64,000 bases of DNA. Origin: an uncultured Chloroflexia bacterium. GTDB lineage: Bacteria; Chloroflexota; Limnocylindria; Limnocylindrales; CSP1-4. Position numbers and translations under genes: made by a program. How positions within the stretch are numbered: position 1 is the stretch's first letter; the number at the start of each line of letters is the position of its first letter. The stretch lies in NCBI GenBank assembly GCA_963698505.1, contig CAVORC010000023.1, positions 14,034 through 78,033 on the forward strand. Reading direction: 5' to 3'. This document shows, in pieces, positions 1 through 64,000 of this stretch. The notes beneath the pieces were generated by a model that did no database searches, was not told where the DNA came from, and saw only the letters and a list, made by a program, of their open reading frames with translations.

Positions 1-350
1 CAGCCGCCGTCTCCGTCATCGACATGGCCATGGCCGAGGCCGGCATCCCCAGCTTCGGCTATTTCGCGCAGGTACCGCACTACATCAGCGGCGAGTATCC
101 GGCCGCGGCGGTGGCGCTCGTCCGCGCGGCCGAGGCCCACATCGGCGAGTCCGTCACCACCGCGGCGCTGGAGCTGGAGGCACGCTCGATGGCAGCCAAG
201 CTGGATATCGCCGCGTCCGCGGACGACTCCACGCAGTCGTACGTCGAGCGACTCGAGGCGATGTCCGACGAAGCGCGATTGCCATCGGGCGACGAGCTCA
301 TCGGTGAGATCGAGCGGTTCCTTCGGGAGCGTGACACCGGCGACGGCTGA
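1..350 (+). CDS. PAC2 family protein, C-terminal part (5' end lies outside window)
   Basis: The frame is open from the window edge. AAVSVIDMAMAEAGIPSFGYFAQVPHYISGEYPAAAVALV resembles actinobacterial PAC2 proteins. Third-position GC is high. Confidence 0.55.
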   Translation, partial: AAVSVIDMAMAEAGIPSFGYFAQVPHYISGEYPAAAVALVRAAEAHIGESVTTAALELEARSMAAKLDIAASADDSTQSYVERLEAMSDEARLPSGDELIGEIERFLRERDTGDG

Positions 351-409
351 GGACCGCTGGCGTCGCCAGCCACGTCGGGCGAGCTCGGCGCGCCCTACAA
401 TCGCCGGAC

Positions 410-1714
410 GTGGAGCCCGCCATCGGATCGGACCTCGCCCTGGGCCTGCTCGCCCTGGCCGTCGCGGCCTACGCCATGGTCGCGGCACTGCTGGAGCGCT
501 GGTCGGTGTCGTCCGCCTTCGCCTTCCTCGTCATCGGCGCGATCATCGGTGGCATCGGCCTCGGCTCCGTCGCGAACGACCCACCGGGCACCGATGCCCT
601 GGGCATGCTTGCCGAGCTCACCCTCGCCCTGGTGCTGTTCAGCTCCGCGTCGACGATCCGGTTGCGCGGCCTGGAGGTGGACGCACCCGTCGTCGGGCGA
701 CTGCTGGCAGTCGGGCTCCCGCTCACCATCGGCGTTGGGACCGTGATGGCGCTGGGCCTGTTCCCCGGGATCTCACTTGGCCTCGCGCTGCTCATGGGCA
801 CGATCCTCGCCCCGACCGACGCAGACCTCGGCCACCAGGTCATCAGCGACCGGTCGGTGCCCGCTCGCGTCCGGCGCATCCTCAACATCGAGAGTGGGCT
901 CAACGATGGTATCGCGGCCCCGGTCGTGTCGGTGGCCCTCGCCATCGCGGCCGTGGGCGACCTGGGCGACGAGCGGATCGTCCTTGAGGGCCTGCTGGAG
1001 CTGGCAGCCGCGCTGCTGGTCGGCCTGGCCGTCGGGGGCGTCGGTCGCCGCCTGCTCGTGCTCGCCGAGCAACGCGGCCTCGCTACGTCCAGCTCCCGCC
1101 AGCTCGCCGTCCTGGCATTGGCGTTGGCAGCCTACTTCGTGGCGGCCGGACTGGGAGCCAGCGGCTTCATCGCCGCCTTCACGGCGGGCCTGGCATTCGG
1201 CATGGGCAGCAGTGAGCGAGTGGGTCCCGACATCACCTTCACCGAGACCCAGTCGGTCTTGCTGTCGATCGCCGTCTGGCTGATCTTCGGCCTGCTCGTG
1301 AGCGAGGAGCTGTCGAACCTCGCTGACCCGGCGGTGATCCTGTTCGCGCTGCTGGCACTGACGTTGATGCGCCTGCTCCCGGTCGCGCTGGCCCTCGCCG
1401 GAACCGGCTTCGACCGCATGACCGTGGCCTTCATCGGCTGGTTCGGCCCACGTGGGCTGGCCTCCGTCGTCTTCGTGCTGCTGGCCCTCGAGGTGCTGGA
1501 AGATGCCGGCGTGCCATCCGACCCCCTCGGGCCGGTCGTGGTCTGGACCGTGGTGCTCTCGGTCGTGGTACACGGCTTCAGCGCTCGGCGGCTGGCGGCC
1601 GGGTATGGGCGCTACGCGGCGCGTATCGCCGCCGGGCGCCCCGAACACCTGGGCGAGGGCGAGCCGCGACCTCGCGCCTGGGGCGTGCACGGTCATCACG
1701 ACGGCCCGGACTGA
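410..1714 (+). CDS. cation:proton antiporter (NhaP/CPA1-type Na+/H+ exchanger)
   Basis: 434 aa and strongly hydrophobic, with about 11-12 predicted helices. Motifs typical of Na+/H+ exchangers are present: ILAPTDADLG and NIESGLNDGIAAP. Confidence 0.85.
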   Translation: MEPAIGSDLALGLLALAVAAYAMVAALLERWSVSSAFAFLVIGAIIGGIGLGSVANDPPGTDALGMLAELTLALVLFSSASTIRLRGLEVDAPVVGRLLAVGLPLTIGVGTVMALGLFPGISLGLALLMGTILAPTDADLGHQVISDRSVPARVRRILNIESGLNDGIAAPVVSVALAIAAVGDLGDERIVLEGLLELAAALLVGLAVGGVGRRLLVLAEQRGLATSSSRQLAVLALALAAYFVAAGLGASGFIAAFTAGLAFGMGSSERVGPDITFTETQSVLLSIAVWLIFGLLVSEELSNLADPAVILFALLALTLMRLLPVALALAGTGFDRMTVAFIGWFGPRGLASVVFVLLALEVLEDAGVPSDPLGPVVVWTVVLSVVVHGFSARRLAAGYGRYAARIAAGRPEHLGEGEPRPRAWGVHGHHDGPD

Positions 1715-1769
1715 GACCTCACATGCCGGTGCCTGCCTGACCTCGGCCGACCGGTCTATCCTGAGCGCC

Positions 1770-2357
1770 ATGGAGAGAACGGCTTCTCTGTCCACGGTCA
1801 TGCTGCTGGCCGTGCTGCTGGCGCTGCTGCCCGTGGACGCTAGCGCACAGGTCGCCACCCTGCGGACCCCGGGGCCTGACGCGGCCGCGAGCGAGGCTCC
1901 CAACCGGGACGTCGACGGCGAGGAAGCCATCCTCGAGTTCGTTGACTGCCTGCGGGAGAACGGCCTCGATATCCCCGACCCACAGTTCGGGCCCGAAGGT
2001 GTCCGCTTCGCCGACCCTTCGGTCATCGCCAGCATCGACATCCGGGGCAGCGAGTTCCTCGATGCCCTCGAGGCCTGCCAGGACCGGCTGGCCGCGCTGC
2101 AGCCTGCGGTAGACGCCGAGCAGCAGGCCGAGCAGAACGAGCAGCTGCTGGCCTATGCCGAATGCATGCGCCGCGAGGGCATCGACTTCCCTGATCCCGA
2201 TCCGGTCCGAGGGCTGACCATCGGATCGATGCGTGGGGCCGATGGCGGACTGATGATCGACCCGTTCTCGCCGGAGTTCCGCGCTGCCGCGGCCGTGTGC
2301 TCCGCCGAGTCCGACCTGGACCTGCCCGCTGGCCCGCCGGCGCCCCAGGCTCCCTGA
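1770..2357 (+). CDS. secreted hypothetical protein, paralog 1 (duplicated C-x-R-E-N-G-x-D-x-PDP motif)
   Basis: Signal peptide MERTASLSTVMLLAVLLALLPVDASAQ. Two internal repeats: EFVDCLRENGLDIPDP and AYAECMRREGIDFPDPDP. Paralogous to the next gene. Confidence 0.6.
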   Translation: MERTASLSTVMLLAVLLALLPVDASAQVATLRTPGPDAAASEAPNRDVDGEEAILEFVDCLRENGLDIPDPQFGPEGVRFADPSVIASIDIRGSEFLDALEACQDRLAALQPAVDAEQQAEQNEQLLAYAECMRREGIDFPDPDPVRGLTIGSMRGADGGLMIDPFSPEFRAAAAVCSAESDLDLPAGPPAPQAP

Positions 2358-2462
2358 TCATGCGTGAACCGATTACATCAGCCTTACACGCCAGCCACAC
2401 GAGATTGACTGAACGACCGCACGGTAGGTGACGACCCGAACGCCGCACCCACGGAGGCCACG

Positions 2463-3095
2463 ATGCCCCACATGTCCGCCCACGTCCGCCTGGGGGCGCT
2501 GCCGCTGACCATCGCCTTGTGCCTCGCCCTGGCCGTGCCCGCTTCAGCGCAGGTCGCGACGCTGGTGGACCCAGGCGACGAACCATCACCCTCACCCGAC
2601 GCCCTCGAGAGCGAGCTTGCATTCGCCGACCGCGACGAAGCCATCCTGGCGTACGCCCAGTGCATGCGCGACAACGGCATCGACATGGACGACCCGGTCG
2701 CTGGCGAGCCCGGCGGGCGCGGCTTCTTCGGCGGCCGGGCTGGCGGCGGTGAGCTCGACCGCTTCGGCGACGAGTTCCAGTCGGCCCAGCAGGCCTGCGG
2801 CGCGATCCTCGAGGCCGCCCGACCCGAGACCGATCCGGAGGCGGAGCAGGAGCGGCTGGACGAGGAGCTCGCGCTGGCCCAGTGCTTCCGCGAGAACGGC
2901 TATCCCGACTACCCCGATCCCAGCATCGGGAGCGATGGTCGGCTCGAGCGCGGTGGCTTCGCCCTGCAGGAGCTGGGCATCGATCGTCGCTCCGAGGAGT
3001 TCCAGGAGACCCGGATGGCCTGCGCCGAGGAGCTGGGCATCGAGGCCTTCGGACCAGGCGGTGGGCCCGGAGGGTTTGGTCAAGGAGGCGGATGA
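2463..3095 (+). CDS. secreted hypothetical protein, paralog 2
   Basis: GGAGG 6 nt upstream of the ATG. Signal peptide ends in ASAQVATL, as in paralog 1. Repeats AYAQCMRDNGIDMDDP and LAQCFRENGYPDYPDP. Confidence 0.6.
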   Translation: MPHMSAHVRLGALPLTIALCLALAVPASAQVATLVDPGDEPSPSPDALESELAFADRDEAILAYAQCMRDNGIDMDDPVAGEPGGRGFFGGRAGGGELDRFGDEFQSAQQACGAILEAARPETDPEAEQERLDEELALAQCFRENGYPDYPDPSIGSDGRLERGGFALQELGIDRRSEEFQETRMACAEELGIEAFGPGGGPGGFGQGGG

Positions 3096-4168
3096 TCGTG
3101 CGATCGCTCGCCCTCGCCGGAGTCGTCGCCCTGACGGGTGGAGCCGTCCTGCTGGCCGCCAGTCTGCCTCTCGGCGACTCCGATGACGCAGCCAGCGCAG
3201 CCGCCACACCCATCGTGCCGGTGGCCACCGCCACCATCGTGCAGCGTACGATGGAGTCGACCGAGGAGTTCGCCGGCACGCTGGGGTACGCCGGCGAGGG
3301 CGTCATCATCTCCGGGCTCAACGGCACCTACACGGACCTGCCCGAGGCCGGGGAGATCCTCACGCTCGGGGACGAGATCTACGAGGTCGACGGCACCAGG
3401 ACCTCGTACCTGATGTACGGCAAGCGACCCGCCTATCGCGCCCTCGACAAGGACAGTGAGAACGGGCCCGACGTCAAGCAGCTCGAGGAGAGCCTCGCAC
3501 TGATCGGGTTCCCCAGCGTCCTGGGCCAGGACTTCAAGCCTGACTGGAACTTCCGCCAGAAGACGGAGGATGCTGTCGTCAAGTGGCAGAAGCGAACCAA
3601 CCAGGAGAAGGACGGCCGCATCGAGCTGGGCGAAGTCACGTTCGTCCCCGGAGACGTCCGCATCACCGAGGTGCTCCCTGAGCTCGGCTCACGCTCGCAG
3701 GCCGGGCAGGTGCTGGCCTACACGAGCGGAACCGACCTCGTCGTGACCCTCGATCTGGAAGCCGACAGGCGTGACATCGTCGGCGTCGGGGACCAGGTCT
3801 CGGTCGAGCTTCCCGACGGCAGCACCACCGACGGGACGGTCACCGAGATCTCCAGCGTCGCCCAGACGCTCGCCGGCGCCAGCGAGCCCACCGTCGAGGT
3901 GACCGTGGAGCTGGCCGACACGACCGTGGTGGGCGACCTGGACGGAGCCGAGGTCGAGGTCAGCGTCGTGCGCCAGACGCGACCCGACGTGCTCACGGTG
4001 CCGGTGGATGCCCTCCTCGCCCTCCGCGAGGGCGGCTATGCCCTCGAGATGGTGGCCGCCGACGGCACGACCTACCTCACCGCTGTCGAGGTCGGCCTCT
4101 TCGATGACGATGGCGTCGAGGTCAGCGGCGACTTCGGCGCTGGCGATACCGTCGTCGTGCCGGCGTGA
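3092..4168 (+). CDS. HlyD/MacA-type periplasmic adaptor with peptidoglycan-binding domain
   Basis: AAGGAGG RBS and an ATGA overlap with the upstream stop. N-terminal TM anchor. [16 protein letters not shown]...AVVKWQK is a PG_binding_1-like segment. The C-terminal half is beta-rich and adaptor-like. Confidence 0.75.
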
Positions 4169-5187
4169 CACAGCCTTCGAGCGGCCCTGCGGCACCGGGT
4201 CTCCAACCGCCGGGGCTCCCCACGCCACCGTGGCGCCCATCAGGGCGCTCAAGCGAGTGGCTCAGTGACAACGTCGAGGACGCCCCTCGCGAGGTCGCGG
4301 CGGCGGCGCCACGACCACCGGGGCCGAGCCCATCGGCACCGCCTCTGCCGCCTGCCGTGCCGGCCTCGGCGATGCGGCCCCCCATCGGCATCGGCGGTTC
4401 GCCGGCAGCCATCCCGCTGGCGCGGCGACGACCACCTCCGACCGGCCAACCGCTACCGCGCCTTCCCGGACCGCCCCCGCGTCGGCCGCTGGGCCCGGTG
4501 GTGCTCGACCTCGACGGCGCGGTCCGCACCTATCCCGGCGATCCACCCGTGGAGGCGCTGCGCGGCGTGAACCTCCGCGTTCGGGCCGGCGAGCTGGTCG
4601 CCATCGTGGGGCCTTCCGGCTCCGGCAAGTCGACCTTGCTGCACGTCCTGGGAACGCTCGACAAGCCCACCAGCGGCGTCGTGAAGGTCGCCGGCTTCGA
4701 CATCGGCAAGCTCTCTGACAAGGACCTCTCGGGTCTGCGCAGCCAGCATGTCGGCTTCATCTTCCAGCAGTTCTTCCTGCTGGAGGGATTGAGCGCCCTG
4801 GACAACGTGGCCAATGGCCTGCTCTACCGCGGCGTCAGCCCGGGTGAGCGCCGCAGGCTTGCCGGCGAGGCACTGTCACGAGTGGGCCTGGCGCACCGTG
4901 CCGAGCACCGACCAGGCAAGCTCTCGGGCGGTGAACGACAGCGGGTGGCCATCGCTCGGGCCATCGTCGGCCGACCCAGCGTCGTGCTCGCTGACGAGCC
5001 CACCGGCAACCTCGACAGCCGCACCGGCCGCGTCATCCTCGACCTGCTCGAGGAGCTCAACCGCCGCGACGGCACCACCATCGTGGTCATCACCCACGAC
5101 CACTCGGTGGCTGCGCGCATGCCTCGGCGGCTCGAGATCCTCGACGGCCGCATGGTGCGCAATTCGATGACGGGGATCAGCGCATGA
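4165..5187 (+). CDS. ABC transporter ATP-binding protein (MacB/LolD-type); start uncertain
   Basis: Walker [10 protein letters not shown], signature [14 protein letters not shown], Walker [13 protein letters not shown]. The annotated GTG overlaps the upstream stop (GTGA), but the first ~110 codons are Pro-rich. An alternative GTG lies near 4498. Confidence 0.85.
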
Positions 5188-6437
5188 CCGCCGAGGCCCG
5201 ACCGCTCGCGACCAAGGGCCCGCCCCCGGCAGAGACCCGCGCGCCGCGCAAGCCCCGTTCCAGCAAGCTCCACCCCAGCGACCTTGTCGGCCTCGGCGCC
5301 GTCGGCCTCAGGGCCAGCCGCGTCCGCGCGGCCCTCACCATGATCGGCATCGCCATCGGCATCGCGGCCATGGTGGGCGTCCTCGTCATCAGCGAGTCCA
5401 GTCGGTCCGACCTGCTTGCCCAGCTCGACCGGCTCGGTACCAACATGCTGCGCGTCACCGCCGGCCAGACGCTCTTCGGGGGTGAGGCTGAGCTCGCGCC
5501 CGAGGCACGAGCGATGATCGGCCGCATCGGTCCCGTGGAGTCGGCCGCCAGCGTCGCCACCGTCGAGGCGACCGTTCGACGGACGGACTATGTCGACGAG
5601 GGCCGCACGGGCGGGATCGCGGTGACCGCCGCCGACCTCGACCTGCTGGATACCCTGCGGGCCGAGGTCGGCATCGGCTCGTGGCTCGATGAGGCCTCCT
5701 CGACGATGCCCACGACGGTCCTGGGCAACACCGCCGCGCGTCGCCTGGGCATCGACGAGACGGGCGTTCGCGTCTGGCTGGGCGATCGCTGGTTCACCGT
5801 CGTCGGCATCCTGGCCCCGGTCGAGCTTGCCAGCGAGCTCGACTCCTCGGCCTTCGTCGGTGTACCGCTCGCCGAGACCCTCTTCGAGCACGATGGTTCG
5901 CCATCCACCATCTACGTGCGCAGCGACGTCGAGTACATCGAGGACGTGCGCGCGGTGCTGGGGCGGACCGCCAACCCCGAGGACGCCAGCGAGGTGGACG
6001 TGACACGCCCGTCCGACGTCCTCGAGGCCAAGGCCGCTGCGGCCGTCGCGTTCACCGACCTGTTCCTCGGGCTGGGGGCCGTTGCCCTCATCGTCGGTGG
6101 GTTCGGCATCGCCAACGTGATGCTGATGTCAGTCATGGAGCGTCGCGGCGAGATCGGCCTGCGCCGCGCGCTCGGCGCCACTCGCCGTCACATCGCCCTG
6201 CAGTTCGTCAGCGAGGCCCTCGCCCTGGCCACCGTCGGCGGCGTGCTGGGCGTCCTGCTCGGCGCCGGCCTGGCCGTGGCCTACGCCATCAGCCAGGCGT
6301 GGATGCCGATCATCCCTGCCGTCGCCGTGGTCGGTGGGATCGGCGCGGCGATCGCCATCGGCGCGCTCGCCGGCTTCTACCCGGCGATGCGAGCGGCGCG
6401 GCTCTCCCCTACAGACGCGCTCCGCGGAGCCGAGTAG
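5184..6437 (+). CDS. ABC transporter permease (FtsX/MacB-type)
   Basis: ATGA overlap with the ATPase gene. One N-terminal TM, a large extracytoplasmic domain, then a C-terminal FtsX-like 3-TM bundle ([19 protein letters not shown]). Confidence 0.85.
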
Positions 6438-6847
6438 GGACCTGGGCCGCCCCGCGGCGACCAGCCCGGGCTGGCCAACCAGCTGAAGCGGGCACGATGG
6501 CGAGCGAACCAGCGGTAGCCCGGCTCGACCAGGCCGACGAGCGGCGGACGGCGCGCCAGCCGGACCCACGGTCGAAGAGCAGGCACACGTTCGAGGGCAC
6601 GCAGCATGGCATCCCCGCCGCTGGCCCACTCGCCACGCTCGTCGATGACGTGCAGCGCTCGCCGCAGGTCACGCCGCTCGGCCAGCGCGCGGACCACCGG
6701 CCAGTCGTCCTCGGAAGCCCGCTGCAGTGGTCGAAGCCGTAGTCGGCCGGCCCGGTCGAGCGCAGCGAGGCGTGCCGCGATCCGCGTGCACACGCGGCAC
6801 TGCGCGTCGTACAGGACCGTCAGACGGGTACCGCTGTCGAGAGCCAC
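6377..6847 (-). CDS. DCC1-like thiol-disulfide oxidoreductase (DUF393)
   Basis: The N-terminal LTVLYDAQCRVCTR (D-x-x-C-x-x-C) motif is typical of the DCC family. The 3' end overlaps the permease gene by about 60 nt, so the true stop is uncertain. Confidence 0.65.
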   Translation of the reverse strand: MALDSGTRLTVLYDAQCRVCTRIAARLAALDRAGRLRLRPLQRASEDDWPVVRALAERRDLRRALHVIDERGEWASGGDAMLRALERVPALRPWVRLARRPPLVGLVEPGYRWFARHRARFSWLASPGWSPRGGPGPYSAPRSASVGESRAARIAG

Positions 6848-6860
6848 GGTGGTCGCGCTG

Positions 6861-7505
6861 CTAGCCGCGGATGCGGATGAGCGTCACTCCGTCGCGCATC
6901 GTCAGCATCACGGCCTCCACGCGCGGATCGCTGACGACACGGTCGTTGAAGGCGCGCATGGCGATGACACCTGGATCGGGGCTGGCAGCGTCCAGCACCC
7001 TCCCGCGCCGCAGGACATTGTCGGCCACGATGAGGCCTCCCTTCCGCAGCAGCGGCACGACGGCCTCGTAGTAGTCGGGATAGCCGGTCTTGTCGGCATC
7101 GATGAAGGCCATGTCGTAGGGACCCGACAGACGAGCCAGGGTCGCCAGGGCCGGGCCCATGTGGACGGTGATGCGCGAAGCCTCGCCGCCGAGGTCGATG
7201 TGCTCGCGGGCCTTTGCCGCATGGTCGGCGCTGAGCTCGAGCGTATCGATGTGGCCGTCAGCGGGCAACGTCTCCGCCATCGCCAGCGCCGAGTAGCCGC
7301 TGAAGGTGCCCACCTCGAGGATGCGGCGCGCACCGCTGACCGCCACCAGCAGGCGCAGGAGCTGGCCTTCGGCTGCGTCGATCATGTAGCCCGGGTGGTC
7401 GCTCCAGGCGATGGTGGACTGGGCCACGGTCTGCAGCAGCTCGGAGGCGGCCGTGGTGTGGCGCGCGGCGTACGCCTCCATGGCCGGGTCCGCGACGGGC
7501 CGCAT
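6861..7505 (-). CDS. class I SAM-dependent O-methyltransferase (caffeoyl-CoA OMT-like)
   Basis: ILEVGTFSGYSAL SAM motif, plus FIDADKTGYPDYYE and GGLIVADNVL. I chose the internal ATG at 7505 because the longer upstream ORF part is Arg/Gly junk overlapping the next gene. Confidence 0.85.
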   Translation of the reverse strand: MRPVADPAMEAYAARHTTAASELLQTVAQSTIAWSDHPGYMIDAAEGQLLRLLVAVSGARRILEVGTFSGYSALAMAETLPADGHIDTLELSADHAAKAREHIDLGGEASRITVHMGPALATLARLSGPYDMAFIDADKTGYPDYYEAVVPLLRKGGLIVADNVLRRGRVLDAASPDPGVIAMRAFNDRVVSDPRVEAVMLTMRDGVTLIRIRG

Positions 7506-7516
7506 CGGGCGGTCGC

Positions 7517-7927
7517 TCACGAGGCGCGCAACCGGGTGGGCTGCACGTGGATGCGTACCGGGTAGTCGGCGGCGAACGATTCCGGCGTCATGCCCAGGTC
7601 GGACATGGGCACCTCGTACTTGGCAACGTAGCGCTCGTCCAGGTTGGCCGGAGGCCCGTCCTCGACGATCAGCGCCTTGCCCTCGATGATGACGACCTCC
7701 CCACCCTCGGCTGTGCTGTTGAGGTTCAGGCAGACTCGATCGTTGGCGCGGATGTTGCGGGTGCGCGGCGTCCTGCCCAGCGAGTACACGACGATGACGT
7801 CGTCGTCCACCAGGAACCACACGGGCGAGGTCTGGGGTTGGCCGGCGGCGTTGACGGTGGTCATCCAGGCAACGAGCTCACCGGCCAGTCGCTCCCGGAT
7901 GTCGGGACGTTCATCGAACATGCGCAC
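7517..7927 (-). CDS. PPOX-class probable F420-dependent enzyme (pyridoxamine 5'-phosphate oxidase fold)
   Basis: 136 aa. VAWMTTVNAAGQPQTSPVWFLVDDDVIVVYS is a typical split-barrel FMN/F420-binding family pattern. Confidence 0.7.
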   Translation of the reverse strand: MRMFDERPDIRERLAGELVAWMTTVNAAGQPQTSPVWFLVDDDVIVVYSLGRTPRTRNIRANDRVCLNLNSTAEGGEVVIIEGKALIVEDGPPANLDERYVAKYEVPMSDLGMTPESFAADYPVRIHVQPTRLRAS

Positions 7928-7983
7928 AGGATAGTGGCCGGGCAGCGGGCTGTCGGGCGCGCCTCATCGCCTACCATGGGCCG

Positions 7984-8268
7984 ATGCTCCAACCGGACGG
8001 CTCCATCCGCATCGCCTGGCAGGCCGATGGCTTCGAGGCCATCTTCGTCCGGGCGCGCTTCCGCCCGGCTCCCGAGCTCGACGGCTTCGCCAAGGGTGTG
8101 GCCGATGTGGCGCTGCTGGAACGGACGCTGCCTGACCTGCGGACGGAGCTGCGCAAGCGCTACCCCGGTGAGTTCGACCTCATCACCGACGAACCCGTGT
8201 CCGCGCCGGGCCGCGTGATCGTGTCATTCCATCCGCCGCGGGGTAGGCCCAACCCGGACCCATGGTGA
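7984..8268 (+). CDS. hypothetical protein
   Basis: 94 codons with very high third-position GC and normal amino-acid composition. No family recognised. Confidence 0.55.
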   Translation: MLQPDGSIRIAWQADGFEAIFVRARFRPAPELDGFAKGVADVALLERTLPDLRTELRKRYPGEFDLITDEPVSAPGRVIVSFHPPRGRPNPDPW

Positions 8269-8272
8269 TCGC

Positions 8273-9352
8273 GTGAGCGACGAGATGCTCCAGGTCTGGG
8301 AGGCGGACGGCGCCTACGAGCTGATCGACGAGCACCTGCGCCGCGCCGGCTTCTTCGAGCACCCCGGGGAGGCGTCCGCCGGACGCTGCGCCGACGTCTA
8401 CCTGGGCCACGGGCTCTCGGAGGCCGTGCGACGAAGCCGCCGGCCGGCACGGCCGGAGCCGGCGGCACTGCCGCTCGCAGCGTGCCGTGTCCGGTCCGCC
8501 GCCGAAGAGGCACCGACCGGAGGGGCCTTCGAGGTGGGCGACTGGGATCACACGTGGACCGCCGCCGAGCACGCCCAGGCTGTCGCACGTGCCCGCGAGG
8601 CCATCGCCGCCGGGGAGGTCTACCAGGTCAACCTCGTGCAGCACATGAGCGCCCGCTTCCGCGGCGAGCCCACTGCCGTGGCCGGCGTCCTGGCACCATA
8701 CGCGCCACTCCGACCGCGCCCGCTGCAGGGACCTGGCTGGACCATCGTCTCGGCTTCCCCGGAGCTCTTCCTCGCACGCCGCGGGCGCCGCATCTGGACG
8801 ATGCCCATCAAGGGCACCCGGCCCGCCGGTGACGTCGACGCGCTGCGCGCTTCGACCAAGGACGCCGCCGAGCACGTCATGATCGTGGACCTCGAGCGCA
8901 ACGACCTTGGCCGCATCTGCGAGCCCGGGAGCGTGACCTGGCCCGAGCTCATGCGCGCGCGTTCCATGGCCGGCGTCGAGCACCTCGTCTCGCGGGTCGA
9001 GGGACGAGTCCGGGCCGACGTGACGTTCACCGCCGCGATGCGCGCGATGTTCCCCGGCGGCTCGGTCACCGGAGCACCCAAGATCGCGGCCCTCGATCAC
9101 ATCAACGCGCTCGAGCCCGTCGGCCGCGGCGCCTCCATGGGCGCCCTCGGGACCGTCTGGCCCAACGGTGACTTCGAGCTGGCGCTGACCATCCGCACCT
9201 TCGCCATCGTGGGCGATCGCATCCATTTCTGGGTCGGCGGTGGGGTGGTCTGGGACTCCGAGCCGGCCGCAGAGGTCGAGGAGTCATGGGTCAAGGCGCG
9301 GCCCCTGCTCGACACCCTCGCGCGCGCCTCGGGCGACGCGGTGGCAGCGTGA
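8273..9352 (+). CDS. pabB: aminodeoxychorismate synthase component I (chorismate-binding enzyme)
   Basis: GEVYQVNLVQ, SASPELFL, IKGTRP, DLERNDLGRIC, FPGGSVTGAPK and ALTIRT are chorismate-binding family motifs. Followed by a class IV aminotransferase gene. Confidence 0.8.
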   Translation: MSDEMLQVWEADGAYELIDEHLRRAGFFEHPGEASAGRCADVYLGHGLSEAVRRSRRPARPEPAALPLAACRVRSAAEEAPTGGAFEVGDWDHTWTAAEHAQAVARAREAIAAGEVYQVNLVQHMSARFRGEPTAVAGVLAPYAPLRPRPLQGPGWTIVSASPELFLARRGRRIWTMPIKGTRPAGDVDALRASTKDAAEHVMIVDLERNDLGRICEPGSVTWPELMRARSMAGVEHLVSRVEGRVRADVTFTAAMRAMFPGGSVTGAPKIAALDHINALEPVGRGASMGALGTVWPNGDFELALTIRTFAIVGDRIHFWVGGGVVWDSEPAAEVEESWVKARPLLDTLARASGDAVAA

Positions 9353-10230
9353 TGACGACAGGCCGCCCGCTCGCGGTCGGCGTCCTCGGGATGGGCGTGG
9401 TCGATCCCGACGTACCGGTGATCCATGCCGACGACGCCGGCCTGCTGCGCGGCCTGGCCGCCTTCGAGACACTGCGCGTCTACGCGGGCCGGCCCTTCGC
9501 CATGGCCGAGCACCTCGAGCGCCTGGGCAGCTCGGCAGCGCGCATGCGGCTACCCCTGCCGGACCGCGACGCCCTGGAGGACCTGGCGGCTGCGACGTTG
9601 ACAGCGGCCGAGGTCGCCGACTGCTCGCTGCGCTTCACGCTGACCGGCGGACGCCCCGGGCAGGGACCGGTGGCGATGGTCGTGGTCCTGCCGCTGCCAG
9701 CCGACCTGGAGGCCACGCGCACCCGGGGCATCCGTGCGGTGACCCTGCAGCTGGGGATCGATCCCCGCCTGCGCCAGGATGCACCGTGGCTCCTCGACGG
9801 CGTCAAGTCCACCTCGTACGCGGTGAACATGGCCGCCTTCGACGAGGCACGTCGGCGAGGCGCGGAGGACGCGGTGTTCATCGCTGCCGACGGCTCGGTG
9901 CTGGAAGGGCCCGTCACCAACGTGTGGTGGCGCCGCGGTGAGGTGCTCTACACGCCGGCCCTGGACCTCGGCATCCTCGCCGGAGTCACGCGGGCGCACG
10001 TCCTGCGCCTCGCTCGCGGCGCGGGCCGGCAGGTTCGCGAAGGCTGGTTCCCGCAGAGCCACCTTGCCGCAGCCGACGAGGCCTTCAGCTCATCATCGGT
10101 GCGAGAGCTCATGCCCATCGTGGCACTCGATGGCAACCCCATCGGCGGCGGCGAGCCGGGACCGGTCGCGAGGGGACTGCAGGTCGCGCTGCGCGCGGCA
10201 GCGGGCGTCGGGACCGGGCTGCCCGGCTAG
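9352..10230 (+). CDS. pabC: aminodeoxychorismate lyase / class IV aminotransferase
   Basis: GTGATGA overlap with the pabB stop. GLAAFETLRVY, VKSTSYAVNM, EGPVTNVWW and GILAGVTR are class IV PLP enzyme motifs. Confidence 0.75.
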   Translation: MTTGRPLAVGVLGMGVVDPDVPVIHADDAGLLRGLAAFETLRVYAGRPFAMAEHLERLGSSAARMRLPLPDRDALEDLAAATLTAAEVADCSLRFTLTGGRPGQGPVAMVVVLPLPADLEATRTRGIRAVTLQLGIDPRLRQDAPWLLDGVKSTSYAVNMAAFDEARRRGAEDAVFIAADGSVLEGPVTNVWWRRGEVLYTPALDLGILAGVTRAHVLRLARGAGRQVREGWFPQSHLAAADEAFSSSSVRELMPIVALDGNPIGGGEPGPVARGLQVALRAAAGVGTGLPG

Positions 10231-10254
10231 GTCGACACCGTGGGAATCACGAGA

Positions 10255-10273
10255 CCCACGCGCCGGGCGTGGG
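10255..10273 (+). terminator. possible hairpin terminator after pabC (CCCACGC-GCCGG-GCGTGGG)
   Basis: 7-bp GC-rich stem with a 5-nt loop, 25 nt after the pabC stop. There is no U-tract, and a competing pairing exists with CGTGGG at 10239-10244. Confidence 0.25.
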
Positions 10274-10572
10274 TCGGTCGTGGGCGTTTGCGGCGGTCCG
10301 GGGTGAGGCGTCAGCGCTCATGCCCCCGACCGCGCGGAACTGCCGGCTCGGGTGTCAGATGAGATGTTGCCCGCTCGGGGCACGGTCTGAAGGTTGCTCA
10401 TCCCGCGCGATGCGTCCGCCGTTTGCGGCAGCACCCACGACCTCATCGAGGCCTTGGGGCTCCGAGTCTTCCGGACCTGCCGGTTGCGGAGATCGATCAT
10501 CGATCCGAGTACCTCCGTGGTCGACTCTACACCCCGGCGAGCCGCACGGGAAGCCCCTATCGTGGCCCGCTG

Positions 10573-11186
10573 TCACCGCTTGGCGGAGCCGCCGATGTCG
10601 CTCGCATCGAAGCTCCCGCCCGTCTGCCTTGAGCTGCTGCTTGTAGGCACGCTTGCGCTCCTGGTAGGTGGCCAGCGCGGCGGCCGAGTCGACGTCGGCG
10701 AGCGTGGGATACGTCGGCATCACGGCCTCCATGCCGTCGAGCTCGACACCGAAGCGGCGAGCCAGGATGGCCAGCAGTGCCTTCGCCTTCATGTCACCGA
10801 TGCCGGGCAGGGCAAGCAAGCGGCGCTCGAGGTCAGGCCCGTCGGCGGCCCCGGTCCAGATGCGAGTGGCGTCGCCGCCGTATTCCTCGGCGACGGCGGC
10901 GCAGAGTGCCTGGGTGCGCTTGGCCATGTTGCCCGGGAACCGGTGCAGGGCTGGCTTGGCTCGAAAGGCGCGCTCGAGATCGGTGGGGTCCATCGCCGCG
11001 ATCGGCGCCGGCGTCGAGGGTGCCGATGCGACGCTGCAGCTCGAGTGGCCCGCTGAAGGCCTTCTGCACGGTCACCTGCTGGTCCAGCGTGAAGCCGATG
11101 AGCAAGGCCATCGGGTCGGTCGCAAGCAGCTCGTCAGCTGCCCGGTCCCCGGTGAACGGAAGCTCCTGCGGCGGGTTCGTCTTCAT
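10573..11186 (-). pseudogene. HhH-GPD-type base excision DNA repair protein, interrupted by apparent frameshifts
   Basis: MKTNPPQELPFTGDRAADELLATDPMALLIGFTLDQQVTVQKAFSGPLELQRRIGTLDA is in one frame. (AP)IAAMDPTDLERAFRAKPALHRFPGNMAKRT...LPGIGDMKAKALL... is in another, with the shift near 11000-11012. A third high-GC3 frame gives TGGSFDASDIGGSAKR-stop at 10573. Confidence 0.6.
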
Positions 11187-11411
11187 GACTCGAGAGTACC
11201 CTGACCATCGTCGTGGGGCAGGATCCTGATGGTGCGCTACACTTGCTGTGCATCCCCGACCCGCACGCGGTCGAGCACCGGTTGACCGGAGTGCTCCCGC
11301 CAGCGCGCCGACACCACGACCACCGCTCCCCTCGGATGCGTCGAGCGGTACCAACCACCAAGGCCGAGCCCGAGCGCACGTGATCGTGGCGCCGCCGGCC
11401 GAAAGGACAAG

Positions 11412-11636
11412 ATGCTCACTCGCACACCCCACACGCCGACGACGATCAGTCGCCGGAGCCACGCCCAGCGGCGCCTGCGTCGTACCGCCTCCAGCCGGCT
11501 CTTCTGCAGCACCAACGGCTGCACCACCTTCCTCGTCCCTGACGAAGAGCGCCAACTCGCGGTCTGCCCGGTCTGCGGGCTGGAGCGTCGGCTCCGGCGC
11601 GAGCACCAGGACCACCCCGCGGCCCTGCCGCACTAG
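11412..11636 (+). CDS. small zinc-ribbon protein (hypothetical)
   Basis: 74 codons with about 88% GC at third positions (counted by hand). Cys pairs FCSTNGC ... VCPVCG. AAAGGA upstream. Confidence 0.45.
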   Translation: MLTRTPHTPTTISRRSHAQRRLRRTASSRLFCSTNGCTTFLVPDEERQLAVCPVCGLERRLRREHQDHPAALPH

Positions 11637-11656
11637 GCTACGAAGGTGCGGCAGCC

Positions 11657-12031
11657 GTGACCGGGCCCGCAGGCGGTCCGCGCTCGATGGAAGACGACCT
11701 CGTCCGCTGGGGCAAGGTCATCACGCTCGAGACCCGTGGCCGGCGCAGCGGCCTGCCGCGCCGGGTCACCATCGGGTTCGTCGACGAGCGCGACGGGTCA
11801 CTCCTCGTTGCCGCCGCCGATGAGACGACGAGCTGGGCCGCCAACCTCGCGGCGGAACCGGCCTGCCACGTCGAGCGCGACGGCCGCCGCGCTCGCTATC
11901 TGGCGCTGGCACTCGAGGGTGCTGACCACGCCGCCGCGGTGAGCGCCCTCATCCTCAAGTACGGCACGCCCTCGGAACGACTTGGTGGCGGTCCGGCGTT
12001 CCGGCTCGTTCCTGCTCCCAACGTCGGGTGA
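11657..12031 (+). CDS. deazaflavin (F420)-dependent nitroreductase family protein (DUF385/Ddn-like)
   Basis: VITLETRGRRSGLPRRVTIGFV...LLVAAADETTSWAANLAAEPA matches the Ddn/DUF385 family pattern. Confidence 0.7.
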   Translation: MTGPAGGPRSMEDDLVRWGKVITLETRGRRSGLPRRVTIGFVDERDGSLLVAAADETTSWAANLAAEPACHVERDGRRARYLALALEGADHAAAVSALILKYGTPSERLGGGPAFRLVPAPNVG

Positions 12032-12208
12032 TGCCGCGCACCGACCGCAGGCCCAACGACTACACTGGCGCCAACACACGCACGAGCTCTCGATGAACAC
12101 CGTCGCGGCGCCTCCGGGTCGGCGCCACGCGCAGGACGCGCCAAACGAACGTGTCAGCCCTGGACCTGGCCCTGCGGGGTGGGCGTCACGACGACCCGAA
12201 GGAACCGT

Positions 12209-13447
12209 ATGCCATTCGACCATCTGGGCCTGAGCCCGGAGCTCCTCCGCGCAGTGGCGGAAGAGGGCTACACCGAGCCCACACCCATCCAGGAACAGGC
12301 CATCCCCATCGTCCTGCGCGGTGCCGACCTGATGGCGCGCGCCCAGACCGGCACCGGCAAGACGGCGGCCTTTGCCCTGCCCATCCTCGAGCGCATGAAG
12401 GTCCACGCCAACAAGTCCTTCTCGCCCGCCCGCCACCCCATCCGCGTGCTCGTCGTCACGCCCACGCGCGAGCTGGCCATCCAGGTCCATGACAGCTTCA
12501 GGTCCTACGGCCGCCATGTCGGTCTTCGTTCCACCATCGTCTACGGCGGGGTGCCCATGGGCCCCCAGGAGAAGGACCTGCTCGGCGGCGTCGAGATCGT
12601 GGTCGCCACGCCGGGCCGGCTGCTCGATCACGCCGGCAGCCGCACCTTGAACCTGGGCCAGGTGGAGATCCTCGTCCTCGACGAGGGCGACCGCATGCTG
12701 GACATGGGCTTCATCGACGATATCCGCCGCATCCTCGCGCTGCTGCCAGCCAAGCGCCAGAACCTGCTCTTCTCAGCCACGCTCGATGCGGAGGTGCGCT
12801 CGCTCGCGAGCACCTTCCTGCACGCACCCGAATCGGTCGACGTGGCTCCGACCATCCGTGCTGCCGAGTCGGTCGAACAGGTGGCCTACCTCGTCGACCC
12901 CGACCGCAAGCGCGAGCTGCTGTCCTACCTGGTGCGCTCGCGCGATCTGCGGCAGGTGCTCGTCTTCACGCGCACCAAGCAGATGACCCGTCGGCTGGCC
13001 TCCCAGCTCGACCGCGGCGGCGTGGAGGCCACCGCCATCCACGGTGACCGCACCCAGCCCGAACGCGAGCGTGCCCTGGAGCAGTTCAAGAGCGGCGAGG
13101 TACGCGTGCTGGTCGCGACCGATGTGGCTGCCCGCGGCCTCGACATCGAGGCCCTCCCGGTCGTGGTCAACTACGAGATCCCCTACGACCCCGAGGACTA
13201 CGTCCACCGTATCGGCCGGACGGGCCGCGCCGGCATGGAGGGTATCGCCATCTCGCTCGTCTCCTTTGACGAGGAGGAGCAGCTGAAGGGGATCAACCGG
13301 CTTCTCAAGCGCGATCTGCCGGTGCGGCAGGTCAAGGGCTTCGAGGTCGACCCGGCCTCGCGTCCGGTCCGATCGAGCGGGCGCAACGGCCGCGGTCCGG
13401 CAGGCGGTCGACGCCCCACCGCGGCTCGCCGCCGCTCCAGTCGCTAG
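12209..13447 (+). CDS. rhlE: DEAD-box ATP-dependent RNA helicase
   Basis: Q-motif GYTEPTPIQ, AQTGTGKT, PTRELA, VLDEGDRM (DEAD variant DEGD), SAT and HRIGRTGRAG, with a basic C-terminal tail. Confidence 0.9.
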   Translation: MPFDHLGLSPELLRAVAEEGYTEPTPIQEQAIPIVLRGADLMARAQTGTGKTAAFALPILERMKVHANKSFSPARHPIRVLVVTPTRELAIQVHDSFRSYGRHVGLRSTIVYGGVPMGPQEKDLLGGVEIVVATPGRLLDHAGSRTLNLGQVEILVLDEGDRMLDMGFIDDIRRILALLPAKRQNLLFSATLDAEVRSLASTFLHAPESVDVAPTIRAAESVEQVAYLVDPDRKRELLSYLVRSRDLRQVLVFTRTKQMTRRLASQLDRGGVEATAIHGDRTQPERERALEQFKSGEVRVLVATDVAARGLDIEALPVVVNYEIPYDPEDYVHRIGRTGRAGMEGIAISLVSFDEEEQLKGINRLLKRDLPVRQVKGFEVDPASRPVRSSGRNGRGPAGGRRPTAARRRSSR

Positions 13448-16017
13448 TCCGCGACGCCTTCCGGGATACCCGCGAACGCCTGCACCCGGATGTCGCGCTG
13501 CAGGTCATCCGCGACCTCCACGAGGTGCCGACGTAGCAGGTCGCTGTCCGGATCCAACCGGGCGATGACGGCATGGATGCGCTCCAGCTCCGCCGGTTCT
13601 GCCCAGCGGTCAGGGACCAACCAGCGCAGATAGCTCTCCGCGTACGCGTGGTCGCGCGTAGCGTAGACCTCCACCACGCGCTCGTAGAAGGGCTCGCGGA
13701 AGGGCAGCAGGACCTCGCGTTGGTGGACCCACTGGAAGCCGCTGATGGCTGCTCGCGTGAGATGGTCAGAGCCGTACCCGTCAGCGTGGATCCGCGCCCA
13801 GGCACGACGCTTGGCGGCAGGGTCCGGGGCGCTCACCTGTGCCCGGATGAAGGCTCGCTGGCCCCGGTCGGATCCGTCCCGTTCCCGCTCGGCAGCAGCC
13901 CGCTCCAGCCCTCCATCGAGCTGATGGGCGACGGCCTTGATGGCCACCGTCCAGCGCAGCTGCTGGTCGGGCTCGAAGCCGTCGACCGACCATCGGCCGT
14001 CGACGAGGTCCAGCAGCTCCCTGACGTCGGCCGGGCCGGCCGCCGCGGTGGCCGCTGTCCGAGCCCACACCAGGCGCAGGTCGGAGTCGGCCGTGTTTCG
14101 CAGTGACCCGAGGGCCACGTGCATGAGCTCAGACGCCGCCGGGTCCGCCTGTGGCGCCGGAACGTATCGCCGCAGTGCCAGCAGGGCACGGTCCACGATG
14201 GACTGCAGCAGCAGCGTGTCGCTCTCGCGCGGCGCGAACTGGCGGACGGCCTCGAGATAGGCGCCGGAGCGCAGCTGACTGCCGCGCACCATCTCCCACA
14301 GCGTCGACCAGACCTGTTGCCGCAGCAGTGGATCGACCAGATCAGGCAGTCGCTCGAGGGCGAAATCGAGCGACACCGGATCCAGTTCCGCGAGGGCGTA
14401 GTCATGGTCACCGTGGTTGGGATAGACGAACAGCGGCGCCGGAAGGCCCACGGCCGCCGGCACCGCGGTCTGCGCCTCCTCGACCTGGACAGGGATGACA
14501 TCGATACGGAGCTCGCGGGTCCCGGGCGTGGCCGACAGCAGTGCCACGCTGGTGCTGTGGGGCCGCAAGGTGGCATGCTCGGGGGGCGCCGACTGCCGTA
14601 GCTCGAGGTGCTCGATGCGGTCGTCAGACGCGCTCCACTGCGCCCCGATCGTGTTGAGCGACGGCGTCTGCAGCCACAGCCGTGCCCACTCTTCGAGCGG
14701 ACGTCCGGCGGCATCGCCGAGAGCCCCGAGGAAGTCCGCCAGCGTGGAGTTGCCCCAGGCATGGCGCTCGATGTACGCGTGCAGGCCCCGCCGGAAGGCA
14801 TCGTCCCCGAGGGCCGCCACCAGCTGCTTGATGACCGCCGCGCCCTTCTCGTAGGTGATGGCATCGAAGTTGCCCACCGCCTGGTCGGTGTGCTCGACGC
14901 GGGTGGCGACCGGGTGTGATGTGGGCAGCTGGTCCTGGCGATAGGCGGCGGGGCGCATCTGACCGTTGAAGGTCTGCCAGGCATCGGTGAAGCGGGTGGC
15001 CTCGGCGAGGCAGCGATACGAGAGATAGGTGGCGAACGTCTCGTTGAGCCACAGGTCATCCCACCAGCGCATCGTCACCAGGTTGCCGAACCACATGTGG
15101 GCGAGCTCGTGAAGGATGACCTCGCCCCGGATCAATCGCTGGCCGTAGGTGGGAGGATCGCGGAAGAGGAAGCTGTCGTTGAAGGTGACCGCGCCCACGT
15201 TCTCCATGGCGCCGGCATTGAACTCCGGCACGAAGAGCTGGTCGTACTTGCTGAAGGGATAGCGGCGCCCGAACAGGTCGGCGTAGTAGTCGAGCCCCTG
15301 GGCCGTCAGCTCGAAGATCTCGTCGGCGCTGCGCTCGAGCTCGGCGCGCATGCTGGCGCGGCCGTAGAGACCCAGCGGCACGCCGCCGTGGGACGACTCG
15401 AGCGCCACGTACGGGCCAGCGATCAGCGAGAAGAGGTAGGTGGAGAAGCTGGCGGTGGGAGGGAAGTCGTGCATCCGGCGACCCTGCGACAGGTACGTCT
15501 TCTGGCTCGCCGCCTCGGCCGAGACCACCTGCCATTCATCGGGCGCGATCACCAGCAGGCGGTACGTGGCCTTGATGTCAGGCTGGTCGAAGCAGGGAAA
15601 GATGCGATGCGCGGAATAGGGCTCGAGATTGCTGTAGAGGTAGGTGGCACCGTCCTGCGGGTCGACGAAGCGGTGGAACCCGTCGCCGGTCGCGGCGTAG
15701 CTGCTCTCGTACTCGATGACGAGGCGATTGTGCATGCGCAGGTGTTCCGGCGCGATCCAGATCCGCCCATCGCGATGGTCCGGCTCGAGGTCCGTTCCGT
15801 TGGCGCGCAGCGAACGCACCCGGCCGCTGTAGTCGAGGAACAGTGGTCTGTCGCCGTCATCGAGATGGAACTCGATGACGGCGCTGCCGGTGTAGCTGTC
15901 GCGGCCCTCGGTCAGCTCCAGGTCCAGCCCGTACCTGACGTGGTGGACGCGGCCGGCTCGCTCCAGTGCCTCCTGGCGATAGAGCACGTCGCGCCCCCGG
16001 CCGCCGTTCGATCTCAT
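13444..16017 (-). CDS. pepN: aminopeptidase N (M1 family)
   Basis: GAMEN exopeptidase motif and the HELAHMWFGNLVTMRWWDDLWLNE zinc motif. The start is set at the internal ATG at 16017; the longer ORF head is Arg-rich. Confidence 0.9.
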   Translation of the reverse strand: MRSNGGRGRDVLYRQEALERAGRVHHVRYGLDLELTEGRDSYTGSAVIEFHLDDGDRPLFLDYSGRVRSLRANGTDLEPDHRDGRIWIAPEHLRMHNRLVIEYESSYAATGDGFHRFVDPQDGATYLYSNLEPYSAHRIFPCFDQPDIKATYRLLVIAPDEWQVVSAEAASQKTYLSQGRRMHDFPPTASFSTYLFSLIAGPYVALESSHGGVPLGLYGRASMRAELERSADEIFELTAQGLDYYADLFGRRYPFSKYDQLFVPEFNAGAMENVGAVTFNDSFLFRDPPTYGQRLIRGEVILHELAHMWFGNLVTMRWWDDLWLNETFATYLSYRCLAEATRFTDAWQTFNGQMRPAAYRQDQLPTSHPVATRVEHTDQAVGNFDAITYEKGAAVIKQLVAALGDDAFRRGLHAYIERHAWGNSTLADFLGALGDAAGRPLEEWARLWLQTPSLNTIGAQWSASDDRIEHLELRQSAPPEHATLRPHSTSVALLSATPGTRELRIDVIPVQVEEAQTAVPAAVGLPAPLFVYPNHGDHDYALAELDPVSLDFALERLPDLVDPLLRQQVWSTLWEMVRGSQLRSGAYLEAVRQFAPRESDTLLLQSIVDRALLALRRYVPAPQADPAASELMHVALGSLRNTADSDLRLVWARTAATAAAGPADVRELLDLVDGRWSVDGFEPDQQLRWTVAIKAVAHQLDGGLERAAAERERDGSDRGQRAFIRAQVSAPDPAAKRRAWARIHADGYGSDHLTRAAISGFQWVHQREVLLPFREPFYERVVEVYATRDHAYAESYLRWLVPDRWAEPAELERIHAVIARLDPDSDLLRRHLVEVADDLQRDIRVQAFAGIPEGVAD

Positions 16018-16148
16018 CCTGACGCGAGCATCCTCAAGGCGACTGACGATCAGCCCGGAGTCTAGCGCGCAGCCCCTTATCCCCGGCTTATCTGGCGTGC
16101 GCGACGGTGTGGACGAGGTCGACGGCCGCTTTGTGTCACTCTCTACGT

Positions 16149-17345
16149 ATGTCGCCTGTACCCTCCGCAGCCGAGTTGCTGCGCTCCGTCGGCCTCGATG
16201 TCGACGGCCCATCCCGCTGGGGCAGCAAGCCGCTCAGCCGCTCAGCCGGGATCTTCGCGGTCGAGATCGCGGAGGCGCTGACGTCCGCGCCCATCGACGT
16301 CGACGAGGTACGGCGCTGGCTCGAGCGAGTGCCCGACCTGCGCATGGACGGCGAGCGACCCACGCAGACCGCGCTGGCGACACGCCTCGCCTCGTTCTGG
16401 CTGCCGGGTCAGACGCTGCTCTATGTCGGGCGCACCGGCAAGAGCCTCGCCAGCCGCGTGGCCTCGCTCTACGCCACGGAGCTGGGACATGCGCAGCCGC
16501 ATCCCGGAGGCCACTGGCTCAAGACACTGCGCGAGCCGTCCCGGCTGCGGCTGTGGTGGGCAGAGACGGACGCGCCCGAGGAGTACGAGGACGAGATCAT
16601 CGCTGCCTTCGCCGCGGCCCTGCCGGATGAGGTCCGTGCACGCCTGCCGGAGGGTGCCCCGCCGCTGCCCTGGGCCAACCTGGACTCGCCGACCGGCCCG
16701 ACCCGACCGACCGGGCTCAGCCGCGCCCTCATCACCGTCGACGCCACTCCGGCCACGACCAGCGGCGTCAAGCGCTCGGACAGCACCAGCCGCAAGCGCA
16801 TCAGCCATGCCGCCAGCAGCCGCAGTCCTCGACGCACTGCGACCAAGGCCAGGCCCGGCAACGCGGCAGCCGCTGCCACGCCCCCCAAGGCGGCACCCAC
16901 GCACGTGACGGCCGACGGGCTCGTGGCCATGCAGGCCGAGCTTGAGCGGCTCAAGACCATCGAGCGCCCACAGGTGGTGGAGCGCGTGAAGCAGGCACGG
17001 GAGCTGGGCGACCTGCGTGAGAACGCCGACTACGAGGCTGCCCGCAACGAGCAGTCCTTCCTCGAAGGCCGCATCCTGGAGCTGGAACAGCGGGTCCGCA
17101 CCGCGGCGGTCATCGAGACCGCCTCCGGCGGGGCCATCTCGATGGGCTCGACGGTGGTGTACGAGGTCGACGGCAGGCGCGACCAGCTGAGCATCGTGGG
17201 CTCGACCGAATCGGACCCAGGCGCGGGCAGGATCAGTGCCGCCTCGCCGGTGGGCAAGGCACTCCTCGGGCACCGTGCCGGCGACGATGTCATCGTCACG
17301 ACGCCGGCCGCCCAGATCCACTACCGCATCGTGGAGATCAAGTAG
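16149..17345 (+). CDS. greA: transcription elongation factor GreA fused to a ~200-aa GIY-YIG-like N-terminal domain
   Basis: C-terminal 150 aa: VTADGLVAMQAELERLK...GDLRENADYEAARNEQSFLEGRILELE...ISAASPVGKALLGHRAGD is a complete GreA. N-terminal: FWLPGQTLLYVGRTGKSLASRVASLY...RLWWAET..EEYEDEII. A basic linker lies between them. Confidence 0.75.
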   Translation: MSPVPSAAELLRSVGLDVDGPSRWGSKPLSRSAGIFAVEIAEALTSAPIDVDEVRRWLERVPDLRMDGERPTQTALATRLASFWLPGQTLLYVGRTGKSLASRVASLYATELGHAQPHPGGHWLKTLREPSRLRLWWAETDAPEEYEDEIIAAFAAALPDEVRARLPEGAPPLPWANLDSPTGPTRPTGLSRALITVDATPATTSGVKRSDSTSRKRISHAASSRSPRRTATKARPGNAAAAATPPKAAPTHVTADGLVAMQAELERLKTIERPQVVERVKQARELGDLRENADYEAARNEQSFLEGRILELEQRVRTAAVIETASGGAISMGSTVVYEVDGRRDQLSIVGSTESDPGAGRISAASPVGKALLGHRAGDDVIVTTPAAQIHYRIVEIK

Positions 17346-17372
17346 GCGCCCGTCTCGCGATCCTCGTTCGCG

Positions 17373-18204
17373 TCAGCGTGGAGGAGGCCGCACGGCAGAC
17401 CGATCGGGTTTCCGCCGGCTCTGGCCGCGGTCCTTCACATCGGCCCAGCGAGCCGGGGAGCCGGGCTTCGCTGCGGGCACCGTGTGGTGTTGCTTGAGCC
17501 AGCCGAGCCGCCCGTCGGCCGTCACGACCTTCAGCCAGATCTCGCCGCGCGGCGTCGTCTTGGTGGCCTTGACCTTCAGCACCTGGCCGTCCCGCAGGCG
17601 GCCTCGCTGTCGGCCACGCTCGTCCACCGACCGACAGGCGCAGCGTGTGCGCCTCGGCCGAGCGACGCCAGTCACCCTTGCTGGAGCGGGAGCTCGTCCG
17701 CGGTGGCATGGCCGAGCCGTCTCGCGGCGCGCGCTTGCGCAGCTGCATGATGTTGGTCACGTAGCCCCTCGCGTAGCTGGACCAGCGCTTCTCGTTGCGG
17801 TCGGTCCGGCCCGTCAGCCACCAGTACGCCACGCGCTTCCACGACCCCAGCCAGCGGTACAGGTCGCGCAGCTTGCCGTAGGCCACCCGCTCCTGGTTGA
17901 ATGGCGTCTGGTCGGCGCGCCGGTCACCCAGGTACTGCTCGGCCCAGACCGGCCAGTTGAAGGGCATGATCTGGTACTTGCCGAAGGCTCCGGACGACCG
18001 GTTGCGTGCGTAGTAGTTCCAGCCCGACTCCTGGCCAGCCATGGCCCACATGAAGCGCAGCTGATCACGTTGCCCGGGGGCGCCGGCCTCGGCAGGCTGC
18101 GGCGACGCCACCGCAGCCAGGGAAGACACGAAGGACGCCGCCAGCAGCAGCGCCAGCCAGCGTCCCAGCGCATCGCGGGCATGGGCGGACGCGGGTTGAG
18201 ACAA
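17373..18204 (-). pseudogene. secreted lytic transglycosylase (SLT-like) with C-terminal SH3-like domain, apparent frameshift
   Basis: TTG start with GGAGG upstream and a signal peptide. WAMAGQESGWNYYARNRSSGAFGKYQIMPFNW is the SLT motif. The downstream frame VDERGRQRGRLRDGQVLKVKA...EIWLKVVTADGRLGWLKQHH is SH3b-like. The shift is near 17627-17634. Confidence 0.6.
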
Positions 18205-18328
18205 CGATCCCTCCGGTAGCCACGGTCGTCTGACCAGAGGCAGGGTGACGCAGCGCGCCTGGTGCGGCTACGGGACGATGGTCGGGTTGCGGAATGGTCC
18301 TGGGGTGAGCGGTGCGGTCGGTCGGCCG

Positions 18329-19552
18329 TCAGCCCGCGAGGCCGGATTCCACGAGGCGCACCGCCCGCCGCAGCTGCACATCATCCGCCGCCTCGAAGTC
18401 CACGGCGGTGAGCGAGAGCAGGTCTGACGGGCTCAGGCGCATGGCGCCGAGCGGCAGCGGTACCTCCTCGTCGGGCGCGACGCCCAGCCTGAAGACGCGC
18501 TCTCCGGCAGGCGTCAGCCACTCGCGTACGCCCAGGCGCAGGGCTGAGCCGTCCGACAGCCTGATGGTGTTGAGGATGGTGCCGGTACCGAAGGTCTGCT
18601 CACCAAGGATGGTGGCGCGGCCGCTGTCACGCAGTGCGGCGGCCAGGATCTCGCCGCTGCTGGCCGTGCCGTAGTCGACCAGCACGACCAGCGGGATCTC
18701 GGCATCTACCACGCGACCGGCTTCGACCGAGACTGCCACCGGCTCTTCGTCACGGGCGCGCTCGAGGTAGACCACGCCTTCATCCAGGAAGGCGCTGGCG
18801 GCATCGAGCGTCTCGTTCACCAGGCCCCCGGGGTTGCCCCGCAAGTCCAGCACGACGCCCAGAGCACCGGCGGCAGCGGCATCCGCCACCGCCTCGCGCA
18901 GCTGCTCGCCGGCACCTGCCGAGAACTGGACCAGTCGGATCACGGCCACATCGGACCCGGGCGCCAGGGCCCAGCTCACCGGGTCGACCTCCACCTCGTC
19001 ACGCACGATGGCCACCAGCTGCGCATCGTCGCTCCCAGCCCGCTCGATGCCCAGGGTCACCGTCGTACCCGGCTCTCCGCGCACCATGTCGGCTAGCTCG
19101 CCGAGGGGAAGGCGTGCTGTCTCGACACCATCCACGCTGACGATGACGTCGCCGCTCCGCAGGCCCGCTCGCGATGCCGGCGAGCCATCGACCACGGAGA
19201 TGACCAGGGGCGCCCGCGAGCGCTGATCGAGCACCACACCGATACCCACGACACGACCCTCCAGCACCTCCTGCTCGATCAGGAACTCCCGCTCGGTGAG
19301 GTACTCGGTATGACCGTCATCGCCGAGCGCCTCGACGATGCCGCGGATGGCACCGATACTGAGATCCCGGCTGGTGATCTTCGTGTCATCCACGAAGCGC
19401 TCTTCGAGCAACTCGATGACCTCTGCGATGAGCGCCTCGTCGAGCACGACCGGCTCGTCGTCAGCACGACCCGGGGCGGCGCCGACGGGCAGGCTGATGA
19501 CGAGGGACAACGCGAGGGCAGTGAGCACTCGCGGCAAGCTCAGCTGGACCAT
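18329..19552 (-). CDS. S41 family C-terminal processing peptidase with PDZ domain
   Basis: Signal peptide. PDZ segment VVDGSPASRAGLRSGDVIVSVDG. Catalytic region LDLRGNPGGL and GTASSGEILAAAL. Confidence 0.85.
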   Translation of the reverse strand: MVQLSLPRVLTALALSLVISLPVGAAPGRADDEPVVLDEALIAEVIELLEERFVDDTKITSRDLSIGAIRGIVEALGDDGHTEYLTEREFLIEQEVLEGRVVGIGVVLDQRSRAPLVISVVDGSPASRAGLRSGDVIVSVDGVETARLPLGELADMVRGEPGTTVTLGIERAGSDDAQLVAIVRDEVEVDPVSWALAPGSDVAVIRLVQFSAGAGEQLREAVADAAAAGALGVVLDLRGNPGGLVNETLDAASAFLDEGVVYLERARDEEPVAVSVEAGRVVDAEIPLVVLVDYGTASSGEILAAALRDSGRATILGEQTFGTGTILNTIRLSDGSALRLGVREWLTPAGERVFRLGVAPDEEVPLPLGAMRLSPSDLLSLTAVDFEAADDVQLRRAVRLVESGLAG

Positions 19553-19578
19553 GGTGGGCGCATCATCGACCAGATGGC

Positions 19579-19683
19579 GTGGACGTGCAGCCCATGGCTC
19601 ATCGACGGACGTTGACCGGCGGTGGACGACGCTTGTGGATCGATCGTGGATGAATGGTGCGGGAACCTGAGCGTTTCGTGGAC
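19579..19683. promoter_or_regulatory. array of five same-orientation GTGGAY motifs (minus strand RTCCAC; DnaA-box-like)
   Basis: GTGGAC at 19579, 19622 and 19678; GTGGAT at 19635 and 19646. On the minus strand, box 5 reads TTGTCCACG (8/9 to TTGTCCACA). The array lies 27-130 nt upstream of the S41 peptidase start. Confidence 0.3.
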
Positions 19684-19931
19684 AACCCTCTTGCCCAGCC
19701 AGGACGACGCCCGTATCGTAGACATCAGCCCGGAGGGGTCATCGAAACGGAACCGGAGAGGCTGGTCCGCCAGTCACTTGGGAGCCGCAGACGAAGGCCC
19801 AGCCGGGCTCTTCCGTTGTTCACGCTCCGGTCCCGACGATGTGACACCGTAGCTGGCACGACTCGCTCCCAGCATGTACCCGAGGAGGCCGCCCGAACCG
19901 GCCCCACGGAGCAGCTGCGAGGAGTCATGCC

Positions 19932-20084
19932 ATGGTCACGATCACCTGCCCCTGGTGCACGGAAGACGAGCTGATGGAGCTTGCTGACCTGGCGGCGGCG
20001 GAGGCCGGCTTCACCTGTCCCGACTGCGGCACCAGCGTGTCGTACGCCGACGAGTCCCCGATCGTCTCGGATGCAGCCGCCTAG
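19932..20084 (+). CDS. small zinc-ribbon protein (50 aa, below ORF-track cutoff)
   Basis: GAGGAG 7 nt upstream of the ATG. MVTITCPWCTEDELMELADLAAAEAGFTCPDCGTSVSYADESPIVSDAAA has two CxxC pairs. About 88% GC3 by hand count. Confidence 0.5.
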   Translation: MVTITCPWCTEDELMELADLAAAEAGFTCPDCGTSVSYADESPIVSDAAA

Positions 20085-20086
20085 TC

Positions 20087-21195
20087 CTACACCAGCCTGG
20101 GCGAGTGGGACTGAACCTCCGCCTTGAGACGCTCGTAGCCGGGCTTGATGACGCCGTTGATGAGTCGGAGGCGTTCATCGAAGGCGAGGAACGACGACTT
20201 CATCGCGTTCGTCGAGAGCCATTGCATCTCGTCGAGTCCGATGTCGAATGTCCTGCTGAGCGTCTCGAACTCATCGCTCAGGCTTACGCCACTCATGAGC
20301 CGGTTGTCGGTGTTGACGGTGACGCGGTAGCGCAACCGACGAAGCAGGTCGATGGGGTGCTGCTCGATCGAGGCGACAGCCCCCGTGTGCACGTTGGAGG
20401 TCGGGCACATCTCAAGTGGCACGCGGTTGTCGCGCACGAACTGCGCGAGGCGGCCGATGTGGATGTCTCCGTCAGGCGCGACCTCGATGTCATCCACGAT
20501 GCGGACCCCGTGTCCCAGGCGCTCGGCGCCGCACCACTGCAGCGCCTCCCAGATCGAGGGCAGCCCGAATGCCTCCCCGGCGTGGATGGTGATGTGGAAG
20601 TTCTCGCGGTGGATGAGCTGGAAGGCATCGAGATGCCGGCTGGGCGGGAACCCGTCCTCGGGGCCGGCGATGTCGAAGCCGACGGTCCCCTGATCTCGGT
20701 AGCGGACGGCCACCTCGGCGATCTCGACCGAGCGGGCGAACTGGCGCATGGCGGTCACGATGGCCCGGATCACGATGGGGTTGCCGGCCGCTGCTGCGGC
20801 ATCGGCGCCCTGCTGCAGGCCCTCGAGCCAGGCCCGCATGACCTCATCGAGTGACAGGCCCGCCTGCGTGGACAGCTCGGGCGCGTAGCGCACTTCCGCA
20901 TAGACCACGCCATCGTCCGCGAGGTCCTGGGCGCACTCCGCCGCGACGCGGGCGATAGCCTCCGGGGTCTGCATCACCCCGACCGTGTGCCTGAACCCCT
21001 CGAGGTACAGCTCGAGGGAGCCGCGGTCGGCCCCCGAGCGGAACCATCGCCCCAGCTCGGTCGCATCCCGGTGGGGAGGCCGCGGTAGCCGGTCTCGCGC
21101 GCCAGCTCGATGACGGTGGCCGGACGCAGCCCGCCATCGAGGTGGTCGTGCAGCAGCACCTTGGGGGCGCTGCGGATCGTCTCCCTGGTGACCAT
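20087..21195 (-). pseudogene. add: adenosine deaminase, apparent frameshift near codon 45
   Basis: [42 protein letters not shown] is in one frame. [12 protein letters not shown]...[10 protein letters not shown]...TIHAGEAFG...RLGHGVRI...CPTSNVHTG...TVNTDNRLMS is in the next. Colinear with mycobacterial Add as I remember it. Confidence 0.8.
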
Positions 21196-21232
21196 GTGCT
21201 GATGGTACCGCCGATGCCGGGCTCCTCGTTGG

Positions 21233-22051
21233 GTGATACTTCGACGCGTGAGCCAGCGCAGGGATCCCCGTGTGACGTTCCTCGGCCACGCGACGCTCCT
21301 CATCGAGATGGACGGGGCCCGGGTGCTGACGGATCCCATCCTGCGCTCTCGCGTCGGGCCACTGACACGGTCGGCCGGACCACCCGACCGCAAGCACTGG
21401 GAGAAGCCGGACGCGGTGCTCATCTCCCACTCACACTGGGACCATCTCGACTACGGCTCCCTTGAGCTGCTGGGCACCGACATCGATCTCATCGCGCCCC
21501 TCGGCCAGGGTGCCGAGCTGCGCCGCCACGGCTTCCATCGCGTCACCGAGGTCGTGGAGGGCGACGACGTCGAGGTCCGCGGTCTCGTCATCGAGGCGGT
21601 CCACGCCGAGCACAAGGGCTTCGGGCCACCCGTCGGCGGCACCGAGCTGGCGCTGGGCTTCATCATCCACGGCTCGCAGCAGCACTACTTCGCCGGCGAC
21701 ACTGCCTTCTTCGAGGGCATGACGGACTTCGACATCGGGCTCGACCTGGCGCTGCTGCCGGTTTGGGGCTGGGGTCCGACGGCCAAGCCGGCCGAGCATC
21801 TCGATCCGATGGGTGCCGCGCGTGCGGCGGCCGTCATCAAGCCCCGCATCGCCATCCCCATCCACTGGGGCACGCTGCACCCGGTCGGACTCCACTGGGT
21901 GCGCCCATCGACGCGCATCGACCCGCCACACCAGTTCGCGCAGCTGGTGCGTCGGCTATCGCCCGATACGATCGTGCGCGTGCTGCCCAATGGCGCCTCG
22001 CTGGTGGTACCGCCGTCGTCGCGCGGCAGCCTCCCGCGAGAGACGGCCTAG
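21233..22051 (+). CDS. MBL-fold metallo-hydrolase
   Basis: [22 protein letters not shown] and FAGDTAFF are beta-lactamase-fold motifs. Confidence 0.8.
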
Positions 22052-22603
22052 CCGGAGTCGCCCACCTCGACGGTCTCGACGCCGATCGTCGCGGCGAACG
22101 CCGTCGCCTGGTCAAGGGCATCCTCGAGGACCGTCTTCAGGCTGTGCCCGACCCCCGGGTAGATCACCAGCCGCGCCTGCGGCAGGCGCTCGGCGATGGC
22201 ACGCTGCAAGCAGGTCCAGGCGGGCGAACGGGTCGGCGCCGCCGGAGAGGAGCAGCACCGGCACATCGATGTCGGGCCAGTGACTGCTGCGCGGCTCCCA
22301 TTCGGGAACGCCGGGCCGATGGAGCGGATAGCTGAAGCAGATGAGGCCGGCACAGGTACCCGCCCCCTCGGCGGCGAGCAGGCTGGCCACGCGGCCACCG
22401 TAGGACTGGCCGGCCAGGATGAGTCGCGAAGGCGGCTCAGGACGTCCTTCGAGCTGCTCTCGATAGGCCGGGACCGCGCGCTCGGCCTTGCGCAGCGGCA
22501 GATCGATGGCGGTGGCGCCGAGGCCCCGGGCCCGCAACCCCTCCACGTGCCGGCGCATGGAGGCTGCCCCACCAGAGGCACCGTGCGCGACGAGGACGTG
22601 CAT
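22048..22603 (-). pseudogene. alpha/beta hydrolase (dienelactone hydrolase/KANL3-like), apparent frameshift near C-terminus
   Basis: MHVLVAHGASGG...LILAGQSYGGRVAS...PVLLLSGGADPFARLDLL continues in another frame as QRAIAERLPQARLVIYPGVGHSLK...stop at 22048. Confidence 0.6.
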
Positions 22604-22666
22604 CGCCCGAGGGTAGCCGAGAGCTGTGCCACGTGAGCTGGCACGCGTGGCGGCGATGCTGGGCTC

Positions 22667-23953
22667 ATGGAAGCCGCCAATGTCGTCCAGCTGCCACCAG
22701 TGCCGGACCCGCCCGCCCGCGTCGATGTCGCCGAAGGACAGATCGTCATCGACCACCTCGCCCTCGTCGACGCGGGCCTCGCCACGTTCGTGCGAGAGCG
22801 CCCCGCCGACGATCGACCGGCGCTCGTCTCTCGCGCACTGCGCATCGGCCTGCTGGCCCTGCAGGACGCGGGTGCCTCGCTCGACGTGGACGTGGTGCGC
22901 CGCGAGTTCGAGGCCATGGTCCGCCAGACCGAGTCGCTCAACGAGCGTGTCGCGGCGCAGGTCGATGAGGTGCTGCGCCAGAACTTCGCCGATGTCGATG
23001 GTCGCCTGCCTCGCACGCTCGAGTCCTTCCTGGGCGATCGCGGCCAGCTGCGCACCTTCACCCGCGAGCTCTTCGACGAGGACCGCCGCGACTCAGCCAT
23101 CGGCCGGATGCGCGTCCTGCTGGGCAGCTACTTCGAGGGTGATGAGTCTCGCCTGGCACGCCTCCTCGACCCCACCCGCATGGGCTCGCCGCTGCACCAG
23201 TTCCGGGTCGAGGTCGGCAAGGGCTTCGACCAGCTCAACGATCGGCTCACCGCCATCGAGGCTGCTGCCAGTGCCCGCGCAGCGGAGCGGGCCAGGTCCG
23301 CCGCCAAGGGGGCCGACTTCGAGGATCTCCTCGAGGGCATGCTGGCTGACGCTGTTCGTGGCAGCGACCACCTCGTCGAGCGCACCTCGGACGTCGCCGG
23401 CAACATCATCCGCTCCAAGAAGGGCGACTTCGTCGTGACCATCGACCCGGCCACGACGCGAGGCGCCAGCGTACGCGTCGTGGTTGAGGCCAAGGACCGC
23501 ACCATCTCGGGGCGGGCGATGCGCGATGAGCTGGAGGAGGCGAAACGCAACCGCGACGCGACCGTCGGATTGGTGGTCTTCAGTGCCGCGCACGCACCGG
23601 CAGGCATCGCACCCTTCGACGTACGCATGGGCGACGTCTACTGCGCCATCGACCCCGCGCAGCCCGAGCCGGCGACGCTGGACGCGGCGCTGCGTCTCGC
23701 GCGACTCCTGGCCGTGACAGCCTCGCGTGAGCGGGAGGACGAGGTGGACACCGCGGTCGTGCACGATGCCCTGCAGCGGGTCCGTGCCGAGCTGGACGCG
23801 GTGCGCGGTCTCAAGACCAAGCTCAGCACCATCGGCAGCGCCGCCAAGGCCGTGAATGCCGGTCTCGATGGGCTACGAGACGGCATCCTCGCGCGCATCG
23901 CCGAGGCAGAAGCCGAGCTCCTGCTCGAGGGCGCCGACCCGGGCGCCGGCTGA
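22667..23953 (+). CDS. hypothetical coiled-coil protein with PD-(D/E)xK-like core (DUF2130/RmuC-like architecture)
   Basis: 428 aa. Helical N- and C-terminal parts. Central KKGDFVVTIDPATTRGASVRVVVEAKDRTISGRAMRDELEEAKRNRDATVGLVVFS fits a D...ExK nuclease-fold motif. Confidence 0.6.
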   Translation: MEAANVVQLPPVPDPPARVDVAEGQIVIDHLALVDAGLATFVRERPADDRPALVSRALRIGLLALQDAGASLDVDVVRREFEAMVRQTESLNERVAAQVDEVLRQNFADVDGRLPRTLESFLGDRGQLRTFTRELFDEDRRDSAIGRMRVLLGSYFEGDESRLARLLDPTRMGSPLHQFRVEVGKGFDQLNDRLTAIEAAASARAAERARSAAKGADFEDLLEGMLADAVRGSDHLVERTSDVAGNIIRSKKGDFVVTIDPATTRGASVRVVVEAKDRTISGRAMRDELEEAKRNRDATVGLVVFSAAHAPAGIAPFDVRMGDVYCAIDPAQPEPATLDAALRLARLLAVTASREREDEVDTAVVHDALQRVRAELDAVRGLKTKLSTIGSAAKAVNAGLDGLRDGILARIAEAEAELLLEGADPGAG

Positions 23954-23962
23954 CGAGCGGAC

Positions 23963-24925
23963 TCAGCCACCCACCGGATGCCACGGTGCCACCGAGGTGA
24001 TGGCCGCGCGGAGCTCATCACTGCCGATGACGCCGGTGAACTTGGCATGCAGCCGGCCGTCCCGGTCGATGACGAATACCCAAGGCGGCTCGACGATGCC
24101 CCAGGCCTCGGCGTAGTCGGTCAGGACCGCCGGCCCGCCCGGCGGATCGAGACCGAGCATCCCACCATCGGGGCCGGGGGCCATCAGCCACGGCTCGGCG
24201 TGGATGATGGTGAGCCCGGGGTAATCGATGAAGACATCGTGAAGGATGCCCAGCGCGCCACCGCAGGCGGCGTTCGGACGAAAGGCATACGAGTCCATCA
24301 CGAACACGGTCGGCTGGTGCTGCGCCAAGGCATCGTCGAGCGACCACGTGTAGAACGCGGTGAGCGGCTCGGGATCTGAGCTGATGTGATGCATCAGGCT
24401 GTGGGCGTCGCGCATGGTCGGTGTGTCGCCGCCGGGGACTGCTGAGCCCAGCGGTGGCGTGCCAAGGTCGGGCGACACGTCGAGGTGCGCCTCTCCGACA
24501 TGGGTGACCCCGTCGCGCTCTGCCGAGACGACGATGTCCCAACGGCCCACGTCCTCGAGCGGCACGCGGGCGCGGTAGAGCCTGCGTCCGTAGGTGGCGA
24601 AGCGCTCGATGGCAGGCTGCGCTCGATGGCGCTGTCCGCCGGGCCCCGCCAGCTCCACGAGCAACGACACCGCCTCGTCGGCCAGCGATCGACCCGATGC
24701 ATCGAACACGCTCATGAGCACATCGTTGGTGCCCACCCAGTGCTGGGTGGAGTCGAGCACCACGTCGAGCCGTGGTGGCTGGTCGGACTGTCCCTGCACG
24801 CTGGCTGGCAGCGGCACGGCGAGAACGGCCATGATCATCGCCACGACAACGGCGAACCCGCGTGCCCGGCGGCCCAGCCTGTGCGCGATGTCCCCCCGTC
24901 CGTGCCTGCTACGCCCCGTCGTCAT
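23963..24925 (-). CDS. secreted/membrane-anchored protein with C-terminal thioredoxin-fold-like domain
   Basis: TM/signal segment FAVVVAMIMAVLAVPLPASVQG. The C-terminal TVFVMDSYAFRPNAACGGALG...WVFVIDRDGRL resembles SCO/TlpA-like lipoproteins but has no CxxC. The start overlaps the USP stop by 17 nt. Confidence 0.55.
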   Translation of the reverse strand: MTTGRSRHGRGDIAHRLGRRARGFAVVVAMIMAVLAVPLPASVQGQSDQPPRLDVVLDSTQHWVGTNDVLMSVFDASGRSLADEAVSLLVELAGPGGQRHRAQPAIERFATYGRRLYRARVPLEDVGRWDIVVSAERDGVTHVGEAHLDVSPDLGTPPLGSAVPGGDTPTMRDAHSLMHHISSDPEPLTAFYTWSLDDALAQHQPTVFVMDSYAFRPNAACGGALGILHDVFIDYPGLTIIHAEPWLMAPGPDGGMLGLDPPGGPAVLTDYAEAWGIVEPPWVFVIDRDGRLHAKFTGVIGSDELRAAITSVAPWHPVGG

Positions 24926-25361
24926 GTCGCTTCGAGGGACGGACGACCAGGACGGGGCAGTCGGCATGGCGCACGACATGGTCCGACACGGACCCGAGCA
25001 GCAGGCGCTCGGCACCGCTGCGACCGCGCGTGCCCACCACGACGATGTCAGCATGCTCGGCCTCTGCGGCAGCGGCGATCGAATCGCCCGGGTCTCCCTC
25101 CCACACGAGGAACTCGGCGTTGGCACCAGCTTCTTTCGCGTCGCGCACGACCTTCACCAGCAGAGACTCCCGTTCGCTCCGTGCCTGGTCGACGCGCTCA
25201 TGAGACCCGGCGCCGGAAAGGCGACGCTTCTCAAGGACGTTCACGATCAGCAGTCGCGCCTCGAGTCGGCCCGCCAGCTCGACGGCGCGCTCCGTCGCCT
25301 CACGCGACGCCGCGGTGAGGTCGGTGGCCAGCAGGATCGTTCGGATAGGTGCCACGATCAC
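24909..25361 (-). CDS. universal stress protein
   Basis: ILLATDLT...ADIVVVGTRGRSGAERLLLGSVSDHVVRHADCPVLVV is the canonical UspA ATP-binding motif. Confidence 0.85.
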   Translation of the reverse strand: MIVAPIRTILLATDLTAASREATERAVELAGRLEARLLIVNVLEKRRLSGAGSHERVDQARSERESLLVKVVRDAKEAGANAEFLVWEGDPGDSIAAAAEAEHADIVVVGTRGRSGAERLLLGSVSDHVVRHADCPVLVVRPSKRHDDGA

Positions 25362-25427
25362 CCCAGCCTCGGGCGCGACTCCCGGAGTGCGTAGGGGCGC
25401 ATGGACCCTTTCTGGGGTCGCTCTTGC

Positions 25428-26747
25428 CTACTCCGGCAAGACCACCAGGGCGGTCACCATGCCGAACATGCCGTCGAGACCTTCAACGTGGGGCAGGATA
25501 TGGCAGTGCAGGGCCCAGACGCCCACGCGATCACATTCGACGATGGCATCGAAGCGCTCCCCTGGGTTCACACCGAGCGTATCGCAGTAGAACGATGCGT
25601 CGCCCAGCTGGGCGCCATCGCGAGCCACGACGTGCTGTCGGAAGCCATGGGTATGCCACGGATGCATCATCACGCCCTCATTCTGGTAGCGGATGAGCAC
25701 TCGCTCGCCTCGCTTGGCGATGATGGGCACGGTGGCAGGGAAGCCCTTGCCGTTGATGGTGAAGCCGCCCAGCGAGTCGTTGTGGATGAAGATGTACTCC
25801 TGCGTCACCCCGTACTTGTTGGCATAGCGTTCAGCCGGATCGGCCGGGTCGACGATGAGCGCTCCCAGCAGCCCGCGCCCCACCTGGTCGGTGGCATTGT
25901 GGTGCGAGTGATACATGTGCGACCCGTGGGGAGTCGCGGTGAACTCGTAGCTGAAGGTCTCGCCGGGGATGATGGGTGGCTGGGTCACGAACGGGATCCC
26001 GTCCATGTACCAGTCGTCGAACTCGATGCCGTGCATATGCACGCCGGTCGTCTCGTCGAGGTTGTTGGTGACGTTGATGCGAACCTTGTCGCCCTCGGTC
26101 ACCCGGATGGCAGGCCCTGGCCACATCTTGTTGTAGCCGAGCGCCTTGACCGGCTCCTTCATGGCGTCGATCTGCCAGTCCATCTGGTCGACGGTGAGTT
26201 CGAACACCTTCCAGTCGCCGTCGATGGTGGGCTCCAGGGGCTGGTTCCCGTGCTCGACGAGCTGGTACTCGGGATCCTGGGTCGGCTCTCCCAGGTACGC
26301 GGTCATGCCCAGCACAGGGGCGAGATTGCCCACGAACCGGCGTACCTTCTCGCGCGCTGCGATGTCGTGCTCGGTCCAGCCGGGAGGGATGGGCTCAGCT
26401 GTGCCATGGTCCTCGGTCAGCGGCTCGGTGGTCTCGGCGGGAGCCACCTCCTCTACCGTGGGCGAGGCCGCAGCTGCCGCGGTCAGCGTCCGCAGCGGAG
26501 CGTACGACCACGCGCTGCCGGCGGCCGGGGCGCAGGCAGCGATGGCTGCGGCTGCCGCGGTCCCGCCGGCGACGGCGAGAGCACCGCGCAGGAACCCTCG
26601 TCGGGTGGTGGCACCCAGCGCGACCGGCACCATGCGGCCTGGGTCGGCCGCCTCCTCCGGGGCGGCCACTGACGCGATGGCCTCGGCGATCGCATCGTCT
26701 GTGTGGGGGGCTTGGTCAGACGGTGGGGGGGATGCCTTCGCATGCAT
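25428..26747 (-). CDS. multicopper oxidase (Tat-exported)
   Basis: Twin-arginine TRRGFLRG. Copper-site motifs HMHGIEF, HSHHNATDQ, HPWHTHG and HCHILPHVEGLDGMFG. An alternative start ATG is at 26633. Confidence 0.85.
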   Translation of the reverse strand: MHAKASPPPSDQAPHTDDAIAEAIASVAAPEEAADPGRMVPVALGATTRRGFLRGALAVAGGTAAAAAIAACAPAAGSAWSYAPLRTLTAAAAASPTVEEVAPAETTEPLTEDHGTAEPIPPGWTEHDIAAREKVRRFVGNLAPVLGMTAYLGEPTQDPEYQLVEHGNQPLEPTIDGDWKVFELTVDQMDWQIDAMKEPVKALGYNKMWPGPAIRVTEGDKVRINVTNNLDETTGVHMHGIEFDDWYMDGIPFVTQPPIIPGETFSYEFTATPHGSHMYHSHHNATDQVGRGLLGALIVDPADPAERYANKYGVTQEYIFIHNDSLGGFTINGKGFPATVPIIAKRGERVLIRYQNEGVMMHPWHTHGFRQHVVARDGAQLGDASFYCDTLGVNPGERFDAIVECDRVGVWALHCHILPHVEGLDGMFGMVTALVVLPE

Positions 26748-26842
26748 GGCGGAAGACTAACCATCTCCATCGAGGATTTCAGGTCCGTCTCGCCACGCCG
26801 GCATGGGCCATTTGTCACGTCAGGACTGGTAGATTGGACCCC

Positions 26843-28093
26843 ATGGAACGCTCCGCCACGTCCAGCGAGGTCGCCGGCTCGACGATCGATGCCGAGGGGT
26901 TCGCCGCTGCCATCCGGCAGGCGGAAGCGTGGGCGGCTGCTGCCTACGATGCACGCCGACGGCTGGAGGCACTGGACACCGCCACGGTCGCGATCTCACA
27001 GGAGCTCTCGCTCGAGCGCGTCCTGCAGATCATCGTGGACAGCGTGAGGCCGCTGGCGGGCGCCCGCTTCGCCGCCCTGGGTATCCCTGATGACCACGGC
27101 TCGATGGAGCGTTTCATCACCAGCGGCATCAGCGAGCGGGGCAAGGCGGACATCGGCCCCCCGCCGCACGCGCGGGGCTTGATCGGGCTGACGCTGGCGC
27201 AGGGGGACTCCGTCCGCGTGGATGACATCGCCGCCGATCCGCGTGCTGTCGGCTTCCCGCCAGGGCACCCGCAGATGCACTCCTTCCTCAGCGTGCCGGT
27301 GAACGTCGAGGGGCGCACGATCGGCAATCTCTATCTCACCGACAAGACCGACGACCAGCCCTTCGACGACGATGACCAGCGCCTGGTCGAGTCGTTCGCG
27401 CGCCACGCCGGCCTCGCCATCCACAACGCCCGCATGCACGAGGAGCTTCGTCAGCTCGCCATCCTGCAGGAACGCGAGCGCATCGCCCAGGACCTCCACG
27501 ATGGCTCGATCCAGTCGCTCTATGCCGTCAGCCTTGCGCTGGAGGACACCGAAGAGCTGATGGCCACGGATCCTGACCTGGCCGCAGATCGCATCGATCA
27601 CGCCATCGAGTCCATCCACGGCACGATCCAGGAGATCCGCGACTTCATCATGGGCCTTGACCCCGATGCCAGGACGGCCGTGGACCTGCTGGCCGGCCTC
27701 AGCGCGCTGACGGTGGAGTTCGAGCGCAGCACGCTCATCGAGGTGGAGCTCTCCAGCGACCCCGAGGTATCGCTCGATCCCGACGAGACCCTCCAGCTCA
27801 TCCAGCTCACACGCGAGGCGATGAGCAACGTCGCGCGCCACGCGAACGCCTCGAAGGTGATGGTGAACGTCGAAGATCGTCGCGAACGTCTGCGCCTGTC
27901 TATCATCGACGATGGCAGGGGCTTCGATACCAAGAAGGGACAACGACCCGGCCATCACGGCCTGACCAACATGCACGCGCGCGCGGAGTCGCTCGGTGGC
28001 TCGCTCGCGATCGAGAGCAACGACCACGGCACGCGGGTCGTCTTCGAGATGCCGCGGCACCAGCGCGGTGGAGCCAAGGAGCCAACCAGATGA
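26843..28093 (+). CDS. GAF-domain sensor histidine kinase (HisKA_3 type)
   Basis: GAF region LERVLQIIVDSVRPLAGARFAALG...IGNLYLTDK. H-box ERERIAQDLHDGSIQSLY. The HATPase N and G boxes are present. ATGA overlap with the response regulator. Confidence 0.85.
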   Translation: MERSATSSEVAGSTIDAEGFAAAIRQAEAWAAAAYDARRRLEALDTATVAISQELSLERVLQIIVDSVRPLAGARFAALGIPDDHGSMERFITSGISERGKADIGPPPHARGLIGLTLAQGDSVRVDDIAADPRAVGFPPGHPQMHSFLSVPVNVEGRTIGNLYLTDKTDDQPFDDDDQRLVESFARHAGLAIHNARMHEELRQLAILQERERIAQDLHDGSIQSLYAVSLALEDTEELMATDPDLAADRIDHAIESIHGTIQEIRDFIMGLDPDARTAVDLLAGLSALTVEFERSTLIEVELSSDPEVSLDPDETLQLIQLTREAMSNVARHANASKVMVNVEDRRERLRLSIIDDGRGFDTKKGQRPGHHGLTNMHARAESLGGSLAIESNDHGTRVVFEMPRHQRGGAKEPTR

Positions 28094-28809
28094 CCGACCC
28101 GACCGATTCCCAGGGAATCCCCAAGAGCACGCACGCGGCTGACAAGTCCGCGCCGGGCAAGAAGCTGCGCCTGCTCGTCGTCGATGACCACGAGGTCGTA
28201 CGACAAGGACTGGCCGCGCTGCTGAACCGACGTGAGGCCTTCCAGGTCGTAGCCGAGGCGGGCACCGCCGAGGAGGCGCTGAGCGCGGTCGAGCGCTTCG
28301 CCCCTGACCTGGTGATCATGGACGTGCGGCTGCCGGACGGGTCGGGGATCGAGGCCTGCCGCGACATCCGCGCCGAGCATCCTGACGTGCGCGTGGTGAT
28401 GCTCACGAGCTATCCCGACGAGGAAGCGGTGCTCTCCGCCATCGTCGCCGGCGCCAGCGGCTACCTCCTGAAGCAGGTTCGGGCGCGCGACCTCGTCAAC
28501 GCGCTCGAGGCGGTCGGGCGCGGCGAGTCATTGCTCGATCCGGCCGTCACCGAGAAGGTGCTGGAGCGCGTCCGCCGCATCGCCACCAGCGCCTACACCG
28601 ACGAGTTCGCGCAGCTCACCGCCCAGGAGCAGAAGATCTTGCTGCTGGTAGCAGAGGGCAAGACCAACAAGGAGATCGCGGCCGAGGTGTACCTCAGCGA
28701 CAAGACGGTCAAGAACTACGTCAGCTCCATCCTGTCCAAGCTGAACCTGCAGCGCCGGGCCCAGGCTGCCGCCTACGTGGCCAAGCACAAGCCCGGCTCG
28801 AGCTTCTGA
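28090..28809 (+). CDS. NarL/LuxR-family response regulator, DevR(DosR)-like
   Basis: VVDDHEVVRQGL, DVRLPDGSGIEACRD, LTSY, AGASGYLLK and the HTH LTAQEQKILLLVAEGKTNKEIA...DKTVKNYVSSILSKL closely parallel M. tuberculosis DevR as I remember it. Confidence 0.9.
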   Translation: MTDPTDSQGIPKSTHAADKSAPGKKLRLLVVDDHEVVRQGLAALLNRREAFQVVAEAGTAEEALSAVERFAPDLVIMDVRLPDGSGIEACRDIRAEHPDVRVVMLTSYPDEEAVLSAIVAGASGYLLKQVRARDLVNALEAVGRGESLLDPAVTEKVLERVRRIATSAYTDEFAQLTAQEQKILLLVAEGKTNKEIAAEVYLSDKTVKNYVSSILSKLNLQRRAQAAAYVAKHKPGSSF

Positions 28810-28822
28810 TCCGAGCCGGGCT

Positions 28823-28857
28823 GGTTCTCCGCGTCCGCGAGCCCCGCGTGGCGAACC
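28823..28857. terminator. possible bidirectional hairpin between convergent regulator genes
   Basis: GGTTC-T-CCGCG (28823-28833) pairs with CGTGG-C-GAACC (28847-28857). A second small hairpin CGGGC-TTCGG-GCCCG follows. No U-tract. Confidence 0.25.
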
Positions 28858-28871
28858 GGGCTTCGGGCCCG

Positions 28872-29303
28872 TCAGGTGGCCGGGGACGCCTTGCTGCCGT
28901 CTACGACCTCGGCGACCGAGGTGCTGGCGAGCCGCTCGAGGATGGCCTCCTGCGCGTCGAAGAACAGGGCGTGCACGTCGCACGGCTCCGGCCCCTGGCC
29001 ACAGGGCTTGCCTGACAGGACGCACGTCTGTCGCCGTGCGTCGCCCTCGGCCGCCTCGATGATGTCCAGCATGCTGATCGCAGCTGCCGCTCGCGAGAGG
29101 CGGTAGCCGCCGGCACGTCCGAGGCGCGCCTCCACGATGCCGGCTCGACTCAGGTCCCCCAGGACCTGCGGCAGGAAGCGCACCGGGATCTGCATCTCCT
29201 TGGCGATGCGGCGCGCGGGCACCACGTCGCCGCCGTCGGCGCGCGCCAGGGCCAGCACAGCGCGGATGGCATAGGAGCCTCGGTGCGTCAATTCCAACCT
29301 CAC
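28872..29303 (-). CDS. Rrf2 family transcriptional regulator (probable Fe-S cluster type)
   Basis: MRLELTHRGSYAIRAVLALA...RRIAKEMQIPVRFLPQVLGDLSRAGIV wHTH. Cys triad CVLSGKPCGQGPEPC. Confidence 0.85.
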   Translation of the reverse strand: MRLELTHRGSYAIRAVLALARADGGDVVPARRIAKEMQIPVRFLPQVLGDLSRAGIVEARLGRAGGYRLSRAAAAISMLDIIEAAEGDARRQTCVLSGKPCGQGPEPCDVHALFFDAQEAILERLASTSVAEVVDGSKASPAT

Positions 29304-29661
29304 GACTCCTAGTTTGGCACGTCAGCGCCCCACTCCGGTGGTCCGAACGGCACACCCTCTCCGTGCCCGAGGCACCGAAACGAATGCCGCCGAGGTCGCG
29401 ATCCGTTGGGCCGATCGGCCCTGCGCTTGGGTGCCATCCGGCCATCGTCAACCCACCTCGCCAGTGGCGACGATCGTTCTGTTCGGCCGCGGATGGCTCC
29501 TTGACCGGCCATCCGAGATCGAAAGGTGCTCGCCCGCGATGGGGCAACCCATCGGGGGGAGCGGGCGAGCGCCGCCTCTCTTCGCTGCCCAATGCGGCGT
29601 CTCGGTCCGACCGGGGCGCCGCCGTTCCATCTCTGGCTTCCTTGCGGGCGAGGTACATCTC

Positions 29662-29699
29662 CCCGGGACACTCGGCCGCTTCGGGACATTCGGCCCCAC
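29662..29699 (+). promoter_or_regulatory. candidate DosR/DevR-type boxes (tandem GGGACA-N3-GGCC repeats)
   Basis: 29680-29699 TTCGGGACATTCGGCCCCAC matches 16/20 positions of the remembered DevR consensus TTSGGGACTWWAGTCCCSAA. A weaker copy (11/20) is at 29662-29681. The strong box ends 107 nt upstream of the USP ATG. Confidence 0.3.
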
Positions 29700-29805
29700 G
29701 CGCGTGACGGATCGGACCTGTGCATGGCGCCGGGCGAGGCCGACGATGGTCACCAGGCCGGGTACGAGCGATCGGGTCGCCCGGGATCGCTGGAGGGACG
29801 GCAGG

Positions 29806-30237
29806 ATGAAAAAGATCCTCGTTGCCTACGACGGACACGAGGCCGGTCATCGGGCCCTCGAGATGGCAGCCCGCCTGGCGATCGCCTTCGACGGCAGGGT
29901 CGACGTGGTCAGCGTCGTGCCAGAGGGCTTCGGCAAGGCGGATGACCAGGCCAACGAGCCCGCCGTCGAGCATGCGCGCGAGCTGGTCGAGGCGCGCGGC
30001 ATCCTGCGGCACCACGGCATCGAGGCCGGCCTCATCGAGCCGGCAGGCGATCCCGCAGCCACCATCGAGCGCCTTGCCATCGAGCGCGGGTACGACACCA
30101 TCGTGCTGGGCGGCAACCGCTCCGGCCGCAATGGTCAGCCCTGGATGGAGAGTGTGACCGCGCACGTTGCGGCCAATGCCAGGGCCAACGTCGTGGTCGC
30201 GAGACGCGCGCTGGGGCCCCTCAAGGACGCCGGCTGA
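29806..30237 (+). CDS. universal stress protein
   Basis: GGAGGGA RBS. MKKILVAYDGHEAGHRALEMA...YDTIVLGG...VTAHVAANARANVVVA. Confidence 0.85.
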   Translation: MKKILVAYDGHEAGHRALEMAARLAIAFDGRVDVVSVVPEGFGKADDQANEPAVEHARELVEARGILRHHGIEAGLIEPAGDPAATIERLAIERGYDTIVLGGNRSGRNGQPWMESVTAHVAANARANVVVARRALGPLKDAG

Positions 30238-30329
30238 CCGGTTCCCGCGCGCGTGCGGCGCCTGCGCCATCCACGTCGCCACCGTATCCTGTCGGGTCCA
30301 TGACCAATCCCCCAACATGGTGACCCCCG

Positions 30330-31151
30330 ATGACTGCGAATGACCCCAACGGCACCCCCAGCAGCGGTACGACGCGCAAGCAGCGGCGGGCGGCGGAACG
30401 AGCCGCACGCAAAGGCGGCAGCCGGCCCGCCAAGACCACGTCGGGTGGTGGCGGTGCAGGGCCATCCATGTTCGTCGTCAGCCTCGCCGCCGTCGGCATC
30501 GGCCTGCTCGCGGTCGCGGCCCTGGTCGTCGTGAGCGGGGGCTTCGGCGGGGACAGCGACGCGGCGACCGTGGAGAAGCCCGACGTCCCGGCAGTGGCAC
30601 AGGAATTGCGCCAGGGACGCACGCTTGTCGCGCCCGGTGTCACCCCACCGGTGACGATCGAGGCCTACGAGGATCCCCAGTGCCCGGCCTGCGCGCTCTT
30701 CACCGAGCGCATCGAGCCGCTTATCATCGCCGAGCACGTGGCCAGCGGCATCGCCAGCTTCACCTACAACGACTTCGCCTTCCTGGGCGACGAGTCCTGG
30801 GATGCCGCCATCGCCATGCGCGTGGCTGAAGACATGGACGGCAAGTTCTGGGACTACCAGCAGGCGGTCTTCCACAACCAGGACGGTGAGAACCGGGGAG
30901 CCTTCAGCCGCGAGCGCCTCGCCGACATCGCCGAGCTGGTCGACCTCGACCGCGAGGAGTTCCTGCGCTTGATGGACGACGACTCGTACCGCGCCGCCGT
31001 GGCAGCCGAGAAGGCCGCCGGCGAGGATCTCGGCGTGAACAGCACGCCCACGCTCATCGTCAACGGCGAGATCGTCCGTGGCGTGCCCGACTGGGAGGAG
31101 TTCGATGCCATCGTGCAGGCCGCGGCGGAGGCCGCCTCGAGCGGCGGCTGA
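30330..31151 (+). CDS. membrane-anchored DsbA-family thiol:disulfide oxidoreductase
   Basis: TM anchor, then YEDPQCPACALF (CPAC active site), FWDYQQAVF and NSTPTLIVNGE. Confidence 0.8.
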   Translation: MTANDPNGTPSSGTTRKQRRAAERAARKGGSRPAKTTSGGGGAGPSMFVVSLAAVGIGLLAVAALVVVSGGFGGDSDAATVEKPDVPAVAQELRQGRTLVAPGVTPPVTIEAYEDPQCPACALFTERIEPLIIAEHVASGIASFTYNDFAFLGDESWDAAIAMRVAEDMDGKFWDYQQAVFHNQDGENRGAFSRERLADIAELVDLDREEFLRLMDDDSYRAAVAAEKAAGEDLGVNSTPTLIVNGEIVRGVPDWEEFDAIVQAAAEAASSGG

Positions 31152-31199
31152 ACCGGTGACCGCAGGCTGCAGCCGTCGCGCGAGTAGCGAGGTGGACCA

Positions 31200-31988
31200 A
31201 TGAGAGCGAGACGATCGGTGGCCCTGCTCGTCGCTGCCGGCCTCCTGTGGTCGGGGGCGGCCGCAGCGCAGGATGCAGCCGCCGAGCCGCTGCCGGAACC
31301 GGGAACGCCGTTGCAGCCCGGGCGCTACGTGAGCGACGCGGTGGGCCCCACCATCGAGTTCCGCGTGGACGAAGGCTGGTTGGTCGGTCCCGGTAGCGAC
31401 GGACCCATCTTCACGCTCGAGCGCACCGATCCGCCCGGCAGCGTCGTGTCGTTCACCCGCTTCGACGGTGAGACGTTCCTCGACTCCTGTGATGCCAGCT
31501 CCATGGCCACGGTCGAGCCCAGCGTGGGACGCCTGGCTGAGATCATCGCCGGCAACCCCTTCCTCAATGCCGGTCCGCCAGCCGCCGTCGAGGTCGATGG
31601 CCGAGCCGGTCTGGCGCTCGACGTGGGTGTGCCCGAGTACACGGAATGCCGGCTGCCCTTCCTGCTGATCTGGGCCGTGCCGATCGGTAGCGGCGGCGAG
31701 TTCGTGCAGGTGGCGAACCAGCAGTCCCGCTTCATCCTGCTGGATGTCGAAGGTGAGGTCATCGTCATCGCCATCGAAACGTTCCCCGGCGTGCCCTTCG
31801 GTGGTCTCCTCCAGCGTTCGCTCGAGGTGGTGGAGTCCATGCGTATCGCGCCCGCTGATCCGGCCGTGCCGGATGTCACCCCGAGCACGGGGCCGACACC
31901 GAGCCCGGAGCCGGTCGCCCGCCCCGAGCCCAGCCCGGAGGTCATCCCCTCCCCCAGCGAGTCACCCGGCGCGACGGTCTCGGGCTGA
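31200..31988 (+). CDS. secreted hypothetical protein with Pro/Ser-rich C-terminal tail
   Basis: Signal peptide MRARRSVALLVAAGLLWSGAAAAQD. Coding-like composition. No family recognised. Confidence 0.55.
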   Translation: MRARRSVALLVAAGLLWSGAAAAQDAAAEPLPEPGTPLQPGRYVSDAVGPTIEFRVDEGWLVGPGSDGPIFTLERTDPPGSVVSFTRFDGETFLDSCDASSMATVEPSVGRLAEIIAGNPFLNAGPPAAVEVDGRAGLALDVGVPEYTECRLPFLLIWAVPIGSGGEFVQVANQQSRFILLDVEGEVIVIAIETFPGVPFGGLLQRSLEVVESMRIAPADPAVPDVTPSTGPTPSPEPVARPEPSPEVIPSPSESPGATVSG

Positions 31989-32093
31989 CCCTCGGTGGGC
32001 TCCGCGTAGCACCAGGGGCCGCCGCCGGCTGCGCGCGCCTGACGCCCCAGCGCGACCGTCCGGACGGCCTATGCCGATGTGACGTTCAGCACT

Positions 32094-32130
32094 CATGCGC
32101 ACATGGGCATATGTCGATACTGCGTGCATG
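32094..32130. promoter_or_regulatory. imperfect inverted repeat, candidate ArsR operator
   Basis: CATGCGCACA (32094-32103) and TGCGTGCATG (32121-32130) are complementary at 8/10 positions. They lie in a locally AT-richer stretch overlapping the regulator's possible start codons. Confidence 0.25.
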
Positions 32131-32475
32131 GACCCGCTCCACGAACTGCAGGCCGAGATCTGCCGAACGCTGAGCCACCCGGCTCGCATCGCCATGCTGC
32201 ACCTCCTGGCCGACGAGCCTCGCGAGGTCGGGCGGCTGGCGGACGCGATCGGCATCAGCCAGCCCAACGCCTCCAAGCATCTCGCGGTGATGCGTTCGGC
32301 CGGCCTCGTCGAAGCAGAGCGTGACGGCCGTGGCGCGGTCTACCGGCTGACCGACCCTGGCGTCATCGGCGCCTGCGACCTGATGGCGCAGGTGATGCGC
32401 CGCCGGCTGGCCCGCCTGGCCGATCTCTCCGCGGCCATCGAACGCACCGGCAACGGGTCGGTCGTCAACAGATAA
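32128..32475 (+). CDS. ArsR/SmtB-family transcriptional regulator (two-Cys, possibly persulfide-sensing)
   Basis: LSHPARIAMLHLLADEPREVGRLADAIGISQPNASKHLAVMRSAGLV wHTH. An alternative ATG is at 32095. Confidence 0.8.
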   Translation: MDPLHELQAEICRTLSHPARIAMLHLLADEPREVGRLADAIGISQPNASKHLAVMRSAGLVEAERDGRGAVYRLTDPGVIGACDLMAQVMRRRLARLADLSAAIERTGNGSVVNR

Positions 32476-32488
32476 GGAAGACAGACAC

Positions 32489-32905
32489 ATGGATGACAAG
32501 CCCCTCGCGATCGTGCTCTTCAGCGGCACCGATGACAAGCTCAACGTCGCCGCCGTGATGGCCTCCGGTGCCGCTGCCCTCGGTCGACCCGTTCACATCT
32601 TCCTGCAGTACTGGGGTCTGGACGCCTTCCGCGCGGACCGCATCAAGAACGACCATGGCCTCGCCGCGGAAGCCGGCGCTGAGGGGAAGGCCGCGGTCGA
32701 CGCGTTGCGCGCGGAGGGCCAGGCCCCCTGGTACGAGACGCTGGCCATGGCCAAGGAGCTCGGTGGTGTCGAGATCCAGGCCTGTTCGCTCTCGATGGAC
32801 CTGCTGCGCATCACCGAGGACGACCTCGATCCGCTCGTCGATGGGACGGAGGGCGTGACGGCCTTCTACATCGCCGTCGGCGACGGTCAGATCCTCTTCA
32901 TCTAG
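32489..32905 (+). CDS. DsrE/DsrF-like sulfur relay family protein
   Basis: AIVLFSGTDDKLNVAAVMASGAAALG...VEIQACSLSMDL matches the DsrE-family pattern with a conserved Cys. Confidence 0.75.
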   Translation: MDDKPLAIVLFSGTDDKLNVAAVMASGAAALGRPVHIFLQYWGLDAFRADRIKNDHGLAAEAGAEGKAAVDALRAEGQAPWYETLAMAKELGGVEIQACSLSMDLLRITEDDLDPLVDGTEGVTAFYIAVGDGQILFI

Positions 32906-32938
32906 CACCGCTGAGCCGTTGATCACAAGGAGCACCAG

Positions 32939-33172
32939 ATGAGCGAGACCATCCACACCACCGTCGATGCCAAGGGGCTGTCCTGTCCCATGCCCATCGT
33001 CAAGACCGCACAGGCCGCCAAGGGCGTGCCCGCAGGCGAGCTGATCGAGGTCCTCGCCACCGACCCCGGCTCGGTCAAGGACTTCGCGGCCTGGACCCGC
33101 TCCACGGGCAACGCCATCGTCGAGCAGTCCGAGGACGGCGGCGTCTATCGCTTCGTCATCAAGCGCGCCTAG
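32939..33172 (+). CDS. tusA: sulfurtransferase TusA family protein
   Basis: AAGGAG RBS. DAKGLSCPMPIVKTAQA has the canonical CPxP motif. Confidence 0.85.
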   Translation: MSETIHTTVDAKGLSCPMPIVKTAQAAKGVPAGELIEVLATDPGSVKDFAAWTRSTGNAIVEQSEDGGVYRFVIKRA

Positions 33173-33204
33173 GGCATCGAGCACAGATCAGGAAAGGGAC
33201 GCTC

Positions 33205-33780
33205 ATGGCTACCGATACCACCGCCCCCGACGCCGCGGCCGAGGCGCAGCTGACCGAGGCCATCGCTGCCGCCGCACAGCCCGACAGTGGCAGCACACCC
33301 GTCCAGCGGCAGCTGGTGATCATCAACTGGAGCGGCGAGTACGACAAGATCATGCCCACGCTCATCATGGCCAGCGTGGCGGCCGCCAGTGGCTACAAGG
33401 CGCAGGTGTTCCTCACGTTCTGGGGACTGCTGCCCTTCGTCAAGGACAGCCGACGCATCACCGGTGAGAACTGGATGCAGAAGATGCTCTCGTTCATGCA
33501 GCGACCGGGCATCAGCCACCTGAAGATGTCGCAGATGAACTTCCTGGGCATGGGGCCGTGGATGATCGGCAAGCTCAGCAAGCAGTACAACGTGGCGTCG
33601 CCCAAGGAGCTGCTGGAGGCCTGCCAGCTGATGGGCGTCGAGTTCCTGCCCTGCCAGATGACGATGGACATGTTCGGCCTCAAGCGCGAGGACATGATCG
33701 ACGGCCTCGGCGAGCCCGTCGGCGCCGCCACGGTGCTCGAGCTCATGACCGAGGAGCGCACCGCCTCGCTCTTCATCTAG
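33205..33780 (+). CDS. DsrE/DsrF/DrsH-like family protein
   Basis: LVIINWSGEYDKIMPTLIMASVAAASG...VEFLPCQMTMDMFG matches the DsrE-like fold pattern. Confidence 0.75.
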   Translation: MATDTTAPDAAAEAQLTEAIAAAAQPDSGSTPVQRQLVIINWSGEYDKIMPTLIMASVAAASGYKAQVFLTFWGLLPFVKDSRRITGENWMQKMLSFMQRPGISHLKMSQMNFLGMGPWMIGKLSKQYNVASPKELLEACQLMGVEFLPCQMTMDMFGLKREDMIDGLGEPVGAATVLELMTEERTASLFI

Positions 33781-33814
33781 CCCCGACCACAGCCATACGA
33801 GGAGAACCGATCCG

Positions 33815-34066
33815 ATGACCACCCTTGAACTCGAGACCACCCCGACGACCACCATCGACGCCCGCGGCAGCTTCTGCCCGGGCCCGCTGATGGAGCTCAT
33901 CCGCGCCATCCGCGAAGGCCAGGTCGGCGATGTCCTCGCCGTCATCTCGAGCGACAACGGCTCGAAGACGGACATCCCCGCCTGGGTCGCCAAGGCCGGC
34001 CACAAGCTCATCGGTGTCTTTCCCCATGAGGGCTACGACGAGATCGTGGTCGAGAAGCTCAAGTAG
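33815..34066 (+). CDS. TusA-like sulfurtransferase
   Basis: IDARGSFCPGPLMELIRAI has the CPxP motif. 83 aa. Confidence 0.8.
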   Translation: MTTLELETTPTTTIDARGSFCPGPLMELIRAIREGQVGDVLAVISSDNGSKTDIPAWVAKAGHKLIGVFPHEGYDEIVVEKLK

Positions 34067-34093
34067 CGCAGGAACGCGCGGGAGTCAGCTGAC

Positions 34094-35272
34094 ATGCAGA
34101 ACGTTCTCGTCCTCGGCGGTGGCGTTGGCGGCACGCTCGTCGCCAACCTCATCAGCCGCAAGATCAAGAAGCAGATCGAGGCCGGTGAGGCCAGGGTCAC
34201 GGTCGTCGATGAGAAGGGCGAGCACGTCTATCAGCCCGGCTTCATGTACATCGCCATGGGCAACGAGGATCCCAAGTCGTTGCGCAAGCCCGAGCGGCGC
34301 CTCCTCGACGACCGTGTCGACCTGGTCATCGGCGAGGTCACCGGCATCGACGAGGAAGCCAGGACCGTCTCGGTCGCGGGCGACCGGACGCTCGAGTACG
34401 ACTACCTCGTCCTCGCCACCGGATCTCGCATCCTGCCCGAGGCCATCGAGCACTTCGAGCAGGAGGCGCACCACTTCTACAGCGAGGAGGCTGCCCTCAA
34501 GCTGCGCCACGCGCTCGACGCCTTCACCGGCGGCAGGGTCGTGGTGGGCATCGCCGGCATGCCCTACAAGTGTCCGCCGGCACCGCTGGAGGTCGCCCTG
34601 TTGATCGAGGCCGAGCTGCGCGAGCGTGGCCTGCGCGACAAGAGCGAGATCCACTTCTGCTCGCCCATCGCCCGCGCCTTCACCATCGAATCGGTCAGCG
34701 AGATGGTGACGCCCGAGCTGGAGAAGAAGGGTATCGAGCTGCACACGTTCTTCAACGTGGAGGCCATCGACCCGGAGCGCAAGGCGGTGCTGAGCCTCGA
34801 GGGTGAGGAGCTGGAGTACGACCTGCTGGTGCTGGTGCCACCGCACAAGGGCGCCCAGGTGCTCATCGACAGCGGGCTGGGCCCAGCGCCCGGCGGCTGG
34901 CTGCCGACCGACCCAAAGACGCTCAACGTGGGTGAGCGACCCAACGTCTGGGCCCTGGGCGACGCGACCAACCTGCCACTCTCGAAGGCCGGCTCCACCG
35001 CCCACTTCGAAGCCCCGGTCGTGGCCGAGCGCGTCGCCGCCATGGTGCAACAGCGCAAGCCGCACGCCAAGGAGTCGATCTACACCGGCAAGGTCATGTG
35101 CTTCTTCGAGGTCGGAGATGGCAAGGGCACGCTGCTGCGCTTCGACTACGAGAACCCACCCAACCCACCCAAGCCCAGCCGCCTGTGGCACGTGGGCAAG
35201 ATCTTCTTCAACAAGACCTACTACCGCATCGTGCCCAAGGGCCGCGGTGGCACCATCGAGAAGCGCCTCTAG
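34094..35272 (+). CDS. NAD(P)/FAD-dependent oxidoreductase, sulfide:quinone oxidoreductase-like
   Basis: VLVLGGGVGGTLVA Rossmann motif, MPYKCPPAPLE and ALGDATNLP. Last gene of the DsrE/TusA cluster. Confidence 0.8.
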   Translation: MQNVLVLGGGVGGTLVANLISRKIKKQIEAGEARVTVVDEKGEHVYQPGFMYIAMGNEDPKSLRKPERRLLDDRVDLVIGEVTGIDEEARTVSVAGDRTLEYDYLVLATGSRILPEAIEHFEQEAHHFYSEEAALKLRHALDAFTGGRVVVGIAGMPYKCPPAPLEVALLIEAELRERGLRDKSEIHFCSPIARAFTIESVSEMVTPELEKKGIELHTFFNVEAIDPERKAVLSLEGEELEYDLLVLVPPHKGAQVLIDSGLGPAPGGWLPTDPKTLNVGERPNVWALGDATNLPLSKAGSTAHFEAPVVAERVAAMVQQRKPHAKESIYTGKVMCFFEVGDGKGTLLRFDYENPPNPPKPSRLWHVGKIFFNKTYYRIVPKGRGGTIEKRL

Positions 35273-36369
35273 CCTGGGACACGGACCTCGCCCTTGCTAG
35301 AGGGCGAGGTCGATCGCCGGCAGCGGGGTCGTCGGCGACGAGACTCGGCGTCGTCGTCGGCCGCACGGCTCGACCCGGCGACGGGCACGCGCCCGCGAGC
35401 CTCGGTGAGCAACACGCCGAGGATCTCTCGCCAGCGCTCGTAGACGAAGTGGTGGCCTTCTCGGGGGTAGTAGGTCGCGACCGCGGTAGGGATATTGCGC
35501 TCGAGGTACTTGCCCATCCCGACAGGCACGACCTTGTCCTGTGCGCCGTGCCAGATGCGCACCGGCACCGTCACGCCGCCGATGGGAAAGCCGAAGGGCC
35601 GCGCCAGGCAGAGCGCCTCGTCGTAGACGCCGCCGTTGCCCTGGCGGTACATCTCCGCGGCGTTGGCGATCATGACGGCCCGCAGGGCAGGGTCACCAAG
35701 GATCTCGCGGTCGGCCTCGATCATGCCGCTGATGGCCTCGTCGAGCTGCTTGCTGGGGTCCGCCTTCTGCTGTCGCGACCATTGCCACATCGCCAGCGCG
35801 ATGACCCACGGGGCGTGGTCGGCCGTCCGCGACATGGCCCGGTGACGCGGCCAGGTGTAGCCCGTGGAGCCGGGTGCGCCTGACAGCGGAGCGGGTGCGC
35901 TGATGAGCCCCACCACGGAGAAGCGATCGGGCATCTGCCAGGCGCAGGCGAGAGCATACGGCCCACCGCCCGACCAGGCCACCACCGCACAGCGCTCGAT
36001 GTCGAGGATGTCGAGCAGCTCGGCGATGTCGCGCGGGTAGTCGGTCACGCGGCGGTTGGGCAGGCGGGTCGAGATGCCGATGCCGGGTCGATCGACCGCG
36101 ATGATGCGAGCGCCCAGCTCGGTGGCGATCTCATCGTCGGGGTGGCGCACGACCCGCGACGACCCGAAGCCGTGGAAGAACAGCACCGGCGTGCCATCCG
36201 GATCGCCGAAGTCGTCGAAGCCCAGGGCGCGCCCGTCCGAGAGGGTGACCTGGCGAGACTTGGGGCCCAGCTCGACCAGCGACTCGCGGAAGCGGGCCAG
36301 TCGCCTCGCCCGACGCAGGACGCGCACGCTGCGCGGCCGACGACGTCTTCGCGTTGGTTCGCTGTCCAT
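35269..36369 (-). CDS. alpha/beta hydrolase
   Basis: VLFFHGFGSSR and the nucleophile elbow VVAWSGGGPYA. The internal ATG at 36369 was chosen. Confidence 0.8.
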   Translation of the reverse strand: MDSEPTRRRRRPRSVRVLRRARRLARFRESLVELGPKSRQVTLSDGRALGFDDFGDPDGTPVLFFHGFGSSRVVRHPDDEIATELGARIIAVDRPGIGISTRLPNRRVTDYPRDIAELLDILDIERCAVVAWSGGGPYALACAWQMPDRFSVVGLISAPAPLSGAPGSTGYTWPRHRAMSRTADHAPWVIALAMWQWSRQQKADPSKQLDEAISGMIEADREILGDPALRAVMIANAAEMYRQGNGGVYDEALCLARPFGFPIGGVTVPVRIWHGAQDKVVPVGMGKYLERNIPTAVATYYPREGHHFVYERWREILGVLLTEARGRVPVAGSSRAADDDAESRRRRPRCRRSTSPSSKGEVRVPG

Positions 36370-36496
36370 CACCGTAATGATGCCACGGGGTCGATCAGCC
36401 GATCGAGTCAGCCACCGCGCCGATCGGTCCACATCAGCATGGGCGGCACCACGGCGTCGACGCGCAGCCGACGGTCCACGCGAGGTGTCGATGCCA

Positions 36497-38683
<2,187 letters not shown>

Positions 38684-38778
38684 TCATGGCTTCATCGCTG
38701 GGTGTCGCGCAGTCGTCTGCCCGGCTCATTATGCCGATGCGTCACGGCGGCAGAGCCGATCCGCGAGCGGCGAGAGGC

Positions 38779-39339
38779 CTAGGCGCCGCGGGCTGCGCGC
38801 ATGGCCTGGATGGCCGCCAGCTGATCGCGGAACTCGTTGCGGATGGCGTCGACCTCGTCGGCGCGAAAGCCAAGCTCCTTGCCGATCTCGTTGAGCTCGG
38901 CGCTCTCGGCCGCGCTGATACTGTCGTCCGCAGCGCCGACCGCGAAGGCAGTCCGCAGCAGATCCTCGCGCTGCTCGCGAGTGGCGGTGCTGGCGAACTC
39001 GCGTGTCACCACGAAGTCGTCGGTCGCTCCGTACAGCTCGGCCATGTTGCGTGCCATCTCCACCACCAGCACCGACTGTGCCTCGCTCAGGTGTCCCACG
39101 TCGACCACGGCCTGCTCCATGAACCGCAGCTCGGTGGCGGTGATGTCAAGGTCGGCATGAGCCGCCCGGGCCAGCACGTAGGCGAAGCCGGCGATGAAGC
39201 GACGCTGCTCGATGGGCATCGCCTCGATCTCGCCGGCGATGCGCCGGATCGACTCGGTCTCCGCGCCGCCTGCCGGCCGTGCCGCGGATTCGGTGGGCGG
39301 CGGCTCGTCACGGCCACCGAACAGGCCTCGCAGGACCAT
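38779..39339 (-). CDS. TerB-like (tellurite resistance protein B family) protein
   Basis: RFIAGFAYVLARAAHADLDITATELRFMEQ and AFAVGAADDSISAAESAELNEIGKELG repeats are typical of the TerB fold. Confidence 0.6.
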   Translation of the reverse strand: MVLRGLFGGRDEPPPTESAARPAGGAETESIRRIAGEIEAMPIEQRRFIAGFAYVLARAAHADLDITATELRFMEQAVVDVGHLSEAQSVLVVEMARNMAELYGATDDFVVTREFASTATREQREDLLRTAFAVGAADDSISAAESAELNEIGKELGFRADEVDAIRNEFRDQLAAIQAMRAARGA

Positions 39340-39408
39340 GGGTCATACCTCGATACGTGATGCAAGTGCGTGAGCTGATAGGGGGACGCTAGCACGGTCA
39401 GCGCTGCG

Positions 39409-40314
39409 GTGGCACGCAGGCCCGACTACACTCCCTGCGTGACCGACTCCCAGCCCCCCGGCGACGGCACGAGCGAGCCCAAGCCACAGAGCGCGACACC
39501 GCGCAGTCCCGCGACGCGCGACCTGGGCATGCGCGCCACCCTCCTCTTCCCCGATCGTGAGATCGTGCAACGCTTCTACGTGCCACTGATCTACACCGCC
39601 TGCCGCACGTGCTACAGCGAGCTGGAGCCGCAGGACATCTTCGAACGGGCGAGCAGTGGCCGCGTGGCCGCAGAGAAGCAGCAGGAGCTCGTGCGCCGCG
39701 TCATCGATTCTGGCCACGGGTCCACCATCGAGCACATCGTGTTCACCTTCGCCATCAGCGGCGTGACGCGGACCCTCTCACATCAGCTGGTGCGTCATCG
39801 CGCGGGGCTCGCCTTCGACCAGCAGTCACAGCGATACGTGAAGTACAAGGAGCCCAGCTACATGGTGCCGGGCTCGGTGAGCGATGCCGATGACGAGGTC
39901 CGACAGCGCTTCGAGGAGCAGCTGGCGGGATCGCTCAAGGTCTACGAGGACATGGTCGAGGCCGGCATCCCGGGTGAGGATGCGCGCTTCGTCATGCCCA
40001 ATGCGACAAGGACCAACCTGGTGATGACGACCAACCTGCGAGCCCTCATCCACATGGCCGGCCTGCGCCTGTGCGTGATGGCGCAGTGGGAGATCCGCCG
40101 ACTGTTCCAGCTCATCCGCCACGAGATCTTCGCGGTCAGCCCCTTCCTGGGCTCGTTCCTGGCGCCCAAGTGCGTGCCCATGGGCTACTGCGACGAGGAC
40201 CGCAATCGCGATGAGCATTGCCCGATCCGTCCACACAAGGACAACGTCCTGGGCGCCTGGGCAGAGAAGAAGGCCGCTGCCAAGGCCGGAGGACGAGACC
40301 TGCCTACGCTGTGA
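39409..40314 (+). CDS. thyX: FAD-dependent thymidylate synthase
   Basis: HGSTIEHIVFTF, the ThyX motif RTLSHQLVRHRAGLAFDQQSQRY, and NLRALIHMAGLR. The start is uncertain, with alternatives near 39439 and 39529. Confidence 0.85.
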   Translation: MARRPDYTPCVTDSQPPGDGTSEPKPQSATPRSPATRDLGMRATLLFPDREIVQRFYVPLIYTACRTCYSELEPQDIFERASSGRVAAEKQQELVRRVIDSGHGSTIEHIVFTFAISGVTRTLSHQLVRHRAGLAFDQQSQRYVKYKEPSYMVPGSVSDADDEVRQRFEEQLAGSLKVYEDMVEAGIPGEDARFVMPNATRTNLVMTTNLRALIHMAGLRLCVMAQWEIRRLFQLIRHEIFAVSPFLGSFLAPKCVPMGYCDEDRNRDEHCPIRPHKDNVLGAWAEKKAAAKAGGRDLPTL

Positions 40315-40346
40315 CCGAGCGCCCTACCCTGCCAGGCGAGCAGTGG

Positions 40347-41152
40347 TCAGCCTGGAGGCAGGTCCTCGGTGAAGCGACCGATCACCCGCGCCAGGCGCGG
40401 ACCGGCCTCATCGGCGGCCGCCACGACCTCGGCATGCGTCAGCGGCGTGGGCGAGAGGCCAGCACCCGCGTTCGTGACCAGGGAGATGCCGCACACGCGC
40501 TGGCCGGCCCAGTGAGCCACCATCGCCTCCATCACCGTGGACATGCCCACCGCGTCGGCGCCAAGTCCACGCAGCATGCGGACCTCCGCCGGGGTCTCGT
40601 AGGTCGGCCCGGTCAGGCCGGCATAGACGCCCTGCACCAGTGCCACGTCCTCTGCGCGACCGGCCGCCAGGAGCCGCTCGCGCAGCTCACGGTCCCAGAC
40701 GCCGGTCATGTCCGGGAAGCGCGGGCCCATGGCGTCGTCGTTGGGCCCCATCAGAGGGTTGCGCCCGGTCAGGTTGAGGTGGTCCTGCATGACCATCAGG
40801 GTGCCCGCGGCGTACGCCGGGTTGACGCCGCCGGAGGCATTGGTCAGCAGCAGCACACGGGCGCCAAGTCGGCCCAGCAGCAACGCCGGCTCCACCACGA
40901 GCCGCTCGCTGAGGCCCTCGTACATGTGCAGGCGGCCACGCAGGCAGGCCACGGGGACGCCGCGCAGCGTGCCCAGCAGCAATCGGCCGCTGTGGCCCGG
41001 TACCGACGGGGCCGGCCAGCCGGGCAGCTCGTCGAACCCGATGACGACCGCATCGACTCGATCTCGTCGGCGAGGCTGCCGAGACCGGAGCCCAGCACCA
41101 TCCCGAGGCGCGGCCTCAGCTCGGTCGCCGCGCGCACGCGCGCCTCGAGCAC
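40347..41152 (-). pseudogene. punA: purine nucleoside phosphorylase, apparent frameshift near codon 33
   Basis: MLEARVRAATELRPRLGMVLGSGLGSLADEIE is followed in the next frame by VDAVVIGFDELPGWPAPSVPGHSGRLLLGTLRGVPVACLRGRLHMYEG...TNASGG...GPTYETPAE...GMSTV. Confidence 0.75.
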
Positions 41153-41264
41153 ATCGAGCCGCTGGCTGAAAAGGGAACGAACGGGTCGGTCACGGCAGTG
41201 GTCTCCTCAGGCAGGTCCGACAAGGGTAGCCCGAGCCACGCACACGCAAGTGCCCGGAGCGACC

Positions 41265-41322
41265 TCCACGTGTCCCGGTTCGCCTTGATGCGATCTCAGC
41301 GATCCGAGTCGCCGGTTCGCCT
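41265..41322. repeat. two 21-bp direct repeats CCGGTTCGCCTTGATG(C/T)GATC, 37-bp period
   Basis: Copies at 41265-41285 and 41302-41322 differ at one position. They lie 113-170 nt upstream of the punA start. Confidence 0.6.
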
Positions 41323-41408
41323 TGATGTGATCGCGGCGCTCCTGGCTCGTGTGTGGCCCCTCCGGGCAAGACCTACTATGCCGACTGCCTCCCACGCAGG
41401 TCAATGCG

Positions 41409-41485
41409 GTTATCCACCAGTTGGCTCGCTGGACCAGGCTCGTTGTGCACACGTCGCGCGCCGATGTTGACAGACGGTGGATAAC
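41409..41485. promoter_or_regulatory. inverted pair of identical 10-mers GTTATCCACC / GGTGGATAAC (DnaA-box-like)
   Basis: 41409-41418 and 41476-41485 are exact reverse complements. TTATCCACC matches TTATCCACA at 8/9. Confidence 0.3.
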
Positions 41486-41493
41486 GTGCTGCG

Positions 41494-42171
41494 TCAGGCC
41501 CTTCGGCGGCGCGAACGCACGACGATGGATCGTGCGAGGCGGTCGTGCAGGCCCTGCTTGGCTGACCCCTGCACCATGGTGTAGAGCAGCAGCAGCAGCC
41601 AGGCCAGGCCAAGCCCGGCCAGGATGAGCGCGATGGTGTTGGGCACGTAGAGCGCCAGCGACACCAGCAGCGCCGGGATGCCGACGACGAGCCAGCGCAC
41701 GATCGCGTGACGCGGGTCCAGTGGCCGCCCGTCCGTCTCGGTCCCCACGCGCAAGCCCAGCAGCCGCATCCCGGCCGTCGCTCCGAACAGCACCCATGAC
41801 GCCGCCGAAGTAGGCCGCGCTGACGGCCAGCTGCAGCAGCAGCACGACGCAGGAAGGCCACCACCTCGAGCTCGCCACCCGGTCTGTCCAGCGCGCCCGG
41901 CTCGCTCACCAGGCCGCCGAAGAGCCACGCCAGCACGAACCCCACGAGCGACAGGAGGATGATGTCGATGACGAGGGCCATGATGCGATTGGGCACGTCG
42001 GCGAGCAGGAGTCCAGCCGGTCCAGCCACGCGCTCGGTCGAGGTGATGCCCTGGGCGAGACCGCGCGACGCTCGCTCGGAGTCGGCCGGCACGGCCGATG
42101 CCGCGCTCGTCCCGGATGGCTTCCTGCTCGAGCCCGTCGTCGTCGCCGGGTGTCGGTCCGGGCGCTGTCAT
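41494..42171 (-). pseudogene. RDD family membrane protein, two to three apparent frameshifts
   Basis: Pieces lie in three frames: AGLLLADVPNRIMALVIDIILLSLVGFVLAWLFGG...GGELEVVAFL; VVLLLQLAVSAAYFGGVMGAV; FGATAGMRLLGLRVGTETDGRPLDPRHAIVRWLV...SAKQGLHDRLARSIVV. Confidence 0.5.
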
Positions 42172-42278
42172 CGCTGGCCTCCTGTGGGCGCGCAGCCGGT
42201 GGTGGGCTGATCGCGTGGCACCGCGCGTTCAGCGGTCAGGATACCCGCCCAGCCCGGTGCGCAGCGCCCGGGTGGCTG

Positions 42279-43301
<1,023 letters not shown>

Positions 43302-43302
<1 letters not shown>

Positions 43303-43732
43303 CAGTCGCGGATGGGTCGAGAGGCGGCGCGTCCGAACTCACGCCGCTCGACACCGCGACCCATCCAGCCGATGACGATGGCGGAGGCCCCCAGCAGCAG
43401 GTGACCCAGTTGATCGAAGCCCGATGCCGGCGGCGTCATAGAGGCCGAACAGGTCCGCCGTGAGCAGGCTCAGCACGCCCGGTGGCCAGCAGGAAGATGC
43501 CCAGGCCGATCAGGCCGTAGGCGCGGTTGCGGCCGTTGAGCGCGACCCCCACATGCAGGAAGAGGGCGCCGCAGACGAGGTGGATGAGGTCATGGCCGAA
43601 GCCGGTCACGAAGATGCCCGTGGTGTCTGGTCGGCCCACGATGGGGTTGCCGATGGAGCCGGCGATGCCAAGCACGATGAGGATGGTGCCCGCCACCATG
43701 GCGAAGCTGCGCTCCAGCCCCAACGAGCTCAT
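43302..43732 (-). pseudogene. DUF4383 family membrane protein, two apparent frameshifts
   Basis: GGAGG RBS. MSSLGLERSFAMVAGTILIVLGIAGS...GHDLIHLVCGALFLHVG is in the first frame. It is followed by VLSLLTADLFGLYDAAG and then FDQLGHLLLGASAIVIGWMG...stop, in two other frames. The stop overlaps the moaA start. Confidence 0.5.
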
Positions 43733-43793
43733 CTGACCTCCTGTCCTTCGGTGCGAGCGGCGGCCGGCAGCCGGCGCCGACGCAGGCCCGAGA

Positions 43794-45773
<1,980 letters not shown>

Positions 45774-45904
45774 GGGTGGGTTCCTCCTCCGCTCATGTCG
45801 GGTGACAGGGACACCGCCGCCCACGCGAAGCGGGCAGGATAGGCCAATCCGCGGGGCCGCGCTCCGCGCTCAGGCCCGCGCCAGCCGCCAGCATGGCCAC
45901 TCTG

Positions 45905-46378
45905 TCAGGAGCGCTCGGTCGTGTCGTCTGCCGGCAGATCCGGCGGGTTCGTAGCAGCGGTCGGGGCGCGATCCGCATCTGGCGCGGTCGGAGACGTGCT
46001 GGGTGGCACCTGGCCGGTGGCGATGGCCGCGCTGGTCGCGCCCGAGCCTCCGGAGCGCGGCGCTCCCGACGGATAGTAGCGCTGCGTCTGTCGCGCGGCT
46101 TCCTTGCGGTTGGCGAACACCTGCGACCACTTCATGATGTCGAGGAACACGCCGAGCAGGATCCACATCCAGTCCCAGCCCTCGATACCGCCGACCAGCG
46201 TCCAGGTCAGCAGGTACATGATGGTGGTGTAGGGCAGGAAGAGGATGCCCAGGAGCGGCACGATGACGTCGCCCTGCCAGACCAGCGGCCAGCGATCGCT
46301 GAAGATCCAGGCCAGGACGAGGATGACGCGCGGCGCGACCGCGGCGCTGAATGCCAGCAGGCAGCCCAACAGGATCAT
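45905..46378 (-). CDS. hypothetical membrane protein
   Basis: Four hydrophobic segments rich in W/F/L, followed by a Pro/Ser/Thr-rich tail. Coding-like composition. Confidence 0.55.
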   Translation of the reverse strand: MILLGCLLAFSAAVAPRVILVLAWIFSDRWPLVWQGDVIVPLLGILFLPYTTIMYLLTWTLVGGIEGWDWMWILLGVFLDIMKWSQVFANRKEAARQTQRYYPSGAPRSGGSGATSAAIATGQVPPSTSPTAPDADRAPTAATNPPDLPADDTTERS

Positions 46379-46448
46379 GATCTCCCTCCGCTATGTGCTC
46401 GCATCCTAGCCGACCCGGCAGGGCCGACACGCCCTGACGCGCAGGCCA

Positions 46449-47243
46449 TCAGGTCCCCAGCTGATCGGGATCGACCGCCGCGGCTCCGCTCGGGTCCGGC
46501 TCAGCGACCGCCTCGTGGTCGGCAGTGGGCAGCACCGGGGCGGAGGCCTCTGACGGGGCCAGGAAGGCGTTGGCCAGGAAGCCGGTCAGCGTGCCGAAGA
46601 TGCCCACCCCGACCACGATGATGAGCGATCCGATGAGCCGCCCGAGGTCGGTCACCGGGTAGACGTCGCCGTAGCCCACGGTCGACATCGTCACCAGCAG
46701 GTACCAGACCGCATCGCTGGCGTTGACGATGCTGGCACCCTCCGCGGTGCGCTCGACCGCCAGCATGGCCACGGCTCCGAACTCCAGCACCAACAGGCCA
46801 ACGAGAAGGACCGAGAGCAGACCACCGGCCGCGCGGTTGGAGAAGAAGGCCTTGAAGGCCTGCAGCGGGCCGCCCAGGCGACCCATGATGCTCACCATGC
46901 GCACGACGCGGATGACGCGGAGGATGCGCAGGAACGGGAACGCCGCCAGGAGATCGACCCACCCTCGCCCCGGCCCCAGGTAGCGCCGGGCGCTGTCCGC
47001 CACGAGCAGCCGACGCAGCAGATCAAGGATGAAGATCAGCGTCAGGATCCCGTCCATGATGATGAAGACCATGGTGATGTCCGGGTTGCCCAGGAACCAG
47101 ACCATGACCAGGTTGAAGACCGAGAGGATCGAGACCCCGAGGATGAAGACCTCCCAGGCAGGCGACAGCAGCACCTCGCCGTCGGCGCGCTGCCTGCCCC
47201 ATTCGATGGGCTCGGCTGGCCGCACCTCACCGTCGCTCGTCAC
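46449..47243 (-). CDS. ion transport protein, K+ channel with TVGYGD filter
   Basis: Six-TM layout with an Arg-repeat S4-like helix LRILRVIRVVRMV and the selectivity filter TMSTVGYGDVYP. Confidence 0.8.
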   Translation of the reverse strand: MTSDGEVRPAEPIEWGRQRADGEVLLSPAWEVFILGVSILSVFNLVMVWFLGNPDITMVFIIMDGILTLIFILDLLRRLLVADSARRYLGPGRGWVDLLAAFPFLRILRVIRVVRMVSIMGRLGGPLQAFKAFFSNRAAGGLLSVLLVGLLVLEFGAVAMLAVERTAEGASIVNASDAVWYLLVTMSTVGYGDVYPVTDLGRLIGSLIIVVGVGIFGTLTGFLANAFLAPSEASAPVLPTADHEAVAEPDPSGAAAVDPDQLGT

Positions 47244-47384
47244 TGCTGCCTCCCACTGGTCGTATCGCCTGGCCGAAGATGGTCAGGCCACAGCCTACCG
47301 TCGTGGACGGCGCAGCGCGCGGCGCCCTGCGCTGCGCGCCCATGTCGCCGACCGCGCCCCGTCCGCAGGGATAGACTCGAGGCG

Positions 47385-48664
47385 ATGGCCGACTGGGATA
47401 TCGAGTCCATCCGCTACCGCTTCCCGTCGTTGCGCCGGCCGGGGCCCGACGATCAGCCGGTGGCCTGGCTCGACAACGCCGCAGGCACGCAGGTGGTCGA
47501 TACCTGCCTGCGGGCGATCAACGACTACCTGCTCGACAGCAACGCCAACCGGGGCATGCCCTTCGCCGCCAGCCTGGAGACCGACGAGATCCTGCGTGAC
47601 ACGCGCCTCGCCATGGCCGACCTGATCGGCGCGTCCGATGCCGACGAGGTCAGCTTCGGCGCCAACATGACCACCATCACGTACGCGGTCAGCCGCGCCA
47701 TCGGCGCCACGCTCCGTCGCGGGGACGAGGTCGTCGTCACTCGCCTGGACCACGACGCCAACGTGGCACCGTGGCTGGCGATGGCCCAGGAGCGCGACCT
47801 GGTCGTGCGCTGGGTGGGCTTCCACCCGGAGGATGGCGGTCTCGACCTGGACGAGCTGGAGAGCGTGGTCGGTGCGCGCACCCGGCTGGTCGCGGTGGGA
47901 CTCGCCTCCAATGCCTTCGGCACCGTCAACCCGGTGCCGCGCATCGCGCCGACTGCACGCAGGCCGTGGGGGCGCAGCTCTTCGTCGACGCCGTCCATGC
48001 GCTGCCGCATCTGCCCATCGACGTGGCTGCCCTCGGCGCCGACTATCTGGTGTGCTCGCCGTACAAGTCGTACGGTCCGCATCTCGGCGTGCTGTGGGGC
48101 CGACGCGAACGGCTCGAGGCCCTGCCGCCGTACCACCTGCGCCCCGCTGGCGACACCATCCCCGGCCGGTTCGAGACAGGAACCCAGCCGCACGAGCTGC
48201 TGGCGGGGCTGGGCGGTACGCTGCGCTATCTCGAGAAGGTCGGCATCACCCAGGGCGGCGCGCCCGGAACGCCTGGCCAGGGCGACCGGTTCCGTCGCCC
48301 GCGTCTGCTGGCGGCGATGAGCGCCATCCGGCGCTACGAGAGCGACCTTTCAGGCCACCTGCTCAGGCGCATCGGCGCCGTGCCCGGAGCGCGCATCTAC
48401 GGTCCCCCAGCAGCCGCGGCGGTCCAGGGTCGCTGCCCCACCGTCGCCTTCACCGTCAGTGGTCTGCGGCCGGCAGACATCGCGCGCTTCCTTGCTGAGC
48501 GAGGGATCTACGTCCGGCATGGTGATCACTACGCCTGGGAGGCCCACCGCTGGCTCGGCCTGGACCAGGCGGGCGGCACCGTTCGGGTCAGCCTGGCCCA
48601 CTACAGCACGGACGATGAGATCGAGCGCCTGGGGACAGCCCTCGACGAGCTGGCCGGCGCGTAG
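47385..48664 (+). pseudogene. class V aminotransferase / cysteine desulfurase-like protein, apparent frameshift
   Basis: WLDNAAGTQ...VVVTRLDHDANVAPW...LASNAFGTVNPVPRIA continues in another frame as DCTQAVGAQLFVDAVHALPH...CSPYKSYGPHLG (PLP lysine)...VRVSLAHYSTDDEI. Confidence 0.75.
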
Positions 48665-48666
48665 CG

Positions 48667-50338
48667 TCAGTCCGCCCGGGGCCTGACCCAGCCCGGCAGC
48701 TGCGCACGCAACACGTCGAGCGGCAGGGAGCCGTGGCCGATGACCGCGTCGTGGAAGGCCTGCAGGTCGAAGCGATCACCATCTCGCGTCTCGAGCTGCC
48801 TTCGCAGCTGCAGGATCTCGCGCTGCCCGATCATGTAGCTCAGGGCCTGTCCGGGCCAGGCGATATAGCGGTCGGTCTCGATCTCGGCGTCGAGGCGTGC
48901 CAGGCCGGCGCGCGCCACGAGCAGGTCGATCGACCGCTGCCGCGTCCAGCCGAAGGCGTGCAGGCCGGTGTCGACGACGAGCCGGGCGGCGCGGTGGGCC
49001 TCCGATTCCCAGGCACCGAAGCGCTCCAGCGGTGTGCGGTAGAGACCCATCTCGGCGGCCAGTCGCTCGGCGTACAGGGCCCAGCCCTCGACGTAGGCAC
49101 CGCAGGCGAGGAGCGCTCCGTAGCGCCGGAACGCCGGCAGATGGCTGAGATGCCGCTCTGCGGTGAGCTGGAAGTGATGGCCCGGGACGGCCTCGTGGAA
49201 GGTCATCGGGACGGCCTGGTGCAGCGGCCGCGAGGGCGGGTCATAGGTGTTGAAGTAGTACCGGCCAGGGCGGCTGCCGTCATCCGCGGGTGGGTAGTAG
49301 AAGGCCGCTGGCGCGTCTCGCTCCAGGTTCGGCTCCACCGCCACGACCGCGCAGCGCTCGGCTGGCGGGTCGCCGAACCACCTCGGGCGCCTCGGCCTCG
49401 GCACGGGCGACCCACTCCCGTGCCGCCGCCACCAGTGCCGCCGAGTCCTCGAGGTGGTTCGCCGGATCCCGGTCCAGGAACACGCGCAACGAGGCCACGC
49501 TGTCGTGTCCCAGCTCGGCGGCGATGGGTGCCTCCGCGGCCTCGATCTCGTCGAGGCGGGCAAGCCCGTAGGCGTGGATGGCCGCTGGGTCCTCGGCGAG
49601 ATTGGTGTAGGCCAGGATGTGGTGCCGGTACACGGCATCGCCGTCGGGCAGGTAGCACACGCCCGGTCCCGGACGGGCATGGCCGGCGTACCCTTCCAGC
49701 GTCGCCAGCCATGCCTCCAGCGCCGGCTCCACGTGCCGGCGCACAGCGCCCAGCAGGCGCGCACGCTGGTCGTTCCCCAGCTCCGGGTTGGCCTCGACGA
49801 GTGGCGACGCCTCCGCCGGCGTCTCCACCATGCGGCGCGTCTGCTCGATGCAGCGCTCGATGACCTCGATCGGCGCCGTGCGCCCGGCCGCCACACCCTC
49901 CGAGACGTTGGCGGCGTGTGCTGCCATCCAGGCGGGGTAGGCAGCGAGACGGGCCAGCAGCCGCTCGAACCGCTCCGGGGTGTCGGTGCGCGCGAAACGT
50001 GCCAGCTCACTGGTCAGTGTCTGCGGGCCGTTGATCTGGTCGAGCGCGTCCATCTGCCACAGCCGCAGCTCATGCGCACTGCGGAACCGTCTGACCACGG
50101 CGCGCATCAGTCCCAGCGTGACGGCGTCCTCCACCGACAGGTCATCGGAGCCCAGCTGCTCGATGCGGCTGGCCCAGCCCTCGACCATCGTCACGTGGAC
50201 CGCTCGTCCGGCCGCGGAGGGATCGTCAAGGCGGTCGTCCCAGCGCTCGTCACCCTGGACGGTCGCCCACAGCGGATGCTGCGCCAGGAACTCGTCCCAC
50301 GCTCGGTCGGCGAACACATGCACCGGGGTGGCGCTCAT
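48667..50338 (-). pseudogene. DUF885 domain protein, apparent frameshift
   Basis: GAGGAAGGAA RBS. MSATPVHVFADRAWDEFLAQHPLWAT... switches frame near 49378-49386 to WFGDPPAERCAVVAVEP...FHEAVPGHHFQ...YVEGWALYAE. Paralog of the C-terminal 554 aa of the next gene. Confidence 0.75.
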
Positions 50339-50376
50339 CGCGGTTCCTTCCTCGTCCTCGCTGGCCCGCTGGTCAG

Positions 50377-53300
50377 TCAGGCGTGCCTGGGGCTGACCCA
50401 GCCCGGCAGCAACGCCCTCAGTGTCGACAGGGGCAGGGAGCCATGGCCGATGACCGCGTCATGGAAGGCCCGGTGATCGAAGGCGCGGCCATCGCGCGCC
50501 TCGAGCTCGGCGCGGGCCGCAAGGATCTCGCGTTGCCCGATCATGTAGCTGAGGGCCTGTCCGGGCCAGCTGATGTAGCGATCGGTCTCCGTCTCCGCCT
50601 CCAGCCATGACAGGCCGGCTCGCTCGACCAGCAGGTCGATGGACCGCTGACGGGTCCAGCCGAGGGCATGGATGCCGGTATCGACGACCAGGCGAGCGGC
50701 ACGCCAGGCCTCGGTCTCGAGCGCGCCGAAGCGCTCCAGCGGCGTGCGGTAGAGCCCCATCTCAGCGGCCAGCTGCTCGGTGTAGAGCGCCCAGCCCTCC
50801 ACGAATGCCCCGCCGGCCAGGCGTGAGCCGAACCGTCGGAACGCGGGCAGAGCGGTGAGCTCCTGCTCGAGGGCGATCTGGAAGTGGTGGCCGGGGACAG
50901 CCTCGTGGAAGGTCGCGGCCGGGATGCGGTGCAGGTGCCGCGAAGCCGGCTCGAACGTGTTGATGAAGTAGATGCCCCGGCGCGATCCGTCCTCGGTGGG
51001 TGGCATGTAGAACGCGGGTGGCGCTTCCTGCTCCATGTGCGGCTCCACTGCCCGGACCTCGCAGGTATCCCGCGGCAAGCGGCCGAACCAGGCGGGGGCC
51101 TCAGACTCCGCTCGCGAGATGAGCTCGCGAGCGACCTCCACGAGGTCGGATGGCTGGCCCACGTGGTTGGCCGGGTCCACCTCCAGCTGGGCACGCAAGG
51201 CTGCCACATCAGCGAGACCGAGCTCGGCGGCGATGTCTCGTTCCTGCTCGTCGATCTGGGCCAGGCGCAGCAGGCCGTACTCGTGGATAGCGCGAGGATC
51301 CTCCGAGATGGTGGTCCAGGCCAGGATGTGGTGGCCATAGAGCGCCTCGCCATCGGGCAGGTGGCAGATGCCGTCACCACCGCGGGCGTGCTCGCGATAC
51401 CCCTCAAGCATGCGCAGCCACTCGCGCTGCGCCGGGAGGACGTGCTGCTCCACGGCACCCACCAGCGCCGCTCGGTCCGGCTCATCGAGAGCGGCGTTGA
51501 CGGCCACGATGGGCGACTCCTCGGCAGGTGTCTCGACGATCCGCCTGGTCTGCGCCAGACAGCGCTCGATCACGGGTGCCGCGGCCGTCCGACCGGCAGC
51601 GATGCCGGCGGCGAGGTTGGCTCGGTGCGCCGCCATCCAGCCTGGGTACTGCTCCATGCGGGCGAGCAGCTTCGCCAACCGCTCCGGGGTATCGGCGCGC
51701 TGCAGGCGAGCGAGGTCGCCGATGAGCGCCTGCGGGCCGCTGTACTGGTCCATCGCCTCCATCTGCCACAGGCGCAGCTCCTCTGCCTCTCGCGTTCGCG
51801 CGATGACGATGCGGATCAGCTCCAGGGTGATGGTGTCCTCGGTCGACAGGGCCAGGCCGGCGAACCCATCGATCTCGGCCTCCCAGGCATCCGCCAGGAC
51901 CAGACCTGCGGCGCGGCCGTCCGGGCCGGGGTCGCCCAGGCGGTCATCCCAACGCTCGTCACCCTGCGCCGTTGCCCACAGCGGGTTCAGCTCGAGATAC
52001 TGCTCCCAGGCGCGGTCGGCGAAGGCGTGGACGGGCGTCACTGCGGGCTCGGGCAAGGGTCGGGTCTCCTCTGGCGTCGCGTGATCGGGCCGAGCGATCA
52101 GGAAGCGAACATCGGCATCTGGTCCTCTCCCGCGATCGACCTCGGGGTCGAGCCCCAGCAGAGGTCCCAGCGCGGAGAGGCTGGCGCGCTCGGCTGCGTG
52201 CAGGCGGCGCACGCTACTCCACTTCAGGATATGCCAGTTGTCCCGCTCAAGGCGCTGGCGCAGGACGGGTGAGCTCGCCAGCCGCAGCCGAAGCAGGGGC
52301 GTTCGCTCGTCCGGCACGACCAGGAAGCGCACGATGCTGTCGGTGGTCTCGATGCGGGGACCACGCTTCAGCACCGGCTCGTCGAGCACGGCCTGCCACT
52401 CCACGTCGAAGAGGAACGCGCCCTTGCCGCGGACGTACCAGATGCAATCGAGCTGCTCCAGCAGCTCCTGGGGGCCGGGCGCCACCAGCGGCAGGTAGAC
52501 ACGTTGCTCAGGATCGCTCAGCAGGTCCCCCAGCGTGCCGTCGCGGTACCGGCGCCGTTGCTCCCGGCGGGCGATCCAGACGCGCATCCCGGCACGGTGG
52601 GCGAAGTCGGTGAGCAGACCCACCATCTCGCCGTGCTCGGCGTAGCGCTGCTGCAGCGACTCGTCGCAGTGGATGAGCCCGTCTTCGGGCGGTCGCTGGC
52701 TGCGATAGCTCTCAAGACACGCCTCGACCAGCTCGGCATCGGCGGTCTCGGGACCACGGAACAGGCGCGCCACGCGATCATCGAAGGCGCCGCGGCTGAG
52801 ACCGCCGCTCGTGGTCAGCAGGCTGAAGATGCCCCACTCCACGCGCTCCGACAGCGGCTGCTTGGCGGCGGCGAGGTCGCGCGCGTCGCGCAACCACCAG
52901 AGCTCGTCGTCGACCTCCTGCAGGCGTGGGTGGTCGGCCCGACGCAGCTCACGACGGATGATGTCCAGCGTCAGGCGAACCGGATCCGAGACCGGCCCGC
53001 GGTCGCTCCAGTCGACACCCTCCGGCGTCGCGGCTCCGGCCGGAGACTCCGCACGGCCGGCGTCGCGCCCCTCTGCGGTCACGTCGGCGGCGTGCGTGGC
53101 CGAGGGATCGCTGACCACGCCGAAGAGCCCGGTCTCGCGCTCGACCCCCTCCTCGTCCTCGTCCTCCACGGCACGTGGCGTGCCCACGAGCCGTCGCAGG
53201 TGACCCAGGTGGTCCAGTCCCAGCAGCACCTCGCCCAGGATGCGCATGAAGCGCGTCGGCTCGCCCCGCAGCTGCATGACCGCGACGGCGATGTCAGCGA

Positions 53301-54810
53301 CTGCCGACCCGACAGCCGAGATCTGGAACGGTCCCGACGGGTCCGATGTCGAGCGGATGGCCACATCGCGCGTGCTGGCGACCGCTGCCGCCTGCCCGAA
53401 CTGGACGTGACCATCGACGCCCTCGGGTGTCTCGCCCAACACCGCGTCGTCGACGCGCATGCCGGCACCGACCCCTCCGATGACCGTGGCCACGAGAGCC
53501 TCGGGGCTGGCCTTGGCGAGCATGATGACCGTTTGGGCGTCGGGCAGGAGGACCGGCTGCACCGCGCTCAGCGCGCGCTGCAGGGTCGAGGCATCGCGTG
53601 CCCACTCCGAACGCGGGGCTGCCCCGAAGAGCGACGCCAGCGGTAGCGTCGCGGCGCCCTCGGGCCCGATGGCGAGCGAGGATGCGAGGTAGGCGAAGCC
53701 GAGGTTGTCTGCTGACCAGTGGATGGGAGGCTGGCTCAGCACCAGCCGGATGCCCGGCCGTACGCGCGGCCGCGGCCCAGGTTCGACGCCGGCGCGGGGC
53801 GGGGGCCCGAACGTCTCGCGACCGTGTGGCACGCCGAACCGAAGAGCAACGTTGGCCGAGCCGTCCTGCAACGAGCGCAGGTCCGGACCCACCCGCGCCG
53901 GCGTGTGGGCGCCCCCGGCCTCGAGCGCGGCCACGAACTCACGCACCGCCCTGGTGCCCTCCTCGAACGCCAGCCACGCGTTCCGCTCGCGCCACTGGCG
54001 TGAGCTGGAGCCGCGCACCTGGCCGCCGCTGATGCGCACCTGCGCCATCCGTCCCGGGTACCCGTTGAGCCGGCTGACAGGCAGCACCATGTGAAGGACC
54101 GCCAGGCGCAGGGCTGCCTGGACCGAGGGAGCGCGCAGCTCGGTCTCGATCCGTTCGAGGATGGCCACCAGGGCGACCTGCGCCCGGGGCGGAAAGAGGT
54201 CGACCAGCTCGTCTGGCAGGGCGTGGTCGGCCGTGGGCACGGGAAACCGCTCGCGCAGCGCGGCGCGTGCCGCGGCTGCATCGACCGAGCGCGCTCGATA
54301 GAGGTCGTCGGGATCGACCGGGAGCGGCCGCTTCTCCGTGCGCTTGTCGCGACAGCGCGGACAGCTGAAGGCCTTGCGCGACGGGTCGCTGGCCTCGGCA
54401 TCCCAGATGAACTCGCTGACCGTGACCGTGTTGCCGCAGCTGGGGCAGCGCGAGGCGTAGCTGGCCTCGATGCTCGAGCGCAACCCGCCCTCCATGCCGC
54501 GGGCGTCGACCGCGATGCCGGAGACCGCCGCGTCCAGGTGGCGCAGGTCCGGCGGACGCAGCACGACTTCTGCGACCAGCCGCGTGAGCGCGCTCGACTC
54601 GACGACGAAGGAGCGGCGCAGGCTGTCGATGGCACTGCGCGTCACCCAGCCTCCGCGTCCGTGCAACTCGAGCACGACATCCCCGGCCTTCGTACGCGAC
54701 TCGAGCTGCGCCCGCAGCACGCCCGGCTCGGGCACCGGCGCCAGTCGCTCGAGCGCGGGCAGACGCGGACTCCGTGCCTGGGTCCTGGGAGACTGTCGAG
54801 CGTCCGCCAT
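50377..54810 (-). CDS. 1477-aa multidomain protein: degenerate Zn-ribbon methyltransferase-like region + PD-(D/E)xK-like module + DUF885 domain
   Basis: A single uninterrupted frame with normal amino-acid composition, while the overlapping frames are Arg/Ser/Pro junk. Zn ribbon CPSCG-x24-CPRC (aa 122-154). LVLSQPPIHWSADNLGFAY (aa ~356-375). DCIWYVRGKGAFLFDVEWQ...RFLVVPDER (aa ~788-835). The DUF885 domain starts at aa 924. Confidence 0.7.
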   Translation of the reverse strand: MADARQSPRTQARSPRLPALERLAPVPEPGVLRAQLESRTKAGDVVLELHGRGGWVTRSAIDSLRRSFVVESSALTRLVAEVVLRPPDLRHLDAAVSGIAVDARGMEGGLRSSIEASYASRCPSCGNTVTVSEFIWDAEASDPSRKAFSCPRCRDKRTEKRPLPVDPDDLYRARSVDAAAARAALRERFPVPTADHALPDELVDLFPPRAQVALVAILERIETELRAPSVQAALRLAVLHMVLPVSRLNGYPGRMAQVRISGGQVRGSSSRQWRERNAWLAFEEGTRAVREFVAALEAGGAHTPARVGPDLRSLQDGSANVALRFGVPHGRETFGPPPRAGVEPGPRPRVRPGIRLVLSQPPIHWSADNLGFAYLASSLAIGPEGAATLPLASLFGAAPRSEWARDASTLQRALSAVQPVLLPDAQTVIMLAKASPEALVATVIGGVGAGMRVDDAVLGETPEGVDGHVQFGQAAAVASTRDVAIRSTSDPSGPFQISAVGSAVADIAVAVMQLRGEPTRFMRILGEVLLGLDHLGHLRRLVGTPRAVEDEDEEGVERETGLFGVVSDPSATHAADVTAEGRDAGRAESPAGAATPEGVDWSDRGPVSDPVRLTLDIIRRELRRADHPRLQEVDDELWWLRDARDLAAAKQPLSERVEWGIFSLLTTSGGLSRGAFDDRVARLFRGPETADAELVEACLESYRSQRPPEDGLIHCDESLQQRYAEHGEMVGLLTDFAHRAGMRVWIARREQRRRYRDGTLGDLLSDPEQRVYLPLVAPGPQELLEQLDCIWYVRGKGAFLFDVEWQAVLDEPVLKRGPRIETTDSIVRFLVVPDERTPLLRLRLASSPVLRQRLERDNWHILKWSSVRRLHAAERASLSALGPLLGLDPEVDRGRGPDADVRFLIARPDHATPEETRPLPEPAVTPVHAFADRAWEQYLELNPLWATAQGDERWDDRLGDPGPDGRAAGLVLADAWEAEIDGFAGLALSTEDTITLELIRIVIARTREAEELRLWQMEAMDQYSGPQALIGDLARLQRADTPERLAKLLARMEQYPGWMAAHRANLAAGIAAGRTAAAPVIERCLAQTRRIVETPAEESPIVAVNAALDEPDRAALVGAVEQHVLPAQREWLRMLEGYREHARGGDGICHLPDGEALYGHHILAWTTISEDPRAIHEYGLLRLAQIDEQERDIAAELGLADVAALRAQLEVDPANHVGQPSDLVEVARELISRAESEAPAWFGRLPRDTCEVRAVEPHMEQEAPPAFYMPPTEDGSRRGIYFINTFEPASRHLHRIPAATFHEAVPGHHFQIALEQELTALPAFRRFGSRLAGGAFVEGWALYTEQLAAEMGLYRTPLERFGALETEAWRAARLVVDTGIHALGWTRQRSIDLLVERAGLSWLEAETETDRYISWPGQALSYMIGQREILAARAELEARDGRAFDHRAFHDAVIGHGSLPLSTLRALLPGWVSPRHA

Positions 54811-54847
54811 CGTATGGTCCAGAGTCTATCCGGGATGGCGAACTGGC

Positions 54848-55798
54848 TCAGTCCTCCTCGAGGTCCTCGTCATCGTCGCCGACCGAGACATCGTCGTCTT
54901 CGTCGTCGTCTTCGTCGTCGTCGGCGTCGTCCTCGCCTTCGATCTGGAAGCCTTCCTCGGCATGGGTCTCCGGCGGAAGCACCGAGCCGATGTCGTCGAA
55001 CGATTCCGGCTCCTCGTCGAACTCGAGATCATCCTCGAGCTCGGCCTCTTCCCGCACGAGCGTGCCCTTGGTGTACGGGCGTAGGTCGGAGACCTTGGCA
55101 GCCGTGGGGAACGAGACCTTGCCGTAGTTGCTCGGGTCCTGGTAGGTCTCGCGGATGATGATGCGGACATCCTCGTCGCCGAGGCTGGTGACACCGGCGG
55201 CGTACTTGTTGCCATCCGCCATGAGACGCAGCAGCCGCGCCGCCACGCGTGGCTCGACGACGCCGATGCGGACACCGTTGGAGCTGGCGACCACGCGCGG
55301 ACCGGATGGCTCCAGCTCGACGAAGTCACCGGGGTTCACCTGCGCCAGGTCCATGGGGGCGGCGAGGTCGACCAGGTGCGCGAAGCCGGTCTTGCCGGTC
55401 TCTTCGACGAAGATGCTCACCGGGGCCTTGCTGCCGGGCGAGGCGGGGACGGTCTTGGAGCCGGCGTCGACCATCAGCATGCGCAGGCGGCCGATGTTGC
55501 GCTCGGCGATGCGATTGGTGGGGTCGATGGCCAGCGCCGACTGATAGTGCTCCCGTGCCTGCCCCAGCTCGCCCTGCTCCCAGTAGGCCTTGGCCACGCG
55601 GTTCTCGGCTGCACTGTCCGGGCCCATCTCCAGGATCTTCTGGTTGATCTGCGCAGCAGTCACCCAGTCGGCCTTGCGGGCAGCATCGATGGCCTGCTCG
55701 ACGAGCTGCCGCTTCTGGCGGCTGGCGGTGATGGCGCTCGAGACAGCAGCCGGTTCGTTCTCGGTCAGGGGGTCGAAGCTCATTCGTTCCTCGGGCAT
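54848..55798 (-). CDS. TPR-containing protein with beta-rich central domain and poly-acidic C-terminal tail
   Basis: N-terminal TPR-like AKAYWEQGELGQAREHYQSALAIDPTN. Central GDFVELEPSGPRVVASSNGVRIGVVEPRVAARLLRLMADGNKY. The tail is GEDDADDDEDDDEDDDVSVGDDDEDLEED. Confidence 0.7.
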   Translation of the reverse strand: MPEERMSFDPLTENEPAAVSSAITASRQKRQLVEQAIDAARKADWVTAAQINQKILEMGPDSAAENRVAKAYWEQGELGQAREHYQSALAIDPTNRIAERNIGRLRMLMVDAGSKTVPASPGSKAPVSIFVEETGKTGFAHLVDLAAPMDLAQVNPGDFVELEPSGPRVVASSNGVRIGVVEPRVAARLLRLMADGNKYAAGVTSLGDEDVRIIIRETYQDPSNYGKVSFPTAAKVSDLRPYTKGTLVREEAELEDDLEFDEEPESFDDIGSVLPPETHAEEGFQIEGEDDADDDEDDDEDDDVSVGDDDEDLEED

Positions 55799-55900
55799 GC
55801 AGGGTGAGGCGCCGGCGACGGGCGCATCGGCGTGTTCAGGGCGTGCCAGAACAGCACCGACTCAGCGACGTCCAATCGTACCACCGCTGAGGTCCGCAGC

Positions 55901-57733
55901 TCAGAAGCGGTGCGGTTTCTCCCGCATCAGCTTGATGAAGGCCGCCCGCGGCAGGGTGTTGGCCACCAGGCCGCGGCCGACCCAGCCGCGTCGAGCGATA
56001 GCGGCCCCCCAGGCCAGTCCCTGCCACTCGCGTCGCTCATGAGCGTCGGAGTCGATGGTGAAGCGGCAGCCGGCATCGATGGCCGCCCGGACATGGTGCT
56101 CGTCGAGGTCCAGGCGTGCTTCGCTGCCGTTGATCTCGAGCAGGGTGCCGGTCTCCGCCGCCAGCCGGTAGAAGGCCTCCCAATCGAGGTCGAGCTCAGC
56201 GCGCCGGCCGATCTTGCGACCGGACGGATGGCTGATGATGTCGACATGCGGGCTGCGCATGGCCAGGGCGTAGCGTGTCATCAGCTGGGCCCGCGGCTGG
56301 CGCCGGCCCACGTGCAGCGAGGCTACCACCACGTCGAAGCGCGACAGCAGCTCGTCGTCGTAATCGAGTCGCCCATCCAGCGTGATCTCCAGCTCCGTGC
56401 CATGGAGCAGCCGAAAGCCGGAAGGGGCAGCGCCGGCAGGCAGCAGACCAGCTGCCTCCTCGCGCGCGAAGCGCTCGTTGAGCTCCGCGATGACGCGACG
56501 CTGCGCCTCCACGCGCGCGGGCGAGAGACCGTTGGCGATGGTGAGGCTCTGCGAGTGATCGGTCAGCACCTGGTACTCGCGGCCGTCACGTCGCGCCGAC
56601 TCCACCATCACGTCCAGCGACTCGCGACCGTCGGACCAGTCGCTGTGACTGTGGCAATCGCCGCGCAGGTCGTCGCGCCGCACGAGGTCGGGCAGCGTGC
56701 CCGCCTCGGCGGCCTCGATCTCGCCCCGTCCCTCACGCAGCTCGGGCGGGATCTCGGGCAGGCTCAGGAACGCGTAGAGCTCGCCCTCCGAGGCGAACGT
56801 CCTGGGCGGGGCCCCGGCGTCATCGAGCGGCACGAGGCCACGCTCCGAGAGGGACATGCCCATCTGGCGGGCCCGGTGGCGGAGGGCCACGTTGTGGGCG
56901 GCGGCGCCCGTGAAGTGGACCAGGTAGCTGCCCGTCTGGCCCGGAGGCATCGTCATCACGTCCACTCGCGGTCCATCCATGAGGCGCAGGCTGGTGCGGT
57001 CACCGCCGCTGGGCATGCCGCCCCCGACCGCGCCCGCCGTCCCCTCCAACGACGCCAGCACCGTCTTCGGCGATGCCGTCTCGACGAGCACGTCAAGGTC
57101 GCCGACCGTCTCGCAGCAGCGTCGCACGGAACCGGCTGCGGTGGCGCTGACCACGCCTGGCAGCGCTTCGATGAGCGCGACCAGCCGCGCCGCGAGGGCG
57201 TGCGCCTCCCCCATGAGCATGCGCCGCGGCGGACGCTGCTGCAGCTCCGCGACACCAGCAAGGATGCGTGCCTCGGTACGCGCGCTCACGCCCTTCAGCT
57301 GGCGCAGGCGGCCCTCGCGCGCGGCCACCTCCAGCTGGGGCAGGGTGGCGATGCCGAGCCCGCGCCAGAGCTCGCCCACGGTGCGCGGACCGACCCCGGG
57401 GATGGCCAGCAGCTCCAGCAGCGTCGGCGGCACTTCCTCGCGCAGGGCCCGGTGATAGCCCAGCTGACCGCTGATGGCCAGCTCACGGATGCGCTCCGCG
57501 ATGCTGTCGCCGACGCCTCGCAACCGTGGTGGGTCGCCGGCTCGATAGGCGGCCGCGACGTCGACGCTGCTGCGGGCCACCGAGTCAGCCGCACGGCGAT
57601 AGGCGCCTACCTTGAAGGAGGACGCATCCTTGATGTCCAACAGGTCGGCGATCTCGGCGAGGGTCGCCGCGATGCGAGCATTCGTCAGCGGCGCCGCCAC
57701 ATCCAGCGGCGGCCTGGTCTCTCGTGGCGTCAC
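55901..57733 (-). CDS. DNA polymerase/3'-5' exonuclease PolX (Pol beta-like domain + PHP domain)
   Basis: HhH motifs (GVGDSIAERI, IPGVGPRTV), the nucleotidyltransferase GSVRRCCETVGDLDVLV, and the PHP domain GDCHSHSDWSDG...TDH...DSDAH. Confidence 0.9.
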   Translation of the reverse strand: MTPRETRPPLDVAAPLTNARIAATLAEIADLLDIKDASSFKVGAYRRAADSVARSSVDVAAAYRAGDPPRLRGVGDSIAERIRELAISGQLGYHRALREEVPPTLLELLAIPGVGPRTVGELWRGLGIATLPQLEVAAREGRLRQLKGVSARTEARILAGVAELQQRPPRRMLMGEAHALAARLVALIEALPGVVSATAAGSVRRCCETVGDLDVLVETASPKTVLASLEGTAGAVGGGMPSGGDRTSLRLMDGPRVDVMTMPPGQTGSYLVHFTGAAAHNVALRHRARQMGMSLSERGLVPLDDAGAPPRTFASEGELYAFLSLPEIPPELREGRGEIEAAEAGTLPDLVRRDDLRGDCHSHSDWSDGRESLDVMVESARRDGREYQVLTDHSQSLTIANGLSPARVEAQRRVIAELNERFAREEAAGLLPAGAAPSGFRLLHGTELEITLDGRLDYDDELLSRFDVVVASLHVGRRQPRAQLMTRYALAMRSPHVDIISHPSGRKIGRRAELDLDWEAFYRLAAETGTLLEINGSEARLDLDEHHVRAAIDAGCRFTIDSDAHERREWQGLAWGAAIARRGWVGRGLVANTLPRAAFIKLMREKPHRF

Positions 57734-57739
57734 GCCGGC

Positions 57740-59026
57740 TCAGGCGGCCACGACACGGTCCCGGCCGAGACGCTTGGCACGGTACAGTGCCTGGTCGGCG
57801 CGCTCGACGAGGCCGGGGATGGCGACCTGGTCGGGGCCGGCGACCGCTACGCCGACAGAGACCGTGACCGGCTCGTCGATGCCCAGGCTGGCCGGATGCA
57901 GGCGCACGACCTCGCGCCGGATGCGCTCACCGACCTCGATGGCCTGTTCGGCCGAGGCGCGCCGCAGGAGCACGGCGAACTCCTCGCCACCGTAGCGCGC
58001 GGGGGTGTCCTCGGCCCGCACGCCCTGCGTGATGGCCCCCGCCACCGCACGCAGGACCCGATCACCGGTGGCGTGCCCGAAGCGGTCGTTGAGGATCTTG
58101 AAGTGGTCGATGTCGACCATCAGGATGCCCAGGCTGTCATTGGCCCTCCGCCGGGGGCGCTCGATGGCGAGGACCTCGTCGAAGTAGCGTCGGTTCGGCA
58201 GGCCGGTCAGCACATCGATCTTGGCGCCACGCTCGGCAGCCTCGAGGGCGTAGGCGCGCTGGAACGCGGTGGCGACCTCGTTGGCGGCCCAGGCCAGCAG
58301 CCGGCGGTCACCTTCGCTCCAGGCCTCACGCCGACGCCGCGCCAGCAACAGGGCGCCGAGGAAGCTGCGGCCTGCGACGAGCGGCGTGGCCAAGGTGTGC
58401 GCCAGTCCATAGGCAGAGCGCACACGGCGCGCGATCTCCTCGGCCGCCGCGGCAGCCGCATCCGACGATTCGCCGGCGCTCTCCCCTACCCCTTCATCGA
58501 GCTCGTCGCTGTCGAGCGCACCGGGCGCATCGATCTCCGGCCGCAGCGTGGTTCGCGATGGTGGTGCATCGGCCTGTGCCGCCACCAGCGTGACCTCCAC
58601 GTTCATGTCGGGCTGGCTGACCCGCGCCACGACCACGTGGTCGGCATCGGTGGCCGAGCGCAGGTCGCGGATGACGGTGTCGACGACCGACTCGGGCGAG
58701 AGCGAGCGTGACAGGCCGGTCACGATGCGGCGGACGCTCGCCTCGCGCTCGAGCCGATTGCGAGTCAGCGCCTCGATGGTGGCGTAGGACACGTAGAGCG
58801 CCAGCACCAGCGCCACGAGGGCCACGGTCAGCAGCAGGTCGGCCGGACCGATGCCACCCTCGTAGAGCAGCCAGCTGGCGACCAGCGCCAGGACTGCGAG
58901 GCTGGCCAGCAGGACGCGCCGGGCGGAGCGCAGCCGGCGGTTGAGCTGGGCGTCGGCCAGCGTGCCGGGCGCGATCTCAAGGTCGTCTGCGGCGGCGGAG
59001 CCCGATGCGGGAGCAGGGTCGGTCAC
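57740..59026 (-). CDS. membrane-anchored diguanylate cyclase (GGDEF domain, GGEEF active site)
   Basis: GTG start 72 nt after the LCP stop. Two TM helices, then a GAF-like middle region. DVLTGLPNRRYF...DIDHFKILNDRFGHATGD...ARYGGEEFAVLL...YRAK. Confidence 0.8.
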   Translation of the reverse strand: MTDPAPASGSAAADDLEIAPGTLADAQLNRRLRSARRVLLASLAVLALVASWLLYEGGIGPADLLLTVALVALVLALYVSYATIEALTRNRLEREASVRRIVTGLSRSLSPESVVDTVIRDLRSATDADHVVVARVSQPDMNVEVTLVAAQADAPPSRTTLRPEIDAPGALDSDELDEGVGESAGESSDAAAAAAEEIARRVRSAYGLAHTLATPLVAGRSFLGALLLARRRREAWSEGDRRLLAWAANEVATAFQRAYALEAAERGAKIDVLTGLPNRRYFDEVLAIERPRRRANDSLGILMVDIDHFKILNDRFGHATGDRVLRAVAGAITQGVRAEDTPARYGGEEFAVLLRRASAEQAIEVGERIRREVVRLHPASLGIDEPVTVSVGVAVAGPDQVAIPGLVERADQALYRAKRLGRDRVVAA

Positions 59027-59097
59027 CGACCGAGGATGGCACAGCACAGCAGCGCGTGCGACTCTCCGCGATGCCGCGCGCCGCCGGTGGCGGCTCG

Positions 59098-60208
59098 CTA
59101 GCCGCCCTTGACCTTGTAGAAGTGCTTGTCGACCCAGTCGCGGATGCGCGGCAGGTTGGGCCGCGTCGTGCCGTCGGCGGCCAGGCCGGCCCACGTGGCG
59201 GGCGCCAGCACCTTCATGTTCGTTCGGGGCAGCTTCATCCCGTCGAGCAACGCGAAGAGCTGCGCCGCTGCCTCGGTCGTCTTGGGGATGTTGGTCTCGA
59301 TCTTGTCGCGCACGTTGAGCAAGCGTGCCCAGCAGGCGGATGCCGGCGCCCTCGTCCTCCAGCACGTCCTTGACCGCGGCGCGGACGATGTCCTGCTGCC
59401 GCTCGGCCCTGGCCCAGTCGCTGTTGAAGCTGTCGCCGAAGGTGCCGTGGCGCGAACGGGCATAGACCAGGGCGCTGTGGCAGCGCTTGGGCTTGGGCTT
59501 GCAGTGCGGGTCGCCCTTCAGCAGGTAGTTCTTCTTCACGGGGAACCAGATGCCGCGCGTGTTGTGGTGGTGGTACGACGAGTCCACCACCTCCTTCTCC
59601 ACGTCCACCCGAACCCCACCGAGCGCGTTGATGAGGTTGGCGAAGGTGGCGAAGCGAGTCATCGCCCAGTAGTCGATGGGCGTGCCCAGGAAGGCGCCGA
59701 TGTCCTTGCTGAACCGCTTCATCGCCTTGCGGTCGACGGCGCCGTGTCCCAGCGAGGGATCGCGATAGCGGATGTAGTAGATGGAGTTCACGCGCATGCC
59801 GCCACTGCTGCCACCGCCGGCGAAGGGGATGCCCGCCATGTCGCGCGGGATGCTGACCACGGCCGCCTGGCCGGTGGTGGGATCGATGGTGGCGACCATC
59901 AGCACGTCCAGTCGCTCGCCGGGAGCATCGGGCCGCCAGTCCGAGCCGACGAGCAGCATCGTCAGGCGACCATCCTTGCCCAGCTTCAGCGGCAGGCCCG
60001 AGCTCGGTCGCGTGGTCTTCTTCTGCTTCTTGTTGTTGCGCGAATTGGTCGCCAGCTGGCGCATGGCATCGACGGCCACCCGCAGACCATCCTCTGCGCC
60101 GGTGGCGCCGGGGCCCAGGGCCAGCGCCGGTGACGAGCCGGCGAGCAGCAGCAGCGACAGCACCATCGCGGCGATGCGCGTCGTCTTCACGTGTCCCACG
60201 GAGGTCAA
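59098..60208 (-). pseudogene. LytR-CpsA-Psr (LCP) family protein, apparent frameshift
   Basis: Signal/TM segment. TMLLVGSDWR...RLDVLMVATIDPTTGQAAVVSIPRD...YARSRHG...DWARAERQQDIVRA is in one frame. The C-terminal LLNVRDKIETNIPKTTEAAAQLFALLDGMK...KVKGG-stop is in another. The shift is near 59317-59326. Confidence 0.7.
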
Positions 60209-60224
60209 CAGTACCCCGTCTTCG

Positions 60225-60970
60225 CTACATCATCACCAGGCCGCCGTCGACGGCCAGCACCTGCCCGGTGATATAGGCGGCTTCGTCGGAGGCGAGGAAG
60301 GCGACCGCGCTGGCGATCTCCTCGGGCGTGCCGAAGCGCGCCAGCGGCGTCTGCGCCTTGATGGCATCGAGGAGCTTGGGATCGAGATCGGCGGTCAGCT
60401 CGGTCAGCACGAACCCGGGCGCCACGGCGTTGCAGGTGATACCCCGGCTCGCCAGCTCGCGTGCGGTGGCCTTGGTCAGGCCGATGAGTCCGGCCTTGGC
60501 CGAGGAGTAGTTCGCCTGGCCCATCTGACCTGCCTGGCCGGAGACGCTGGTGATGTTGATGATGCGACCCGCACGCGCCTTCATCATCGGCCTGGTGGCG
60601 GCCTTGGTGGTCCAGAACGCGCCCGAGAGGTTGGTGGCGATGACGTCGTTCCAGTCCTCGGGCTTCATGCGCATGATCAGGTCGTCACGCGTGATGCCGG
60701 CGTTGTTGACCAGGATGTCGATGTGGTCGAGTCGCGCCAGGGCCGCGTCGATCAGCGCCTTCGCGGCATCTGGCTCGGCGGCATCCCCCTGCACCGCGAA
60801 GGCGGTGCGACCCATCGCCGCCATCTCGGCCACCGTCGCCTCGGCGGCGGCGGCGTTGCCCCGGTAGCTGATGCACACGTCCGCTCCCTGGGTCGCCAGA
60901 CGCAGGGCGATGGCCCGGCCGATGCCACGCGAGCCACCGGTGACGACGGCGGTCTTGCCGGAGAGATCGA

Positions 60971-60974
<4 letters not shown>
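60225..60974 (-). CDS. fabG: 3-oxoacyl-[acyl-carrier-protein] reductase
   Basis: VVTGGSRGIGRAIA, NNAGITRD and the YSSAKAG catalytic motif. ATGA overlap with fabH. Confidence 0.9.
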
Positions 60975-62181
<1,207 letters not shown>

Positions 62182-62185
<4 letters not shown>

Positions 62186-62655
62186 GAGGGGTCCACCTCG
62201 ATGAGCGCCTCGCGCGCCTTGACCAGGTCACCGTCGCCGGCGGCGATGTGCCGCACGGTGCCCGTGACGTCGCTCTTGATCTCGTTGAAGAGCTTCATGG
62301 CCTCGATGAGACCGATGACCTGCCCGGCGTTGACCTGTCCCCCCTCGCGTACGTAGGGCTCTGCCCCCGGCGAGGGGGAACGGTAGAAGACACCGGTCAG
62401 GGGCGCCCCGATGACATGCGCGCCCCGGTCCCTCGCGGGCTCCTCGGCCGGAAGCAGCACGTCGAGCACCGCTTCACCGAGGCCATCGTCGACCACGGCG
62501 GCGGTGGCTCGTGGGTCGATGGCCGCGGGTGTCCGCAGGATCACCGTGGTGCCGTCGGCCTCGACCTCCATCTCGGAGAGACCCGACCGCTCCAGCAGTC
62601 GCTCCAGGCGGTCGACAAGGCCGACCAGCTCGTTGACCTGCTCGCGGCTCGTCAT
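62182..62655 (-). CDS. accB: acetyl-CoA carboxylase biotin carboxyl carrier protein
   Basis: Biotinyl-lysine motif IEAMKLFNEI in a C-terminal lipoyl-like domain. N-terminal helical region with LSEMEVE. Confidence 0.85.
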
Positions 62656-63920
62656 CAGCCCACCCAGCGACGCAGGATGATGGCGGCGTTCTGACCGCCG
62701 AACCCGAAGGCGTTGAGCAGCGCCACCTCGAGGGTGCGCCGTCGAGCCGTCAGCGGCGTGAGGTCCAGAACGCCGGCGCGCTCATCGGGCTGATGCAGGT
62801 TGAGCGTCGGGGGGACCACGCCCTCCTCGAGCGCCTTGACCGTGGCGACCGCGGCCACCGCCCCGGCGGCGCCGAGCGTGTGGCCGATGGACGACTTGGT
62901 GGCGGTGACGCTGACATCCGCGGCATGGTCGCCGACGAGCGTGTTGATGGCCATCAGCTCGGTGGGATCGCCCTCGCCGGTGCCGGTGGCGTGGGCGCTC
63001 ACGAGGTCGATGGCATCCGCGGTCAGCCCGGCCTTCTGGAGCGCGCGGCGGGCGGCGCGCACGGCCCCGGCACCGCCGGGCGCGGGCGTGGTGATGTGGT
63101 GACCGTCGGCCGTGGCACCGTAGCCACAGACCTCAGCGTAGACACGGGCTCCGCGCCGCTGGGCGTGCTCGAGCTCTTCGAGGATGAGCGCGCCGGCACC
63201 CTCGGCCACCACGAAGCCGTCACGCTCGGCATCGAACGGTCGGCTGGCGGCAGCGGGCTCGTCATTGCGCGTGGAGAGCGCCTTCATGCGGGCGAAGCCG
63301 GCGACCGTGGCGTCCGCCACGGGCGCCTCGCAGCCGCCCGCGACCATCACGTCGGCATCGCCGCGCCGGATGATCTCGCAGGCCTCACCGAGGGCGTGGC
63401 CCGACGAGGCACAGGCACTGGTCGTCGAGTAGTTGGGGCCGAGCGCGCCGAACATGATGCCGGCCACGCCGGCAGCCATGTTGGCGATGGCCATGGGGAT
63501 GAAGAAGGGGCTGACGCGATTGGGTCCCTCGAGGCGCACGGTGGCGATCTGCTCGATGAGGGTGATCGTGCCGCCGAGCCCGGACGACATGAGGATGCCG
63601 GTGGCCTCCGCGAGCTCGCCTTCCAGGCGAAGCGGCAGACCCGCATCATCGAAGGCCTCGCGCGTCGCCACCAGCGCCATCTGCGTCGTGCGGTCGTTGC
63701 GCCGGACCTCCTTGCGGTCGAGCACACCCGCCGGATCGAAGTCCGGCACCTCGCCCGCGATGCGGCTGGGCAAGGCGCTCGCGTCGAAGAGCGTGATGGG
63801 GCGCACGCCCGACTCACCCGCGATCAGTCGGCGCCAATAGGTCGGCACGTCGGACCCCAGGGGCGTGACGGCGCCCAGGCCGGTCACCACGACGCGGCGG
63901 CCAGGGGCGACAGTGGTCAT
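62655..63920 (-). CDS. fabF: beta-ketoacyl-ACP synthase II
   Basis: RVVVTGLGAVTPLG, the active-site TACASSGHA, HATGTGEGD and NAFGFGGQNA. Confidence 0.9.
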   Translation of the reverse strand: MTTVAPGRRVVVTGLGAVTPLGSDVPTYWRRLIAGESGVRPITLFDASALPSRIAGEVPDFDPAGVLDRKEVRRNDRTTQMALVATREAFDDAGLPLRLEGELAEATGILMSSGLGGTITLIEQIATVRLEGPNRVSPFFIPMAIANMAAGVAGIMFGALGPNYSTTSACASSGHALGEACEIIRRGDADVMVAGGCEAPVADATVAGFARMKALSTRNDEPAAASRPFDAERDGFVVAEGAGALILEELEHAQRRGARVYAEVCGYGATADGHHITTPAPGGAGAVRAARRALQKAGLTADAIDLVSAHATGTGEGDPTELMAINTLVGDHAADVSVTATKSSIGHTLGAAGAVAAVATVKALEEGVVPPTLNLHQPDERAGVLDLTPLTARRRTLEVALLNAFGFGGQNAAIILRRWVG

Positions 63921-64000
63921 CTGACGAACCTCCCGGTGCGGATGGTGGCGGCTCGGTAGACGTCACCCGGCAGGCCGCGCCCGGCGACCTCCTCGGCGGC
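63917..64000 (-). CDS. 3' end of an unidentified upstream gene (partial)
   Basis: The open frame ...AAEEVAGRGLPGDVYRAATIRTGRFVR-stop has high GC3 and an ATGA overlap with the fabF start. Too short to assign. Confidence 0.25.
   Translation of the reverse strand, partial: AAEEVAGRGLPGDVYRAATIRTGRFVR

Follow-up and report, generated by a model that had tools for sequence, protein, structure and literature searches.

Does a long open reading frame necessarily encode one long protein? The window, i.e. the whole stretch of 64,000 nucleotides analysed here, contains on its minus strand, to which all coordinates below refer, a frame without any stop over 1477 codons (50377..54810). An earlier note had read this frame as a single protein uniting a methyltransferase-like region, a nuclease-like module and a DUF885 domain. 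As that note had claimed, the frame is unbroken and its composition is protein-like along its whole length: GC3 is 0.79-0.92 and GC2 is 0.42-0.62 in every 100-codon window, from which we conclude that it is coding in its frame throughout. At orthologous loci, however, two genes are found instead of one, and the frame in the window is a composite, two genes joined by a frameshift.

Two genes in one reading frame

The first gene, termed here gene 1, lies at 52098..54810 and, once one extra base is removed, encodes 904 residues that are 95% identical to a stand-alone 904-residue protein (P0001). In tblastn, residues 1-895 are covered in one frame. Gene 1 belongs to a family of Chloroflexota proteins of ~900 residues that are annotated only as hypothetical, and the family is restricted to this phylum. 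The N-terminal 920 residues of the composite have 1502 homologues, and the search for a DUF885 fusion among them gave a negative answer: the listed homologues covering the query (97% of its length) are all stand-alone proteins of about 850-1040 residues, and the longest of the best 150 cluster representatives does not exceed 1252 residues.

Gene 2 (50377..52056) was delimited by tblastn and Pfam, and encodes a DUF885 protein of 559 residues starting with a TTG at 52056. With the 559-residue DUF885 protein of the related locus L001 as tblastn query, residues 1-558 are covered at 94% identity. The complete DUF885 domain that had been claimed is indeed present (PF05960, composite residues 943-1467, E 5e-143, profile positions 1-531 of 532), including the HEAVPGHHFQ block. 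We see no notable difference from DUF885 proteins at large, except that the domain is a gene of its own and not a part of gene 1; as in L001 and L005, a paralogue lies in tandem behind it. The two genes are separated by a spacer of 41 nucleotides (52057..52097), as read from the sequence, in which a Shine-Dalgarno-like AGGAG (52066-52070) precedes the TTG by 9 nucleotides. Gene 2 thus has a ribosome-binding site and a start codon of its own and encodes an ordinary DUF885 protein.

The same arrangement recurs in 82 of 83 related loci, those in which the end of gene 1 is intact: a ~900-residue gene is followed by a spacer of 15-41 nucleotides and then by a separately started DUF885 gene. In these 82 loci, gene 1 stops 8-40 residues past residue 894, the point at which the window shifts frame. 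The earlier note had itself named a split of the region at orthologous loci as the outcome that would speak against its single protein, and separate genes are what these loci contain. Upstream, on the same strand, Pfam identifies a TPR protein (54848..55798) and PolX with a PHP domain (55901..57733), in agreement with the co-directional PolX block described previously. When homologous loci are tabulated, adjacency to DUF885 (66 of 75) and proximity of PolX (51 of the 68 with enough flank; TPR gene upstream in 68/68) are both borne out, while fusion is not. Thus, the layout at the level of the class is a conserved block of TPR gene, gene 1 and DUF885, in most cases immediately after PolX; in distant family members, gene 1 does not adjoin DUF885.

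These observations bear directly on the proposal of a genuine family of methyltransferase-like/nuclease/DUF885 fusions, in favour of which there is only the open frame in the window and one partial read-through in L027, another metagenome-assembled genome. The L027 read-through stems from a different indel, neither the fused length nor a DUF885 domain occurs in any of the 1502 matches or in the best 150 representatives, and the distant members do not even adjoin DUF885. The two-gene layout of orthologous loci already refutes such a family, to which we give practically no credence. Judged from sequence, the 1477-codon frame is two neighbouring genes and no novel fusion protein.

Origin of the extra base

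The frames are joined by a single A on the minus strand at 52128 (CGCGGG[A]GAGGAC), 30 nucleotides before the native stop of gene 1, which shifts gene 1 into the DUF885 frame. This base has no counterpart in the two closest relatives, L001 and L006 (~94% nucleotide identity across the junction), or in any other relative whose junction aligns. The native tail and stop, EDQMPMFAS*, are intact at 52098-52127 but out of frame in the composite, and the window nucleotides encoding them are identical to those of the relatives. When the extra A is removed, gene 1 ends with RGEDQMPMFAS* at 52098, matching the coding seen in the other frame of the window. The spacer happens to contain no stop in the DUF885 frame.

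Compared with L001 over their 22 kb of common sequence, the window has further unique single-base insertions and no uncompensated deletions. These insertions break or fuse genes encoding LytR, the second DUF885 protein, a class V aminotransferase (Aminotran_5), a 142-residue protein and MoaA, and the frameshifted proteins resume in the new frame at 87-97% identity. A gene for adenosine deaminase, located in another part of the window, is likewise split. Because at least five other conserved genes are broken or fused in this manner, the most likely source of the extra A is an erroneous insertion in the assembly consensus, although its position outside any long homopolymer (GGG|A|GAGG) counts against an artefact.

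Could the insertion nevertheless be real, one strain having recently fused gene 1 to DUF885 into a 1477-residue protein that lacks the conserved C-terminal tail? The frame is open, the spacer is stop-free in the DUF885 frame, and such a fusion would be mechanically easy since the two genes adjoin in 66 of 75 related loci. Yet more than 80 loci offer no second instance of this event, it would remove the short motif that the family conserves best, and the displaced tail nucleotides are identical to those of the relatives at an overall identity of 94%. Moreover, the same kind of unique single-base insertion affects at least five other conserved genes nearby, an implausible biological outcome for, e.g., the genes encoding MoaA and the class V aminotransferase. 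We therefore regard a real fusion as distinctly improbable. A programmed ribosomal frameshift or recoding event that normally links gene 1 to DUF885 has nothing to recommend it beyond the adjacency of the two genes, and its probability is negligible: relatives need no shift, no slippery heptamer is seen at the site, and what distinguishes the window from its relatives is an insertion in the DNA, not a conserved signal.

Domains of the gene 1 protein

The domain reading proposed earlier for the first 900 residues, with a methyltransferase-like fold, a zinc ribbon and a nuclease-like module, largely holds. A class I Rossmann-type methyltransferase-like region with large insertions spans about residues 29-540 (53191..54726), as deduced from AlphaFold (pLDDT mostly 80-94), Foldseek and the Pfam matches of relatives. 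The best Foldseek matches of the model in the PDB are class I SAM methyltransferases, e.g. NNMT and Bud23; these weak matches have E values of 0.012-0.1 and probabilities of up to 0.99, and no gene 1 model has a match at E ≤ 0.001. Partial matches to N6_N4_Mtase (PF01555) occur in 20 of 24 distant family members (best E 5e-8), and in one of them, P0151, the match coincides with the segment aligned by hhalign to the glycine loop. The window protein itself has no methyltransferase Pfam match at E ≤ 1, and DUF1156 (PF06634) has no match at E up to 10 in it or in any member examined. The reading as a degenerate methyltransferase-like fold is thus largely supported, but its attribution to DUF1156/COG1743, the zinc-ribbon methylase subtype named in the earlier note, was not reproduced.

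Gene 1 shares further features with the N6/N4 amino-DNA-methyltransferases. Firstly, a motif I-like loop, VVLELHGRGGWVTRSA (residues 45-60, 54631..54678), follows strand β1 and leads to a strand ending in an invariant Glu, E71. Residues H50, G51, R52, G53 and W55 of the loop are conserved, and hhalign aligns it to VLDPFC... of a distant clade in which the glycine loop itself is lost. Secondly, a degenerate motif IV block with a "PP", RLVLSQPPIHWSADNLGFAYLA (residues 354-375, 53686..53751), follows a hydrophobic strand. P362 and W365 are invariant within the clade, and both the QPPI and the LDCIWYVRGKGAFLFDVEW strings lie within conserved blocks. The family differs from PF01555 enzymes in the tetrapeptide, which is QPP[IVL] in 110 sequences and varies freely in distant members (RPPY, APPR, QPPS, SPPP). 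A motif IV that is both non-canonical and unconserved across the family fits the earlier view of a probably inactive enzyme. Since the Limnocylindria clade strongly conserves HGRGGW, E71 and QPPIHW, a ligand-binding or even catalytic pocket may persist there. Between motifs I and IV is inserted the four-cysteine zinc ribbon that had been predicted (C122, C125, C150 and C153; 54352..54447), which has weak zinc-ribbon Pfam matches. C122 and C125 are invariant and C150 and C153 are kept in at least 90% of 37 homologues; all four are invariant in the distant clade.

A disordered linker (residues 544-608, 52987..53181, pLDDT 28-43) of variable length accounts for the length differences among homologues. 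The model of residues 609-894 has a mean pLDDT of 88.5. It begins with a helical, winged-helix-like region (about residues 609-700, 52711..52986), to which we assigned, by inference, Foldseek matches of ~70-90 columns to the winged-helix (WHB) domains of cullins, with E values from 0.56 upwards and target-normalised TM-scores of up to 0.67.

The restriction-endonuclease-fold module suspected at about residues 720-870 corresponds to a PD-(D/E)xK-like module at about residues 719-880 (52171..52656). Its homologues bear precomputed tags for PF27126 (NmeDI_C), which are theirs and not a score of the window protein. The model has the order α-β-β-β-α-β common to PD-(D/E)xK domains, in which strand 2 is preceded by an Asp and strand 3 bears (D/E)-x-E. 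Among the Foldseek matches, all of them weak and none significant, there is an enrichment of PD-(D/E)xK nucleases (MspJI, Card1, Nt.BspD6I, NucS, Can2, YaeQ, XPF, Mus81). Of 126 sequences, 116 have the block F-(D/E)-[VI]-E-W. We regard E725/H726, D788, D802 and E804 as candidates for the catalytic residues, a putative triad departing from the signature by a Glu in place of the classic Lys, a substitution that is atypical but known in BamHI.

The C-terminal tail and proposed function of gene 1

The native C-terminus carries QMPMF (52107..52121), a putative sliding-clamp-binding motif that is out of frame in the composite. The family tail is a conserved ...(E/D)Q(L/M)x(L/M)F, with Q..[LM]F in 82 of 83 loci. 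Of 269 family sequences, 154 have Q(L/M/I)x(L/M)F among their final few residues; most of the others are truncated or have Arg/Pro/Ser-rich ends that look frameshifted. The bacterial sliding-clamp-binding consensus is Q-L-x-L-F (PMC4549789), and the new observation made here is that the extreme C-terminus of the gene 1 family matches, at the sequence level, this β-clamp-binding consensus. The match suggests that the gene 1 product is a clamp-tethered nuclease, where clamp binding is inferred from the five-residue motif by itself.

The predicted layout of the gene 1 protein is thus a methyltransferase-derived fold with an inserted zinc ribbon, a linker, a winged-helix-like region, a PD-(D/E)xK-like domain and a clamp-type tail. 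In the mechanism we propose, the DnaN sliding clamp would serve as the docking site of the tail, DNA would be recognised by the vestigial methyltransferase together with the zinc ribbon and the winged-helix part, and the conserved acidic cluster E725, D788, D/E802 and E804 would cut it, making gene 1 a clamp-tethered DNA-processing or repair nuclease.

It could be argued that gene 1 is instead a solitary restriction or defence enzyme, a Type IIG-like nuclease whose methyltransferase has decayed, and not a clamp-associated housekeeping or repair factor: the nuclease domain takes its name from the restriction enzyme NmeDI, N6/N4 DNA methylases are relatives of the N-terminal part, and one distant member adjoins a PIN/PhdYeFM toxin-antitoxin pair. 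However, R.NmeDI is a 351-residue enzyme whose gene overlaps that of its methylase (PMC2095814), whereas here the domain ends a solitary protein of ~900 residues, and no inspected locus contains a partner methyltransferase. PADLOC gives no match, the synteny on the chromosome persists across protein identities from 42% to 97%, unlike that of mobile defence islands, the clamp-binding-type tail is conserved, and one distant member is encoded divergently beside recA-recX. We consider the defence reading unlikely.

Together, two genes, one extra base (most likely an assembly error) and a putative clamp-tethered nuclease encoded beside an ordinary DUF885 gene very probably account for this locus. 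EndoMS/NucS, a clamp-activated PD-(D/E)xK mismatch endonuclease of Actinobacteria and Archaea (PMC6159521, PMC6159515), has no sequence relationship to gene 1, whose protein is about four times larger and whose putative DNA-recognition part is methyltransferase-derived, in contrast to the N-terminal domain of NucS; the weak structural matches of gene 1 do, however, include 2vld, the structure of NucS from P. abyssi. By analogy, EndoMS/NucS may serve as a precedent for a clamp-activated PD-(D/E)xK nuclease.

Two genes joined at a single extra base

The ORF at 50377..54810 on the minus strand, which the earlier note had read as one gene fusing a methyltransferase-like, a nuclease-like and a DUF885 module, starts with ATG and is free of stops over 1477 codons. 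GC3 lies between 0.79 and 0.92 and GC2 between 0.42 and 0.62 per 100-codon window all along it. Such values are typical of coding sequence at 70% GC, so that the frame is coding over its full length, in line with the protein-like composition reported for it. Its one significant Pfam domain is DUF885 (PF05960; aa 943-1467, E 5e-143), which scores 478.9 bits against a cut-off of 32.4 and covers profile positions 1-531 of 532; the domain is thus complete, as claimed, and above the gathering score.

When the N-terminal 920 aa were searched for homologues, 1502 matches came up. Among those listed, the proteins that cover the region (97% of the query) stand alone, measure roughly 850-1040 aa and come from Chloroflexota MAGs; the closest has 904 aa and is 95% identical to the N-terminal part. 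The contig of this closest homologue (L001) matches window 42093-64000 collinearly, with a nucleotide identity of 92%, and carries a 904-aa gene followed by 41 nt of spacer and two DUF885 genes, the first of 559 and the second of 556 aa. Aligned at the junction, the window has one extra A relative to L001 (CGCGGG[A]GAGGAC, window 52128). At this point the L001 frame runs on as ...DRGEDQMPMFAS and stops; in the window, EDQMPMFAS followed by its stop is still perfectly encoded at 52098-52127 in the original frame. The extra base leads instead into the frame of the downstream gene, in which the spacer contains no stop, and so takes exactly the QMPMF-type tail motif out of the composite ORF. The spacer itself holds AGGAG at 52066-52070, 9 nt upstream of a TTG at 52056, the point where the alignment to the L001 DUF885 protein starts. 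The two genes are referred to here as gene 1 (52098..54810, minus strand, 904 aa once the extra base is removed) and gene 2 (50377..52056, minus strand, a DUF885 protein of 559 aa).

Relatives were scanned using one genome per GTDB species, yielding 335 related loci, 80 of which were examined. The extra base is absent from every relative that aligns at the DNA level over the junction, including L006, a locus with 97% protein identity. In 82 of 83 orthologous loci the gene reaches a stop 8-40 codons past the position that aligns with aa 894, and DUF885 is encoded by a gene of its own. The sole exception, L027:8705-9350 (MAG MFD09964.bin.2.79), has a different indel, a base missing inside ATGCC-TGTTC, which leaves a gap in the clamp-motif codons and lets the gene likewise run 215 codons into its DUF885 neighbour; it is an independent case of the same kind of artefact. 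An exhaustive profile search gave no protein longer than 1252 aa among the best 150 cluster representatives. The proposed single-gene fusion with DUF885, which if true would have been a new multidomain architecture, is therefore refuted: the ORF consists of two separate genes that a single added base connects, and the architecture is not a real feature.

One MAG, MFD09779.bin.2.43, contains two copies of the locus on different contigs (L006 and L022), with 97% and 72% protein identity to the window. These are either paralogues within the family or the product of a bin mixing two related populations.

Assembly error versus biology

In the 22 kb shared with L001, all uncompensated indels are single-base insertions in the window, and these insertions are absent from L006 too, wherever it overlaps. 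A spurious 822-aa fusion of LytR_cpsA_psr and GAF-GGDEF (57740..60208, minus strand) results from one window-unique insertion at 59321, which breaks LytR, and another at 59068 in the spacer; in relatives the pair is two genes, of 362-377 aa and 409-428 aa. An insertion at 49383 splits the tandem second DUF885 gene (48667..50338, minus strand; 556 aa in relatives, with about 73% nucleotide identity to the first) into two overlapping frames, one matching Pfam profile positions 1-310 and the other 303-532. Window-unique insertions also change the frame of an Aminotran_5 gene (47385..48661, plus strand; insertion 47953-47955), of a 142-aa gene (43305..43732, minus strand; insertions 43477 and 43432) and of MoaA (radical SAM / Mob_synth_C; 42282..43302, minus strand; insertion 42621).

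In the broken genes, protein identity to L001 is still 87-97% in the new frame, indicating that they are not decayed pseudogenes. Together, the number of conserved genes hit, the restriction to insertions and the lack of downstream decay are much better explained by consensus errors of the assembly than by evolution, and the extra base at 52128 is most likely such an error. That it is instead genuine and specific to this strain, so that the fusion is real there, we regard as improbable. Programmed frameshifting was also considered and rejected, as the junction has no slippery sequence and the relatives do without a shift.

A GC3 frame-switch scan over the whole window, meant as a count of frameshifts, was non-diagnostic. 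The first ten candidate ORF pairs proved to be unremarkable adjacent genes with stop-to-stop frames that overlap owing to the high GC. The second candidate set contained one additional genuine split gene, an adenosine deaminase (20087..21450, minus strand) with Pfam A_deaminase positions 1-32 in ORF 20974..21450 and positions 30-329 in ORF 20087..21430, which suggests a further frameshift beyond the region covered by relatives. Many of the relatives are “MFD” MAGs with contigs named “contig_N”, presumably long-read assemblies. A large fraction of the database entries for the gene 1 family (P0066, P0074, P0076 and many of P0131-P0269) have ends that are Arg/Pro/Ser-rich or truncated, suggesting that frameshifted gene calls are common in these high-GC MAGs. 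Off-frame stops are scarce at a GC content of 70%, and a single-base indel can thus produce a convincing giant “fusion” ORF, and the LytR and GAF-GGDEF pair is a second such example in the same window.

Fold and conserved motifs of gene 1

Gene 1 belongs to a large family (about 1500 clusters at 50% identity) whose members have no annotation beyond hypothetical. For aa 1-894, an AlphaFold model computed from 37 aligned sequences has a mean pLDDT of 79.6 and is disordered at aa 1-12, 476-495 and 544-608. Almost all of the top 50 Foldseek PDB matches are class I SAM methyltransferases, for example NNMT and Bud23; the matches are weak (E 0.012-0.13), with probabilities up to 0.99 and a target-normalised TM-score of at most 0.42. 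In the model, VVLELHG forms a strand followed by a conserved HGRGGW loop, and the invariant E71 closes the next strand; RLVLSQPPI forms a later strand, followed by P362 and W365, both invariant in the alignment. These elements correspond to the arrangement of motifs I, II and IV proposed from the sequence, with motif I as a putative SAM-binding loop.

The Limnocylindria clade, to which the window belongs, conserves both HGRGGW and E71. A distant clade, which belongs to the same family (hhalign probability 100%, E 1e-110), has a motif I reading VLDPFC with a variable continuation, and the glycine loop is lost. Partial matches to PF01555 (N6_N4_Mtase) occur in 20 of 24 distant members (best E 5e-8); in one of these, P0151, aa 30-71 match profile positions 169-210 at 19.8 bits, below the cut-off of 26.7. 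The window protein has no match to PF01555 in Pfam at E <= 1. The motif IV tetrapeptide is not conserved either: it is QPPI in the window rather than (D/N/S)PP(Y/F/W), QPP[IVL] in 110 sequences, and RPPY, APPR, QPPS or SPPP elsewhere in the family. Because the catalytic tetrapeptide is not conserved and the distant clade has lost the glycine loop, the family, although probably methyltransferase-derived, is very probably not a conventional amino-methyltransferase. All four zinc-ribbon cysteines are invariant or almost invariant in each of the two clades. Over the first 920 aa Pfam reports nothing above threshold, the only matches being weaker zinc-ribbon ones around aa 121-155.

The nuclease-like region was modelled separately (aa 609-894; pLDDT 88.5, pTM 0.84). 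The model has a helical portion resembling a winged helix, for which Foldseek matches cullin WHB domains, followed by an alpha-beta-beta-beta-alpha-beta unit. For the latter, Foldseek gives weak matches (E >= 0.014), dominated by PD-(D/E)xK nucleases, namely MspJI, Card1, Nt.BspD6I, NucS (2vld), Can2, YaeQ, XPF, Mus81 and SfsA. Many homologues carry a precomputed Pfam PF27126 (NmeDI_C) tag, in some cases weak or faint. D788 sits ahead of strand 2 and strand 3 reads F-(D/E)-[VI]-E-W in 116 of 126 sequences; D788 and (D/E)802-V-E804 are conserved in the same proportion (116/126), with the signature Lys replaced by Glu. On the preceding helix, E725 is nearly invariant and H726 invariant. Glu at the Lys position of the PD-(D/E)xK signature is known in BamHI, making gene 1 a plausible candidate for an active nuclease.

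At the level of fold and motif, both the degenerate zinc-ribbon methyltransferase-like region and the PD-(D/E)xK-like module described in the earlier note are largely upheld, as likely readings. Its attribution of the former to DUF1156/COG1743 is not: hmmscan gave no match to PF06634 (DUF1156) in five close members at E <= 1 or in 24 distant members at E <= 10. Searches of PDB chains with the N-terminal 920 aa and the family profile gave only chance zinc-finger matches (E >= 0.12), NCBIfam and PADLOC searches found nothing for the N-terminal part, and no description of the family was found in the literature on DUF1156 and NmeDI.

Neighbourhood and clamp-binding-type tail

Among the related loci, which span 42% to 97% protein identity, and counting those with enough flank, a TPR gene lies upstream in 68 of 68, PolX upstream in 51 of 68 and DUF885 directly downstream in 66 of 75. 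This is a stable chromosomal synteny, unlike a mobile defence island. A Type II restriction-modification role was also checked: the partner methyltransferase is absent, with no DNA methylase gene beside gene 1 in L001-L005 or L086-L089, and PADLOC gives no match. In the distant clade the neighbours differ, being a PIN/Phd toxin-antitoxin pair at one locus, a divergent recA-recX at another and ftsY at a third; the DUF885 and PolX adjacency is thus specific to the class and not needed by the family. Accordingly, the DUF885 link, present in 66/75 loci within the class and absent in distant members, was downgraded as a functional clue. At one distant locus (L087:6579-10415), the gene for P0222 (804 aa) is divergent from recA-recX, about 300 nt away, with rny, dnaG and rpoD beyond; P0222 has a degenerate nuclease block (FAFHQT) and retains a C-terminal AQLPLF tail.

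Almost all family members whose C-terminus is intact carry (E/D)Q(L/M/I)x(L/M)F at most a few residues before the stop. Of 83 loci, 82 have a tail of this type, and it occurs in either clade: the window's class shows, for example, QMPMF, QLALF and QLPLF, the distant clade VQLTLF, VQLSLF and AQLPLF. In the AlphaFold model, pLDDT falls to 53-60 toward the tail. Q-L-x-L-F is the bacterial beta-sliding-clamp-binding consensus and is usually C-terminal (PMC4549789). The family tail fits such a pentapeptide at a flexible terminus, kept across orthologues, and marks the gene 1 protein as a putative DnaN client. EndoMS/NucS, a PD-(D/E)xK endonuclease working together with the clamp (PMC6159521, PMC6159515), would be its closest functional analogue, although the two have no sequence relationship.

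We tentatively propose, as a possibility that we hold to be somewhat on the doubtful side, that gene 1 represents an undescribed class of bacterial clamp-tethered nuclease, in which the decayed methyltransferase and zinc ribbon would have been co-opted to recognise DNA for a PD-(D/E)xK enzyme, the C-terminal QLxLF tail would deliver the protein to DNA, and PolX would be its partner in a Limnocylindria-specific repair pathway. A fusion that is real in this strain is much less likely still. With the fusion set aside, the remaining value is modest and lies in an uncharacterised family of ~900-aa proteins combining a methyltransferase-like fold that lacks a conserved catalytic motif, a nuclease-like domain and a conserved clamp-binding-type tail. 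If the link to the clamp is true, bacterial sliding-clamp biology would gain a new client, and a little-studied Chloroflexota class a candidate repair nuclease.
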